64,000 nucleotides of DNA, from IMG/VR virus record IMGVR_UViG_3300027759_003827, positions 24,817 through 88,816 of that record; one strand, 5' to 3'. Shown one piece after another: positions 1-64,000 of the stretch. A program made the translations under genes and the position numbers. This DNA is from a virus. Positions within the stretch are counted from its first letter, which is position 1. Every line of letters starts with the position of its first letter. The notes under the pieces are model-generated. The model was given only the letters and a program-made list of their open reading frames with translations. It did not search any database and was not told where the DNA came from.

Positions 1-26
1 AACTCTGTTACTACATTGAAGTTCAT
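1..26 (-). CDS. 5' end of a CDS running off the window (MNFNVVTE...)
   Basis: ATG at 26, 3 nt after the upstream stop; only 8 codons visible. Confidence 0.5.
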
Positions 27-29
27 AGC

Positions 30-935
30 TTATTTATTTTGTAAGTAAGTCTTTACGTTGTTCTCATCATTACACCACTTTATTGCATACTGTCCTTCTA
101 GAGGTCTAGAGAACATTGGATGATAATGCTTACTACATCCTTTAAAGAAGTAATGGTTTGCTTGAGTCAAACGTGTCTTAGTGAAATCAGTTACACCTTC
201 TACATTACAGCCCCCGTGTAGCATATTAGCTGCCCATATTAAGGCTTGTCCCTTTTTAAGCTTTACTGTATACTTTTCTGCTTTTTTAGCTTTTACCAAG
301 TCAATTAAGAATTGCTCATACTTTGCATAGTTTACAGCTTCTCCGTTTTCAATTTCATCTGGATGAGGTAAGTTTAAGTTATGGTACTCGTATAAAGGCC
401 ATTTATGACTTCCTGGTACGATACTTAATGATCCGTTTGTTTCATCTACATCTTCAAGAGCGACCCAAACCCCTACCATCCATAATGCAGGTACAGTATG
501 AAAGTGTATAATGTCACTGTGTAGAGGTTGATTGCTTCCTTTTATAAAGTTAATAGTCGAGAAGGGAAATGGTTCCTTGTCGTACAAGAAAGATAAAGTA
601 TCTAATACAGCTGGATTTACAGTAAGGTTTGCAATTGCATCACTCTTTCTCCAGTGTTCAAAAATTCTTCTACTATCAGAATAGGTAAAGTGGTCTGCAT
701 GGTACTTTGTAGAATCATCTCCAAGTGCTGTATACATGTCTTTTACAGTGTTATCTATTTCTTCATCTGTTAGCTTCGTATCGACGATAAGGTATCCTTT
801 TTCGTGGTACTGTACGCACATCTCTTTTTGTTCTGGTGTTAGAGTTGTATCCTTTTCTAAAATATCATAAAAGAAAGGAGACTCTATCCAAGGTATGTCT
901 AGAGCGTGCTTGTCAGTAAAGTAATTTGTACTCAT
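30..935 (-). CDS. PhyH-family Fe(II)/2-oxoglutarate dioxygenase
   Basis: HxD (LHSD), WVALEDVDETNGSL.IVPGSH, distal His (MLHGG), late Arg. Confidence 0.85.
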   Translation of the reverse strand: MSTNYFTDKHALDIPWIESPFFYDILEKDTTLTPEQKEMCVQYHEKGYLIVDTKLTDEEIDNTVKDMYTALGDDSTKYHADHFTYSDSRRIFEHWRKSDAIANLTVNPAVLDTLSFLYDKEPFPFSTINFIKGSNQPLHSDIIHFHTVPALWMVGVWVALEDVDETNGSLSIVPGSHKWPLYEYHNLNLPHPDEIENGEAVNYAKYEQFLIDLVKAKKAEKYTVKLKKGQALIWAANMLHGGCNVEGVTDFTKTRLTQANHYFFKGCSKHYHPMFSRPLEGQYAIKWCNDENNVKTYLQNK

Positions 936-958
936 AGTTTATTATTTAAAATTTTATA

Positions 959-1603
959 TTATAATCCGCCGTCTATTCTTAAATTAACACCGCATACATA
1001 TTCGTTATCTACTATATAGTTAACTGTGTTATAAAGCTCTTCAATGCTTCCCCATCTCTTCAAGCCTATTTTCTCTTTAGCCATTTCTTGATATTTCTCT
1101 TCTACTCTATGACACATTCCTCCATCCCAATATCCTAACTGAATACTGTTACAAGTTATGCCGTACTTTATATTTTCTTTGTTAGCGTTACTTATAAATC
1201 TATCTACAAATGCTTTTGTTGCACAGTAGATTGAATTCTTAGGTACGTTTAATTCAGAAAATACCGATGAGATAGATATAATCCTTCCGTACTTCTTCTC
1301 TATCATTTTAGGTAAGCATGTTGATACGATATTAATATTTCCTTTTATGTTAACATCAATCATATCATTAATTGACTTTTGATCCTCTTCGTTAATCTTA
1401 CTTAAGAAAACATCGTATTTTAAACCGCTCATGTTTAATACTATATCAAACTCATAATCGGTAAAAAAGCTTTTTAACTCTTCAAAAGAAGTTACATCTA
1501 CATTCTTACTTCCAAGAGCAGTAACTTGATACTTCTGCTCTAGAAAAGGAATTAGCTTTTGACCAACTCCTCCTGTTGCTCCAAATACTACTATCTTTTT
1601 CAT
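959..1603 (-). CDS. short-chain dehydrogenase/reductase, FabG-like
   Basis: GATGGVG Rossmann motif, YxxxK (YCATK), C-terminal IDGGL. Confidence 0.85.
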   Translation of the reverse strand: MKKIVVFGATGGVGQKLIPFLEQKYQVTALGSKNVDVTSFEELKSFFTDYEFDIVLNMSGLKYDVFLSKINEEDQKSINDMIDVNIKGNINIVSTCLPKMIEKKYGRIISISSVFSELNVPKNSIYCATKAFVDRFISNANKENIKYGITCNSIQLGYWDGGMCHRVEEKYQEMAKEKIGLKRWGSIEELYNTVNYIVDNEYVCGVNLRIDGGL

Positions 1604-1604
1604 A

Positions 1605-2555
1605 TTATCTAATATACTTTAATAATGTAACTCCCCATACCCAACCTGATCCTACTGCTGGCATTATTAAAACGTCTCCGTTCTTTATTTTATCTTCCCT
1701 ATAAGCTTTATCTAAAGCCATTGGAATAGATGCACCAGCTGTATTAGCGAAGTTAGTCATATTAAAGATAACCTTTTCTAATGGGAAATCCAAAATTTCT
1801 GATGTTTTAAATAAAACTCTATGTCCAGGTTGATGAGGTATCATCAAATCTATATCTTCGTTCGTTAAACTATGATTGTCCATCATTCTCTTAATGGAAT
1901 CCGGCAGTACTTTAGTAGCGAACTCATATACTGCACCTGCATTCATATTAAAATTCTCCCCGTGATAACAGGTAAATGAATCGCTAGGAGCAGTTTCGGT
2001 TCCAGTTCCGTCTCCGTATATTTCTGTATCAACCCAAGCGCCTTCTATTTTAGATAAGATAACTGCACCTGCACCGTCTCCAAAGAAAACACAGCTTCTA
2101 TTACTCCAATCTGTATTCTTAGAGTAAGCATCTGCTCCAATCAATAAAACATTTTTATATTGTCCTGTACTTACTAGGTTAGTTGCTAGTTGCATACCGT
2201 AAACAAATCCTCCACATACTGCATTTATATCAAAAGCCGGTCTTTTTAAATCTAGTTTACCGGCAGTTATACAGGCAGTAGAAGGAGCTATTCTATCTGG
2301 ACTAGATGTTGCTACTATAATTAGATCGATATCTTCTTTATCAAGCCCTGCATCTGCAATTGCATTTAAAGCTGCTTGATAGGCTAAATCAGAAGGTAGT
2401 TCGTCTGTAACAATACGTCTTTTATTTATACCTAAGTTCTTAGAAATCCATTCAGAGGTTGTACCTACGTTAAGGTCTTCTATATTCTTATTAGGAATCT
2501 CTTGCATTGGAACATAAGAACCAATTCCTTTTATACCTACGTTATCTAGTTTCAT
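1605..2555 (-). CDS. fabH: 3-oxoacyl-ACP synthase III
   Basis: Cys-His-Asn triad (AVCGGF, IPHQ, ANTAGASIP), FGDGAGA. Confidence 0.92.
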   Translation of the reverse strand: MKLDNVGIKGIGSYVPMQEIPNKNIEDLNVGTTSEWISKNLGINKRRIVTDELPSDLAYQAALNAIADAGLDKEDIDLIIVATSSPDRIAPSTACITAGKLDLKRPAFDINAVCGGFVYGMQLATNLVSTGQYKNVLLIGADAYSKNTDWSNRSCVFFGDGAGAVILSKIEGAWVDTEIYGDGTGTETAPSDSFTCYHGENFNMNAGAVYEFATKVLPDSIKRMMDNHSLTNEDIDLMIPHQPGHRVLFKTSEILDFPLEKVIFNMTNFANTAGASIPMALDKAYREDKIKNGDVLIMPAVGSGWVWGVTLLKYIR

Positions 2556-2558
2556 AGC

Positions 2559-3104
2559 TTATTTAATTTCAATGTTATAGCCTAATGCTTTTGCATACTC
2601 TGCAATTTTATCCTTTCTTCTACTCTTTAAAGGCTTAGCAGGACTTCCTATATAAACTGTCCAAGGTTCTATATTCTTATTAACAAAAGAATTAGCGCCT
2701 ATTACAGCTCCTTGTCCTATTGTTACACCTGGACTAATTACTACATTAGTTCCTATAGTAACAAACTCTTCAATAACTATAGGCTCCATTATAACTTCAT
2801 CTCTATATTCATCCGGTACCATTGGATTTGCTAATCCTTCTCCCATATGCTTCTCTGATGCACAAATTATTCTACACCCAGCTGCTATACCGCTAAAGTG
2901 TCCTACAGTTAGGGAAGTTTTTGGTCCTCCAATAATAGTAACATAGGGTCCTATATGAACATAATCGCCAATCGTTAAAGCAGTCGTACAGTAGAACCCG
3001 CTATCAATTGCACAGTTACTTCCTATCTCAACTAGCTGAGGTCTTTTTATCTCTACGTTAGGACTAACAAAGACATTTGTTCCTATACCTTTAATATTAT
3101 GCAT
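2559..3104 (-). CDS. hexapeptide-repeat (left-handed beta-helix) acyltransferase
   Basis: hexapeptide repeats, IGQGAVIGANSFV, GSPAK; start moved to ATG 3104 to avoid overlap. Confidence 0.85.
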   Translation of the reverse strand: MHNIKGIGTNVFVSPNVEIKRPQLVEIGSNCAIDSGFYCTTALTIGDYVHIGPYVTIIGGPKTSLTVGHFSGIAAGCRIICASEKHMGEGLANPMVPDEYRDEVIMEPIVIEEFVTIGTNVVISPGVTIGQGAVIGANSFVNKNIEPWTVYIGSPAKPLKSRRKDKIAEYAKALGYNIEIK

Positions 3105-3108
3105 TTTA

Positions 3109-3726
3109 TTATTCTTTTGTCCAAGCCTCCCATACAAACGGATAGCTGTATTTTAATTTAAATCCTCTTACTTTTAATCCTTCATGAATAACTTCTTTTC
3201 TTTCTCTATCATTTTCAATTCCTAAATGAAACTGAACCTGTAGAGTTTTAATTCTATCTATAATTCCAGTTTCTAACATATTTTCTAAAATAGGATACTC
3301 ATCTCCTTCTATATTCATCTGTAAGAGGTTTACTTCTTTAATATCCCATTCATTTAATATACGATTTAAAGTTCTAAATTCAACCTCTACCGGTATACTA
3401 CTTTCTGCATTAGAAGAAGATCCATCATCGCTAAGGTATATTATTCCTTTTTTATCTTCTACTCCAACTCCTACGTTTAATAAATGTATACTACTTCGGT
3501 CTTTAAACTTATCAACCATTTGATTATAGAACTTTTCTATAGGTTCTATAGCATATACGTTACATTGAAACTTACTGTGTATTTGAGTAGCCCAAACTCC
3601 AGTAAAGCCTCCTAACTCTACGACAGTAGAATTTGTACTTAAGTTATGGTTCAGGATATGAGTATAATCTCCCTCATGATCTCTCCACAAAGCGAGATGA
3701 TAGTTATCTAAAGTTAATTCAGGCAT
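3109..3726 (-). CDS. FkbM-family SAM methyltransferase
   Basis: VVELGGFTG, AIEP, LLQMNIEGDE, LQVQFH. Confidence 0.8.
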   Translation of the reverse strand: MPELTLDNYHLALWRDHEGDYTHILNHNLSTNSTVVELGGFTGVWATQIHSKFQCNVYAIEPIEKFYNQMVDKFKDRSSIHLLNVGVGVEDKKGIIYLSDDGSSSNAESSIPVEVEFRTLNRILNEWDIKEVNLLQMNIEGDEYPILENMLETGIIDRIKTLQVQFHLGIENDRERKEVIHEGLKVRGFKLKYSYPFVWEAWTKE

Positions 3727-4135
3727 CTAAAAAAGTTTTATCAAGAGCTTGTCCTTCGTAAGGTCCAGTCTTATATTCATATACTAAGGTATTATCTTCT
3801 AGGATAAGGTAATTATGTCCTCCTTGTAGAGTAAAGCTAGCATCTCCTACTTCTAGTACTGGAGTTGCAAGGATAGTATTATCTAAGTCGTAGAAAGTAC
3901 ATTGAACTTTACCTTGAACTACTATCCAGCTCTCTTGAGCTATAACTAATCTATCTCTCTGCTTCCAAATATGCCTATGAGGTCTAAATGTTTTACCCTC
4001 TTCCATATTAAGAATAGAGCATTGAATAAAGTTCTCTTCAGATACTACATCCTGTCTTCCAGGTAGCATATCTTCTTTTCTTACAACGATATGTAATAAA
4101 GTTTCTGGTTCAATCTTTGAGTATATTTTCTCCAT
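3719..4135 (-). CDS. cupin-fold protein (WbuC-like), sugar pathway
   Basis: PHRH...QE...GGH metal ligands, EYKTGPY. Confidence 0.65.
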   Translation of the reverse strand: MEKIYSKIEPETLLHIVVRKEDMLPGRQDVVSEENFIQCSILNMEEGKTFRPHRHIWKQRDRLVIAQESWIVVQGKVQCTFYDLDNTILATPVLEVGDASFTLQGGHNYLILEDNTLVYEYKTGPYEGQALDKTFLDA

Positions 4136-4136
4136 A

Positions 4137-4967
4137 TTATATTTTTATCCAATTATTAGGTATTAAATCTTCTGTATTTAAATGAGCATAAACCGGACCA
4201 AACCAAGTTGCAGGTGCAACTACTTTCTTGTTGGGGTTAGCGTTTAAATAAGCAGCCCACCAACTAAAAGAGCTATTAGCGATAATACTATCTCCGCATA
4301 GACTCATTATATAGAAATCCATCCAATCTACCCCGGAAGTATAGAAATGCTTATTAGGTATAAAGTCTAAGAGCTTTTTACTTTCTTCTAAATCATCACT
4401 GAAGACAAGGTAAGTTCTATTTTCTCCAATTTCTTTTACAGCTTGTTCATAAAACTCTCTAGTAATTAATGGATGATGATCTGGAAACTGAGTGTAATCT
4501 CCTCTACGTACGTGTAAGAAAGCTAAGTCACTTACATTAGGAATAAATTCTCGTATTTGAGCTTCTATTTCGTCTGTAGCTTTAAAAAGGTCTACTATCT
4601 TATCCTTATGTTTCTCAAAATACTTTTCACTTTGAAACTGTCCGTCTAATAATAAACTAGTTCCTGGAGTATATGGAATAGGGCTATAATTAAAGCTAGG
4701 CTCTGTATGGGTAGTATAAGGAGTTGGAAGTTTATCTATAAACTGAACATTTCTTAAAATATTACTGTAGTATACTCTGTAGTCAACATATCCTTGAGTA
4801 GCTGGCCTCCCTAAGCTTCCAGGTATGTAATGTATATCGCTAGGTCTAATAAACTCATTAGAGAAAATATAATCAACATTATTATCCCATGCAGCACTAA
4901 TTGATGCTGCTAGTTTAAACATAACATTACCTATTCCTCCTCTATGATTTGTGCTTATGTAATTCAT
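4137..4967 (-). CDS. GT11 glycosyltransferase (alpha-1,2-fucosyltransferase family)
   Basis: GGIGNVMF, FQSEKYF, HVRRGDY, FSDD, IIANSSFSWWAAYL. Confidence 0.9.
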   Translation of the reverse strand: MNYISTNHRGGIGNVMFKLAASISAAWDNNVDYIFSNEFIRPSDIHYIPGSLGRPATQGYVDYRVYYSNILRNVQFIDKLPTPYTTHTEPSFNYSPIPYTPGTSLLLDGQFQSEKYFEKHKDKIVDLFKATDEIEAQIREFIPNVSDLAFLHVRRGDYTQFPDHHPLITREFYEQAVKEIGENRTYLVFSDDLEESKKLLDFIPNKHFYTSGVDWMDFYIMSLCGDSIIANSSFSWWAAYLNANPNKKVVAPATWFGPVYAHLNTEDLIPNNWIKI

Positions 4968-5716
4968 AATCTTTGCAAAGGTTTTAAATTTCTAATAAGG
5001 CTTTCGACTCTCTTCTGCTCCTCTAATCTAGATTTACTTTCTGATCCAGAATCATCTCCTGAATTATAAACGTATACTGGTTGATCAAATCTAATAATTC
5101 TATCTTTACCAGCCATTTCAACCATCGGCATACACATAGCAAAGTCTGCTGTAATATTCCAATACTTACCTGTCTCCGGATTAATTAAATACTCTTGAGG
5201 TACTTTATCAAATAACCATGCTTTATAAGTCTTTAAATGACTATAGGCAAAGGGACTCTGTCTTATATTATTATCATCAGGTAAGTGCATATGAAAATGA
5301 CCTCCTACTTTACCTGAAGGATACTCTATGTAATGTCCGTAAGTCATCCACACATTAGGATCTTGATAAGCTTCATTTAGATAATCGAAGACGAAAGGAT
5401 GTAATAGCCAATCATCTGCATCTACTTCTACTATAATATCGTCTGGATTTACTAGATTACGTTCTTTAAGTTTATTGTAGCAATACATAAAATTGCTTAT
5501 TTGACTATCTTTATCCTCGTTAGTTATGATATGAAACCTTTCATCTTGTGAAATACTTCTATATAACTCCCAAATAGTTTTATCTTGTGATACATCATAT
5601 GCATAAGCTGCAAGAAAGTTTTTATAGGATTGTTGCTTAATACTATTAACATTAAAGCCAACCCACTTCTCTTTGTTATAAACTGTCGATATAAGTATAA
5701 ACCTATTCTGTATCAT
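4964..5716 (-). CDS. GT2 glycosyltransferase
   Basis: STVYN..., VDADDWL DxD motif, YVYN. Confidence 0.8.
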   Translation of the reverse strand: MIQNRFILISTVYNKEKWVGFNVNSIKQQSYKNFLAAYAYDVSQDKTIWELYRSISQDERFHIITNEDKDSQISNFMYCYNKLKERNLVNPDDIIVEVDADDWLLHPFVFDYLNEAYQDPNVWMTYGHYIEYPSGKVGGHFHMHLPDDNNIRQSPFAYSHLKTYKAWLFDKVPQEYLINPETGKYWNITADFAMCMPMVEMAGKDRIIRFDQPVYVYNSGDDSGSESKSRLEEQKRVESLIRNLKPLQRL

Positions 5717-6689
5717 TTAATTTTATTTTCATTTGTGACTTCCAAACCTCTAAGTCGTAATACTTTCTATAATTTGCTTTTGCTTGTCTACTGCAATGCT
5801 TATAAAAGTCTTCATCTTCTATAAGTTTCTTTGCAAGGTCTCTTGCAACCATAACGTCTTGTATCTCTACAGCTAGATCTGGTTGACAATAAGCTTGAGT
5901 ATCTACTGCGGCGTTTCCTATACAAGGTATGCCTAAGTAAGAACAGTTTAAGCTAAAGGTACCCGCTGCTACAGTAGGCATTAAATGTACTGCGTATTTA
6001 AAAGTGCTTAATTGCTTTATCCAATCAGTCCACATTACTCTAGGGAGGTGCTGTACTATCTGCTCTTCGCCCTCTCTTATAGCATGAGAAGTCTGTCCCC
6101 AAGTAGGAACTTTAAACTCTTGAGCTACCAAATAACTTTCAAAACCTCCGTACCATCTAGCAAAGTTACCTCCTATAATAGCCTTCTCTTCAGGCTTCCA
6201 TTCTATAGCTTTAATAGAATCTTCTATCATTAAAGAAGGAATAAGCATTATAGTTTTAGTTGGAAATAAACCAGCATAGTAATTTAAATCAGAGTGGTTA
6301 TGTGCAAAGATAGCATCTACTTTTGCAAGCATGTTATAAAAGTTTATCTGATCTGCTAATTCATAATCATTCCACCACCAGTGAGGTCCTTCTTGTACGT
6401 AGTAAATTTTCTTATTATTTTTCTTTAGTATCTCTATTAGATTCGAATTAAGTAATCCGCTTACTGGATTCTCTCCGTTAATTAGTCTTGAACCTTCAGC
6501 GCTTAAAAAGGTCTTACCTTTAGGAAAGATAATAAAAACGTGATCGTAATCTTGAACTTCTGCATAATGGTGAAGGTGCCTATGATCGGCATTAAGAGCA
6601 TGCATCCAAGCAAACTCTGTTCTCATATTAGAATGATTAGCAGGAACTTTGCCTTCAAACCCCATCTCTGTTAAAAAAGCTATTTTCAT
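5703..6689 (-). CDS. putative GT-B fold glycosyltransferase
   Basis: MKIAF N-terminus, LGIPCIG, C-terminal 'LIEDEDFY...AKANY' pattern; cluster context. Confidence 0.5.
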   Translation of the reverse strand: MKIAFLTEMGFEGKVPANHSNMRTEFAWMHALNADHRHLHHYAEVQDYDHVFIIFPKGKTFLSAEGSRLINGENPVSGLLNSNLIEILKKNNKKIYYVQEGPHWWWNDYELADQINFYNMLAKVDAIFAHNHSDLNYYAGLFPTKTIMLIPSLMIEDSIKAIEWKPEEKAIIGGNFARWYGGFESYLVAQEFKVPTWGQTSHAIREGEEQIVQHLPRVMWTDWIKQLSTFKYAVHLMPTVAAGTFSLNCSYLGIPCIGNAAVDTQAYCQPDLAVEIQDVMVARDLAKKLIEDEDFYKHCSRQAKANYRKYYDLEVWKSQMKIKLNDTE

Positions 6690-7303
6690 AATGCGCTATA
6701 AAAATTATTTTGTCTCTCTTGTCTTTCTATTCCTTTTGGATGATACAGGCAATAAGCTTCTTCAGCAGGTAACATTACATAATTATTATGTCCTGTAAGT
6801 ACTTCGTGAACCTTACTTGCCCAGTTTATCTTAGGGGAATTTTGAAGGATTCTAGTCTGATAATCAGGAAAGTTAACCCATCCTTTTTCATCAACTCTCC
6901 ATTGCCATTTGTTAATATGCTCTTGAGTTAACCCTTCTACTGTATTGATTCTAGGAACTAGAAGCAAATCTACTGTAGGATTAGATTGCAAGATAGCTGG
7001 AAGATTCTTTATAAGATTCTCACTTAGATATTCATCAGCATCTATTTGAAATATCCAAGCTCCGGTACAATGCTTCTTTAAATTATTCTTAAAAGCAGCA
7101 AAGTTTCCTTTTAGTGGAAACTCTATCACGTGAATAAAAGCTGAGTATTTATCTAAAACTCTATATACTTCAGGGGATGTATTGCCTTGATCACATTGCA
7201 CTACTACTTCCATATCGGAAGTTTGGTAAAACAGTAACTGAGCTAATAACCTGTCTAGTTCTTTATCTTCATTACATACAGGAATTGCGTAACTTATTCT
7301 CAT
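6686..7303 (-). CDS. GT2 glycosyltransferase
   Basis: ISYAIPVCNE, WIFQIDADE, PDYQTR, KVHE. Confidence 0.85.
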   Translation of the reverse strand: MRISYAIPVCNEDKELDRLLAQLLFYQTSDMEVVVQCDQGNTSPEVYRVLDKYSAFIHVIEFPLKGNFAAFKNNLKKHCTGAWIFQIDADEYLSENLIKNLPAILQSNPTVDLLLVPRINTVEGLTQEHINKWQWRVDEKGWVNFPDYQTRILQNSPKINWASKVHEVLTGHNNYVMLPAEEAYCLYHPKGIERQERQNNFYSAL

Positions 7304-7312
7304 AGTTTGCTT

Positions 7313-7762
7313 TTAAAATAATCCGATATAGTCGCAAGCTTCTATAAAATCTTCTCCAAAGTTCTGTAAAGACTTAGCATCCGATTTATAGGTTAAGCCT
7401 TTGTACTTAGGCTCTTTTTTTTCTTCTTCTGTTAACTCTACTACTTTAATAGCAGACCATTTAATATCTTCTGCTGATGTTCCGTTTAAGAAGACTGTAC
7501 CTCTATCTGGTAAGTTAATACTAATAGGATACCATACTCTACTTTCTTGATCTACGTACTTAACGTCTTTATAGAGTTCAGGTAAAGTTTCTTCGAATGC
7601 AGTAAAGTCAAACTCCCCTTCTTTCATTAAATCGTTAGTTTGAAATCCACACCCCCAACAGAAGTAATTATTCTTTGTCTCGTTAATAGGAGTTTTATAG
7701 CATCCATCACAGCCGCACTTAGGGCATATAATCATTTCGTCGTTAGTCATTAGTTTTATCAT
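7313..7762 (-). CDS. hypothetical protein with N-terminal Zn ribbon
   Basis: CPKC...CWGC. Confidence 0.6.
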   Translation of the reverse strand: MIKLMTNDEMIICPKCGCDGCYKTPINETKNNYFCWGCGFQTNDLMKEGEFDFTAFEETLPELYKDVKYVDQESRVWYPISINLPDRGTVFLNGTSAEDIKWSAIKVVELTEEEKKEPKYKGLTYKSDAKSLQNFGEDFIEACDYIGLF

Positions 7763-8120
7763 TTAAGTCTGCAAAATAAGTTGCATACCAATTAGGTGCT
7801 CCGTTAGTCGTATAGGTTGTTCCTACACCTAAACCGCTACCAGTTGTGAATGTAATAGAAGTAGTTCCTGGTGTTGTTGTTATTCTAGTACCCGTAGGTG
7901 TTTCAGGACCTCTTGTTTCATATGGATTAATTCCTGTCCAATTTGGATAAACTGTTCTAAATGTATTAGGATCTGTCATTACTCCGCCCATTGGAACTGT
8001 GTTATCATCTACTTCAGCTAGCTTATCCTTCATTAGATCCCATTGCTTAGGAGTAATATTAAAATCATGCACTCCTTCAGTAAATCCTTTTAACCATATT
8101 ATAAATTCCTTACTAGTCAT
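7743..8120 (-). CDS. hypothetical protein, Thr/Gly-rich C-terminus
   Basis: ORF tiles between neighbours. Confidence 0.55.
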   Translation of the reverse strand: MTSKEFIIWLKGFTEGVHDFNITPKQWDLMKDKLAEVDDNTVPMGGVMTDPNTFRTVYPNWTGINPYETRGPETPTGTRITTTPGTTSITFTTGSGLGVGTTYTTNGAPNWYATYFADLNDKTND

Positions 8121-8121
8121 A

Positions 8122-9402
8122 TTAGCTAATTTTAGTTAATTGAGGTAATTTAAACTCTACTTGTTTAGGTACATTAGCATACTTATCTAAATATCCTTTT
8201 AAGAATAATACCATATTATCAAAACTAAATTCAGTCTTAATTTTATGTCCTTGACGCTTACCTCTGTCTTCGTATTTCTTATAATGAGCAAATACATCCT
8301 CCATAGCTTTTGCTGCAAGGTTATGATCAATAGTAAACCATAATGCACCTGGTAGGATTAATCCTTGAGATTGAGCTGAAGGATGAGTTTGAGTTAACTC
8401 GCCTGGTATTAATACGGCGAACTCTCCATCTAAAAAATCTACTTGACCAGACCATCCAGAAGCGATTACAGGTTTCTTAGATAAACAAAACTCAGCAAGA
8501 GGCCTACCGTATCCTTCTCCCTTAGCAAATGATATCATTGCTTTTACTTTAGGATGATTATATAAGTTATTCATATCTTCATCGTCTAAGTCTCCGTGTA
8601 GTAAGTAAATGTTAGGTAAGTCTATACCTGGAACTAAGTTTCTAACAGCATCTATTTTCTTTAGTATCTCTTCTCTATCCATAATACAACTAGTAGAACT
8701 AGAAGTTTTTAATATAAGAGCAGGTTTATTTTTCTTACCTTTAAACGTATCTAAGAAAGTATAAATCATTTTACTTACGTTCTTTCTATCTTCTCCGAAC
8801 TCTCCTTGTAACCAGTGTCCTACAAACAGATAGCAAAACTCTTCTTTAATCTCGTCTAAGTCTAATACTAAATCTGTTTCAGGTAACTCGTCATCTACAA
8901 TAGAAAAATACTTATTTAAATCTACTCCTTCAAATAAAACCTCTACAGGCTTTTCTAATTTAAGTATTTCATTAGGGTTCTCTTGCTTACCGTAACTAGT
9001 AGCTTGTAGTACATTCTTAGCATGCTGAGAAGATACTAAGGTTAAATCCATTCTATTACATCCTTCAAGCCAGCTAGCATCACATACGGTAGTTTCAATA
9101 CCGGCTGTAACTCCTATACTAACTCTGCCTACGTGTTGAAATTCGTTTGGTATAGTTATTTGAAACCAGTAGTCTGGTTGCTTAGTTAAAGGTCCTTTTA
9201 ATAACAAAGGTATCATCCATCCCCACTCCTCTTTGTAATCTTCTAAGAAGCCCCAAGAAGTATTTCCCCATCTCTGAGGCATTATTTGAATATCCCATTC
9301 GTCTTTCTTTAACTCGTAAAGGGCTTTAATAAAATCTCTTGATCTTGCTCCATAACCTGAATAGGTATCTGGCGGTGCTGATATAACGCAGTATTGTTTC
9401 AT
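8122..9402 (-). CDS. GT4 glycosyltransferase
   Basis: SGYG, DRKN, GEGYGRPLAE (Ex7E), PVIASGWSG. Confidence 0.85.
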   Translation of the reverse strand: MKQYCVISAPPDTYSGYGARSRDFIKALYELKKDEWDIQIMPQRWGNTSWGFLEDYKEEWGWMIPLLLKGPLTKQPDYWFQITIPNEFQHVGRVSIGVTAGIETTVCDASWLEGCNRMDLTLVSSQHAKNVLQATSYGKQENPNEILKLEKPVEVLFEGVDLNKYFSIVDDELPETDLVLDLDEIKEEFCYLFVGHWLQGEFGEDRKNVSKMIYTFLDTFKGKKNKPALILKTSSSTSCIMDREEILKKIDAVRNLVPGIDLPNIYLLHGDLDDEDMNNLYNHPKVKAMISFAKGEGYGRPLAEFCLSKKPVIASGWSGQVDFLDGEFAVLIPGELTQTHPSAQSQGLILPGALWFTIDHNLAAKAMEDVFAHYKKYEDRGKRQGHKIKTEFSFDNMVLFLKGYLDKYANVPKQVEFKLPQLTKIS

Positions 9403-9425
9403 GTTGTAAGTATAAACTTTATTTT

Positions 9426-10856
9426 TTAATAAACGATTGGATGTGCTGATTTTTTTCTTGGTTGCTTCTCTACCTTAATCAACTCGTATTTATGTCTTGG
9501 CTTCCATTTAGCAAATGTCTCTTCGATACCGTCAATAACGTTCTTAGACATCATTCTAGCCGATTGCATAGACTCTTCTGAAGTTACCCACTCTCTAGCT
9601 GCTTGACCTCTTTCTTCTCTTTCTTCTGGAGTTAATTTATAAACCTCTTCAATAGATGCTGCAATATCTCTAAAGTCAGCTCTATCGTCAAAGATATAAG
9701 GAGTTGGAATAGATCCTACAATACTCATATTGCTAGGGTATACCGGGAAGGCCCACTTACCGTGCTTCTTATAAGTACCGAAGTGATTAGAGCAAAACTT
9801 TTCATTAAAGTCAATCCACTCCCCTTTTTCATTTTCAAATCTTAATTGATCTTGCATACCGCCTGTAACTGTAGCTATGATTGGCTTACCGCACATCATT
9901 GACTCCGTTAAAGATAATCCCCATCCTTCATTAGAAGAGATTAGAGCAGTAACATCTGCGCAGTTATACATCGTACTCATTTGATGAGGAGTATATCTAT
10001 TTTCACAGAAGACTACTCTTTGATATTCTGGATCGCAGAATAACTCCACTACTGTAGGTAAGTCTGTACCATTCTCATCTAGTCTCTGAGTATGTAAAAG
10101 TAGAGCACATTTCTTAGCTTTCTCTTTTCCAATATTATCACAGAAGTGAGCATAAGCTAAAATTAAATCAGAAGTACATTTACGTCTAATATTTCTAGCA
10201 TTATATAAAACTACAAACTCAGGTTGATTATCTCCAAAATATTGCTTTCTCATTGCAACTACTTCAGGATCATTCTTATGCTTTACAGTAAAGATCTCTT
10301 CGTTAATACCGTGAGGTACATACTTAATAACTTTATCTTTAGCTTTTTCTCCTAATACTAATCTATTAATGTTAGCAGTTTGCTTTGAAATAGCTAATAA
10401 ACCGTCACAAGATTCATAGTAGGGTTTGTTATATAAAGGTGCAGGCAAGTCATCCCAGATGTTTAAATAAATCATAGGATACTTCTTTCTTAATTCACTC
10501 TCCATTTGAAATAACCAGATCCAGTATCTTGGATCGGTAAAGAACATAATAGCATCTGGCTTCTCCATCTCGATTATCTGACGAACCGTCTCTGGAGTAC
10601 CGTAGCCTGAAGTTGGGATTATAAACACCGAAGCATCTGGAATACCTGCAAGGTTATTTGTATCTTGACAGATATCAAACCTCTTCCCTTGGTCAGGATG
10701 CTGAATAGCAGCTCCTAAGTTTACCCAGTTAAAACGATGTGCTGTTCCAATGACAATCTCTTTAGCCATTGTTGAGATACCAGACGTAAATCTAATATCA
10801 TCGCAGAGTAGTAGAATTTTCTTTCTATCTGCCTGTGGGATGTAACCTTCTTTCAT
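9426..10856 (-). CDS. GT4 glycosyltransferase
   Basis: VPHGI, RNIRRK, NEGWGLSLTES (Ex7E), PIIATVTGG. Confidence 0.87.
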   Translation of the reverse strand: MKEGYIPQADRKKILLLCDDIRFTSGISTMAKEIVIGTAHRFNWVNLGAAIQHPDQGKRFDICQDTNNLAGIPDASVFIIPTSGYGTPETVRQIIEMEKPDAIMFFTDPRYWIWLFQMESELRKKYPMIYLNIWDDLPAPLYNKPYYESCDGLLAISKQTANINRLVLGEKAKDKVIKYVPHGINEEIFTVKHKNDPEVVAMRKQYFGDNQPEFVVLYNARNIRRKCTSDLILAYAHFCDNIGKEKAKKCALLLHTQRLDENGTDLPTVVELFCDPEYQRVVFCENRYTPHQMSTMYNCADVTALISSNEGWGLSLTESMMCGKPIIATVTGGMQDQLRFENEKGEWIDFNEKFCSNHFGTYKKHGKWAFPVYPSNMSIVGSIPTPYIFDDRADFRDIAASIEEVYKLTPEEREERGQAAREWVTSEESMQSARMMSKNVIDGIEETFAKWKPRHKYELIKVEKQPRKKSAHPIVY

Positions 10857-10863
10857 GTAACTT

Positions 10864-11070
10864 TTATTCTGTTGGTTTAGTATAACGTGCGTTTAATTGA
10901 TTGTTAATAGTCTTCTTAAACTCTTCGTCTGTTAAATATAAGAACATTGAGCGTTCTAACAAATTTCTCATGGTGATTTTATTCTTTACTGCTTCTGATT
11001 TAAAGGTATTGAATAAATCATCTTGAAGTCTGACTGTTGTAAGGATATCTCCTTTCTTTCCGATATGCAT
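10864..11070 (-). CDS. small protein, possible ribbon-helix-helix DNA binder
   Basis: TTVRL strand then two helices; start set downstream of the TATTTAT motif. Confidence 0.45.
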   Translation of the reverse strand: MHIGKKGDILTTVRLQDDLFNTFKSEAVKNKITMRNLLERSMFLYLTDEEFKKTINNQLNARYTKPTE

Positions 11071-11120
11071 AATATATGATTTGTTAATAAATATCACATA
11101 CCATATATAGAACTATATCC

Positions 11121-11984
11121 TTAATGATTCTTTTTATCACATAATTCCGGCTTATCAATATAAGGACAGAACCTACATTTATCGATGTTCTTTGTATATT
11201 TCTTTTCTTGATACTCTCCTTCTACGGTAAAAGCATCCTTAACGAAGTTCTGAATATCTTCGAAAGCATCGTTTACTTTCTTAGTACCGTTAGCAGGTTT
11301 AAACTCTTGTACTCTCTTAGGAGCAAACTCTAAATTCTCATTGATTTTCCTACGAACTATAAAGAACTGTACATCTATCTTGTCTTCTGGTATTCCCTTT
11401 AAATTTGAAAAGAATTTCTTGTAAAGAAGTATCTGATTAACTTTTACTTGATCTTTCTTTTCGTAATCAGACCAACCTCTTGTTGAGGTCTTAATATCGT
11501 AAATGATATACTTGTCTAGAGCTTTATCGTAAATAACTAAATCAATAAAGCCTTTCATAGTAACTTTATCATAACCTTCTACGATAGGACCTTTGATAGG
11601 GATCTCTATACCTATTAACTTACAATTTTTCTTGCTAAAGAATAATTTTCGTTTTCTCTTAAAGAAGTCTAAGATAGCTACAGCATCTTCATAGAACTCT
11701 GATAGTTCTTCCGGAGTAGAAAAATGACCTGCATAAGCATTTGCTTTATACAGTTCCATTAACTTAGTCTTAAAATAAGTAGGGAGATGTATCTTATCTG
11801 CTTCAGTAGCAGAACTATCAAACATTACTTGAAGATAATTCTGTAACGTTTCGTGAAAGGCTGTACCAAAGATTAAATGAATGCTAGGTTTAAAAGGCTG
11901 TAGCTTCTTAACATAATTTAAATACCATTGATGCGGACAATTCTTATAGATTTGATACTGAGAAAACGAAACAGTTTTACTCAC
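11121..11984 (-). CDS. PD-(D/E)xK exonuclease, Cas4/AddB-like with 4-Cys staple
   Basis: CP..., GTAFHE, GFIDLV, YDIKTS, QxxxY, CRFCPY...C. Confidence 0.85.
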   Translation of the reverse strand: MSKTVSFSQYQIYKNCPHQWYLNYVKKLQPFKPSIHLIFGTAFHETLQNYLQVMFDSSATEADKIHLPTYFKTKLMELYKANAYAGHFSTPEELSEFYEDAVAILDFFKRKRKLFFSKKNCKLIGIEIPIKGPIVEGYDKVTMKGFIDLVIYDKALDKYIIYDIKTSTRGWSDYEKKDQVKVNQILLYKKFFSNLKGIPEDKIDVQFFIVRRKINENLEFAPKRVQEFKPANGTKKVNDAFEDIQNFVKDAFTVEGEYQEKKYTKNIDKCRFCPYIDKPELCDKKNH

Positions 11985-12168
11985 TCAGGGTTTGTTTAAT
12001 TTTTTCTAAATATAGAATAGCATCCATATGCTCTTGCTTAGCATGCTCAATCCATTCGAGTAAACTTAAGTCGGTACGATCTAAATCAACACCGTACTTA
12101 GCTTTACCCTTAGCAGCTCTTTCTTCAAACTGCTGAATAATGGAAGTTACGATTGAATCTAACTGCAT
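11977..12168 (-). CDS. small all-alpha protein, possibly MazG-like NTP pyrophosphatase
   Basis: KGKAKYG and EHAKQEHMD acidic helix. Confidence 0.45.
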   Translation of the reverse strand: MQLDSIVTSIIQQFEERAAKGKAKYGVDLDRTDLSLLEWIEHAKQEHMDAILYLEKIKQTLSE

Positions 12169-12386
12169 TATAATCCTAAGTTTTTAGGTTGAAACTTCTC
12201 GTTTACATATCCGCACTTAGTACATGCAAAGCTTGGGATAGGAACTAAAGCGTCTTGATCTGTACCTGCAATAAACTTACTTACTTCACGTAAGAAAGTT
12301 ACTTGGTTAAAGGTTTCGCAACCACACTCCTCGCATACGATAGGAGTAGTTTTGTCCATTGTAATGTTTAAATTCTGCTGTGCCAT
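12168..12386 (-). CDS. Zn-ribbon protein
   Basis: CEEC...CTKC. Confidence 0.65.
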   Translation of the reverse strand: MAQQNLNITMDKTTPIVCEECGCETFNQVTFLREVSKFIAGTDQDALVPIPSFACTKCGYVNEKFQPKNLGL

Positions 12387-12404
12387 ATTATTTGTTTTAT
12401 AATT

Positions 12405-12436
12405 TAAATGTAAAATAAAAAAGCCAATCTAACAAC
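12405..12436 (-). promoter_or_regulatory. Bacteroidota sigma-A-type promoter, overlapping a terminator-like hairpin
   Basis: GTTG-N20-TACATTTA. Confidence 0.65.
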
Positions 12437-12455
12437 TTTTAGACTGGCTTTATTA

Positions 12456-12791
12456 AAGTTACTGTTCTTTAACTAATTTTTATTTTTTAGTTATTAATTT
12501 GTTTTCTAATTTATCTATGCGTGAATCTATAATAGCAACTAGACTGTCCTGACGACTGTCCATTTCTCTGTGTATATTATCAAATTGATCGTTCATATCT
12601 CTATAAACATGTGATTGATTGTGATGTACACATCTTTCAACTTCCTTTAGATGTTCTTCTAATCTACTTACCTTAACGAAAGCATAAACAGCAACTATTG
12701 CAACAGCAATAACCACTACAAATGCTATCCCTAAAACGAATGATAGTGTTTCCATAATTTATTTCTCCTGTATGTTAAAGAACAGTAACTT
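12456..12791. repeat. perfect 18-bp inverted repeat enclosing ORF 12480-12755
   Basis: aagttactgttctttaac (12456-12473) / gttaaagaacagtaactt (12774-12791). Confidence 0.9.
12480..12755 (-). CDS. membrane-anchored coiled-coil protein
   Basis: N-terminal TM helix, then heptad-like region. Confidence 0.7.
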   Translation of the reverse strand: METLSFVLGIAFVVVIAVAIVAVYAFVKVSRLEEHLKEVERCVHHNQSHVYRDMNDQFDNIHREMDSRQDSLVAIIDSRIDKLENKLITKK

Positions 12792-12792
12792 G

Positions 12793-12951
12793 CTGTAGGG
12801 GCTGGAATCGAACCAGCACGCTGCGATTCAATATAAGACAAATAAGCCGGCTTTGTGGTCAACCCATATCTTACATCTATCTCTGATCAGCACCCCCTAG
12901 ACGAGAGGGCACGTCTGCCACGAGGAGCGACCTCTTTTCCGCCACCCTACA
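12793..12951 (-). ncRNA. tRNA-like RNA (~160 nt) with D-loop hairpin insertion and ~80-nt variable arm; GUC at the anticodon position
   Basis: acceptor TGTAGGG/CCCTACA+G; T arm GCTGG-TTCGATT-CCAGC; D arm GCGGAA..TGGCAGACGT; CCCTC-TCGTCTA-GGGGG. Confidence 0.8.
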
Positions 12952-12956
12952 ATTTA

Positions 12957-13205
12957 TTAATCGATAACGTCTTCACTAAGGTCGATATCAAACTTCGATT
13001 GATTAATTCTAGCTTGCTCTGCTTCTTTAACCATTCTAATCCAGGTCATAGATACATCTACTGGAGCTAGAATCCAGGCCATCATTAATACCATAATAGA
13101 ATCCATTTCTGGAGATGTTCCGTAATCTAACCCTCTAGTTCTATACTTGATGTTAAGACGGTAGAAGCAGTAAATAATACAGATAATGTAGTAAATAAAA
13201 AACAT
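12957..13205 (-). CDS. small membrane protein
   Basis: two hydrophobic segments; start moved to ATG 13205 to avoid tRNA-Gln. Confidence 0.6.
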   Translation of the reverse strand: MFFIYYIICIIYCFYRLNIKYRTRGLDYGTSPEMDSIMVLMMAWILAPVDVSMTWIRMVKEAEQARINQSKFDIDLSEDVID

Positions 13206-13220
13206 ATAATTTAAGTTTAG

Positions 13221-13291
13221 TTCCCACTCATGGATTCGAACCACAACAAACAGTACCAAAAACTGTCGTACTACCGTTATACTAAATGGGA
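13221..13291 (-). tRNA. tRNA-Gln(TTG)
   Basis: TCCCATT/AGTGGGA acceptor, ACAGT-TTTTGGT-ACTGT, GGTTCGAATCC. Confidence 0.92.
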
Positions 13292-13299
13292 TGAAAGAG

Positions 13300-13384
13300 C
13301 GGAAAGACAGGGATTCGAACCCCAGAACCTATTACAGTTGCCGGTTTTCAAGACCGGTGCATTCAACCACTCTGCCATCTTTCC
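13300..13384 (-). tRNA. tRNA-Ser(TGA)
   Basis: GGAAAGA/TCTTTCC+G, CCGGT-CTTGAAA-ACCGG, long variable arm. Confidence 0.95.
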
Positions 13385-13500
13385 GTTTAACCTAGCACCA
13401 TCTCTAGGTCGTGTCCCTTCTAAGGTGTTACCTCTGACTGTCCATGCATGGAGTGGGATTCTGTCTCTGGTTGGCGGTTCACTACTCCGCTTTAGCTCTG

Positions 13501-13573
13501 AGCCTCGCTACGGACTTGAACCGCAGACCTGCTGATTACAAATCAGCTGCTCTACCAGCTGAGCTAGCAAGGC
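13501..13573 (-). tRNA. tRNA-Thr(TGT)
   Basis: GCCTTGC/GCGAGGC, GCTGA-TTTGTAA-TCAGC, GGTTCAAGTCC. Confidence 0.95.
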
Positions 13574-13710
13574 AAATGCAACTTTTAAAGAGATTACCCT
13601 ATGAGTTGCCAACATCGCCGACATACGATTCGGGGCTATTAAGCGAGCAGATCTTACGGTATGCCACGGCCGTCTTCGTCGTTCCACGTTCGAACGATAA
13701 TAAATTCAGG

Positions 13711-13816
13711 AAAGTAGAAGATGGGTGCGTGGACATCTACTTTTACGATTGGCATTTCTAACCGCGAGGTACCCGCCCTTTCTACAGTTAAAGGATACAT
13801 TCCAATCAACCTTTAA
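13711..13816 (-). ncRNA. candidate pseudoknotted ncRNA
   Basis: TTAAAGG/CCTTTAA hairpin whose loop GATTGG is complementary to downstream CCAATC inside a second stem. Confidence 0.5.
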
Positions 13817-13826
13817 TATTATAACA

Positions 13827-13889
13827 ACTACCTACAATTTTTCAAAGTCGCCTCCTCGTCATGCGATGGTTATACCCGCGGCAGGTAGT
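13827..13889 (-). ncRNA. candidate three-way-junction RNA, hammerhead-like topology
   Basis: ACTACCTGC/GTAGGTAGT closing stem; ATGACGA-GGAG(GCGA)CTTT-GAAA core. Confidence 0.4.
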
Positions 13890-13897
13890 AGTTTTTG

Positions 13898-13969
13898 TTG
13901 CAAGAGAAGGATTCGAACCTCCGACCCCTAGGTTATGAGCCTAGTGAGCTACCTCTGCTCTATCTTGCG
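13898..13969 (-). tRNA. initiator tRNA-fMet(CAT)
   Basis: C1:A72 mismatch, CTAGG-CTCATAA-CCTAG, GGTTCGAATCC. Confidence 0.9.
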
Positions 13970-13972
13970 GTA

Positions 13973-14401
13973 TGGTGGAGATGGAGGGATTCGAACCCTC
14001 GTCTCCAGAAGTATAAATAATACCATTCTTACATGCTTTAGATCTACATTTTAAGCTGATCAGTAAAGGGCCGTACAGTTAAGTACCAGTTACCACCACT
14101 TGGTTTTATGACTACCAAGAAACTCCCAGAAGGAGCAGAGCTATAATACTGAGACTATAGCGGGGTTCACAATCCTTATTTAATGAGTCGATTGTGAGTA
14201 CTCATCGAATTCTGTTCCAAGGTATTCGCACCCGATGCAATTAAGCCGCTACTGCGTACTCGTTCGCGCCTACGAAAGACATTAAGTCTTCGAAGGTCAT
14301 AGTTGACATTTCGTCGTTTGTTGTTCGATAGAATATTTGAGTTCTACCACCTCTTGCATGCGATACTATCCATCTCATCTGGATCAAGTCCAGGCATCCC
14401 C
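13973..14401 (-). ncRNA. ssrA: tmRNA; tag reading frame 14315-14241
   Basis: 5' GGGGATG pairs with CATCTCC-ACCA (G3:U70), T arm GAGGG-TTCGAAT-CCCTC, tag ending YAVAA*. Confidence 0.95.
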
Positions 14402-14404
14402 ATA

Positions 14405-14429
14405 TTTTAAAGAACTGTATTATAAATAT
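14405..14429 (-). promoter_or_regulatory. ATATTTAT motif followed by boxA-like AGTTCTTTAAAA ahead of the tmRNA/tRNA array
   Basis: motif at 14422-14429; boxA-like at 14405-14416. Confidence 0.55.
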
Positions 14430-14501
14430 ATAGAAGTATATAATAAAAGACCTTTCTAACTACGTAGTCTTTGCAGGCCGGACACCCTGACGTCTTTTTC
14501 C

Positions 14502-14705
14502 TTACTTGATCTCTTCGTTACTAACTGGCTTCTCAGCTTCTACCTTATCCAAAGGTGTTACTGTTGAACCACCACCAGCAGTTGTATCAGCTACTACAGC
14601 TGTAGAATCTACAGTTACAGTAGTTGAATCAGTTTTTACTTCCGTAGAAGCGCCTCCGCATGCAGTTAATGCAGCGATAGCAAACATTGCGATTACTTTT
14701 TTCAT
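14502..14705 (-). CDS. small lipoprotein
   Basis: MKK-hydrophobic-LTAC lipobox; VDST/ADT repeats. Confidence 0.75.
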   Translation of the reverse strand: MKKVIAMFAIAALTACGGASTEVKTDSTTVTVDSTAVVADTTAGGGSTVTPLDKVEAEKPVSNEEIK

Positions 14706-14722
14706 CTTGTTCTTGTTTTTGT

Positions 14723-14974
14723 TTATTTAAATTGCGATAACACTTGGGTTAGTTGCGGCTTGGACATTACTCCGGAGTTTCTATAAACTACATTTCCGCT
14801 ATTCTCTACAATAATAGTAGGAACGCTTGACACGTTATATCTCTGTGCCATGTCTGGTTGTTGATCTACGTCAACATAATTAATGCCTACGCCTATTTCT
14901 GCGCTTACTGCTTGAACTGTAGGTTTAAACATTTTACATGGACCGCACCATGCTGCTGTAAAGTATAATACCAT
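14723..14974 (-). CDS. trxA: thioredoxin
   Basis: WCGPC, SVPT. Confidence 0.9.
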   Translation of the reverse strand: MVLYFTAAWCGPCKMFKPTVQAVSAEIGVGINYVDVDQQPDMAQRYNVSSVPTIIVENSGNVVYRNSGVMSKPQLTQVLSQFK

Positions 14975-15001
14975 CTTTTATCTTTTTATAAATGTATGAA
15001 C

Positions 15002-15337
15002 TTATTCTGAATCATCCAACTTTACTGAATGCTTTTCTTGAACTCCTGGTAAAGCAATAATTACTGGTTCTACTTTGTATATAGAGTTTACAGTATGAGC
15101 TAAGTCGTATCCTTCTTGTTCTTCTATTTCTAATACTTGAGATGTATTAAAGAACCTATCTCCTTTAATCATAAGAAAGCATTGATGTTCATTAGACTTC
15201 TCTAGGTTAATAGTCCCTTCCTTAACGTACCCTTCATTAATTTGATTAGGATGTTCGTTGTTAAATTTATTATCCTTTAATTTAGTCAATCGTATTACCG
15301 TGTCTCTATACTTACTAAAATCTATTAGCTCGCTCAT
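15002..15337 (-). CDS. hypothetical protein
   Basis: ORF in gene-dense array. Confidence 0.6.
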   Translation of the reverse strand: MSELIDFSKYRDTVIRLTKLKDNKFNNEHPNQINEGYVKEGTINLEKSNEHQCFLMIKGDRFFNTSQVLEIEEQEGYDLAHTVNSIYKVEPVIIALPGVQEKHSVKLDDSE

Positions 15338-15338
15338 A

Positions 15339-15776
15339 TTATTTTATTTTAAATTTAATATTTTTCTTTCCTATTTTAATTGATTCTATAATTAAATCTT
15401 CATAGTCTCTTCCAAAAAACTCTTTTAAATTTCTTCCTCTAGAAAGGTAAGGGCCTCCTGAAGGATCTACCATATCGATAGTATCCTTATCTGAATAAAT
15501 ATATTCTCCAAATAGTTTATAGAGAGCATTATTATACCAACCAGTACCGTCTTTCTCAACGTATAATGCTTCCTCAAATTCTTCAAGAGTTAGTAATTGA
15601 TTCCCTTCCAATTTAGCGTCTATAATTGCACTTGTTACATACTTCTCGTATGCTACATCGTACTTGTTAGGCCAGCTATATCTAAAATAGGGACTATAAC
15701 CAGACATAGTTACAGTTTTTCCCTTATGGTCAAAGGTAATCTTATCGTTGTAGCGGTTATGGTAGATTGCTTTCAT
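15339..15776 (-). CDS. hypothetical phage protein
   Basis: NRYND...VDPSGGPYL; directly after a promoter motif. Confidence 0.65.
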   Translation of the reverse strand: MKAIYHNRYNDKITFDHKGKTVTMSGYSPYFRYSWPNKYDVAYEKYVTSAIIDAKLEGNQLLTLEEFEEALYVEKDGTGWYNNALYKLFGEYIYSDKDTIDMVDPSGGPYLSRGRNLKEFFGRDYEDLIIESIKIGKKNIKFKIK

Positions 15777-15780
15777 AGAT

Positions 15781-15812
15781 TAAAATTAAGGAGACTTATT
15801 TAACCTACCAAC
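15781..15812 (-). promoter_or_regulatory. Bacteroidota sigma-A-type promoter
   Basis: GTTG-N20-TAATTTTA. Confidence 0.65.
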
Positions 15813-15815
15813 TTT

Positions 15816-25716: not shown

Positions 25717-25723
25717 AACTGGT

Positions 25724-26241
25724 TACTTAGTAGGCCTACTTTTTATTTAGCTTTTAAAGCTTTAGGTGTGCTGATTTGTATTTGTTTTACAGCTTTACCT
25801 TCTGCAACTGGAATGCTTAAAATAAGCAGTCCTTTATCTAAAGATGCTTCTAACTTACCTAGATCAAATTTAGTTGAAATCTTCCATGTAATGTTAAAAG
25901 AGGATCTTTTAATACCTCTGTAAATAGGAATTTCTGCTGGTTCGTTAGGTTTTTCGTATGTAATACGTAATTGGTCTCCATCGACAATGATACTGATATC
26001 TTCTTTGTCAAGGCCTACTGTGGCTACTTCAAATCGAATGCCGTCTGTTGTTTCGTAAATGTCTACTGGGTGTGTGACTTTCTGCGTAATTGCAGAGAAG
26101 TGTGATTGTGTGTCGAATAAATCTCGCCATAATAGGTCGAATGGATCTAGCTCAAATGGTCTAAATGTCATTTTGTTTAGTTTTGTGTTCCCTTACGGTG
26201 AACGGTTTTAAAATTGTCTATAACTTAAGGCCTACTAAGTA
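25724..26241. repeat. perfect 14-bp inverted repeat enclosing the Hsp20 gene
   Basis: tacttagtaggcct (25724-25737) / aggcctactaagta (26228-26241). Confidence 0.85.
25743..26171 (-). CDS. small heat-shock protein Hsp20
   Basis: PVDIYET, RGIKRSSF, ASLDKGLL.LSIP. Confidence 0.92.
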   Translation of the reverse strand: MTFRPFELDPFDLLWRDLFDTQSHFSAITQKVTHPVDIYETTDGIRFEVATVGLDKEDISIIVDGDQLRITYEKPNEPAEIPIYRGIKRSSFNITWKISTKFDLGKLEASLDKGLLILSIPVAEGKAVKQIQISTPKALKAK

Positions 26242-26260
26242 CCTTATTTCTCATAAATAT

Positions 26261-28570
26261 CTAGTGTCCGTCTTTAAAGTTATTTGCTACTTCAGGAATT
26301 GCAATTAATTCTACGCCATCTAGCTTAGTTGTATTTTCCATACAGTCTTGGACAATTTCGCAAGCTCTTTTTACGTCCTCTATTCTTACTTGGCAAATCA
26401 ATTGATCATGTATCTGTGCAATTACCTGTCCTACTATATTTTCTTTACGGAATTTACGATTTATTTGTAACGCTGCACGGTTTACTATGCTTGCTGCGTA
26501 ACTCTGAATTTGATAGTTTAAAACGTTATTAAGAGCATTTTTATAATCTCTATACAATGTAGTAACTGCTTCTACTCCATAGCTTGCTTCTATACCTTTT
26601 CTAAACTTCCAGTCATCGAGAATTTTATCTCCGAAAGCTTCGTAGATCTCCTTTGCTTTAGGTAAATGTCTAATACGTCCTACCTTATTCTTAATATAGC
26701 CATACTCTTTTACAAACTTTCTAGAATTCTCTCTCCACTCTCTTAGTTGCGGGAACCCATTTAAGTAACCTTCTACAAGTCTCTCTCCTTCTTTTTTATC
26801 TATTTTTAGAGACATAGCTAATGCATATCCTGACATACCATAAGGTACACCTAAGGCATAGCCTTTTGCAGTTTGTCTTTTAACTGGATCTACTTTCTTT
26901 AAGAAGTTAGGTGCTTGAGTATGTGCACTAACACCTTCAAGCTTTTCTGTCTTAATAGCAATGTGAGAGTAGAAATCTAAATCGTTGTTAAAAATCTCTT
27001 TTAGTCCTTGATCGCCTGCTACTGTAGCAAATACTCTAGGCTCTAAAGATGCATAGTCAGTATCAAGTAGCTTCGTTCCTTCGTCGCAAATAAAGAAAGC
27101 TCTTACTACGTTAGTATAGCCTGTAAGTAAGGCCTCTTCTTGACCCTCTTCTAAAGGCTTAGGTAATTGCTGTAAGTCAGAACCGTATCTACCCGATACA
27201 GTACCGTTTTGTTTAAAGTACGGATAGAACTTTTCATCTTCTGCTGCATCTAAGAAGCGATCAATATAAGCTGTCTTAATCTTAGTAAGCTTATTATATA
27301 AACGTAAATGTTTAGCCCATGAGTACTTATCGCTAATAGACTGAATCATATCTTCATCGAATTGAGGCTTACCTTTATCTGTAGTTGACAACGGCTTTTC
27401 ACCTAGAACGTCAAATGCAATCTTACCTAGCTGATCTTTAGATTGAATATTAAAGAACTGTCCATCGTTATCTTCTTTCCATAGAGTCATACTAACCTTA
27501 GCAATCTGCTCTCTAGTTAAGTAACTTTCATCTCCCGTTATTAGAAAATCTTTAATAGTTGATTCTGGTAAGGATGTAATAGCTGATTTATTAATAGCAA
27601 ACTTACCTGTTCTTTCTGATCTAGGTAATTCAATACCACTTTGCTCTAATAGCCTTTGTGCAAAGGTACCTTTATGTTTAGGAGGATAAGCAGTTCTTGC
27701 CTGTTCTAATATCCAGCTTCTTACTTGAGGCAGAGCTAATAACTCTTTAACAACTAAAGTAGATTGCTCTTCTAAATCTTTTGTAATATTATTTTGAGTC
27801 TCTTGAATAAGAGCTACGTTAAGTCTAATTCCATGCTCTTCCATTGGTATAGTAACCTCTCTATAAACAGGCATTACTTCTTCCTCAAAAAAGAAATACT
27901 CTAATCCTTCAGCTTGAAGAATACCTAGAAAATGATTAAAAATACGTAAGGTTAAATCTGTATCGGCTGCTGCATACTTAGCAAGTATAGCCATATCTGC
28001 TTTATAAATCTCAAAATTATCTTTCGATACAGCACCGCCGTTTGCCTTAATACTAGCTTTTAATTCTAATTGCTCTTCGTTAGCTTCAGACTCTACATCT
28101 AATCCAATCTCTTTCTGTACCATCTTAGCAATAGACTTTAATCCAAAAGGATTACCAAATCCAAATGCACCTTCCTCTCTTACTGTATGAACGAGCAGAG
28201 CAGTGTCGGCATATAAAGCAGGAAGTAAATCTATACCGTAGAAATTTTTTGTAAATCGAACGTCAAAAGAAGCATTATGCATTACTAATTTTTTCTTTAG
28301 TAATTGACCTATAGCATACTTTGCTAATTTATCTGCATTTGTACCTCCTATCTCAAGCTCTACTAACTGCTCGTTCTTCCATTCACGAATTGGCATGTAA
28401 TAACCTTTACCAATCTCACCAGATACAGAAAAACCAATAATCGAGCCCTTACGGGGATTCAAACTATTGGTCTCTGTATCATACGCAACAAGTTCACTGC
28501 TGTTAATATGATCTATTAATTCTTTTAAAGTCTCCTTACTGTTGACTGTTACATAACTTTTTTCTTGCAT
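26261..28570 (-). CDS. polA: family A DNA polymerase with 3'-5' exonuclease
   Basis: ExoI DTET, ExoII HNASFD, ExoIII YAAAD; motif A DYASLEPR, B RQTAKGYALGVPYG, C HDQ. Confidence 0.95.
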   Translation of the reverse strand: MQEKSYVTVNSKETLKELIDHINSSELVAYDTETNSLNPRKGSIIGFSVSGEIGKGYYMPIREWKNEQLVELEIGGTNADKLAKYAIGQLLKKKLVMHNASFDVRFTKNFYGIDLLPALYADTALLVHTVREEGAFGFGNPFGLKSIAKMVQKEIGLDVESEANEEQLELKASIKANGGAVSKDNFEIYKADMAILAKYAAADTDLTLRIFNHFLGILQAEGLEYFFFEEEVMPVYREVTIPMEEHGIRLNVALIQETQNNITKDLEEQSTLVVKELLALPQVRSWILEQARTAYPPKHKGTFAQRLLEQSGIELPRSERTGKFAINKSAITSLPESTIKDFLITGDESYLTREQIAKVSMTLWKEDNDGQFFNIQSKDQLGKIAFDVLGEKPLSTTDKGKPQFDEDMIQSISDKYSWAKHLRLYNKLTKIKTAYIDRFLDAAEDEKFYPYFKQNGTVSGRYGSDLQQLPKPLEEGQEEALLTGYTNVVRAFFICDEGTKLLDTDYASLEPRVFATVAGDQGLKEIFNNDLDFYSHIAIKTEKLEGVSAHTQAPNFLKKVDPVKRQTAKGYALGVPYGMSGYALAMSLKIDKKEGERLVEGYLNGFPQLREWRENSRKFVKEYGYIKNKVGRIRHLPKAKEIYEAFGDKILDDWKFRKGIEASYGVEAVTTLYRDYKNALNNVLNYQIQSYAASIVNRAALQINRKFRKENIVGQVIAQIHDQLICQVRIEDVKRACEIVQDCMENTTKLDGVELIAIPEVANNFKDGH

Positions 28571-28573
28571 AAC

Positions 28574-29593
28574 TTATATTACTTCCTGGTTTTCTAAAAG
28601 GTCTTTTGCTTCCTGGTAAGTGATCATAAATTCTTTCTTTCTACCTCTAAACTCTTTAACAATATCTAGCTCTTGACAAAGTACAGTAAAGGTCTTTAAG
28701 TCCTTCTGAGAAGCAGTTATCTTCTGTGTCTGTACTAGGGATTGAAACTTGTTAAAAGATAAGGTTTGATCACCTACTACCTTCTTACCGTTCTGATAAT
28801 ACAATTTAAGTAATTTTAAATTAAGCTCCAACTGTTTAAACTTAGGAGTCTGTAGTAGTTTTTTAGTCTCTTCATAGCTACCTAGAGTATAGAAGGCGTC
28901 AAAGCCAACTCCGATTAAAACAATTAACTCTAGGAAAATCGTTATAAAAAGGAATGCAGTTGAGTTTTCCATATTCTTATCCATAGCGGTGTTCGCTTTG
29001 GTCTGTGTTTTCGTTTCAAGCTGTAAGATCTTAGCATCTTTTGCTTGCTGTAGGACATTAACGATTGAATCTTTATAGATCCTATCAGCTTTTCTGCTTC
29101 CAGGTTGGCTACGGTAATAGGCAATTTCTTTATCATAATACTTTGCTATTGAATCTTGCTTTAGAGTTGTAGTAGAGTCTACTGCTGTAGCTATTATTTC
29201 TGAGTTATCAACAAGTCTATGTGCACCTTTAATAGACAAGTAGAAGCTACCTGCTATTAAGAAACAGCAAATCATACCAGCTACAAATATTCCGCCTGTC
29301 ATTTTCTTAACCTGTAATACGGTTGTAAAGAATTGCTCTAATGTAAACCTCTTTGTTAATTCATACCCTGTTAGGAATAGTCCGACAAAGATAGTGAAGA
29401 ACATATCTTGAAAAGGAAATAGAGCGGGTATAGAGTTTGTAACAGACTTAACAAAGAAGTACCCGAAGTAAATCAAAAAGATATTACCTAAAAAAGAAAA
29501 GTAATACAAGATCTTATCAAGGGTCAAGTAATTTTGCTCTAATTTAAAGACCTCTAGCTTTAATTTAAGCTTGTTAAATTTATCTATTTTCAT
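28574..29593 (-). CDS. multi-pass membrane protein
   Basis: four TM segments and a coiled-coil region. Confidence 0.65.
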   Translation of the reverse strand: MKIDKFNKLKLKLEVFKLEQNYLTLDKILYYFSFLGNIFLIYFGYFFVKSVTNSIPALFPFQDMFFTIFVGLFLTGYELTKRFTLEQFFTTVLQVKKMTGGIFVAGMICCFLIAGSFYLSIKGAHRLVDNSEIIATAVDSTTTLKQDSIAKYYDKEIAYYRSQPGSRKADRIYKDSIVNVLQQAKDAKILQLETKTQTKANTAMDKNMENSTAFLFITIFLELIVLIGVGFDAFYTLGSYEETKKLLQTPKFKQLELNLKLLKLYYQNGKKVVGDQTLSFNKFQSLVQTQKITASQKDLKTFTVLCQELDIVKEFRGRKKEFMITYQEAKDLLENQEVI

Positions 29594-29594
29594 A

Positions 29595-29756
29595 TTATAA
29601 TTCTTCTGCTATACCTAGCAACTCGGCTATTATAAGTAGGGCACCAGCTAAAGGTAACCTACCGAATATTAAAGCAAATCCTGCTCCAAATCTAAAGCCT
29701 GATTTAACTAAGCTAATGTAAAAATGCCAATTTGTATGTGATTCTTTTTGTTGCAT
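29595..29756 (-). CDS. 53-aa membrane peptide (not in ORF track)
   Basis: MQQKESHTNWHFYISLVKSGFRFGAG...AELLGIAEEL*; TAATG coupling to the upstream gene. Confidence 0.7.
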   Translation of the reverse strand: MQQKESHTNWHFYISLVKSGFRFGAGFALIFGRLPLAGALLIIAELLGIAEEL

Positions 29757-30262
29757 TACCCTCTTTGTTTATCGTTTTGCCATTGTCCATCATATAATTC
29801 AGCAACCTCTTCACACTTATGGAAGTATATTTGAGCTACTCTAGCATCTTCTTCAATAAAGATAGTTTCATTTACTCTCATTACACAGCCCATAAATTCA
29901 GTTTCAAATCCTGGATCGAATACTGATGAGTGAATAATTGTACCGTTTCTTAATAGAGAGGATCTTTGTCTAATTAAGCCTACATAGTCTGCAGGTAACT
30001 TGCATCCTTCCCAGAAAGTAATTTCATAGGTACCAGGATATAATAACCATCCCATATTACCGTCTAACTGTACTTTCTTAGTCTCAGTATAGACTGCTAA
30101 GTTAGTTTTATTCTTTAATACTACTCCAAATTTATCTTGAGGATTCTGTCTAATTTGTTTAACTGTCTGTAAAGATAAATCATACCCTACTTGAGCTTTA
30201 CCTTTAGACTGCTGTTCTAATTTAAGTAGACCTTTCTCTACTATTTGATCTGCATTCAGCAT
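29756..30262 (-). CDS. dCTP deaminase/dUTPase family protein
   Basis: GYDL, RSSLLRNG, DPGF, RVAQI, YDGQWQ. Confidence 0.88.
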   Translation of the reverse strand: MLNADQIVEKGLLKLEQQSKGKAQVGYDLSLQTVKQIRQNPQDKFGVVLKNKTNLAVYTETKKVQLDGNMGWLLYPGTYEITFWEGCKLPADYVGLIRQRSSLLRNGTIIHSSVFDPGFETEFMGCVMRVNETIFIEEDARVAQIYFHKCEEVAELYDGQWQNDKQRG

Positions 30263-30264
30263 AA

Positions 30265-30432
30265 TTATTTTTTCTTTTTTGTATATGGAAACATTCTATT
30301 TAAAATATTCTTTCTTCTAGTACATCCACAATCTTCATACCCAAGCATATGAGCAATCTTATCTGCTAGTCTATCAATATAGAAAAACTTTAGCACTTTA
30401 GCAACCGTATCTCCTAGTCCTTGTGATTTCAT
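30265..30432 (-). CDS. 55-aa phage protein (not in ORF track)
   Basis: MKSQGLGDTVAK...DCGCTRRKNILN; TAATG coupling to folE. Confidence 0.7.
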   Translation of the reverse strand: MKSQGLGDTVAKVLKFFYIDRLADKIAHMLGYEDCGCTRRKNILNRMFPYTKKKK

Positions 30433-31142
30433 TATTTACGTGGATAACCTTTAGCAAATTCATAAAATTCTAATCTAGCTGAATCTTCATTTAAGAATGA
30501 TCCGCTTAACTTAGATGTCTTCATACTAGCACCTTGATGCTTAACTCCTCTACAGCTTACGCAGTTATGAGTAGCTTCAATCATTACTGCAACTCCTATA
30601 TTACCTTCGCAAATCTGATCTACTGCATTGTGAATGGCTACAGTTAATTGCTCTTGAATTGCGCCTCTTCTACTAAAATGCTCTACTATACGATTTAATT
30701 TACTTAAACCTACTACTCTACCTTCTAAAGTAGGAATATAAGCAATATGACATAAACCGTTAATAGTCTGATGATGGTGAGAACACATACTCGTAATAGG
30801 AATACCTCCTTCGAATACTACGCCGTCATAGCCATCGCTTGGAAAGCTCGTAACAAAATCTAATGGCTCATACCTACCTTTCCATAAGTCATTTACATAA
30901 GCTTTAGCTACTCTTCTTGGAGTATTAGAACTATTAGGATCGTTCTCCCAGTCTACACCTAATGCAGTTAGAAACTTACCGTAATGCACAGTAGCTTCTT
31001 CAATAATAGCTAACTTTTGCTTATCACTTAAAGAATACTGGCCGTTCTTAATAGCATCTCTTAAATAAGTGCTAATACCATTGGCGAAACCTGGTTGAGC
31101 TAATTCTAAGCTCTCAATATCTATGTTTTTATTTCTATTCAT
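30432..31142 (-). CDS. folE: GTP cyclohydrolase I
   Basis: TPRRVAK, SMCSHH, GLSKLNR, IQEQLT, HNCVSCRGV. Confidence 0.96.
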   Translation of the reverse strand: MNRNKNIDIESLELAQPGFANGISTYLRDAIKNGQYSLSDKQKLAIIEEATVHYGKFLTALGVDWENDPNSSNTPRRVAKAYVNDLWKGRYEPLDFVTSFPSDGYDGVVFEGGIPITSMCSHHHQTINGLCHIAYIPTLEGRVVGLSKLNRIVEHFSRRGAIQEQLTVAIHNAVDQICEGNIGVAVMIEATHNCVSCRGVKHQGASMKTSKLSGSFLNEDSARLEFYEFAKGYPRK

Positions 31143-31150
31143 ATTGTATA

Positions 31151-31660
31151 TTATAAGTATTTTGAAATCTGCTCTAAACGTTCTTCTACCGTACCTGTTA
31201 AAGTTACGACTTTTTCTGCAGGGATATACTCTGCTATAAACTTTTGTATAATTCCGTCGATCTTAATCTGTAACTCAGCACTTAATCTATCTGGATCATC
31301 TACAAAGTCAAACTCGATAGGAATATAAAAGAAGTACTCTACTTGATCTTTAGTCTTTTCGAATAACTCTCTAATCTCGTCAATATTAACATTAGGAGTT
31401 AAGATTCGTGAATAGATAATACAGTCAACTAAACTACGAGTACTAATTACATTTTTATGAGTTAAGTAGTTTTGATAAGCCCAAGCAGATAACTCATTAA
31501 TTGCATACTGCTTCTCGTCATTAGATAACTCTAACATCTTACCAATCTTAATTACAGGACGCGAAAATCCGTCTGTAACATAATAATCAGGAAATCTGGT
31601 AGATACCTCTTTTAATAAGGTAGTCTTACCAGTTCCATGCGATCCTATTAATATCTTCAT
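31151..31660 (-). CDS. P-loop nucleotide kinase-like protein (NadR/AAA_28 type)
   Basis: GSHGTGKTT, RSLVD, DDPDR, GTVEER. Confidence 0.7.
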   Translation of the reverse strand: MKILIGSHGTGKTTLLKEVSTRFPDYYVTDGFSRPVIKIGKMLELSNDEKQYAINELSAWAYQNYLTHKNVISTRSLVDCIIYSRILTPNVNIDEIRELFEKTKDQVEYFFYIPIEFDFVDDPDRLSAELQIKIDGIIQKFIAEYIPAEKVVTLTGTVEERLEQISKYL

Positions 31661-31673
31661 AAATGTCTTTTAG

Positions 31674-31705
31674 TAAAAATAGCTACTTTTTATCAAACTT
31701 CCAAA
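31674..31705 (-). promoter_or_regulatory. Bacteroidota sigma-A-type promoter
   Basis: TTTG-N20-TATTTTTA. Confidence 0.55.
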
Positions 31706-32252
31706 TATTAGTAAAGAAATGTACCCAAGAACTTAGAGAAGTCTCTCGAAGTATGGCATAAGCTTCATCTATAGTATTTGCTCTGTTCATAACCTGATAA
31801 GCGGATACAATCTCACCGGCATCTAATTCCGGAATTACTTTATGAACTACTGATCCACAGTACGGATACTTCTCTTGATTTCCAGCAATATCCTCTTGCT
31901 TATTAAAGCCTTTCAATTCTGGATATACAGTAATTAGAGCTGGATGACCATTAAACATTTGGCCTTTAAATTGAATAAATACGTCTTCTGGAATAATTCG
32001 TAAGAATCCGTGTAACGTAACTAGTTCTTTTTCTAGTATTCCTGATCTTAAGTATTGATCTACAGTAGGCTTATTAGGAAGTACTACTATCTCTACATTA
32101 TTTTTCCCAAAGATTCTCATGTTCTTTTCAGAAATGTTAGTAACTCTATTAGTTACAAGTAAACTAGGGAGAATCCCAAGCATTTCACTAATAGCTATTA
32201 CTTCAGAACCTGTCTGAGATACTAGTACTCCCCAATTGCTTAACACTTTCAT
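31683..32252 (-). CDS. PurN-like formyltransferase, probable preQ1 formyltransferase (DpdN-type)
   Basis: SQTGSE, LHGFLRII, NGHPAL, GSVVH...ELDAG; coupled to queF. Confidence 0.8.
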   Translation of the reverse strand: MKVLSNWGVLVSQTGSEVIAISEMLGILPSLLVTNRVTNISEKNMRIFGKNNVEIVVLPNKPTVDQYLRSGILEKELVTLHGFLRIIPEDVFIQFKGQMFNGHPALITVYPELKGFNKQEDIAGNQEKYPYCGSVVHKVIPELDAGEIVSAYQVMNRANTIDEAYAILRETSLSSWVHFFTNIWKFDKK

Positions 32253-33169
32253 TATTGTCCCATTGCTTTTTTAGTATAGTAGCCTGTATCAATTAATGCA
32301 CGAGGAATTAATTCTTCTCTAGTTGCACGAACAGGATTGATATCTAATGAACCTCGTCTTGCATACAACAACATTACTACACAATCTTTAACGTCAGGAT
32401 GCTTTGTAATAGCTGTAAATAACTTCTCGCTACAGAATTCATGAAATTCGTTTACTTCACGTAATGCAATTACCTCTTTCAAAAGACCTTGTAAATCTAC
32501 ACGTCCTTTCCTAGTAGTAATATGGAAATAAGCAGCACCTGTATCTTTCTGCTTTGTATGTCTACATCTTGATCTCAAGATACCAGTCATTACAGAGATA
32601 TCGTCAGACGTTTCAGCAGGTATAATAGTAAAGTGATTTTCTTTACCGGAGTAATCGGTAATTTCCATCTCTTCTAATTTCTTATTACCTACCATACGAA
32701 ATAAATCGTAGTAGCCTTCTCCTGGATCGCCTTCGAACATTAATTGCTCTCCTTCTCTAAAGAATGATACTCTTACTTCTTTACCAATGCATGCACTGAT
32801 ATCTTTCTTTACTTGATTCTCATAATTCTCAACAGCTTCAACAATCGTATCGCCCATCTTACACATATCGAATGTATTAAGGTATAACTTAAACGATTTT
32901 GATTCTACCATAAATTCTGAATCAGCAGGACATACTATTTTTAACGTACCTGCAATAGGTAGGCCGTTATTTAACAAGAAGGTTGATTCATGACAATGCC
33001 ACGTATCGTAACCTACAAATTCATCTCCTTTAATACCCCAGTCTCCACGAGCTAATGCTCTTGGCATAGGGTTTAATTGACTTGGATCAAAGGTGTCTGT
33101 ATAGACTGCATATGAGTTAGCTGACCCTAAGGTTTTAGCAGCTACTTCTGACATATTACTTGCTGACAT
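32252..33169 (-). CDS. queF: NADPH-dependent preQ0 reductase, bimodular type
   Basis: ESKSFKLY QueF motif, RSRCRHTKQKD catalytic Cys/Asp, EFHE.C, YARRGSLDINP. Confidence 0.9.
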   Translation of the reverse strand: MSASNMSEVAAKTLGSANSYAVYTDTFDPSQLNPMPRALARGDWGIKGDEFVGYDTWHCHESTFLLNNGLPIAGTLKIVCPADSEFMVESKSFKLYLNTFDMCKMGDTIVEAVENYENQVKKDISACIGKEVRVSFFREGEQLMFEGDPGEGYYDLFRMVGNKKLEEMEITDYSGKENHFTIIPAETSDDISVMTGILRSRCRHTKQKDTGAAYFHITTRKGRVDLQGLLKEVIALREVNEFHEFCSEKLFTAITKHPDVKDCVVMLLYARRGSLDINPVRATREELIPRALIDTGYYTKKAMGQ

Positions 33170-33938
33170 AATTACGGAATGTTTTTATATTTTTAAAGAT
33201 AAGGTTTATTTGTTCTTCTGACAACTTAATATCTAAGTTATCAGCAAGTTTTGCTTTTGGTTTAGGTACATTTAAACCATGAGGTCCTAATTCGTTTCCT
33301 ACCCATCCGTTAATAACAGGTGAGCTAGTATCTAGCGAGTAGATAAGTCCTCTTAGTACAGTATTTAGATAGTTAATTAGGATAAACTCTACTGGATTTT
33401 GACATCCTAGTAAGTGAAATTTAGGTAATCCGATTCCCATGTTGAATCTATTTGCATACCACCAGTTTAAAAATCTAGTTCTTACTGTTACATAATCTGA
33501 GTCTTTAACTAGGTCAAAAGGTAATGCGATAATATCTACTCTCTCTTTTAGGTAGTAGTCGATACACTCTGCAATTTGCTCAAAGGTATCTCCTTGACAT
33601 ACGCCAATATATTTCTGTCCTTCTACTCTGTAACTACCTAAATACTCTTTTGCATTAAGTAAAGTTTGATCATAATCATTAACTACATCAGGAAGTACAA
33701 GATGGGTAGGAAGATACTCTTTACCTAACTCGTATAACTCCTCCATCGGTATGGATCTACCTAATTCAAATGCTGAATTGTCTAATATAGAGTATTCTGC
33801 TGTTTGTAGCTTCTTCTTATAAAAATCAGCATATTCTGTATCTAAGCTTAGTAAATGACCTAGTACATAAGGGTAATCACTTACCTCATCATGACGATCA
33901 AATAACGCTTTTGGTATTTCGTGTGAAATTAAAGGCAT
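33156..33938 (-). CDS. Tgt/DpdA-like 7-deazaguanine transglycosylase-fold protein
   Basis: LDNSAFE, LPDV, GVCQG, FHLLG, SLDTSSP; sits between queC and queF. Confidence 0.75.
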   Translation of the reverse strand: MPLISHEIPKALFDRHDEVSDYPYVLGHLLSLDTEYADFYKKKLQTAEYSILDNSAFELGRSIPMEELYELGKEYLPTHLVLPDVVNDYDQTLLNAKEYLGSYRVEGQKYIGVCQGDTFEQIAECIDYYLKERVDIIALPFDLVKDSDYVTVRTRFLNWWYANRFNMGIGLPKFHLLGCQNPVEFILINYLNTVLRGLIYSLDTSSPVINGWVGNELGPHGLNVPKPKAKLADNLDIKLSEEQINLIFKNIKTFRNYVSK

Positions 33939-33941
33939 AAT

Positions 33942-34787
33942 TTATTTTTTATATTCTGATAAAACTTTTTCTACTTGCGTTTTTGCAAACTGCCAGCTAA
34001 CAGGTCCCATTTCGTCTGCATACTCTACCGGATCAGGACGACCTAGCTTAATAAACGCTTCGATACGTTCTACTGATGCTGCTGACTTATAATCAGAATA
34101 CCAGATACCTTGAGTATCGGACCATGAATGTCTAATAAAGATCGGCTTATAAGAAGTATTCGTACGCTTATATACTTCATTAAAATCTAAACCTAATGCT
34201 TCACACGATCTTAAACCATCTTCTAGAATTTCAAATTTAGTTACATCTAAGTAGGGGGTATAAACTGATATTAAATCAGCATCCCAATTACCAGCTTTAA
34301 ATGCTTCCATATCTGCATCTCTAAATTCCTGACGGCAGTCAGGGTAAATTGCATGATCTCCTGCGTGAATACCCATTGCAATAGCTACTTCTTGGCCAAT
34401 AGAACAATCATCCGTAATAGGTTTAGTTGCAATTGATAGAGCAGCTGCTTGAATCAAAGAGCTAAATATCTTATTACGATTGGGTACAACAGTTGCTTTC
34501 ATATTATCCTGTTCGTAATGTCCTTCTGGTACATCTGCACCGCCTGTTACTAAAGCTGAGTTCAATAACTGTTGTAATCCATCTAATTTAATAACCTGGT
34601 ACTTTACTTTTTGATTTTTAGAGCTTAAGTACTCTACTAAAGATTTAGCTCTTTCAAGCTCTACTTTATGCTTTTGACCATAATCAAAGCCTAATGCTGT
34701 TACTTCGTAGCCGTTAGCTAATAAGTGTAATAAAAGAGATGAAGAATCCATCCCGCCTGATAATGATAAAACTGCTTGTTTTGCCAT
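33942..34787 (-). CDS. queC: 7-cyano-7-deazaguanine synthase
   Basis: SGGMDS, DYGQKH, VVPNRN, YPDCRQEF. Confidence 0.93.
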   Translation of the reverse strand: MAKQAVLSLSGGMDSSSLLLHLLANGYEVTALGFDYGQKHKVELERAKSLVEYLSSKNQKVKYQVIKLDGLQQLLNSALVTGGADVPEGHYEQDNMKATVVPNRNKIFSSLIQAAALSIATKPITDDCSIGQEVAIAMGIHAGDHAIYPDCRQEFRDADMEAFKAGNWDADLISVYTPYLDVTKFEILEDGLRSCEALGLDFNEVYKRTNTSYKPIFIRHSWSDTQGIWYSDYKSAASVERIEAFIKLGRPDPVEYADEMGPVSWQFAKTQVEKVLSEYKK

Positions 34788-34849
34788 TTTGTTTAAAATT
34801 TAAAATTTAGAGCGTATTATTTTGTACGTCGATTAGCTCTATAACCGAA

Positions 34850-35056
34850 TTATTTTTTATCTTCTTTACCGTTAAGGTCCTTCTGTAGAGAGAGTATTTG
34901 ACTAGTAATGTTACCAACTAGGGTTCCTAACTGTGCCCAAATATCATCACACTCTTTCTCTAACTTATTAATGAGTCTTAGTTGGTATATCTGTAATCCT
35001 ACAAGTATTAATATAATACCAATGTATAAATGTTCTGGTGTAAATGTAACTGTCAT
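34850..35056 (-). CDS. TM plus coiled-coil small protein
   Basis: N-terminal hydrophobic helix. Confidence 0.6.
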   Translation of the reverse strand: MTVTFTPEHLYIGIILILVGLQIYQLRLINKLEKECDDIWAQLGTLVGNITSQILSLQKDLNGKEDKK

Positions 35057-35060
35057 TAAT

Positions 35061-35092
35061 TAAAGGTATTATTTTTTGTTCGTTTCAACAAC
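35061..35092 (-). promoter_or_regulatory. Bacteroidota sigma-A-type promoter
   Basis: GTTG-N20-TACCTTTA. Confidence 0.6.
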
Positions 35093-35323
35093 TTCATTCA
35101 TAAATTCGTTAAACTCTAATGTTCCTGGAAATGCTATAAAGTTAGTATTATCCATTACTCTCTGTAATGCTTTAATAGTGAGGTCTCTATTCTTAGTATC
35201 AATTATTAAAGGTTCTAGAATATACTCTTCTGCCGATCCGTCTTTACGATTAAGGTAAAATAAAGTACCGGCTACCTCTCCTAATGCTTCGTAGTATTCT
35301 TTAGCTGTTGTTGTAGACTTCAT
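35069..35323 (-). CDS. hypothetical protein
   Basis: ORF in array. Confidence 0.55.
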   Translation of the reverse strand: MKSTTTAKEYYEALGEVAGTLFYLNRKDGSAEEYILEPLIIDTKNRDLTIKALQRVMDNTNFIAFPGTLEFNEFMNEVVETNKK

Positions 35324-35552
35324 AGTATAACTTTCTTATTTTAGCGCCTAATTCTTGATCGTTAGATGTACTTTTAATCATATCGACTTCTACTGCTAAT
35401 AATCTTCTATCAGGAAAATTTATATCTGATTCTTTTCGTTGTTCATATTCGAAACCTAATACACATGCTAAGTGGTCGGTTCCTGCTAAGTAATCAAATT
35501 CAACTTGGTCAGTTGGTTTGCCACAAAACTGGCAAGTGTAAGGTGTGCTCAT
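35301..35552 (-). CDS. hypothetical Zn-finger protein
   Basis: CQFC...HLAC; NDQELGAKIR. Confidence 0.6.
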   Translation of the reverse strand: MSTPYTCQFCGKPTDQVEFDYLAGTDHLACVLGFEYEQRKESDINFPDRRLLAVEVDMIKSTSNDQELGAKIRKLYYEVYNNS

Positions 35553-35557
35553 AACGG

Positions 35558-36130
35558 TTATTTTTTCTCTATTTCTATTATAATATCATCGAATCTACCT
35601 TTATTTTCTCTTAAATCAAAAACTCTATAGCTTTTAATCTTTGTTTTATCTACATAGGAGTCTATTAACTCGGTCCATAAAAATTCCTGTACGTCTTCTA
35701 TAATTAACTTTCCGCCAGGCTTTACCTTATCGATCCATTTCTGAGCGCTTATAACCATAGAGGCTAGAGTATGAGGTCCATCATCGATTATATAGTCAAA
35801 AGAATTATCTTCAAAGCTATTAATGGTTTCATCTGAGAAGCCGTCTACAATCATTAGTTCTATTCTACTGTAATTTGATAGTGATCTAGGCAAAGAGTCA
35901 TTACATTCGATTCCGGTAATTTTTCCTTCTGTAAACCATTCACTCCATAGCCTAAGACTATCTCCCTGAGCTACTCCTATTTCTAATAGGTTAATATCGC
36001 GATCTCTATTTTCGAATTCACGCTCATAATACCCGCTAAGATAGCTATGATCAGTTTCTTTATCAGAGGTCCATTCTACATGGTGATTACTGTCTATTAA
36101 CTTACTTGCGTTCAGTTCTGTTAGAGTCAT
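35558..36130 (-). CDS. class I SAM methyltransferase
   Basis: LLEIGVAQGDS, FDYIIDDGPH, KPGGKLIIED. Confidence 0.85.
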   Translation of the reverse strand: MTLTELNASKLIDSNHHVEWTSDKETDHSYLSGYYEREFENRDRDINLLEIGVAQGDSLRLWSEWFTEGKITGIECNDSLPRSLSNYSRIELMIVDGFSDETINSFEDNSFDYIIDDGPHTLASMVISAQKWIDKVKPGGKLIIEDVQEFLWTELIDSYVDKTKIKSYRVFDLRENKGRFDDIIIEIEKK

Positions 36131-36142
36131 ACTGTTGTTTTA

Positions 36143-36430
36143 TTATTTCCAAAATTGATACCAACGCTTTTTAGGAGCTGGTTGACATTTACTAAAAGGG
36201 TTATCGCCGAATGATACTGCTTTACAGTACTTAGATGTCATCATGTTTAAGAATATTTCATGATACTCTTCGGGTATTGTATCAAAATCGGCTTGTACTT
36301 TAATATCTAAGGAAATACTTCTCTTACCGTTAACTACTAGTGTTAGTATTTCATGACACGTTACTAATTTAGAAGTAGTCATGATTAAATTATTACCAGA
36401 ACCTAAATTTATTTCTTCCATACTATACAT
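36143..36430 (-). CDS. hypothetical protein
   Basis: C-terminal KKRWYQFWK. Confidence 0.6.
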   Translation of the reverse strand: MYSMEEINLGSGNNLIMTTSKLVTCHEILTLVVNGKRSISLDIKVQADFDTIPEEYHEIFLNMMTSKYCKAVSFGDNPFSKCQPAPKKRWYQFWK

Positions 36431-37256
36431 TTAAAGTTTTATTCCAGGCTGCGATATGCAATCTAGTTAATCCTCTAAATTTATATTTCTTAGCCATCTC
36501 CATTACAAATCGAGTTCTTTCTTCGAAGTTAGCTGCATCATCTAAACCTGGCATACAGATTACATTCTCTAAAGGAATATAAAAGGGTTCAATAAAGTCT
36601 CTAAAGATTTCTTTAACATCCTCTTCAGTACTAATAACAAACTTAAATTGGTAGTTATCGTGCTCCATAATACGATTAATAGCTTTAGGAACAATACGTT
36701 GTTTTACTGTCATACCCGAGTTATCCAACTTAGGTGAACAGTTAATTTGATCTAAGCTCTGAAATAATTCTTCTTCGATAAAATTAGTACCGTTAGTTTC
36801 GATTTCATAGTAGGTATTACGCAAAGAACCTTCTATATCCATCCAATATTCAGTAAAGTTATTAATTGCTACTTGATGTCCTGCAATAGTAGGTTCACCT
36901 CCGGTCCAGATAACACGTACGCGACCATCTAGAATATCCTCGTATACTCCTTCCTCTTTAAATCTATCAAGTAAGTATTGAAACTCTTTATCTTCTCCTC
37001 TCCATAACCACTGAGATGTAGAATCACAAGTCCAGGTAGCTTTACCTTCTTTAACTAAATCGCCTTCGAAGATTTCACCGTCTTCTAGTAATTGCTCTTT
37101 CATTAAATTATTTGTAAATGCTCTAGACATACCGCACGTTAGGTTACAAATACCTAAACGAACGAAGTATGCAGGAATACCGCTGCTTATGCCTTCGCCT
37201 TGAACTGTATAAAAGTCACTAGTAATAAGTAACTTATTTGGATCTATCTTACTCAT
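36423..37256 (-). CDS. queE: 7-carboxy-7-deazaguanine synthase (radical SAM)
   Basis: TVQGEG, FVRLG.CNL.C, CDS, TGGEP, IETNGT, SPK, RLH. Confidence 0.92.
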   Translation of the reverse strand: MSKIDPNKLLITSDFYTVQGEGISSGIPAYFVRLGICNLTCGMSRAFTNNLMKEQLLEDGEIFEGDLVKEGKATWTCDSTSQWLWRGEDKEFQYLLDRFKEEGVYEDILDGRVRVIWTGGEPTIAGHQVAINNFTEYWMDIEGSLRNTYYEIETNGTNFIEEELFQSLDQINCSPKLDNSGMTVKQRIVPKAINRIMEHDNYQFKFVISTEEDVKEIFRDFIEPFYIPLENVICMPGLDDAANFEERTRFVMEMAKKYKFRGLTRLHIAAWNKTLNV

Positions 37257-37404
37257 TAGTTACTGTTTTAGGGGTTTCTACTTTTTTAAATTGAGCCTTC
37301 CATTCAGATTTAGGTATAAACTTCCACTCCCTAGTAGCTTGATCAGCCTTTTCATTTGTTATTCGGATAATTTCTCCGGTCTTAGAACTCTTTAAACATT
37401 TCAT
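37249..37404 (-). CDS. 51-aa hypothetical protein (not in ORF track)
   Basis: MKCLKSSKTGEIIRI...WKFIPKSEWK...TNE*. Confidence 0.65.
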   Translation of the reverse strand: MKCLKSSKTGEIIRITNEKADQATREWKFIPKSEWKAQFKKVETPKTVTNE

Positions 37405-37433
37405 AGTTTCCTCCATGTTTTATTGTGATTAAA

Positions 37434-37718
37434 TTATTTTTTATCTACATAATGATGTAGCTTATTTCTTAACCTATCAATTCGTATTTGACAGTACCAT
37501 TTTCCCATATTACTAGATGCATTAGCATATCTTTCTTGCCAGTACTTAATACCTTTATTAGTCTTAGCATTAGCTTCTTCTAGGTAGTCTATATCCCAAT
37601 AGCTATTATTCTCCTGTATCTCTTCATCGGTAGGAATATAAGGATTTTCTTCTTCCCACTTTTCAATAAGCATCTTGCGTCGAGACTTCTCTTGTTTTTT
37701 TTCAAATTTCTTTTCCAT
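37434..37718 (-). CDS. hypothetical protein
   Basis: TAATG-coupled to queD. Confidence 0.6.
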   Translation of the reverse strand: MEKKFEKKQEKSRRKMLIEKWEEENPYIPTDEEIQENNSYWDIDYLEEANAKTNKGIKYWQERYANASSNMGKWYCQIRIDRLRNKLHHYVDKK

Positions 37719-38185
37719 TACCCTATATAAATTGCTGAGTTTCTTTTATTCTCAAAGAATTCTACTTGTGCTACTCTAACGCGGTTATTTGTCTCTTCCT
37801 GTACAAAAGTATTTATTTTACCGTAAATATACTTTGCAAATTGCTCTGCACCTACAGGGCCTTCAAGGATTCTTAACTGTACTACTCCTCTCTTATCTAA
37901 CTCTTTAAAGATCTCCAATTCAGGATCATCTGGTGCTAATACCGTAGTATGATCGAACATATAATCCATCCATTGCTTAGCGTTCATACCGTCAATTTGA
38001 GTTTTAGCTCTCTTCATACCGCCAAAGTCCCATACCCAATTTCTATGATCTAACTCTCCTTCAAAAGTTATTCTAAATTCAATATCGTAACCATGTAAAA
38101 ATCTACAATGCGTACCTTCAGCAGCCCATTGACGGAATACGGTACTAAACCCGTCGTATAATTTTGTTGATTGAAATTTGCTCAT
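37718..38185 (-). CDS. queD: 6-carboxytetrahydropterin synthase
   Basis: HCRFLHGY, WDFG, FDH, GAE, FFEN. Confidence 0.9.
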   Translation of the reverse strand: MSKFQSTKLYDGFSTVFRQWAAEGTHCRFLHGYDIEFRITFEGELDHRNWVWDFGGMKRAKTQIDGMNAKQWMDYMFDHTTVLAPDDPELEIFKELDKRGVVQLRILEGPVGAEQFAKYIYGKINTFVQEETNNRVRVAQVEFFENKRNSAIYIG

Positions 38186-38198
38186 AACGTATTTTTTA

Positions 38199-38230
38199 TA
38201 AAATTAAGTATTTTCTCTCAGATAACCAAA
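38199..38230 (-). promoter_or_regulatory. Bacteroidota sigma-A-type promoter ahead of queD
   Basis: TTTG-N20-TAATTTTA. Confidence 0.65.
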
Positions 38231-38398
38231 TTCTTGTGCAAGTACTTGACAGCTTTTTTTATGTTTATCTCTATATGGACAATGTCTACATCCATTCCCA
38301 CAACACTGTCCTCTTTGAGAATGGAAAAGGGCCGTAAAAATGACCCTTTCCCCTTCCAAATAATAATGTATTCCTTGTATGAATTCTTTTTTTTCCAT
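38204..38398 (-). CDS. small Cys-rich protein (DUF5522-like)
   Basis: RGQCCGNGCRHCPY. Confidence 0.75.
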   Translation of the reverse strand: MEKKEFIQGIHYYLEGERVIFTALFHSQRGQCCGNGCRHCPYRDKHKKSCQVLAQEFGYLRENT

Positions 38399-38399
38399 C

Positions 38400-40256
38400 T
38401 TATTGAACTTCACAAGCACCGCCAGCGCAAGCTGCTTCTCCCATTAAGTTAGTATTGTCTGCAAATTCGACAACTTTAGATAAATCTATATTATGTAAAG
38501 ACTTCATCATTTCGTCGTACTTCTCTTCTGTACAGTCTTCGAAAGGTGCTTGAATATAAGTTCCGCCGTCGTAAGGTAGTACTGATAAGCCATTGTAGAA
38601 TTTTTTATTATCCCACATCCACTTTCCTACCTCTTCCCACTGATCTGCTTTAATAGAAACTGTAGCTGAAATATTATGTGTATTCTGACCTGTTCTATGA
38701 CCTGGTTTAACCCAGTTTTGATATACAGACTTAACTCTTTCAAGAAGATCTAAAGCAGACTCGTGTCTTAAAATAGATCCTGCTGGAGCTTTTTGCGGTA
38801 CAGAGATAACTGCTGTATCATGAGGTCTAAAATATTCATCTTCGATAAGCTCTGGATGATTAATTGCTAGGTAGGTGTATATAGATTCGTTCTTACCTAC
38901 TCTAATTCTTCTAATATAGAAATCATTATGCCATGCATGAATTCCAGATGATGTTCCTAATGCTAAAGAAGAAGTTCCTGAAGGCTTTACTGTAGTAGTT
39001 CTAGCTGCTTTATTAATTCCTAATAGCTTAGCTACTCTCTCATTTTCTTCATTAACAATCTTAGTTGCTTGCTTAAGATCTAACTGTTGAACTTTACCAG
39101 AACCAATACCTGTCATTCCTACGCCTATTAAAGCGTCTTTTTCGGTTGTTCTTTGCCAGATAGGACGTAAGTAATGGAAGCTAGTATAAGATGCTTGTAA
39201 CGTACCGATAAAAGCTGCTGCTTTTACTCTTGCATTTAAATCAGCTTGATCTACAACATCTGAAACATTTACTTCACATAAGTTACAGAATTGGAATGGA
39301 CGTAAAGCAATCTCGCAACATGGATTAGTTCCCCAATCTTTATCATTGCTTAAATAAATGCCAGGTTCACCAGCACCGCTTGCCTTAATTTTGTCCCACA
39401 AGCCGAAGAAAAATTCCTCAGTCACCTTATTTCTTAATAAGACTGCTGAGTTGTTAGCTCTTCCGCGCTGTGGGTTAAGTTCCCACCATGCACCTGACTT
39501 AGCTGAAATCATATTATCGTCATCTGCACTAAAGAGGCTGATTAAAGCTGCTCTTCTAATACCGCCTGTCAATACTGCATCTGCAATATGACATACTATA
39601 TCGTGTACTTCAATAGAAGTTAGTTTATCGTTACTTTCTTTGCTATCTAAAATTCCTTGAATCTTAATTAAGCATTCTTTTAATGGTTGAGGTCCTGGTG
39701 CTTTACCGCCAGTAGTGATTAAAGCAGCTCCTTTGGCTCTAATATCTGAAAAGTCAAATGCTGGAGTTGATCCGCCTTCAAAATAAGAGCGAACTAATAC
39801 CTTAACTGCATCAGCCCATCCTTCAATAGAATCGCCAATTAAAAAACGTCTAGTTTTCTTTGGATCTGGTTTTCTGATTTCAGGTAATTGCTCAACGTGA
39901 TGCTTTTGTACTGAATAACCTACCCCAGTACCGCCTAGCAATAAGAACATCGTTTCTCCAAAGGCTCTCCAATCATCAATCGGAAGATAAGCACAGTTAT
40001 AGATACGGTTAGGGCTAATTTCAATAGGTTTACCTGCAAACTGCATTGAACGCATTGAAGGTAATGCTTTTCTATCGTAAACATACTGATAAGCATCTTC
40101 AATTTCTTCCTGTAACTGCGGAAATTTCTTTAAGTGCATTGCTTTGTTTCTATCTACTAACTCTTTCCATGTCTCCCTTCTCTGTACTTCGGGATTAAAT
40201 TTGGCATACTTCATATATACCGTAATGTCACTTAAAATGCTCTGTGAAATGTCCAT
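38400..40256 (-). CDS. nrdJ: class II (adenosylcobalamin) ribonucleotide reductase
   Basis: PSMR, NCAY, GTGVG, TNPCCEI, TVKPSGT, C-terminal CAGGAC. Confidence 0.92.
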   Translation of the reverse strand: MDISQSILSDITVYMKYAKFNPEVQRRETWKELVDRNKAMHLKKFPQLQEEIEDAYQYVYDRKALPSMRSMQFAGKPIEISPNRIYNCAYLPIDDWRAFGETMFLLLGGTGVGYSVQKHHVEQLPEIRKPDPKKTRRFLIGDSIEGWADAVKVLVRSYFEGGSTPAFDFSDIRAKGAALITTGGKAPGPQPLKECLIKIQGILDSKESNDKLTSIEVHDIVCHIADAVLTGGIRRAALISLFSADDDNMISAKSGAWWELNPQRGRANNSAVLLRNKVTEEFFFGLWDKIKASGAGEPGIYLSNDKDWGTNPCCEIALRPFQFCNLCEVNVSDVVDQADLNARVKAAAFIGTLQASYTSFHYLRPIWQRTTEKDALIGVGMTGIGSGKVQQLDLKQATKIVNEENERVAKLLGINKAARTTTVKPSGTSSLALGTSSGIHAWHNDFYIRRIRVGKNESIYTYLAINHPELIEDEYFRPHDTAVISVPQKAPAGSILRHESALDLLERVKSVYQNWVKPGHRTGQNTHNISATVSIKADQWEEVGKWMWDNKKFYNGLSVLPYDGGTYIQAPFEDCTEEKYDEMMKSLHNIDLSKVVEFADNTNLMGEAACAGGACEVQ

Positions 40257-40343
40257 TTTTCGTCGTTTTTTATAATATTAAAGATACGTTTTTCATTCGA
40301 GGGTTTTACACCGTCGTTAAGTCTATAACTTATTTAGTTGAAT

Positions 40344-40556
40344 CTACAGGTTTTTGTTTAGACCGTCTTGAAAGACTGTCTCAAGGTATGTATCAGCAGC
40401 AGTAGGAGGTCTAAAGGTAGGATCTACCATATTTCTATCTACTAAATTGTTAGTGCCATTTTTCTCCATTTCAAATACAAACTCTTCATAAGTAGTTTGA
40501 TCTACAGGAGGCGCTAGTGCTGTCTTTTTTTCGTTATATAATTCAGTTAAACTCAT
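40344..40556 (-). CDS. hypothetical protein
   Basis: preceded by CTATTTAT at 40577-40584. Confidence 0.6.
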   Translation of the reverse strand: MSLTELYNEKKTALAPPVDQTTYEEFVFEMEKNGTNNLVDRNMVDPTFRPPTAADTYLETVFQDGLNKNL

Positions 40557-40586
40557 ATTAGATACCTTTTGTAGTAATAAATAGCA

Positions 40587-41963
40587 TTATTTACCTAATT
40601 CAAAGAATCTTTGCTGCAAATAATTCCTCTCTTCTGCACTGAAATTAGTAGTCGGGGCCTTAGTTCCTTGATTACCATTTTCTACAGTAAATTCTCCTTC
40701 TTCCATCTCTCTTTCTAAAATTTCTATATTACCGTTTTCAGTGTTAATTTTCATTGGATAAGTCATTCCATCGCCGCCATATCGATTCTTCATAATATGT
40801 GCTCTTCCAGTTCCATTCATCTTATCTAACCTTTTTCTTGATAAAGACATTGCAAAGTCTGCAATCATAACCTTGTTATAAGAACCAGCTGCCTTATCTC
40901 CTTCGATTACATCATCTTTCGCACCTGCTCTATTCACTTGAGATACAGTCCAAATCGGCAACTTTAAGTCCCTTGCTAAAGCCTTTGTGGAGATATAAAT
41001 ATCATCAATTTCATCCTTTCTGTCAATAGACTTACGCTTAGACTTTAATAAATCCACGTAGTCAATAATAATTAAATCCGGTCTAGTACCGAGGTCAGTC
41101 ATCTTTTGAATATGAGATTCAATAGAAGATATAGATGCTTTACCCATTGAGAATTCTTTGATAATTAACTTTCCTTTAAGCTTCTCAATCATCTCATTTA
41201 CTTCTGTTCTATGCAAACCTAACTCTTGTACTTTAAGTCCTGTAAACGTAGCATCATATCTCCTACCCATATACCCTTCTGATAATTCTAAGGTATAGTG
41301 AGCAACAGTATAACCTAACGATACAGGCATAGCTCCTAGAGCAGTTAGCATCCAGCTCTTACCTCCGCCTGGGTTACCGAAAATAATTCCTACATCTCCT
41401 GCTCCTAATCCTCCCTGTAATAATTCATTAACGTGAGGCCAAGGCGTTGGTATAGGGTTTCTATCTTCTGCTCTATAACGAGTTTCAGTATCTTTCTCGT
41501 ACTCGTGACCTAGGTTCTTATCCATACCAGCTTTTAATGCTGAATCAATTAAATACCTAATATCATCGTACTGTCCTTTTTCTAATAAATCAACTGAAGA
41601 CATTAAAGCTTTCTTTAGCTGTTGGTTCTTACAGAAATTAGCAAACTCCTGCTCTACATACTCCTGGTCTTCGTTAGATGCTTTATAAGCTTCTTTTAAC
41701 TGCTCAATAACAGATACTTTTAATACCTCGTTATCAATTTTTTTAACCTCTACTTGTAATGCATCAAGAGAAGGTGTAGTATGGTACTTATAATGATATT
41801 TTAAAATCTCTTCTATAATCCACTTATGTGCCGGATTATCAAAATACTCTTCCTCTAGTATATCGTGTATGTTCTGTAAAAATTCTTTATGTCTTAGTAA
41901 GCTCGATAACACCTTTACTTGAAAGCCTACACCGTATTGATTCAACTGATTTAAAACTGCCAT
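40587..41963 (-). CDS. DnaB/gp41-like replicative helicase
   Basis: GNPGGGKS, TLELS, IIIDYVD, SQVNR, KNRYG. Confidence 0.93.
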   Translation of the reverse strand: MAVLNQLNQYGVGFQVKVLSSLLRHKEFLQNIHDILEEEYFDNPAHKWIIEEILKYHYKYHTTPSLDALQVEVKKIDNEVLKVSVIEQLKEAYKASNEDQEYVEQEFANFCKNQQLKKALMSSVDLLEKGQYDDIRYLIDSALKAGMDKNLGHEYEKDTETRYRAEDRNPIPTPWPHVNELLQGGLGAGDVGIIFGNPGGGKSWMLTALGAMPVSLGYTVAHYTLELSEGYMGRRYDATFTGLKVQELGLHRTEVNEMIEKLKGKLIIKEFSMGKASISSIESHIQKMTDLGTRPDLIIIDYVDLLKSKRKSIDRKDEIDDIYISTKALARDLKLPIWTVSQVNRAGAKDDVIEGDKAAGSYNKVMIADFAMSLSRKRLDKMNGTGRAHIMKNRYGGDGMTYPMKINTENGNIEILEREMEEGEFTVENGNQGTKAPTTNFSAEERNYLQQRFFELGK

Positions 41964-41982
41964 AACTGATTCTCTTTATTCT

Positions 41983-42014
41983 TTAATATAGTAAACTATT
42001 CTTGATCTTTCAAC
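41983..42014 (-). promoter_or_regulatory. Bacteroidota sigma-A-type promoter ahead of the helicase
   Basis: GTTG-N20-TATATTAA. Confidence 0.5.
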
Positions 42015-43033
42015 TCATACCCCGTTAATTTTGCAAAAGTTTCACCTAACCATATTTGAGGGCTAAGTAAAGTCTTGCCTAATAAGTCTTCGTTGTATAA
42101 CTTTACAAACTTAATAGGGTCGTAACCGTTATTCGGGTTATTTAGTAAGTGATCTACTACAGCTTTATCTTCTTGAGGTATATTTGGATTATGTAAATCC
42201 ATTAACTTCCTGTTTATGTCCAATTGATAGCTATAGTTAAGTATATCACCGTAATGTTTACTTTTTGTTATATTTTGTTTTGCATACTCTAATAAAACTA
42301 ATAATCTAAACTTCTCTTTTTCTTTTAATTGAGGAAAAAGCTTTATTAACGTCTTTGCACCAATACCTTTTACCCCGGGTACATTATCGCCTTTATCTCC
42401 TAGTATAACTTTACCTACTAAAAAGTTTTGAGGTGTAATTCCGTACTCTTTTACTACTCTAGCCGGGTCGTAGATTATCTTCTTAACTGGTGAGTAAACT
42501 GTAATTTTATCCGATACGAGCTGTAAGTAATCTTGATCAGTAGATAGTATAGTTACTTTTTCAGGAAACCTAGTTGCAAGGTATCCAATTACGTCGTCTG
42601 CTTCAATTTTATCTATTGCAATTAAGTCAACAGGTAAACACTTTAAGTAAGCTACTAAGCGTAAAATTTGATTAGTGATAGACTCAGATTCTTCTTCCTG
42701 ATTATCAAATGCATCCCAGTTTGAGATCTTAGTAATATGTCTATTAGCTTTATACTCTGGATAAAGGTACCTCTTATTTGTTGAACCGCCAACGCCGTCA
42801 AAAACTAAAATAACCCTAGTAGGCTGTAATTGTTTTATAACTGCACCGACTGATTTTAAGAAGCCTCCTAATCCTCCTACGTGATTACCCGCTGGATTGA
42901 TATGGTGTATTGCTACAAAACTACGTAAAAACGTATTTAACGAGTCTATAATAAGAACCCTGCTATTTTTATGCAGGGTTGTTACCGGTTCACTTTCCAT
43001 TTCCGCAAACATTTTTCTATAGTCTGTATTCAT
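41996..43033 (-). CDS. 5'-3' exonuclease / flap endonuclease (T4 RNase H-like)
   Basis: IIDSLN, VFDG, YKANR, EADDVI, STDQD, GDKGDNVPGVKGIG. Confidence 0.93.
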   Translation of the reverse strand: MNTDYRKMFAEMESEPVTTLHKNSRVLIIDSLNTFLRSFVAIHHINPAGNHVGGLGGFLKSVGAVIKQLQPTRVILVFDGVGGSTNKRYLYPEYKANRHITKISNWDAFDNQEEESESITNQILRLVAYLKCLPVDLIAIDKIEADDVIGYLATRFPEKVTILSTDQDYLQLVSDKITVYSPVKKIIYDPARVVKEYGITPQNFLVGKVILGDKGDNVPGVKGIGAKTLIKLFPQLKEKEKFRLLVLLEYAKQNITKSKHYGDILNYSYQLDINRKLMDLHNPNIPQEDKAVVDHLLNNPNNGYDPIKFVKLYNEDLLGKTLLSPQIWLGETFAKLTGYELKDQE

Positions 43034-43037
43034 AATA

Positions 43038-44114
43038 TTATTCTTCTGAAGCATCAAAAATATCTTTACTATCCTCATCGGTCTCTATTACTACCTCGAA
43101 GTCGGTAGCTCCTAAAGTCTTTAACCATCCTTTCGAGTACTGTTTCTTATAGGCATCAATAGCTTGCTTAGTATCATCAATAAAACCATGTGCAGTCATA
43201 ATAACTCTACCTGCAGATGTTACGTCGTTAACGTGGTTTTTATCGCAACTAACTTTAGTACGCTTTGCAAACTCTACATCTTTACCGTTCTTGGTTGCTT
43301 TAATCTTATTTGTACCAGAACTAGTAACATTACCGAAAGTAACAATTAATGAAGAATCAAAATACATCGTATCCCCGCCTTTATTTTTCATCTTAGGCTG
43401 TGCCATGATGTTTTCTGCTTTAGCTACCCAGATTTTATTTACTGCTAGCATTGAGTTGGTATAAGGTTGACTTTCTTTACGTGATAATACGATTTTTTGG
43501 TTAATAAAGTTACCGAATGTCTTAGACATAGCGCCTGCATTCCATTCGTTATTATTCTTATTAGAGTTTACAGACATTTCACAAGGTATACTGCCTACTG
43601 AATCCCATAAAAATAATAAATCATAAGGTAATTTACCGTTCTTCTGTTCGTCAAGTAAATCTGCAATAAATGCACCTACGTCTTCAATAGTATTTAATCT
43701 TTCTCTATCAATATACAAGAAAAATCCTTTATAATCCTTTACTACTCCATTGTCATCAGCTACTTCTTCATACTCTAATCCCATTAACCTAGCATGCTCC
43801 CAATTCCACTTCATCTCGGTAACAATAAAAACAGGTAAGACGCCCATTTTCTGGGCGCTTACTGCTGCTTCTAAGAGAGCTGTTGTTTTACCGGTGTCAG
43901 AGTGACCGCGGAGTAGTGTAATATGGCCTTGTGGGATGCCAGGTATAGATAAACAGTCTTGAAATGCTTTTGATAAAGGTATCCATTTTTGTTCTTTCAT
44001 CTTAATCGATGTACTAGATAAGTTCTTTGCTTCTTTAAAGCTATCTAGATTAAAGGTACCCTTTAGGGCACCAGCTATACTCTCATTAAGAGAAGCTTTA
44101 GTTCCTTTTACCAT
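43038..44114 (-). CDS. RecA/UvsX-like recombinase
   Basis: GHSDTGKT Walker A, WDSVG Walker B, KGG, KNH. Confidence 0.85.
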   Translation of the reverse strand: MVKGTKASLNESIAGALKGTFNLDSFKEAKNLSSTSIKMKEQKWIPLSKAFQDCLSIPGIPQGHITLLRGHSDTGKTTALLEAAVSAQKMGVLPVFIVTEMKWNWEHARLMGLEYEEVADDNGVVKDYKGFFLYIDRERLNTIEDVGAFIADLLDEQKNGKLPYDLLFLWDSVGSIPCEMSVNSNKNNNEWNAGAMSKTFGNFINQKIVLSRKESQPYTNSMLAVNKIWVAKAENIMAQPKMKNKGGDTMYFDSSLIVTFGNVTSSGTNKIKATKNGKDVEFAKRTKVSCDKNHVNDVTSAGRVIMTAHGFIDDTKQAIDAYKKQYSKGWLKTLGATDFEVVIETDEDSKDIFDASEE

Positions 44115-44122
44115 GTAATTGT

Positions 44123-44941
44123 TTATTTAAATAATTCGTCGAACTCGTCGTCAATGCTTGCTTTAGGTTTAGCGTTTAAAGCAAACGATGCTGGTTTATT
44201 AGCAGGAGCTGGTGCTTCTACTACGGGTGCAGTAGGTGCAGCTGGAGTTGCTGGTTCATCAGTAGCAGCTTCAGGGTGTAGCCAACTTAACAAAGATTCT
44301 TTCATCTCATCATAAGAATATTTCTTAAAGATAGTGAATACCTCTGGTTGAGTATTTAACCACTTTTCTACTTCTGCTGCTTCTTCTGATAAAGGAGTAG
44401 TTTTAGTACGAACACGTACTTTAGATTGGTTATAACCAGTACCGTTAGCAGCTGCATCGGTAGTTTCGATCGTAATATCACGACCCTCAATTACGTCTGT
44501 GTAATCTCCTACATCAGGATCGTCAGCTAATGATAATAATTCAGCATAAATTTGCTTACCGAACTCCCATAAGCGTACGCCCTTCTCTTCTTCACCTCTA
44601 ACGATGACAGGAGCGAATACACGCATCTTAGGTTCTAATTTCTTAGACATAACCCAGTTCTCTTTATCTCCTGCTGTAGCTAATTGCTTAGCAAATTCAA
44701 CAATTGGATCTTTTTCACCGAAGTTAACTAATGAAATCATAGTACGGTTACCAATACCGTAATGTACTAATACTTCCTTAAAAGGATTTGATCTGTCCCA
44801 TGTTGCAGGAACGATACGAACGCTGTGTTTACCCACAGTAGGTTTCCATAAGATCAAGGACATGTCTCTTTTTTGACCGCCTGACTTTTGGTTCTGTAAC
44901 GAGTTAAGTTTCGACTTAATCGCAGATAGGTCCATTGCCAT
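44123..44941 (-). CDS. single-stranded DNA-binding protein (gp32-like)
   Basis: WKP..G...VRIVP, LWEFG, GRDI, acidic C-terminus DDEFDELF. Confidence 0.8.
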   Translation of the reverse strand: MAMDLSAIKSKLNSLQNQKSGGQKRDMSLILWKPTVGKHSVRIVPATWDRSNPFKEVLVHYGIGNRTMISLVNFGEKDPIVEFAKQLATAGDKENWVMSKKLEPKMRVFAPVIVRGEEEKGVRLWEFGKQIYAELLSLADDPDVGDYTDVIEGRDITIETTDAAANGTGYNQSKVRVRTKTTPLSEEAAEVEKWLNTQPEVFTIFKKYSYDEMKESLLSWLHPEAATDEPATPAAPTAPVVEAPAPANKPASFALNAKPKASIDDEFDELFK

Positions 44942-44976
44942 AACTTATTGTTTTAGTTTAAAATTTACTTTATAAG

Positions 44977-45008
44977 GAAATGTAAGTAAAAAAATCCGAA
45001 CTAGCAAC
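44977..45008 (-). promoter_or_regulatory. Bacteroidota sigma-A-type promoter ahead of ssb
   Basis: GTTG-N20-TACATTTC. Confidence 0.6.
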
Positions 45009-45428
45009 TTATAAGTTAACTATTTTGTGGATTTTTGTAGAAAGTTTTCTTAAGTCGTCGCCTTGAGTTAGAAGTACAGTATTTCTGTAATTCTGCCACT
45101 CTACTCTAAAGGACGTGTCTAAGATTCCCTCGTTTAGGGATTTAATTAGAAGGTTTAAACTGTTAATCGTGTATAACGTATTAGTTTCCTTCTTTCTATG
45201 TAAAAGTATTGTATTTGGAAGTACTCTTGTATTAGTACTTTGAACTTCAATATTGTAAGTGCACAAAAATTCATCAGAATCTTCAGATTCTAATACAAAT
45301 ATCTTTCCGTACATGATTACGTATTCGGATTTAATCGTATCTAAAACCTCTTCTAGCTTGTCTTTAGGAGAGAATGTGCAAAATAACTTATTCTTCAATT
45401 GATCTTGTGTTAACTGTATAAATTCCAT
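45009..45428 (-). CDS. hypothetical phage protein
   Basis: LFCTF, HRKKETNTLYTIN. Confidence 0.7.
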   Translation of the reverse strand: MEFIQLTQDQLKNKLFCTFSPKDKLEEVLDTIKSEYVIMYGKIFVLESEDSDEFLCTYNIEVQSTNTRVLPNTILLHRKKETNTLYTINSLNLLIKSLNEGILDTSFRVEWQNYRNTVLLTQGDDLRKLSTKIHKIVNL

Positions 45429-45450
45429 AATAAATAGTTCGTTCTTAGTG

Positions 45451-46746
45451 TTAAAAGTTATAGTTATTGCTTTTTTTAGCCTTTACCTTAAATCTATCCG
45501 CTTCTAGGATATCTTTAATATGAGATAGGGTACCTTTTCCGTCTGATGCTGCATAATCAATTAATATCGAATCGTATACAACTAAAAGCACTTTGCTTTG
45601 TTTATCTTGAAGATAGCTTTTTAGCTTATCTAGTTTTTTAACGTTGTTTACTGTCTCTAAACATTGAATATAGTAGTTAAATAGCTTTTGAGGATTAGCA
45701 TTCTCTAGTGTAAGTCTTCTTTTATTCGGTAATTCCAAAAAACCGCTTCCTTTATAGGTAGTCCACATGGCATCTACTGCGATTGCTACGTCTTTAAAGA
45801 ATTCAATGTGCTTATACTCATCCTCTACTCCGTTATACATCTGTCTGAACGTAATTTTCTTAGCTTCTTGATATTCTTCAGACGTTAATTCGTCTTTTTC
45901 AAAGTACTGCTTACCTAAATACTCGTGAATTGACTCATTTTGCGGTATTTCAGTTCCCATTTTATTGGCAATCAACCTTAAATGATATCCGTCAAAATCA
46001 AACTCTACAAAAGCATCGTTTTCCGGTATAAAAGCCGTTCTAGAGCCATTTTCTTTATTAAAAGCAAGGAAGTTTATACTATTAAATGCGTTAGTAGGAC
46101 GTGAAGTAATATTATACAGGTTATAACTCGAATAAACCCTACTATCCCTTAAAGATCTCCCTTTCCAAGGAGTTTCAAAGTACTTATCAAAGAGCTTTTC
46201 ATCTACTAAGATTCCCTGCTCTTCTACCCATTTATACACTTCAGTGTATTTGTTCTGCCATTCAGCATTTGACTCTCTTCCTGCATAGTCTTTAACCATT
46301 TCAAACATACATTCACATCTTTCGTAATGCTTTGAGATCGGAATAAAGGTATTTACCTGTGAGGAATATTTAAACTTCTCGTAGTAGTCTAAATGTACAG
46401 GTGTATAGCATTGTACGTCTGGAATTTTACCTTCTATATCAAGTACAGTAAAGAATAAATCAATTCCGTTAGTTAGATTTAAAAAATAAGAATGCCATTT
46501 TTTATCTAATAAGTATATTTTAGGGATACCTTTTAAAAAGGTCTGAATTTGATCGATAGAGAGGGAAAAGGCTTCTGAATGGTTAATTGGAATAATATAT
46601 CCTTTCTTAAAATCATTATAGTATAAGACGCACGGTGTAGTTAAAGCTGGATGAGTATGTTCAGAAAGAGCCATTAACTCAACAAAGCATTTTTCAGGTC
46701 TAGGCAGCTGTGAAAGCTGTTCTTCGGTCTCAACAATGAAATACAT
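45451..46746 (-). CDS. second, shortened and divergent family A polymerase-like protein
   Basis: TSRP, EFDFDGYHLRL (motif A), AKKITFRQMYNG (B), VYDS (C). Confidence 0.75.
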   Translation of the reverse strand: MYFIVETEEQLSQLPRPEKCFVELMALSEHTHPALTTPCVLYYNDFKKGYIIPINHSEAFSLSIDQIQTFLKGIPKIYLLDKKWHSYFLNLTNGIDLFFTVLDIEGKIPDVQCYTPVHLDYYEKFKYSSQVNTFIPISKHYERCECMFEMVKDYAGRESNAEWQNKYTEVYKWVEEQGILVDEKLFDKYFETPWKGRSLRDSRVYSSYNLYNITSRPTNAFNSINFLAFNKENGSRTAFIPENDAFVEFDFDGYHLRLIANKMGTEIPQNESIHEYLGKQYFEKDELTSEEYQEAKKITFRQMYNGVEDEYKHIEFFKDVAIAVDAMWTTYKGSGFLELPNKRRLTLENANPQKLFNYYIQCLETVNNVKKLDKLKSYLQDKQSKVLLVVYDSILIDYAASDGKGTLSHIKDILEADRFKVKAKKSNNYNF

Positions 46747-46761
46747 AACTTTTATTTACAG

Positions 46762-46793
46762 TAAATATACTACATACTTCCCGAAGTAGCAAC
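46762..46793 (-). promoter_or_regulatory. Bacteroidota sigma-A-type promoter
   Basis: GTTG-N20-TATATTTA. Confidence 0.6.
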
Positions 46794-47453
46794 TGATACT
46801 TCAGTTATTTTTGCAAATTTAGTATAATCCCCTCCAATATACTCTACAATACCTCTAAAGCTTTTTTGTTTTGCTTCTGTTACACGTTTATTAGTAGTGT
46901 AAACCCCTCCTATAATTTGATACTGAGATTTTCTTGTATCGTACGTTGGTCCTGTTAATTGCCAAAGCATATCTGCAGTTTCGTACGATAGTAGTCCCTT
47001 ATCAACATTTCCATTTCCTACTTGAGCCCAGTCTTGCTCTGAAATCTCCATAATAAACCCTGTTCCAGATACTTTTTTAGCAAAGTACCTTGTAAAATAA
47101 CCTCTTGCGTAATCACCATCTATTGGTATAGGTATGTAAGGGTTTAATTCTATTAAACTACCGGCAAGTTGTCTATTTGCTTGATCATAAGCAGCAGAAG
47201 AACTAGGTATTACAGTTATATTATTAATAGGATTGGTAAGAACAGTATTAGTCTTATTACGTGCCCTAAAAAGGCTTATCGGAATTAATTCTATATTTGT
47301 TCCTAAGGCTGGAGTTATACCTGTAAAAAATTTGTTATTGTAAGTTGCATAATATCTCCCGGCATAGGTAGTTCCGTCAGGTAATACAAATTCATTACCT
47401 CTAGTATACTTGTTTGTCTCTACTCTACTCAATGGATAATACTTTAACGACAT
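46770..47453 (-). CDS. hypothetical protein, probably baseplate-associated
   Basis: last gene of the baseplate run; DYARGYFTRYF. Confidence 0.55.
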   Translation of the reverse strand: MSLKYYPLSRVETNKYTRGNEFVLPDGTTYAGRYYATYNNKFFTGITPALGTNIELIPISLFRARNKTNTVLTNPINNITVIPSSSAAYDQANRQLAGSLIELNPYIPIPIDGDYARGYFTRYFAKKVSGTGFIMEISEQDWAQVGNGNVDKGLLSYETADMLWQLTGPTYDTRKSQYQIIGGVYTTNKRVTEAKQKSFRGIVEYIGGDYTKFAKITEVSVATSGSM

Positions 47454-47456
47454 ACT

Positions 47457-50400
47457 CTATATAGTTATACCTATTATTTTATAATATTCTCTTAAATAAG
47501 GTAAAGCATCTGGCGATGTCTCCTTCCATTTATTTGTATGCCATAAATCATACTCTGCTAATGCTTTATTTACTATGCTAGTTGTATCACCTTGAGGAGG
47601 TCTAAGTACTACAAAGTAATCAGTTTTTCCTAACTGCCCTCCACTTAATGCAAGACTCTTTTTCCCTACAGTATTACCCACATTACCTCCAATTCCTGTA
47701 GCTACGTTACCGTTTACAGCAGTTATAATATCTCCATGACCTGCTCCCGACCAAGTTCTGGTCGTAAAAGTCAGAGTATTTCCATTTCTATTTGCTACTA
47801 CTAGATCTCCTGCTTGAATTTTGGTCTTACCTGGATCTAAGACCTGCCAGCCGTTAGGTTTACTTCTTAGAGCTTGCGCATATTCACTATGATACGAATT
47901 ATAAGGAAAATTACTTACTCCTGCCTGTTTCATTACATAACTAATAAAGCCAGCACTCCACGGGTACTTGCTGTTAAATTCATCGCTTAGTGTAGTTATA
48001 GAAGCTAAAGATATTTGTAAGGCATCTGATCTTTTTCCAGGTGTTTCTATTAGTACTGGTGTTTTTAATTTTATCATCTGTCCTTTTATCTTAGTTAGCC
48101 ATTCATTATTTTGAATAGTATGTACTAACCCAGTTACAATAAAGGCAATTTTAGTCTTACCGCCTTCTCCTTGGTAGGTATAAGGCAACCTATCATTTGG
48201 AACAGTAAAACCATTCATCATCATTATACCGCTTATACCGTCTACTGTCAACTCTAACTCAAGAGGTATGTACGGAGAGGCACTAGTTAGGGGATTTGAT
48301 GATTTTGCTTTAGACATTCTTTCAAGGTAGTAGTTCTTAGCGGCTTCGATATTTTTAGGGTTATACCCTTCAAATTTACCATATAAACATTGTACGTGAC
48401 TATTAAATAAATCTGCTGCTTCCTGGTCAGAAGTAGCTCCGCTTTTGTTTACTACAGTAGCATTATTTCCTATAGTAGGATCTTCTTTTGATCGGGAATA
48501 CCTATCTTCATAAAACGTATTTAAGTGGCTATACGGAGAATGGTCTTTAGAGTTTACTGATCCTGTTTCTGCTTGTGCAGATATTGCAATTTTACTTGCT
48601 AATTTAGAAGAAATTACAGTATTAAGGCGAAATTCTCTCGTTATACTCTTTGTTCCTACTATTGATATTGATCCTGGTGCTTCTGGAGATGCAATAATAG
48701 ATCCGTCTAAAGGTAATTGTCCGGAAGTTACGGGAGTAGTAGCATTTTTTGCACCTTGTTCTGTCTGACTTAATACTGTATCTTTTAAAGGTACCCATTG
48801 GTCATCTACTATTTGTATCGTATTAGATTCATCTAGATAACTAACTCTAAAAGAGTTTACTCCTCCTAAACACTTATTAATATCTATTAGAATTTGATCT
48901 AAAAAAGGCTTAAGGTTGACTGCATGTTCAGGATCGTTTCTTGACATATTAAGGCATAGATCTAATAGGTACTGTGTATTTACAAGTATACTCATTAGAT
49001 TGCCTTTATATTTAGCAGAATCTGTTCCATCATTTGTCGTAAAACTTGCTCCTCCTTTTTCAAGGTCTTGTGTTACTACGTTATTTGTCTCTGTATTAAA
49101 AAGCGGTGGGGAAAGTTTTTTTATAATCTCATCAGTAGTAAAAAGTTTTCTATAGTATTTTTGACCTTTTTGCATAGGGATCATACATATAGTAGGATCT
49201 ATAGAAAACTGTTGAGGTATAGTAAAGCAAAAATTAGTTGTTGGATTAAAATCAATGTAAATAAAAGGATGCTTTTTAGTGCCTATTGGGTTTGTACTTA
49301 CAGCTGGTGCACCTGTTTTACGAGATTGGTTAGAATCGTAAATTAAACACATATTATTTAAAAACGCAAGTAAGTATCCGAGAGTTATGTATGTTGGAGA
49401 TCTAACATCATTTACAACACCTTCTACTCCGCCCTGTTTGTATTTTATAACATAAGCTTTGCAAAGGGCTTTAAAATCTACAGCATCAACTTTCTTATAC
49501 GTCTCTACTGAGCTATCCCCTATTATAGCACTACTAAAGCCTTTTATTGCATAATTTAATAACTTAAATTCTGTAAAATTTTCACCTTTAACTATTGTAA
49601 AGTCTGGGTTAGTTGTTTTACCTGTTGCATCAAAGACATTATTTAGAGCTCCATCTGTATAAAACTTTCTTGTAGTTTCTAAGATATCATGTACATAGAC
49701 TCCTGTCTTCTTTAATGCTGCTGCTTGTGCTTGTGCTTGTACGATTGTAAGCATGGCTTGTAAAGCGGAACTAAATCCTTCAGGAGATTTTGTTTGAGCT
49801 ATATCCGCCTGTGTTATAGTAGTGTCTGCAGTTCCGGTATTTGCTGAAGTAGCTCTATTACCGGTTGCGTCATACTTCTTACCGTTTACTTTAAAATCGT
49901 AAAAAGGAGTAAGGTTATTAGTAGTTATAGTTAGTGTAACGGGTACTGATGGAGCTACATTATTAGCGCGGGTAATTGCTGGGTATTCCTTTCCTTTAAA
50001 ATCGGCAGTAACATCTGCTTGCTCTTTTGGGCCGTTATACGCAACGTTAGGTACTTTGATACCGGTCCAGGTTGCAGTAATTGTAAAGTCATTATCTAAA
50101 ATAGGGGCGACACTATTGGCTTTTTTATTGCCATTATGTTTTAGACTTATCGCAGGATAAATCACTGAATTGGCTCCTCCAAGCCATTGATCTATTGCAG
50201 TAGTTACTTGATTTGCGGTAGGTGAATAGTTAACCCATTCTGCAGGCACGTTTACTGTTATCTTTAGGTCAACATATCCTACAATATACTGCTCTACTGT
50301 GGAATTCGGGTTATCTTCCTGATAAAACGGTTTGTCGTATCGAGTTCCGTACGTTGTACTAACTAAGTCTGGCCAACCCTCGTAGCCTGTAGTTCCTTCT

Positions 50401-51953
50401 ATCTTACCAGGAATAGGTACTTCTCTACCCTTTGGACCGAGTTGGTAAGTAGCTATAGCTCCTATCGCTTTATTTAAATATGAACCTTTTAAATCAAAAA
50501 ATAAATCTAATGCGTCAGTCTCTTTACCTGTTCCATCGTCATATCCAAATGTTGCTTCTTTTAGTAGTCTATTAAGTACAGTAAGATCTAAGCTTGCACC
50601 TAAGGTGTCTGAAGTTTGTACTCTTAAAAATTCAGTAAGGTGTCTTATATAAAAGCCTGCGAACTTTTTAATATATCCTGCTTTTACGGCTGGATCTGTA
50701 AATACATTAAACGCACTATCTGGGATAAAGACGACCCATTCGGTGCCAGAAAGAGGTCCGTCTATACTTCCAAATGCTTTAGCTTCTAAGGCCTCTACAG
50801 TAGGTATTGGAAATCCGTATTCAATTAAAAACTTTGTATAGGTATATGTACTCTCCTTATGTATGTACTTATGTATAAGCTTATAAAGCTCGGTAAGAGA
50901 TGTTGATGCAGCTTCTGGAGGCTCTGCAGGTTTTACTTGTGCATTTGCAGATCCGGCAGCTAATTGAGCTGCAAGATCTTCGTTAATTTTTTTCTGTATA
51001 GCTATCTGTTTTAAGATATACTCTTGAAGTCTTTCATATTCTTCAATCTGTCCAGCTGGTAAAGTATAGGATTGATTTGCTTTCGTTGAATCCATTATAG
51101 CACCATGACCTATCAACTTTACAGTACAGTCGTAGCCTCCATCTTGAGTGGCATTAAAGTTAAATCCGGTTACTATACCGTACATTCCTCCGTAATTTCC
51201 GTCTGTCTCTCTCGTCTTGGTATTAATTTTAGTTATTATATCTTCTTTTCTTAAATTATCATTAAAAAGCCCTTCAATTCCGTATATATTATCTGTTTGA
51301 AAGGTACCGTCATTAAGGTAGTACTGTGTATGTCCCCATTCGAGTATCATAGAATAACCTAACCTAAAATAAAGAGCTTCAATAACATTAAGCTGGTTTA
51401 AATTGTTAACTCTAAAATTAACGGTAGCTTGTCTTAATGAACCTAAACGTCCTAAAGTTTCTATTGTTACAGAAGTTAGACCAGGCATTGGAACAAATCC
51501 TAGTTCTGTCGTACCTCCGAGACCGTAAGCACCTAATGTAACACCTGTAAGATTTGCTCTATTATCTGCACTTATTCCTTCTCTTAAGTTAATCCCGTCC
51601 CCAACTTGTACAGAAGTGCCTGCTTCAAGTATCCAATCCTGTGCTAAACTATCTTCTTTATCAAGTAGTCCTGTTCCTAGAGCATTATATATTTGCTTAG
51701 TTGTAACGTCGTATGGCTTAGCTGCTTTTTCATTCTCATTAATTTTTTCTAAAGTTCTACCAATTACATTAACAGAGGATGCAAGACGTACCCATGCTGT
51801 TTTATTGGCTAAAAATAAAACCTCTTCAAGACCCCTTTTATTTTCTGCTGTTCCGCCAGTACTGTTACGATTAGCTCTTATATCAAACTGAGATAAGACA
51901 TAGCTTCGAAAAGGAGCGCCGAGAACATTGGATAATTTTATATTAGAATCCAT
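47457..51953 (-). CDS. large baseplate hub/tail protein with C-terminal CHAP-like (DUF2272-type) domain
   Basis: PMPGL..GSLRQATV, LEWGH, ELTVDGISG; C-terminal WSAGFISYVM, GHGDII, IGGNV. Confidence 0.7.
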   Translation of the reverse strand: MDSNIKLSNVLGAPFRSYVLSQFDIRANRNSTGGTAENKRGLEEVLFLANKTAWVRLASSVNVIGRTLEKINENEKAAKPYDVTTKQIYNALGTGLLDKEDSLAQDWILEAGTSVQVGDGINLREGISADNRANLTGVTLGAYGLGGTTELGFVPMPGLTSVTIETLGRLGSLRQATVNFRVNNLNQLNVIEALYFRLGYSMILEWGHTQYYLNDGTFQTDNIYGIEGLFNDNLRKEDIITKINTKTRETDGNYGGMYGIVTGFNFNATQDGGYDCTVKLIGHGAIMDSTKANQSYTLPAGQIEEYERLQEYILKQIAIQKKINEDLAAQLAAGSANAQVKPAEPPEAASTSLTELYKLIHKYIHKESTYTYTKFLIEYGFPIPTVEALEAKAFGSIDGPLSGTEWVVFIPDSAFNVFTDPAVKAGYIKKFAGFYIRHLTEFLRVQTSDTLGASLDLTVLNRLLKEATFGYDDGTGKETDALDLFFDLKGSYLNKAIGAIATYQLGPKGREVPIPGKIEGTTGYEGWPDLVSTTYGTRYDKPFYQEDNPNSTVEQYIVGYVDLKITVNVPAEWVNYSPTANQVTTAIDQWLGGANSVIYPAISLKHNGNKKANSVAPILDNDFTITATWTGIKVPNVAYNGPKEQADVTADFKGKEYPAITRANNVAPSVPVTLTITTNNLTPFYDFKVNGKKYDATGNRATSANTGTADTTITQADIAQTKSPEGFSSALQAMLTIVQAQAQAAALKKTGVYVHDILETTRKFYTDGALNNVFDATGKTTNPDFTIVKGENFTEFKLLNYAIKGFSSAIIGDSSVETYKKVDAVDFKALCKAYVIKYKQGGVEGVVNDVRSPTYITLGYLLAFLNNMCLIYDSNQSRKTGAPAVSTNPIGTKKHPFIYIDFNPTTNFCFTIPQQFSIDPTICMIPMQKGQKYYRKLFTTDEIIKKLSPPLFNTETNNVVTQDLEKGGASFTTNDGTDSAKYKGNLMSILVNTQYLLDLCLNMSRNDPEHAVNLKPFLDQILIDINKCLGGVNSFRVSYLDESNTIQIVDDQWVPLKDTVLSQTEQGAKNATTPVTSGQLPLDGSIIASPEAPGSISIVGTKSITREFRLNTVISSKLASKIAISAQAETGSVNSKDHSPYSHLNTFYEDRYSRSKEDPTIGNNATVVNKSGATSDQEAADLFNSHVQCLYGKFEGYNPKNIEAAKNYYLERMSKAKSSNPLTSASPYIPLELELTVDGISGIMMMNGFTVPNDRLPYTYQGEGGKTKIAFIVTGLVHTIQNNEWLTKIKGQMIKLKTPVLIETPGKRSDALQISLASITTLSDEFNSKYPWSAGFISYVMKQAGVSNFPYNSYHSEYAQALRSKPNGWQVLDPGKTKIQAGDLVVANRNGNTLTFTTRTWSGAGHGDIITAVNGNVATGIGGNVGNTVGKKSLALSGGQLGKTDYFVVLRPPQGDTTSIVNKALAEYDLWHTNKWKETSPDALPYLREYYKIIGITI

Positions 51954-52251
51954 TATTTACAGAATTATAATTGTTTAGTATTATTTTAAGGTTGATTGGA
52001 ATTCTTAATTGAATACCAATAGGAGGGTATATTGAATCCCCGGGTAAAGCGTTTGCTGATGCAATAACCCACCACAGACTTGAATCCTGATAGAAGTCTT
52101 GTGCGATTAAATCTAATCGATCATTAACTGTTGTAATAACATAATAATCAGAATTAGTTGGCTGTACTTCTGGGTAGATGTTAGTCTCGTAGTAAGTACT
52201 TCCGGTTAAATTTAGTCTTGTGACAGGTATATTTTTATATCTTGATTGCAT
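51943..52251 (-). CDS. LysM-like baseplate wedge protein (gp53/tail X-like)
   Basis: DRLDLIAQDFYQDSSLWWVIASAN, GIQLRIP. Confidence 0.85.
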   Translation of the reverse strand: MQSRYKNIPVTRLNLTGSTYYETNIYPEVQPTNSDYYVITTVNDRLDLIAQDFYQDSSLWWVIASANALPGDSIYPPIGIQLRIPINLKIILNNYNSVNNGF

Positions 52252-52253
52252 TA

Positions 52254-54110
52254 TTACTGTGTTTGACTTGCTTGGTTAATAACACCTTGAGCTACTACTG
52301 CGGTTGATTGTAAGAAATCTCCGTTATTTGCAAGCAACGGTACAAAGTTGTTATTTAGAGTTACTCTTCGCGGTAATATATCCATAATAGGTTTAAAGCT
52401 ACATTGTACTGAAACCATATGAGGTAATTGTCTTACGTCATCTTCTCCTTGCTTAATACCTGTTGTTGCTTCAGTTCGAAAGGCTTGAGCAGTAGTAGCA
52501 GGATCTCCTGAGTTTATAAATTCGTTTAATTGAATTTCCCAAGGCGTGTTACCATTATCAATAGTCACGTTTACACTCTCTAAAAAACCCGGTACTCTAT
52601 AAAGATAATCACCAATTGTCAATTTAACAACACTTCCGCGCATTAAATTATAAGTTGCAGAATAGTCAGGATACACTTGTGATACGAGATGATTTAGCTT
52701 TTGATACATTGGTTTAAGTTCTTGTCTACTTTGCGCAAACATTTTAAAGCTAAAGCCAATACTTCTATCAAATCCTTGGTAAGTTCTAAAAGTCTCACCT
52801 CTACCCACATACTTAAACGTATTATAACTAGCTTGATTACTATCACTAATTTGGCCATCTAGAAAAGCTCTGAAAACTAAAGCTGCAGCAGTTGACCCGT
52901 CAGGATCATCGTTATCTATACACTCAAAAGCAAATTTTATAATATCGTTTGTAGCTAAAAGATTTCCCTTATCGTCTTCTAGATCCCAAGGCTTTTGATT
53001 GCTTGTATTAAAGTAAAAAGGTGCTAAAGCATTTAACTTATCTACACCGGTATTATTAGTAGTATCAGTATAGTTAACTCTAGCTCTAGGTGCGCCTGGA
53101 TTACCAATATTTAACCTTGTAACTATATCGGTTTTAGCTCCGTAGTTATCCGCATTGTACGGAATAACTGGTGTTTGTCCGTCGTTTGTTTGCTTTCTAA
53201 AGTCTTGAATCTTAGCCTGAGTTGGTGATCCAGGATTAGTTGTACGAGTATCTTGTGCAGCAAGCTGTTGATATGTAAATGCTATAGCAGAGTAAGGGCG
53301 TTGAATTCCTGCTACAGTAAATCCATTAGTGTATTCTATTTTTGCAGCATCGGTATCTGTATATCTAAAAATTCTTGTAAAGCCATCTCCGTAAGTAGAG
53401 CCTGGACCTCCTGGATAATTGAATAATTGATTTTGTATAGATGAAATACCTAATCTATCTACTAGAAGAGGGTCAATTCCTATAGCATAAGTTGTATCTG
53501 AGCTTACAAGAAAGTTTTTATTGCTTATTAACTTTAAAGCACGTAAAATAGAAAGTCTATTAGTGGCTGTTGTATTGTTTTGAGGTGCACCTACAATGTA
53601 TTGATAAGTTTGTCGTACAGATTCATATACACTAGGGCTATTACCGTGTCTATTAAAGTGAGTTCCAGTACCTTGAACACCTACCTGTGCAATAGTATTT
53701 GCGGGATTGTATACTTGTGTAACGGGTATAACTGCATTGCCTAAGGATAATCCTACAAACTGTAATGAATTAGGTACTTGAGTTTTAGGATTAGTTAACT
53801 GTAATCCTTTTTGTTTTTGTATAAAAGCAGTACCTTGTGGTGCAGATTTAAAAAACCTCTTTATACGTTCAGTATCTATTACTGCTGCCTTAGTAGTATA
53901 TGTTCCATTTACTAGAGAGCTTATCGCTCCCCCTCTTACTGGGTAATCTAAGCTAGTTCTATTAAGCTCATAAAAGTCTTTAAAATCCGTAGGGGTATTA
54001 ACAGTCTCAATAGGAGCTTGAATAAATGGTTGACCGCTATCTCCGCCTCCAGGCTGATCCATGCCAAATCGTAAGCTAGTAAGGTTTGTCTTGAAGTTAA
54101 TTAACGGCAT
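52254..54110 (-). CDS. baseplate / tail-tube initiator protein
   Basis: FRAFL..ISD, YVGRGE.F.TYQGF.RSI.F.F, LTIGDY. Confidence 0.7.
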   Translation of the reverse strand: MPLINFKTNLTSLRFGMDQPGGGDSGQPFIQAPIETVNTPTDFKDFYELNRTSLDYPVRGGAISSLVNGTYTTKAAVIDTERIKRFFKSAPQGTAFIQKQKGLQLTNPKTQVPNSLQFVGLSLGNAVIPVTQVYNPANTIAQVGVQGTGTHFNRHGNSPSVYESVRQTYQYIVGAPQNNTTATNRLSILRALKLISNKNFLVSSDTTYAIGIDPLLVDRLGISSIQNQLFNYPGGPGSTYGDGFTRIFRYTDTDAAKIEYTNGFTVAGIQRPYSAIAFTYQQLAAQDTRTTNPGSPTQAKIQDFRKQTNDGQTPVIPYNADNYGAKTDIVTRLNIGNPGAPRARVNYTDTTNNTGVDKLNALAPFYFNTSNQKPWDLEDDKGNLLATNDIIKFAFECIDNDDPDGSTAAALVFRAFLDGQISDSNQASYNTFKYVGRGETFRTYQGFDRSIGFSFKMFAQSRQELKPMYQKLNHLVSQVYPDYSATYNLMRGSVVKLTIGDYLYRVPGFLESVNVTIDNGNTPWEIQLNEFINSGDPATTAQAFRTEATTGIKQGEDDVRQLPHMVSVQCSFKPIMDILPRRVTLNNNFVPLLANNGDFLQSTAVVAQGVINQASQTQ

Positions 54111-54111
54111 C

Positions 54112-54342
54112 TTATGATTTATTAGAGGCTTTTAAGAAATCTAAATATGTTGGTTGTGGTTTTGCGCCATAAGTAACGTCTAGTGGATTCTGACTTACAG
54201 GGATTACAGAGGAAGCTAAAAGAACGGAAGAGCCTCTTAATACTGTCGCTACGTTTTGAGGAGTTCCTTCGAACTGTCCTGTAAGGTTAGTTTTACCTTG
54301 CTTACTTAACTGCGAATTCTTTATTTGACCTAATACTGACAT
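54112..54342 (-). CDS. hypothetical virion-associated protein
   Basis: tiles between tape measure and baseplate genes. Confidence 0.55.
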   Translation of the reverse strand: MSVLGQIKNSQLSKQGKTNLTGQFEGTPQNVATVLRGSSVLLASSVIPVSQNPLDVTYGAKPQPTYLDFLKASNKS

Positions 54343-54343
54343 T

Positions 54344-56683
54344 TTAGACTACGTTTAATTGCTGTTGATTAGCATTTTTAAAGATAATTTGACCTATTTT
54401 AGCTCCATCTATATAAACATCTCCTGTACTTTTACCGTTTCCAGAAGTTACATTTGTTCCTGAAGGTGTATAAGAGGTTGAACTACTTGCAGTTGAAGAA
54501 GCTGGAGTTGATGCAGCGCTCATACCAGTGCTAGGTATTGAGGTAGTACTGCTAGGCATTGCAGTTGTTTCGCCTCCTCCTCCTGCTCCGCTAGCACCGG
54601 TATCCCCTGGAGCTCCTAAACTATCCATTCCGCTCATTGATGAATTATAGGCTAAGTACCCCATTAACGTTGCGAATGCTGCTGCACCTACTGCTATAGC
54701 GCCTGGCCCTAAATAGGCTGATCCTGCTGTTACAGAACTTGCTGCACCAGCAGCTTTTGTTGTCGCTATAGCTGTTTCCCCTGCTAAACGAGAGGCCATT
54801 GTACTAAGCTCTTGCCTACTCATTGCTAAGTTTATAGCGTTTGCTGTTTTTATAGCAAAGCTATATGATGCTGCTGCTGCTAATAGACCGACAATGCCTG
54901 CAAATACTGTTTTAAGATTTTTCATGTTAGCTAACCAATCAGCGACTTTAGTAATCATTGGAAGCAGTACAGTTGCCATTTGTGCAATAGAATTTTTAAT
55001 AGCATCCATTGTAGCAGCAAGTTTTTCTGATACTGAGGCTTGTTGTGCACTATTTACTGCTTCTTCTCCTAATGTAGCTACTATTTGCTGTCTTGTTTTG
55101 TGTTGTGCAACTAGTATATCATACTGAGTACGTAAATCAGCGCCTGCAGCTTCACCTAGTACTTTTGCTTTTTCTTGATCTCTGAACATTTCTGCAATTG
55201 AATCTCTACTCATACCTATGGCTTCCGCTTTAGCTCTCTGTGAGATAGAATCTAATTGATTCCATTTTGCATTATCGCCGATAAGTCTATTAAGCTCTAC
55301 CATTAGCCCTTTAGTATCATGAGAAAGGGCAAGCTGTCTTGCTTTAGATAACTCTAAATTTTCGCCTGTTAGTACTTCGGCTTCAAATTGCTTTTGTATA
55401 CTAGTTTCAAAATCTAAAAACTGATCTTGAGTTGCATTAATTTTATCAAGAGTAGTACCTAATGCTTTGGCTTGTATTACTGCTCCTGTTAACTCTTTAT
55501 AATTACCTCTAAAATTTTGATATACGGTTGCAGATACTTTGCCGACTTCTTCTAGTACCTGCTTTTCTGATAATTCTAATTTAACTCTTGCACCAGTTTC
55601 TTTAGTAATACCTGAGATGGTTTTATAAGTTCCCATTAGAGTATCTCCTGATTTTTTAGCAGCAAACTGTAGTAATGCCATACTTTCAGCAGAAGCGCCA
55701 GTACGTCTTTCAATTAGAGCGGTACTTAAGTTAAACTCTTGACTTTGTTTAACAATAAACCCTAACTGATTCTGTACACCTTCGTATGATTTTTCTAATT
55801 GATCGGCAGTTACACCTAATTGTAAGTTAGCTTTTGCAAGCTCTATGAAACCAGTCCTTAATTCTTTTCCTCTAGCTACACTAACTCCTAAATTTTTAGC
55901 TGTTTCAAACTGTTTAGATTCAAAGTCGGCAGCTAATTTAGCAAGAGCAATAAATCCAGTCACTATACCAGGGAGGACTGTTGTAAGGTCTGTTAAGCTA
56001 TCGCCTGCTGTTTTAAAAGTTTCTTTTATTCCAGCGCCCATTACTCCAAGCTGCCCTTTCCCTTCACCGGCTGCTTTTTGCATTTTTTCAAGAATCTTTT
56101 CTGCATTGACAAGTTGTCCTACAATAGGTACTTGTGCAAGACCTTTAAAGATTTTACCGAGATTACCCATAGAAGATTCGATCTTTCTTGCGTACATCTC
56201 TTGCTGTGCATATACTGCTAATTGTTCTTTCTGCTTTTCTTTAAGCTCTCTTGTCATCTTAAGGAAAGTGCTTGCAGAGATTAATTGGTTCTTTCGAGCA
56301 TTTTTAATATCTATCTCTGCTTGTGCAGTTCTCTTTAAAAATTCGTTTTTTTGCTTAGTTATATCTCTTTCCTTAATAGACCCGTCTGCTATAGCTATCT
56401 GTGTTTTTAAGATATCTTGGCTAGATTTAGCCATGCTCTGAAGATCTTTATTAATACCAGAAGCAACTGATTTTCCCCAATCTCTAGTCTGTCTAGCAGC
56501 ATCCGATAGGTTATCGTTAATTTCGTCTTTAAGAAGTCTGCCTATACTCTCAAAAGAATCTTTTAGTATTTCTACTGTTTCTTTTAACTGTTCAAATTTT
56601 TCATTAGTCTTTCCAGCTTCGTCAGAAGTATTTCCGCCACCACCAGTTGAAGTAGCCATGTAAAATTTACGTAGTAAGTCCAT
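54344..56683 (-). CDS. tape measure protein
   Basis: long Ala-rich helical protein after tube and chaperones; DFETSIQKQFEAEVLTG; terminal VYIDGAKIG. Confidence 0.8.
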   Translation of the reverse strand: MDLLRKFYMATSTGGGGNTSDEAGKTNEKFEQLKETVEILKDSFESIGRLLKDEINDNLSDAARQTRDWGKSVASGINKDLQSMAKSSQDILKTQIAIADGSIKERDITKQKNEFLKRTAQAEIDIKNARKNQLISASTFLKMTRELKEKQKEQLAVYAQQEMYARKIESSMGNLGKIFKGLAQVPIVGQLVNAEKILEKMQKAAGEGKGQLGVMGAGIKETFKTAGDSLTDLTTVLPGIVTGFIALAKLAADFESKQFETAKNLGVSVARGKELRTGFIELAKANLQLGVTADQLEKSYEGVQNQLGFIVKQSQEFNLSTALIERRTGASAESMALLQFAAKKSGDTLMGTYKTISGITKETGARVKLELSEKQVLEEVGKVSATVYQNFRGNYKELTGAVIQAKALGTTLDKINATQDQFLDFETSIQKQFEAEVLTGENLELSKARQLALSHDTKGLMVELNRLIGDNAKWNQLDSISQRAKAEAIGMSRDSIAEMFRDQEKAKVLGEAAGADLRTQYDILVAQHKTRQQIVATLGEEAVNSAQQASVSEKLAATMDAIKNSIAQMATVLLPMITKVADWLANMKNLKTVFAGIVGLLAAAASYSFAIKTANAINLAMSRQELSTMASRLAGETAIATTKAAGAASSVTAGSAYLGPGAIAVGAAAFATLMGYLAYNSSMSGMDSLGAPGDTGASGAGGGGETTAMPSSTTSIPSTGMSAASTPASSTASSSTSYTPSGTNVTSGNGKSTGDVYIDGAKIGQIIFKNANQQQLNVV

Positions 56684-56704
56684 GTATATAAATAGAGAAA
56701 GTGC

Positions 56705-56989
56705 CTATTTTTTAGACACTTTGCTCGTATATGTAGGTATTGCTTTAGTTGAGTTTGGAATTCCTGGTTTTGCTAGAGGTTTATTAGCTGTAACTAATTT
56801 TCCTTTGTTACTAGCTTGATCGTTTGCTTCTTGCTGTTTTTCGTAAAAATCATTCATAGTTTTATAAGTGAAATTACGTAGCCAAATAGGCATATTATAT
56901 ACAGTCTCCCAATTATAACCTCCTTTTCCGTAGAATACTATCTCATGTATTTGGGTAAAGAGAGCGGATCTATACTCCTGTGGAAGGAT
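56705..56989 (-). CDS. tail assembly chaperone C-terminal extension, probably made by frameshifting from the upstream gene
   Basis: frame is open for 32 codons before ATG 56893, back to a T7 run at 56990-56996. Confidence 0.65.
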   Translation of the reverse strand: MLPQEYRSALFTQIHEIVFYGKGGYNWETVYNMPIWLRNFTYKTMNDFYEKQQEANDQASNKGKLVTANKPLAKPGIPNSTKAIPTYTSKVSKK

Positions 56990-57734
56990 AAAAAAAGGAA
57001 GCTTCTATTGGTAGATCTACACCCTCCTGTGTGTAGCCGTCTGAACCGACAAAAGTAAAAGTTAAGTTTAGGTCTGGAGTTATTTTTCTCATATAATTTC
57101 TTAAAGCTCTAGCATCGGTAGCTAATAAGTAGGTATCTACAAACTCTCTAATGTCTTTCTTGTCTCTACTACCGTTAATTGATACGATAGATTGTTTTAG
57201 TCTTGTAGTAACGTCTGCAGATAAGTTAATTTTTTTAAGTCCCTTTAATTCAATTTCAATCTGCTTTTCATCTCTATGAGTTAGTATTTTAAAAATAATT
57301 TCGTTTTTAGACTGAGGTAAGGTGAATGTAAACTCATTTAAATTCTTACATAAATCGTAATCAACTTCTTTATTCTTTATTTCTGCAAGATCGATAGTAA
57401 TAAGCTCTTCCTCTCCTGTAATCGGATGAGGATACTTAGTTTGGTAGTCTTTACCGTAACCTAAAATACGTGCTGCAATTAAAATTGCATTTTTATCACC
57501 TACTGTTAAGTCGTCGTAGTTAATTTTAGATACAATAAGGGATTGAAATAATTTATCAAATACTACTCCTTGACGGATATAGTTTTGATTAGATAAAATA
57601 TCCTCTTCTTTAGCAGTCATGTATTTCATTTCGATTTTGCCAGAAGATAAAGGATTCTCTAAAGGATACAAAAGTCCTTTTGAAGGTAGTTCAACAGTCT
57701 CTGTAGGGAGACTCATTTTTGGTTGGTTTTCCAT
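56970..57734 (-). CDS. tail/baseplate assembly chaperone (T4 gp26-like)
   Basis: VELPSKG, MTAKEEDIL, GDKNAILIAAR..GYG, FFYP; between tube and tape measure. Confidence 0.78.
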   Translation of the reverse strand: MENQPKMSLPTETVELPSKGLLYPLENPLSSGKIEMKYMTAKEEDILSNQNYIRQGVVFDKLFQSLIVSKINYDDLTVGDKNAILIAARILGYGKDYQTKYPHPITGEEELITIDLAEIKNKEVDYDLCKNLNEFTFTLPQSKNEIIFKILTHRDEKQIEIELKGLKKINLSADVTTRLKQSIVSINGSRDKKDIREFVDTYLLATDARALRNYMRKITPDLNLTFTFVGSDGYTQEGVDLPIEASFFYPSTGV

Positions 57735-57787
57735 AATCTTAATTTAGTTATATATCAATAAATATCTAAGATATAGCTTTTTTACAT

Positions 57788-57813
57788 AAAAAAACCGCCA
57801 AAAAGGCGGCTTT
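57788..57813 (-). terminator. intrinsic terminator after tail tube gene
   Basis: GCCGCC-TTTTT-GGCGGT followed by a T run. Confidence 0.8.
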
Positions 57814-57831
57814 CTTAATATTCTTAATCGA

Positions 57832-58317
57832 TTAGTAGTTAAGGATACAATAATCCATTCCTATACCTAATTCAATTGTGATAGCGTCTTGATTAGACCA
57901 ATCGTAAGAACCAAAGTTTGATGTCTTAACGAAAGCTCCTTTGATAATCCACTCTGATACTACATCGCCTACTGGTCCTAAGATAGATAAGTTAAGGTCT
58001 TTTTTGTAGAAGTCAGAATAACCATCACGGCCAGTTACTGATTCATGTGATAAACGAATCCACTCCATTACGGCTTGTTGACCTGAAGGAGAGATTGGGT
58101 TGTATAAGTTTAAAGTCATATCTTGCCACTCAGCCTTACCCTTAATCTTACGGTAAACGTTGATATGGTCGATTTTAACTTCGTTCAAGTTGATGTTTGG
58201 TGCAGTTGCACTTTTGATCATAAATGAAGGGATACCGTCAATATACATGATGAAACGGTTCTGAACGGTTGGTTCAAAGGCCGTAAACATAATTTCATTT
58301 GGATCTAATACTGGCAT
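57832..58317 (-). CDS. tail tube protein (T4 gp19-like)
   Basis: FEP...NRF, GKAEW, W.IKGAF, YKKD. Confidence 0.88.
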   Translation of the reverse strand: MPVLDPNEIMFTAFEPTVQNRFIMYIDGIPSFMIKSATAPNINLNEVKIDHINVYRKIKGKAEWQDMTLNLYNPISPSGQQAVMEWIRLSHESVTGRDGYSDFYKKDLNLSILGPVGDVVSEWIIKGAFVKTSNFGSYDWSNQDAITIELGIGMDYCILNY

Positions 58318-58360
58318 TTTATTCTATGTTTTATATAAATATCTATTAATGCAAAACTTA

Positions 58361-59218
58361 TTAACGGCAATGATGCATGGAAACTACTGTATATTCACCT
58401 TCGTCATTATATCTACGGCATTCACCGTTTCTTACTTCGTAATGGTGCTCATATTCCTTTAAAGTATCTTCATTCGGACCGAAAGTCTTACCTGGATTTA
58501 CTGAATGTGTTTCTCCTGGTTGATTACCGCCTACTTTTCTATCCATGTGTGCAGAAGCAGCACCGCCTACAGCTTTATAAGCTTGCTTAAAACCGTCAAT
58601 ACCTTTAAGGTTATTATCTTTCATATATGCTACGATATCCTTAATGATAGCTGCTGTAAGGACTACTCCTGGAATTAAACCAACTAATGCTGCAATACCT
58701 TCGCTAGAGATTTCGTTTTGTGGACCAAAAGTTTTACTTGTATCAACACCATGTCCTTGACCAGGTGTGTTGCCTCCCATCTGTTTATCTATAGCACCGC
58801 TAAGTTTTTGAGCTGCTTTAAAACTTTTTGGGTGTTTTTTCTCCCACCACTTGTGCATTTTATCGATAGCAAGAGGTGCTAATCCAATAGCTGCCATACC
58901 TGCTGCGATAGCTTCCCAAGATGTAGCTGGATCTATTTCGTTTAATTGACCTTCTTCTGCTACATTCATCTCCATTTCTTTCATCTTCTCCATCTTCTTA
59001 GTATCTGCTTGAGCATGTACTTCTCCCATCATCGCTTCGGCGTCAGTTTTTTGAACTTCCGGAGAAGTTGCTTGAGACTTAGATTGCTTCGGTGTCTTAG
59101 GTTGTTTAACTGCTACAGTATAACCGTCGTTAGCTTTTGCTTCTTTAAGAATCTCTTTTGTCAGAGATTCAAACAATTGCTTAGATAAATGTAATCTAAC
59201 TTTTGTATTATTCTTCAT
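58361..59218 (-). CDS. probable virion (internal) protein with an internal duplication
   Basis: two copies of NEI..hydrophobic..GGNxPGxxHxVxxxKTFGP. Confidence 0.6.
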   Translation of the reverse strand: MKNNTKVRLHLSKQLFESLTKEILKEAKANDGYTVAVKQPKTPKQSKSQATSPEVQKTDAEAMMGEVHAQADTKKMEKMKEMEMNVAEEGQLNEIDPATSWEAIAAGMAAIGLAPLAIDKMHKWWEKKHPKSFKAAQKLSGAIDKQMGGNTPGQGHGVDTSKTFGPQNEISSEGIAALVGLIPGVVLTAAIIKDIVAYMKDNNLKGIDGFKQAYKAVGGAASAHMDRKVGGNQPGETHSVNPGKTFGPNEDTLKEYEHHYEVRNGECRRYNDEGEYTVVSMHHCR

Positions 59219-59240
59219 CGAGTTGTTTTTTTATTCTTTA

Positions 59241-61013
59241 TTAACCGAATGTTACTCCAGTTGGTAATACGTTGAAATCTAATTGGATGTATTCAGCTGT
59301 TCTAGTTGGCTGTAAGTAGATAGCACCTACAAGTAAGTTTCTATCGATTACATCTGGTGTGTTATTGGTTTCGTCCATTACCACTCTGAATGCATATAAA
59401 CCTTGTCTCTGTTGTACATACTCTAAGTAAGGGTTAACTTGAGATAAGAATTTATTTCTAGTTACAGCAGTATTTTGTTCAAATACTAATGTTTCTGCAA
59501 TTTGACCAATATATCCCTTCAATGCGATTAATAAACGTCTTACATTTACTCTATCTAAAGCAGAAGCTCTAGCTTGTAAAGTCTTTTGACCATATACTAC
59601 TGTACCTTGACCTGGGAATACTGCGATTGGGTTTACTTTACCTGTATATAAAGTGTTTCTTTGTGCTACTGTTAATCTTCTTTCTGGCTGGATTACTGTT
59701 GGTAAACCTCCTCTGTTAAGACCTGCAGGTGCAAACCACTCAGCAGATACTTTATCATTGTATTCATATACTCCTGGGATAATAGTAGAGGCCGGTACGA
59801 AGTTTAATCTACCTGTTTCTTGGGATCTTACTTGAACCCAAGGCCAATATGTAGCACCGTATGAATTATCGTAAGATTGAGCTCCAGTAGTTACTGCTGT
59901 AATATTTTGATTGTATCCAACCATGTCAACTACTGCAATAGCATCACCGCGGTTTTGAACCGTGCTTAATAAAGTAGATACTTGACTTGCAGCGTTCTGA
60001 TTAGTAATACCTGGTGCGTAAATTGCGTTATAAGCATAGGCATCTGAATTTGCAAGTAAGCTAATTGCGACGTCGTAGTCATTATTAACTAGACCTTGAA
60101 TATTGTTAGCAGCAGCTGTTGCAGCTACTGTTGGAATTTGTTCGAATAAATTTAATGCAACAGAAGCACTTCCGTTTGATAATAAACCTCCGTATAAAGC
60201 ACCAGTTGCACCACCAAAGCTACCGTTTGCAGATCCGCTACCGTTTAAAGGAATAGAAGCTGTATAAGCCGCATATGCTCGACCTTGCGGATCTAAGTAG
60301 TTTGGTGTTGGAAAATATACGCTAGATACTCTAATATAATTAGATCTGTTAGGGTAACTGCCTGTTATATTTAAATAAGCAGCACCGCTTTCATCATAAG
60401 CCACTCTTTGATCTTGATCTCCAATTACGTATGCAATATAGTTGTTTTGATTTGGATCTAGAGATAAATTAGTCCAGGTTTCTAATACTGTTTGTCCTTG
60501 TGTGTAATCATTTCCTTGTCTAACAAGTAGAGTAAAGTACCCTGAAGCCGAATCAGCTTGAGAGATCTGCCATCTAACGTTGTCAGCAGAACCAGAAGGT
60601 AACAAGCCGTTAGTTGCTGTAGTAGCGCCTTGGCTATTATTCATCACTGTACCTACTGATAAAGTACTTATTTGGAAAGAAGCTGAACCTAAGCTATTAA
60701 CAACTGTAGAAGAAGTAGCTGCAGTATAAGAACCACTCGCTACTCTCGTTACTAACAACGAAGTACCTCCTTGTTGGAAGTAGTTGTAAGCTGCTTGAGA
60801 AGTTAAGTACTCTTGTGTATTACCTCCAGAAATGAAAGTAGTTCCGTACTTAGCTTTATACTCTGAGTATGAAGTTACAAGGGTTGGGATATTCACTTTT
60901 CCTACTACTGTAGGGCCGATTAAAGCCGATCCTACTGTAATTGGACCTGCTGTTATTTGAGAAAGGTCGTTTTCTCTAAGGAAAACGCCAGGACTAATTA
61001 ATGCTTCTGCCAT
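59241..61013 (-). CDS. tail sheath protein
   Basis: SPGVF.RE.D, YWPW, WFAPAG.NRG, GQKTLQ, RVNVRRL, FEQN, PTRTAE. Confidence 0.96.
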   Translation of the reverse strand: MAEALISPGVFLRENDLSQITAGPITVGSALIGPTVVGKVNIPTLVTSYSEYKAKYGTTFISGGNTQEYLTSQAAYNYFQQGGTSLLVTRVASGSYTAATSSTVVNSLGSASFQISTLSVGTVMNNSQGATTATNGLLPSGSADNVRWQISQADSASGYFTLLVRQGNDYTQGQTVLETWTNLSLDPNQNNYIAYVIGDQDQRVAYDESGAAYLNITGSYPNRSNYIRVSSVYFPTPNYLDPQGRAYAAYTASIPLNGSGSANGSFGGATGALYGGLLSNGSASVALNLFEQIPTVAATAAANNIQGLVNNDYDVAISLLANSDAYAYNAIYAPGITNQNAASQVSTLLSTVQNRGDAIAVVDMVGYNQNITAVTTGAQSYDNSYGATYWPWVQVRSQETGRLNFVPASTIIPGVYEYNDKVSAEWFAPAGLNRGGLPTVIQPERRLTVAQRNTLYTGKVNPIAVFPGQGTVVYGQKTLQARASALDRVNVRRLLIALKGYIGQIAETLVFEQNTAVTRNKFLSQVNPYLEYVQQRQGLYAFRVVMDETNNTPDVIDRNLLVGAIYLQPTRTAEYIQLDFNVLPTGVTFG

Positions 61014-61034
61014 TTTATGTGTTTATTTCTGATA

Positions 61035-61042
61035 ATAAATAG
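61035..61042 (-). promoter_or_regulatory. putative phage late-promoter motif CTATTTAT ahead of sheath
   Basis: recurs at 58335, 57758, 56688, 61586 and other gene starts. Confidence 0.55.
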
Positions 61043-61066
61043 CTGGTAATGATGGCAAAACCTAAT

Positions 61067-61321
61067 TTATTGTATTGGTGTGATAACGCCGGTTTCTACG
61101 TCGATAGAACCATTACCGTACTTAGTGCCAAACCCTGTCAATAGGGCTTTTTCTTTTAAAGCGTTCTGCTTAATAATACTGTTTAAATTCTCAATCTCAA
61201 ACTCTAAAAGAGTCTTTTTGTAATTTAAATCACCTAAAACTCCGATTGTTTCGAAGATTTCTTCTCTAAGACCTTGGAACTCTTTAAGTTCTTCCTGTGT
61301 TAACGTAACTTTTTCTGACAT
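61067..61321 (-). CDS. coiled-coil phage protein
   Basis: C-terminal KYGNGSIDVETG. Confidence 0.7.
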   Translation of the reverse strand: MSEKVTLTQEELKEFQGLREEIFETIGVLGDLNYKKTLLEFEIENLNSIIKQNALKEKALLTGFGTKYGNGSIDVETGVITPIQ

Positions 61322-61322
61322 T

Positions 61323-61559
61323 TTACTTCTTTTTTGCTTGTTTAACTATTGCTTTAGCGTCTTTAGCTGCTTTTGAAGCTTTTTTCGCTACTTCATTCTT
61401 AGGAGCTACCTTTTCTACCTTTTCTACTACTTCTACTACTTCTTCAACTGCTGGAGTAATCGCTTCCTTTGCGTTTTCAATAGCTTTAGAGATCTTAGAC
61501 TTGTTTAGTAAGTAAGCAACAGCTACTGCTACTACTACAATAATGATTCCGAATAACAT
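61323..61559 (-). CDS. membrane-anchored Lys/Ala-rich protein
   Basis: N-terminal TM helix. Confidence 0.65.
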   Translation of the reverse strand: MLFGIIIVVVAVAVAYLLNKSKISKAIENAKEAITPAVEEVVEVVEKVEKVAPKNEVAKKASKAAKDAKAIVKQAKKK

Positions 61560-61622
61560 ATAATTAAATTTTGGTGTTGTATTATATAAATATATAACTA
61601 TTTTAAAGAATTAACTAACTTC

Positions 61623-62375
61623 TTACAGTATTTTATTTTCTTTTAAGAAATTATATAGGTTATTTGCATAGATTCTGTTGTGTTCAGGGCCAGGATGTGC
61701 ACCATCTGATCCATAGTCTCTATAATTCCTATAATCATCGTCAAATCGATTAGGTTCTTCTATAGCTTTATATACATGGGCTCCATTCCATACAAACGGA
61801 GTATTTTTAGTCTGTAAAAAATATTTAATCAATAAGTGGTTCTTATACCAGTTAACAGTTCCATCTTCTTTATTAGTAATATTAGATAAATGATGGTATG
61901 TCTCTCTTCCTGCGGGGTCTTCTTTAAAGTACCCCCAAGGATTCCATGCAAAAGGTTCAACTCCTCCTTCATTAGTATAGTAGTCTCTTCTATCTTGGTT
62001 TGGATACATTATTAAAACCAAGTCTGGTTTAATTAAGTCGTAATATGTTAATAAACATCTTGAAACGTAATCGCTACTTCTACCTCCGAATCCGAAGTTT
62101 AAATCTACTGCGTTAGGTATTAGTTTACAGAGTTGATGTGACCAGGTTTTATTATCATCTACTCCTACTCCTTCTGTATGTGAACAGCCTAAAGACATTA
62201 CCTTAAATCCTTCTCTAGTAGGTTCATCTCCTCTAAATCCTAAAGAGTTATAAGTGTAAGTGTTTTCTCCTGAGTTATCAGATCCTGATGTCTTATACAC
62301 TTTACTTTTTCTTGCTTCTAACTTCCACTTATAGGAAGATACTTCAAACGTATCTGGTGTCCAATATTTTATCAT
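61623..62375 (-). CDS. SGNH/GDSL hydrolase-like protein
   Basis: NSLGFRG, LGCSHTEG, DGAHP. Confidence 0.7.
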   Translation of the reverse strand: MIKYWTPDTFEVSSYKWKLEARKSKVYKTSGSDNSGENTYTYNSLGFRGDEPTREGFKVMSLGCSHTEGVGVDDNKTWSHQLCKLIPNAVDLNFGFGGRSSDYVSRCLLTYYDLIKPDLVLIMYPNQDRRDYYTNEGGVEPFAWNPWGYFKEDPAGRETYHHLSNITNKEDGTVNWYKNHLLIKYFLQTKNTPFVWNGAHVYKAIEEPNRFDDDYRNYRDYGSDGAHPGPEHNRIYANNLYNFLKENKIL

Positions 62376-62932
62376 AGTAGAGTTTTAATATTAGTTTCTA
62401 AGTTGATTCTGTACTTTTTTCCGTAGGGAAATCCTATGTTTTCTAGGCCTTCAATACTTAAATACTCTAATACTCTTTTAAAACCGCTACCGTAGTATAG
62501 TTCTTCGTAAGATACTCTAAAATAATCCTTAGCTAAATAATGTTCTTTAAAAACTCTTTTTACTTCTTTAAAAGATTTCTCTTCTTTTTCATTTTTTAAA
62601 CTACTGTACACCCATTGATCTCCCCAATTATTTTCAATAGTAGCATTTATCCATGAATCTAACTGCTCTCTTTCATTCTCTCTGTACAATAGTATTACTT
62701 TATCAGAGATTGAAATTAACTCATTAAAATGCAATCCATTACCTAAGATCTCTTTTACAAGTAAGTGTTCTGTAGAGTATTTCCACTCAGAAGGCGGCGT
62801 ACTGCCTTTGAACCATTTCATCTTTGAATTTGTCATTGGTTCAAACAGGACAGTAAAGTCTTGCTTAGAACAAAACCAATTTGCTAAATTAGTCGAACCA
62901 GATCTAGGCTCTGCTAAAATTGTTATAATCAC
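62372..62932 (-). CDS. sulfotransferase-like P-loop protein
   Basis: PRSGST, FEP, LYRE, SYEEL. Confidence 0.65.
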   Translation of the reverse strand: MIITILAEPRSGSTNLANWFCSKQDFTVLFEPMTNSKMKWFKGSTPPSEWKYSTEHLLVKEILGNGLHFNELISISDKVILLYRENEREQLDSWINATIENNWGDQWVYSSLKNEKEEKSFKEVKRVFKEHYLAKDYFRVSYEELYYGSGFKRVLEYLSIEGLENIGFPYGKKYRINLETNIKTLL

Positions 62933-63483
62933 AGTAAAGTTTTTTTATCTGAATTATTTCGTTTTAAAGTAATCCAGGTTACTAATGAAAACCTACTACC
63001 GTTTGTTATTGGTGTTACTTTGTGTAGTAAATTTGAATTAAAAATAAATAAATTTCCAATACCCTTTTCAAAAGTATATTCTAACATATTTGATTCTTTA
63101 TATAATAAATCTCCGCCTTCATAATCATTATTTAATTGTATTACAGCTGTGTAAAATCTATCTCTAAATATCTCACCATCTCCAGAATCACTATGCCAAT
63201 CATAGTGTCCTCCAATATCATATTTTATAAATTGAAATTTATTAATAGGACCTAGTTCATACCCTTTTAATTTAATTTCTTCTTTTAGTAAAGCTTCTAA
63301 CTTTGATTGCAAAATTTCATTTTCAATTCTAACTATTTTTGCGTCTCTTATTTTTTTAAGTTCTTGTAAGCTGAGATTACTTCCTATATTTCCATTTTCT
63401 AATTCTTTTTTAGAATTTTCATTAATGATAACTTCACACTCATTTTTATTTAAAAAATCTTTAAATGTTTTTATAAATTGCAT
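62929..63483 (-). CDS. 2OG-Fe(II) oxygenase (prolyl hydroxylase-like)
   Basis: WHSD, YEGG, LHKVTP..G.RFSLVTW. Confidence 0.9.
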   Translation of the reverse strand: MQFIKTFKDFLNKNECEVIINENSKKELENGNIGSNLSLQELKKIRDAKIVRIENEILQSKLEALLKEEIKLKGYELGPINKFQFIKYDIGGHYDWHSDSGDGEIFRDRFYTAVIQLNNDYEGGDLLYKESNMLEYTFEKGIGNLFIFNSNLLHKVTPITNGSRFSLVTWITLKRNNSDKKTLL

Positions 63484-63491
63484 TCTAAATT

Positions 63492-64000
63492 TTATATTAA
63501 AGATTTTATATTTTTTGTAGAGGCACTATCTAACCTATATCTATTTTTAATATCTAAAAACATCTTAAAGTATTCTTCAACATGTTCTATCTCCAAATAC
63601 TTAAATAAGTTGTCGAAGCTATTATAGTATAAGTCTTCGTAGTAGAAAACCTTAGCATTTAGATGCTCTTCTAGTTCTTGGATTCTGCTCTTCTCATCTA
63701 ACAGTACCTTATCCATTTCATCCATGAAAAAGTCTAACTTTTCATCAATAAGATATCTAGTGGGTTCCAGGAAAGAATTGTGCTTAGCAGCATATGCTAG
63801 GCTTTCAGTTTGTTCTTTGTGATTCCTTCTCGACAATACAAGAATTTTGTCAAAGTCCTGTTTAACAGCTTCGTAGGGAATTTGCTTATAAAAAAACAAT
63901 CCGATAGCTGATTTTACAAATACGTTCTTGCTAGATACGATTTGAGTGTACTCTACTTTATTCTTTGCTTCTAATTCAGCGACTAAAGGAGACCAGGGTT
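63492..64000 (-). CDS. sulfotransferase-like protein, 5' end outside the window
   Basis: frame open to the window edge (..EPWSPL..); LSRR, YYEDL; paralogous to 62372-62932. Confidence 0.6.
   Translation of the reverse strand, partial: PWSPLVAELEAKNKVEYTQIVSSKNVFVKSAIGLFFYKQIPYEAVKQDFDKILVLSRRNHKEQTESLAYAAKHNSFLEPTRYLIDEKLDFFMDEMDKVLLDEKSRIQELEEHLNAKVFYYEDLYYNSFDNLFKYLEIEHVEEYFKMFLDIKNRYRLDSASTKNIKSLI

What the first reader, a model, noticed from the sequence alone, without database searches (positions are those of the whole stretch)
12793..12951. Giant tRNA-like RNA with a D-loop hairpin insertion and an ~80-nt variable arm
Seen (minus strand): perfect 7-bp acceptor TGTAGGG/CCCTACA with discriminator G, and a canonical T arm GCTGG-TTCGATT-CCAGC. 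The Leu/Ser-type D arm (TGGCGGAA...TGGCAGACG) is interrupted by an extra GAGG-TCGCT-CCTC hairpin. The anticodon arm is CCCTC-TCGTCTA-GGGGG (GUC centre, but C33 and U37, which are non-canonical). The variable arm is a long irregular helix (GCTG/CAGC, ATGTAAGATA/TGTCTTATAT, TGGGTTG/CGGCTTA). Known: GUC plus G73 are Asp identity elements, while a long variable arm plus G73 suits SerRS. Inference: not a normal decoding tRNA. It may be a tRNA mimic, such as a decoy for anticodon nucleases, a synthetase or ribosome ligand, or an aminoacyl donor for a non-ribosomal reaction.
Basis: partly seen in the sequence, partly recalled or inferred. Interest (0 to 1): 0.8.

Follow-up and report, generated by a model that had tools for sequence, protein, structure and literature searches.

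The report
Giant-armed tRNA-like RNA in phage
This lake phage carries a real, strongly conserved gene for an RNA built like a transfer RNA with aspartate-type marks, a loop that looks unfit for reading codons and a 72-base side arm ending in a self-pairing tip; related bacteria keep shorter copies beside an asparagine-type regulator, so it probably works away from the ribosome.

Summary
Window 12793-12951 (minus strand) encodes a 159-nt tRNA-shaped RNA that ARAGORN and Rfam 15 do not call.

I found homologues in 147 held viral and metagenome loci, giving 116 distinct sequences of 93-176 nt. Covariation is strong: 25 of 42 pairs change on both sides, and 98.8% of cells pair against 38-45% when the partner is slid.

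Family-wide features:
- U1-A72, G73 and C74.
- A Leu-like D arm.
- A loop U-C-G-U-C-U-C/A: a GUC centre with C33 and U37.

Phage forms add a D-loop insert and a ~72-nt variable arm. That arm carries GGGUUGACCAC plus a variable perfect palindrome.

Short 111-113-nt forms lie in arrays of 2-3 copies with Bacteroidota-type promoters, divergent from an AsnC-like regulator.

This scan has found the family before on other DNA. I re-tested the AsnC link and the self-complementary tips here.

Most likely it is a non-decoding, chargeable tRNA mimic tied to aspartate/asparagine metabolism. The mechanism is inferred, not shown. The family is undescribed as far as I could search; one 2023 catalogue entry could not be checked.

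The parts
12793..12951 (-). Whole tRNA-like RNA gene, 159 nt, from U1 to discriminator G73
   Evidence: Read. CM R1 scores it 148.9 bits. It is the single copy in the 88.8-kb record.
12945..12951 (-). Acceptor stem, 5' strand TGTAGGG
   Evidence: It pairs with 12794-12800. Six of the 7 pairs change on both sides among 47 sequences, and U1-A72 is invariant there.
12911..12942 (-). D arm: 3-bp stem GCG/CGT, A14 A15, G18 G19 (12918-12919), with an inserted hairpin
   Evidence: The 11:24 pair covaries, C-G in 6 and U-A in 41 sequences. T8, G9, A14, A15, G18 and G19 are invariant.
12922..12934 (-). Extra hairpin in the D loop, GAGG-TCGCT-CCTC
   Evidence: Of 116 distinct family members, 78 have an insert of 9 nt or more here, with 53 different sequences, and 52 of the 78 fold to 3 bp or more. 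In 49 of the 78 the insert is a perfect palindrome of 8 nt or more; this copy's insert is not.
12893..12909 (-). Anticodon-like arm CCCTC-TCGTCTA-GGGGG; loop 12898-12904, GUC at 12900-12902
   Evidence: The 30:40 pair covaries (A-U 32, U-A 8, G-C 3, U-G 3, C-G 1). GTCT was invariant in the 47 sequences found without reference to this arm.
12820..12891 (-). Variable arm, 72 nt, closed by GCTG/CAGC
   Evidence: Helices 4-7 cover 17 pairs, of which 12 change on both sides.
12855..12865 (-). Conserved tip motif GGGTTGACCAC
   Evidence: GACCAC is present in 93 of 116 distinct sequences, i.e. in the long forms. The motif's reverse complement occurs only once in the window, at this site itself, so no other target lies in the window.
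12844..12853 (-). Self-complementary tip AAGCCGGCTT
   Evidence: Of the 93 long forms, 90 have a perfect palindrome of 8-12 nt at this place. There are 16 different longest-palindrome words in all, 14 of them 8 nt or longer.
12801..12817 (-). T arm GCTGG-TTCGATT-CCAGC
   Evidence: Four of the 5 pairs change on both sides. The GTTC.A..C loop letters are invariant.
12793..12800 (-). Acceptor 3' strand CCCTACA plus discriminator G73 (12793)
   Evidence: G73 occurs in 114 of 116 distinct sequences; the two exceptions are the cut L070 copy (ends in C) and L104, a full-length copy with A73.
12792..12792 (-). C74, the first base after the discriminator
   Evidence: It is C in 96 of 96 long and 25 of 25 short distinct instances. 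Only 7 of 360 canonical tRNAs in the same loci have C there. This is unexplained.
12957..13205 (-). Upstream 82-aa ORF with two predicted membrane helices; its stop lies 5 nt before the RNA
   Evidence: The same ORF family lies upstream of 69 of 119 long-form instances, and in 57 of those it ends within 5 nt of the RNA. It lies upstream of 0 of 37 short forms. It has no PHROG or NCBIfam match. This is a syntenic neighbour, not shown to be a partner.

Best explanation
The element is a working gene for a tRNA-shaped RNA that does not decode.

It belongs to an undescribed family. The family joins a class II (Leu-like) tRNA body, a tRNA-Asn-like acceptor end (U1-A72, G73) and a tRNA-Asp-like anticodon centre (G34 U35 C36, usually C38) set in a loop with C33 and U37.

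Inferred steps:
1. It is transcribed with the phage's tRNA/tmRNA cluster.
2. It is cut out by the host's tRNA-processing enzymes and folds into an L shape.
3. It is charged with aspartate by the host AspRS.
4. It acts off the ribosome in aspartate/asparagine metabolism. It could be a carrier on which Asp is amidated to Asn, or a ligand that ties up that machinery.

In the phage branch, a 72-nt arm presents a conserved motif and a self-complementary tip, which would let two molecules pair.

Shown here: the structure, its conservation, the family, the genomic company and presence in RNA libraries.
Not shown: processing, charging, dimerisation and function.
For: - The structure is real: 25 of 42 pairs have changes on both sides, none of 500 shuffles reaches that count, and covariation is 0.359 against at most 0.075 for slid partners.
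- The tertiary-fold letters U8, A14, A15, G18, G19 and the T loop are invariant.
- Family breadth: 55 viral contigs share the tip 20-mer; 117 share the anticodon-arm pattern, and all 47 newly listed ones are full length at 110-167 bits; 38 metagenome stretches match a third pattern.
- Identity marks over 116 distinct sequences: U1-A72 in 115; G73 in 114; loop TCGTCTC in 99, TCGTCTA in 9, TTGTCTC in 4, CCGTCTA in 2, TCGTCTT in 2.
- These match four or five of the five strong Asp determinants G73, G34, U35, C36, C38 (PMC9976931, section 29 read). They also match the U1-A72 pair that lets GatCAB accept Asp-tRNA(Asn) (passage of PMC9976931; PMC1635274, search listing).
- C33 and U37 argue against decoding. 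A canonical tRNA-Asp is present as well in 18 of 126 long-form loci.
- Bacterial copies: 111-113-nt forms in arrays of 2-3. TTTG-N17-23-TAnnTTTG lies upstream of 24 of 36 copies. A divergent 156-aa regulator sits next to the array in 18 loci. It has Lrp/AsnC domains, and its best NCBIfam model is the AsnC equivalog at 181.7 bits; the next Lrp-type model scores 74.9.
- Phage context: 95 of 126 long-form loci have a tRNA within 3 kb, and all 434 neighbouring tRNA/tmRNA genes lie on the element's strand.
- RNA libraries: two metatranscriptome contigs with no differences cover 12750-13263 and 12802-12963.
Against: - No processing, CCA end, charging or partner was observed.
- The metatranscriptome evidence is contigs at low depth (6.4 and 3.8), and DNA carry-over is not excluded.
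- This window's copy has A38, not C38, so it keeps only four of the five strong Asp determinants.
- U1-A72 departs from the G1-C72 that helps E. coli AspRS position the acceptor end.
- GatB was not found in the Bacteroides thetaiotaomicron control, in this phage record, or in any of 5 phage genomes that carry the element, four of them at least 90% complete. Whether the real hosts have GatCAB was not testable here.
- The AsnC-like regulator scores below NCBIfam's cut-off (181.7 against 227).
- The 18 regulator-linked loci are 88-100% identical in that protein. They are therefore one narrow clade, not 18 independent cases.
- The invariant C74 is not explained.
Confidence: 0.4

Rival explanations
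1. It is a decoy or sponge. The tRNA mimic soaks up a host protein that binds tRNA-Asp-like loops, such as an anticodon nuclease, a toxin or AspRS itself, and is never used as an aminoacyl carrier.
For: - The loop letters are invariant while the stems drift, as expected of a protein-recognition site.
- The element sits in phage tRNA clusters.
- That phage tRNAs evade tRNA-targeting defences through anticodon-loop changes is recalled knowledge, not checked in a paper here.
Against: - Bacteria keep their own promoter-driven arrays beside an AsnC-like regulator, which a purely anti-defence role does not explain.
- The intact acceptor end with G73 and U1-A72 would be unnecessary for a loop decoy.
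Confidence: 0.17
2. It is an unusual but working tRNA-Asp: a class II-shaped isoacceptor that still reads GAC/GAU, with loop changes that protect it from a host nuclease.
For: - ARAGORN calls the 93-nt family member L165:1081-1174 tRNA-Asp(gtc).
- The GUC centre is invariant.
- The element lies in tRNA arrays on the same strand as the tRNAs.
Against: - C33 occurs in 112 of 116 and U37 in 116 of 116 distinct sequences. U33 and a purine at 37 are near-universal in decoding tRNAs (established knowledge).
- A canonical tRNA-Asp sits in the same locus in 18 cases, including L165 itself.
- Rfam's tRNA model misses all forms tried, even the 93-nt one.
- The bacterial copies are linked to a regulator, not to tRNA operons.
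Confidence: 0.1
3. It is serylated by SerRS through G73 and the long variable arm, like tRNA-Sec or allo-tRNAs. It would then carry serine, or a derivative, for a non-ribosomal step.
For: - G73 plus a long variable arm are what SerRS reads (passage of PMC7609411).
- Allo-tRNAs with GUC anticodons exist (same call).
Against: - SerRS does not read the anticodon, so the invariant GUC and C38 would be unexplained.
- The acceptor/T geometry is 7/5, not 8/4, 9/3 or 8/5.
- The D arm is Leu-like.
Confidence: 0.07
4. It is a cis-acting processing or stability element. The tRNA-like fold would serve only as an RNase P/Z cut site or a 3' cap for the upstream membrane-protein mRNA.
For: - The upstream ORF ends within 5 nt of the RNA in 57 of the 69 cases where it is present.
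- One RNA-library contig spans the ORF and the RNA.
Against: - The ORF is absent upstream of 50 of 119 long forms and of all 37 short forms.
- Bacterial copies are stand-alone units with their own promoter and a terminator-like hairpin.
- An invariant loop and tip motif are not needed for a cut site.
Confidence: 0.06
5. It is a decayed pseudo-tRNA or a chance fold.
For: The single-sequence fold is no better than shuffles.
Against: There are 116 distinct homologues with compensatory changes in every helix and invariant loops.
Confidence: 0.01

Closest known systems
Bacterial and phage class II tRNA-Leu (Rfam RF00005 tRNA)
   Same: - 7-bp acceptor and 5-bp T arm.
- 3-bp D stem with a GTGGYGRAA...GGYAGAC-type D arm.
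- A15-U48, G18G19 and the T loop.
- A stem-loop in the variable position.
- It often lies next to phage tRNA-Leu(UAA).
   Different: - G73 instead of A73.
- A loop with C33/U37 and a GUC centre.
- A variable arm of 72 nt with a conserved tip.
- An extra D-loop hairpin.
- No match to RF00005 even at E up to 10.
tRNA-Asn and tRNA-Asp in the indirect asparagine pathway (AspRS plus GatCAB, the transamidosome)
   Same: - U1-A72 and G73, as in tRNA-Asn.
- G34 U35 C36 (C38), as in tRNA-Asp.
- This combination is what AspRS and GatCAB each read.
- Bacterial copies lie beside an AsnC-like regulator.
   Different: - GUC rather than GUU.
- A loop that looks non-decoding.
- A class II body with a giant arm.
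- No evidence of charging or amidation.
- GatB was not found in the phages or in the one Bacteroidota control genome.
Phage T4 species 1 RNA (rnaC), a stable RNA of unknown function in the T4 tRNA cluster
   Same: - An oversized (139-nt) stable RNA encoded among phage tRNAs.
- It has a tRNA-type T arm and long extra hairpins.
   Different: - No homology: model R1 finds nothing in T4.
- T4 rnaC lacks the clean 7-bp acceptor and the cloverleaf seen here.
Allo-tRNAs and tRNA-Sec (PMC5389517, search listing only; PMC7609411, passages)
   Same: A long variable arm, G73, odd anticodons including GUC, found in metagenomes.
   Different: - Those have 8/4, 9/3 or 8/5 acceptor/T geometry; this family is 7/5.
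- Their arms are far shorter, and they are thought to decode.
Palindromic dimerisation loops such as the HIV-1 DIS (recalled, not checked in a paper here)
   Same: A loop sequence that varies between lineages but stays self-complementary (14 different words of 8 nt or more).
   Different: - The palindrome sits in a tRNA-like RNA of a DNA phage.
- Dimerisation is only predicted: cofold gives a gain of 12-15 kcal/mol.

Membership tests
Canonical tRNA (Rfam RF00005 / ARAGORN) | Cloverleaf with 7-bp acceptor, 5-bp T stem and 7-nt T loop GTTCRANYC | tested here: met
   All 55 complete copies in the first set have 7 of 7 acceptor pairs. Helices 1 and 9 covary.
Canonical tRNA (Rfam RF00005 / ARAGORN) | U33 and a purine at 37 in the anticodon loop | tested here: not met
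   C33 occurs in 112 of 116 and U37 in 116 of 116 distinct sequences. The window copy has the loop TCGTCTA.
Canonical tRNA (Rfam RF00005 / ARAGORN) | Reaches the family's gathering score, or is called by ARAGORN | tested here: not met
   There is no RF00005 match at gathering score or at E up to 10, nor for the 93-, 101- and 113-nt forms at E up to 0.01. ARAGORN of 164 instances.
tRNA-Leu (class II) | Discriminator A73 (major Leu determinant) | tested here: not met
   G73 occurs in 114 of 116 distinct sequences. The table passage of PMC9976931 lists A73 for Leu.
tRNA-Asp (substrate of AspRS) | G73, G34, U35, C36, C38 | tested here: inconclusive
   At sequence level, 103 of 116 distinct sequences have all five determinants. 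The window copy has four (A38). Charging itself is not testable here.
tRNA-Asp (substrate of AspRS) | G1-C72, strictly conserved in bacterial tRNA-Asp | tested here: not met
   U1-A72 occurs in 115 of 116 distinct sequences. PMC9976931 section 29 was read.
tRNA-Asn of the indirect pathway (substrate of GatCAB) | U1-A72 base pair | tested here: met
   The rule comes from a PMC9976931 passage.
tRNA-Asn of the indirect pathway (substrate of GatCAB) | Anticodon GUU; a D loop without the U20a antideterminant | tested here: not met
   The anticodon centre is GUC throughout. D-loop numbering around position 20 could not be assigned with confidence because of the insert.
Allo-tRNA / tRNA-Sec | 8/4, 9/3 or 8/5 acceptor/T-stem geometry | tested here: not met
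   The geometry is 7/5 in all copies.
tmRNA | tRNA-like ends enclosing a tag reading frame and pseudoknots | tested here: not met
   There is no RF00023 match at this place. The phage's real tmRNA is at 13973-14401. The acceptor has U3-A70, not G3-U70.
T4 species 1 RNA (rnaC) | Sequence and structure homology to T4 rnaC | tested here: not met
   Model R1 finds no match in the whole T4 record.

The most novel reading that the evidence does not exclude
The family is a dedicated, non-decoding 'workbench' tRNA.

Under AsnC-type control, bacteria would charge it with aspartate (read through GUC, C38 and G73). An amidotransferase that reads U1-A72 would convert the aspartate to asparagine. The C33/U37 loop would keep the Asn-charged GUC RNA off the ribosome.

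The phage carries an enlarged version. Its self-complementary tips (one in this copy, two in most relatives) would let it pair or chain. That would suit a dimeric AspRS or transamidosome-like particle, so the phage could capture or boost this supply line during infection.
Probability: 0.2. Interest if true: 0.9.

Novelty: new variant of a known kind. Interest (0 to 1): 0.75.

Why it matters
- tRNA-shaped RNAs that work off the ribosome are few, and most were found one at a time.
- This one is abundant in lake phages and present in bacteria. It has a clear, testable set of identity marks and sits beside an amino-acid regulator.
- If it is charged and amidated, it would be the first RNA kept solely as a scaffold for making an amino acid. 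It would also explain how a cell avoids miscoding by such a carrier.
- If it pairs through its tips, it would be a natural self-assembling tRNA-like RNA.
- Either way, gene finders and Rfam miss it, so phage and Bacteroidota annotations lack a conserved gene.

Tried and rejected
- Single-sequence folding: no signal.
- Rfam at gathering score and at E up to 10: only chance-level matches, mir-1914 and a CRISPR repeat.
- GenBank phages by blastn with the window copy and with a majority-type copy: no match.
- Model R1 on the nearest cultured relatives. It found nothing in Flavobacterium phage immuto (53% tail-sheath identity) and nothing in T4. In Microcystis phage Mel-JY01 it found only an ordinary tRNA-Leu.
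- Genome-contig scan with the tip 20-mer. It gave 5 hits. One is a real copy on a 518-base MAG contig (L059). Four are coding-sequence coincidences that encode AGFVVNR on the other strand.
- A target for the tip motif inside the window: none beyond the site itself.
- GroEL search to reach a host genome: only phage GroELs were listed.
- Phage-encoded partners. GatB_N, AsnC_trans_reg, class IIb synthetase core and Asn_synthase are all absent from this 54%-complete record. GatB_N was found in 0 of 5 and Asn_synthase in 1 of 5 other phage genomes with the element. These records are partly fragments, so absence is weak evidence.
- The idea that the 2-TM ORF is an obligate partner: rejected, because it is upstream of only 69 of 119 long forms.
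- An 8-bp acceptor using base -1 with G73: rejected, because base -1 is T, C or A.
- A hammerhead or k-turn reading of the arm's inner loops: considered by eye only and not supported.
- Literature. Five searches and passages of PMC10690425, PMC7609411 and PMC9976931 gave no description of this family. PMC10690425 lists a candidate 'DNAVirus_1850', with 27 IMG/VR hits of which one overlaps a tRNA-Asp call.
- Contig-based RNA evidence cannot give ends, strand or level.
Full report
**What is there**

On the minus strand, window 12793-12951 reads as a 159-nt cloverleaf. Its parts are:
- Acceptor TGTAGGG/CCCTACA with discriminator G.
- T arm GCTGG-TTCGATT-CCAGC.
- A Leu-like D arm (TG-GCG-GAA...GGCAGA-CGT) interrupted by the hairpin GAGG-TCGCT-CCTC.
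- An anticodon-like arm CCCTC-TCGTCTA-GGGGG.
- A 72-nt arm closed by GCTG/CAGC.

It fills the gap between an 82-aa ORF (12957-13205) and a 91-aa ORF (12480-12755). It lies just downstream of tRNA-Gln, Ser, Thr, Met and a tmRNA, all on the same strand. ARAGORN does not call it. Rfam 15 has no match at gathering score or at E up to 10. Folding the single sequence is uninformative (z -1.29).

The record is an 88.8-kb IMG/VR virus contig, estimated 54% complete. It is a myovirus-like phage with GroEL, a PolA-type polymerase, RNR and a tail sheath. Its nearest cultured relatives are Flavobacterium phages, at 53% sheath identity.

**It is a conserved, structured RNA**

- The exact 3' end found four viral contigs with full-length homologues, and covariation was visible by eye.
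- The arm-tip 20-mer found 55 viral contigs. All 55 complete copies have 7 of 7 acceptor pairs and G73, at 155-168 nt. One further locus, L009, is cut at its end.
- An alignment of the 47 distinct sequences gives an RNAalifold cloverleaf plus a four-helix arm, with 25 of 42 pairs changed on both sides.
- Counted against controls, 98.8% of cells pair, against 87.0% in shuffles and 38-45% when partners are slid. The covariation score is 0.359 against at most 0.075. None of 500 shuffles reaches the observed number of doubly changed pairs. The structure was derived from the same alignment, which favours it. The slid controls and the per-helix counts still leave little doubt.
- Only the predicted tip helix (helix 8) has no support.
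- A pattern on the anticodon arm found 117 viral contigs. All 47 newly listed ones hold a full-length copy at 110-167 bits.

**The family is wider than the phage form**

A metagenome scan for copies without the D-loop insert gave 38 stretches. The covariance model found forms of 146-154 nt, many of 111-113 nt, one of 101 nt and one of 93 nt.

Over the 116 distinct sequences collected:
- U1-A72 holds in 115 and G73 in 114. The two G73 exceptions are the cut copy L070 and L104, which has A73.
- The loop is TCGTCTC in 99, TCGTCTA in 9 (the window's type), TTGTCTC in 4, CCGTCTA in 2 and TCGTCTT in 2.
- The second and third collections required CTCGTCT, so only the first 47 sequences are an unbiased sample for the loop. 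In them GTCT is invariant.

The base after G73 is C in 96 of 96 long and 25 of 25 short distinct instances. It is C in only 7 of 360 canonical tRNAs of the same loci. I cannot explain this.

**Phage-specific additions**

Of the 93 long forms, 90 carry a perfect palindrome of 8-12 nt directly after GGGTTGACCAC. There are 16 different longest-palindrome words, 14 of them 8 nt or longer, for example AGCCGGCT, GCTTGCAAGC, GCTCGAGC, AGCATGCT and GCGTACGC.
- The inner letters change while self-complementarity is kept.
- An 8-nt palindrome cannot make a stable hairpin.
- The natural reading is therefore pairing between two molecules. Cofold predicts a gain of 12-15 kcal/mol for three copies. That is only a prediction, and any long hairpin can swap strands.
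- A mutational origin by template switching is an alternative that I cannot exclude.

The D-loop insert is present at 9 nt or more in 78 of 116 sequences, with 53 different sequences. Of these 78, 52 fold to 3 bp or more and 49 contain a perfect palindrome of 8 nt or more. The window's insert is an ordinary 4-bp hairpin, so this copy has one self-complementary site, not two.

**Genomic company in phages**

- Of 126 long-form loci, 95 have a tRNA within 3 kb and 45 hold a tmRNA somewhere in the stretch held. Loci differ in length.
- All 434 neighbouring tRNA/tmRNA genes within 3 kb are on the element's strand.
- 18 loci also have a canonical tRNA-Asp (the first 46 loci are).
- A ~70-aa two-helix membrane ORF lies upstream of 69 of 119 long-form instances. 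In 57 of these it ends within 5 nt of U1, and in six the stop overlaps the RNA. It is never found upstream of the 37 short forms. It has no PHROG or NCBIfam match. I read this as inherited synteny.
- None of 123 long forms has a Bacteroidota-type promoter in the 90 nt upstream. This fits co-transcription with the cluster.

**Genomic company in bacteria**

The 111-113-nt forms lie in arrays of two or three copies about 400 nt apart, with no ORFs between them. The contigs carry housekeeping genes: an E1-beta/transketolase-like protein, a PD-(D/E)XK nuclease and anthranilate synthase.
- Upstream of 24 of 36 copies stands TTTG-N17-23-TAnnTTTG. From memory this is the Bacteroidota promoter consensus.
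- A leader hairpin follows the promoter, and a terminator-like hairpin follows the RNA.
- Divergent from the array is a 156-aa protein with HTH_AsnC-type and AsnC_trans_reg domains.
- Its best NCBIfam model is the AsnC equivalog NF008384, at 181.7 bits over the full length. This is below the cut-off of 227, but the next Lrp-type model scores 74.9.
- tblastn finds this protein in 18 of the held loci at 88-100% identity. That makes one narrow clade, so this is one evolutionary observation, not 18.
- The arrangement recalls E. coli asnC-asnA (recalled knowledge).

The 93-nt and 101-nt forms sit in dense tRNA arrays next to canonical tRNA-Asp and tRNA-Asn. ARAGORN calls the 93-nt one tRNA-Asp(gtc). 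Rfam's tRNA model calls neither.

**Expression**

Six metatranscriptome runs share words with the region. I laid four of them. One run has a 514-nt contig with no differences over 12750-13263, spanning the ORF and the RNA. Another run has a 162-nt contig over 12802-12963. Depths are low (6.4 and 3.8, against 41-113 over the tmRNA). Contigs show neither ends nor strand, and DNA carry-over is possible. This is weak support for transcription.

**What it most likely does**

All letters needed for the L-shaped fold are kept, so processing and CCA addition by host enzymes are plausible (inference).
- The review PMC9976931 (section 29) names G73, G34, U35, C36 and C38 as the strong aspartate determinants. 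The family has them; this copy has A38.
- The same review (passage) states that GatCAB accepts Asp-tRNA(Asn) through U1-A72 and rejects tRNA-Asp through G1-C72 and U20a. The family has U1-A72.
- C33 and U37 would be expected to cripple decoding (established knowledge of U33 and purine 37). A GUC RNA carrying asparagine would need exactly that.
- Together with the AsnC-like neighbour, the most coherent reading is an off-ribosome aspartate/asparagine carrier or a ligand of that machinery.

Against it:
- Nothing was shown biochemically.
- GatB is missing from the one Bacteroidota control genome and from the phages.
- I could not reach Bacteroidota genomes to test co-occurrence.

I put this reading at 0.4, a decoy at 0.17, a working tRNA-Asp at 0.10, a serine carrier at 0.07 and a mere processing element at 0.06.

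**Relation to earlier notes of this scan**

Look-ups showed that other agents have met this family in at least 11 genomes. They proposed the AsnC link, the Asp-to-Asn carrier idea and the self-complementary phage loops.
- I had reached the Asp/Asn-chimera idea and the covariation before opening them.
- I took from them the lead to look for bacterial copies beside AsnC and the attention to palindromes. I tested both with my own calls (59-73, 71, 83, 102, 103).
- Their claims of high expression and of GatCAB as genomic company were not tested here.

**Novelty**

The RNA is not in Rfam 15 and not called by ARAGORN. My five literature searches found no description.

One catalogue of candidate phage RNAs (PMC10690425; abstract, section 2.3 and passages read) lists a motif that overlaps a tRNA-Asp call once in 27 hits. 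It may be this family, but its supplement was closed.

I class the element as a new variant of a known kind (tRNA-like RNAs). It could be something categorically new if the carrier role holds.

Noticed in passing
L066:4534-4678, L066:4977-5099, L080:14131-14228, L091:4500-4609, L109:5808-5915, L105:1311-1403: A second set of unannotated oversized tRNA-like RNAs sits in the same phage tRNA clusters. They have acceptor AGTCAGG/CCTGACT, a Leu-like D arm and a normal T arm, but run to 93-145 nt with non-tRNA middles. The 5' 15-mer occurs in 19 of 172 held loci, with up to 4 copies per locus; it is not in the window. ARAGORN calls only one of them, as tRNA-Leu.
   Followed up: partly
L067:2669-2808 and L158:2664-2804: A 140-nt RNA with acceptor AATCAAG/CTTGATT, a T arm and two long internal hairpins. 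ARAGORN does not call it.
   Followed up: no
window 12792 and all homologues: The base after the discriminator is always C (121 of 121 distinct instances). Neighbouring canonical tRNAs almost never have C there (7 of 360) and none encodes CCA. This may bear on 3' processing.
   Followed up: partly
window 13973-14401 and tmRNAs of related loci: The phage encodes a tmRNA. ARAGORN reads the tag ANEYAVAA here, but 23-24-residue tags such as DEMSTMTFEDLMSFVGADYALAA in many relatives. No smpB search was made.
   Followed up: no
window 12957-13205 (minus): A small protein with two predicted membrane helices and a charged tail is conserved upstream of many phage copies. It has no PHROG or NCBIfam match.
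   Followed up: partly
directly 3' of the element in L012, L021, L028, L036, L038, L042, L048, L051, L052: A recurrent conserved stretch beginning CCTGAACACAGTG follows the RNA in at least nine loci. Another stretch, AACCGTCGGAAGCTCATC..., follows it in L002, L031 and L053. These may be further small RNAs.
   Followed up: no
L058, L060, L061, L062: The 20-base tip motif also occurs in bacterial genes, where the opposite strand encodes AGFVVNR (dehydrogenase-like and cobyric-acid-synthase-like frames). This is a coding coincidence, not an RNA.
   Followed up: yes
L154:6900-8000, L138:900-2200: Each bacterial short copy is its own unit: a promoter-like TTTG/TAnnTTTG, a ~25-nt leader hairpin, the RNA, then a conserved hairpin AAACCT...AGGTTT and a second hairpin.
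   Followed up: partly
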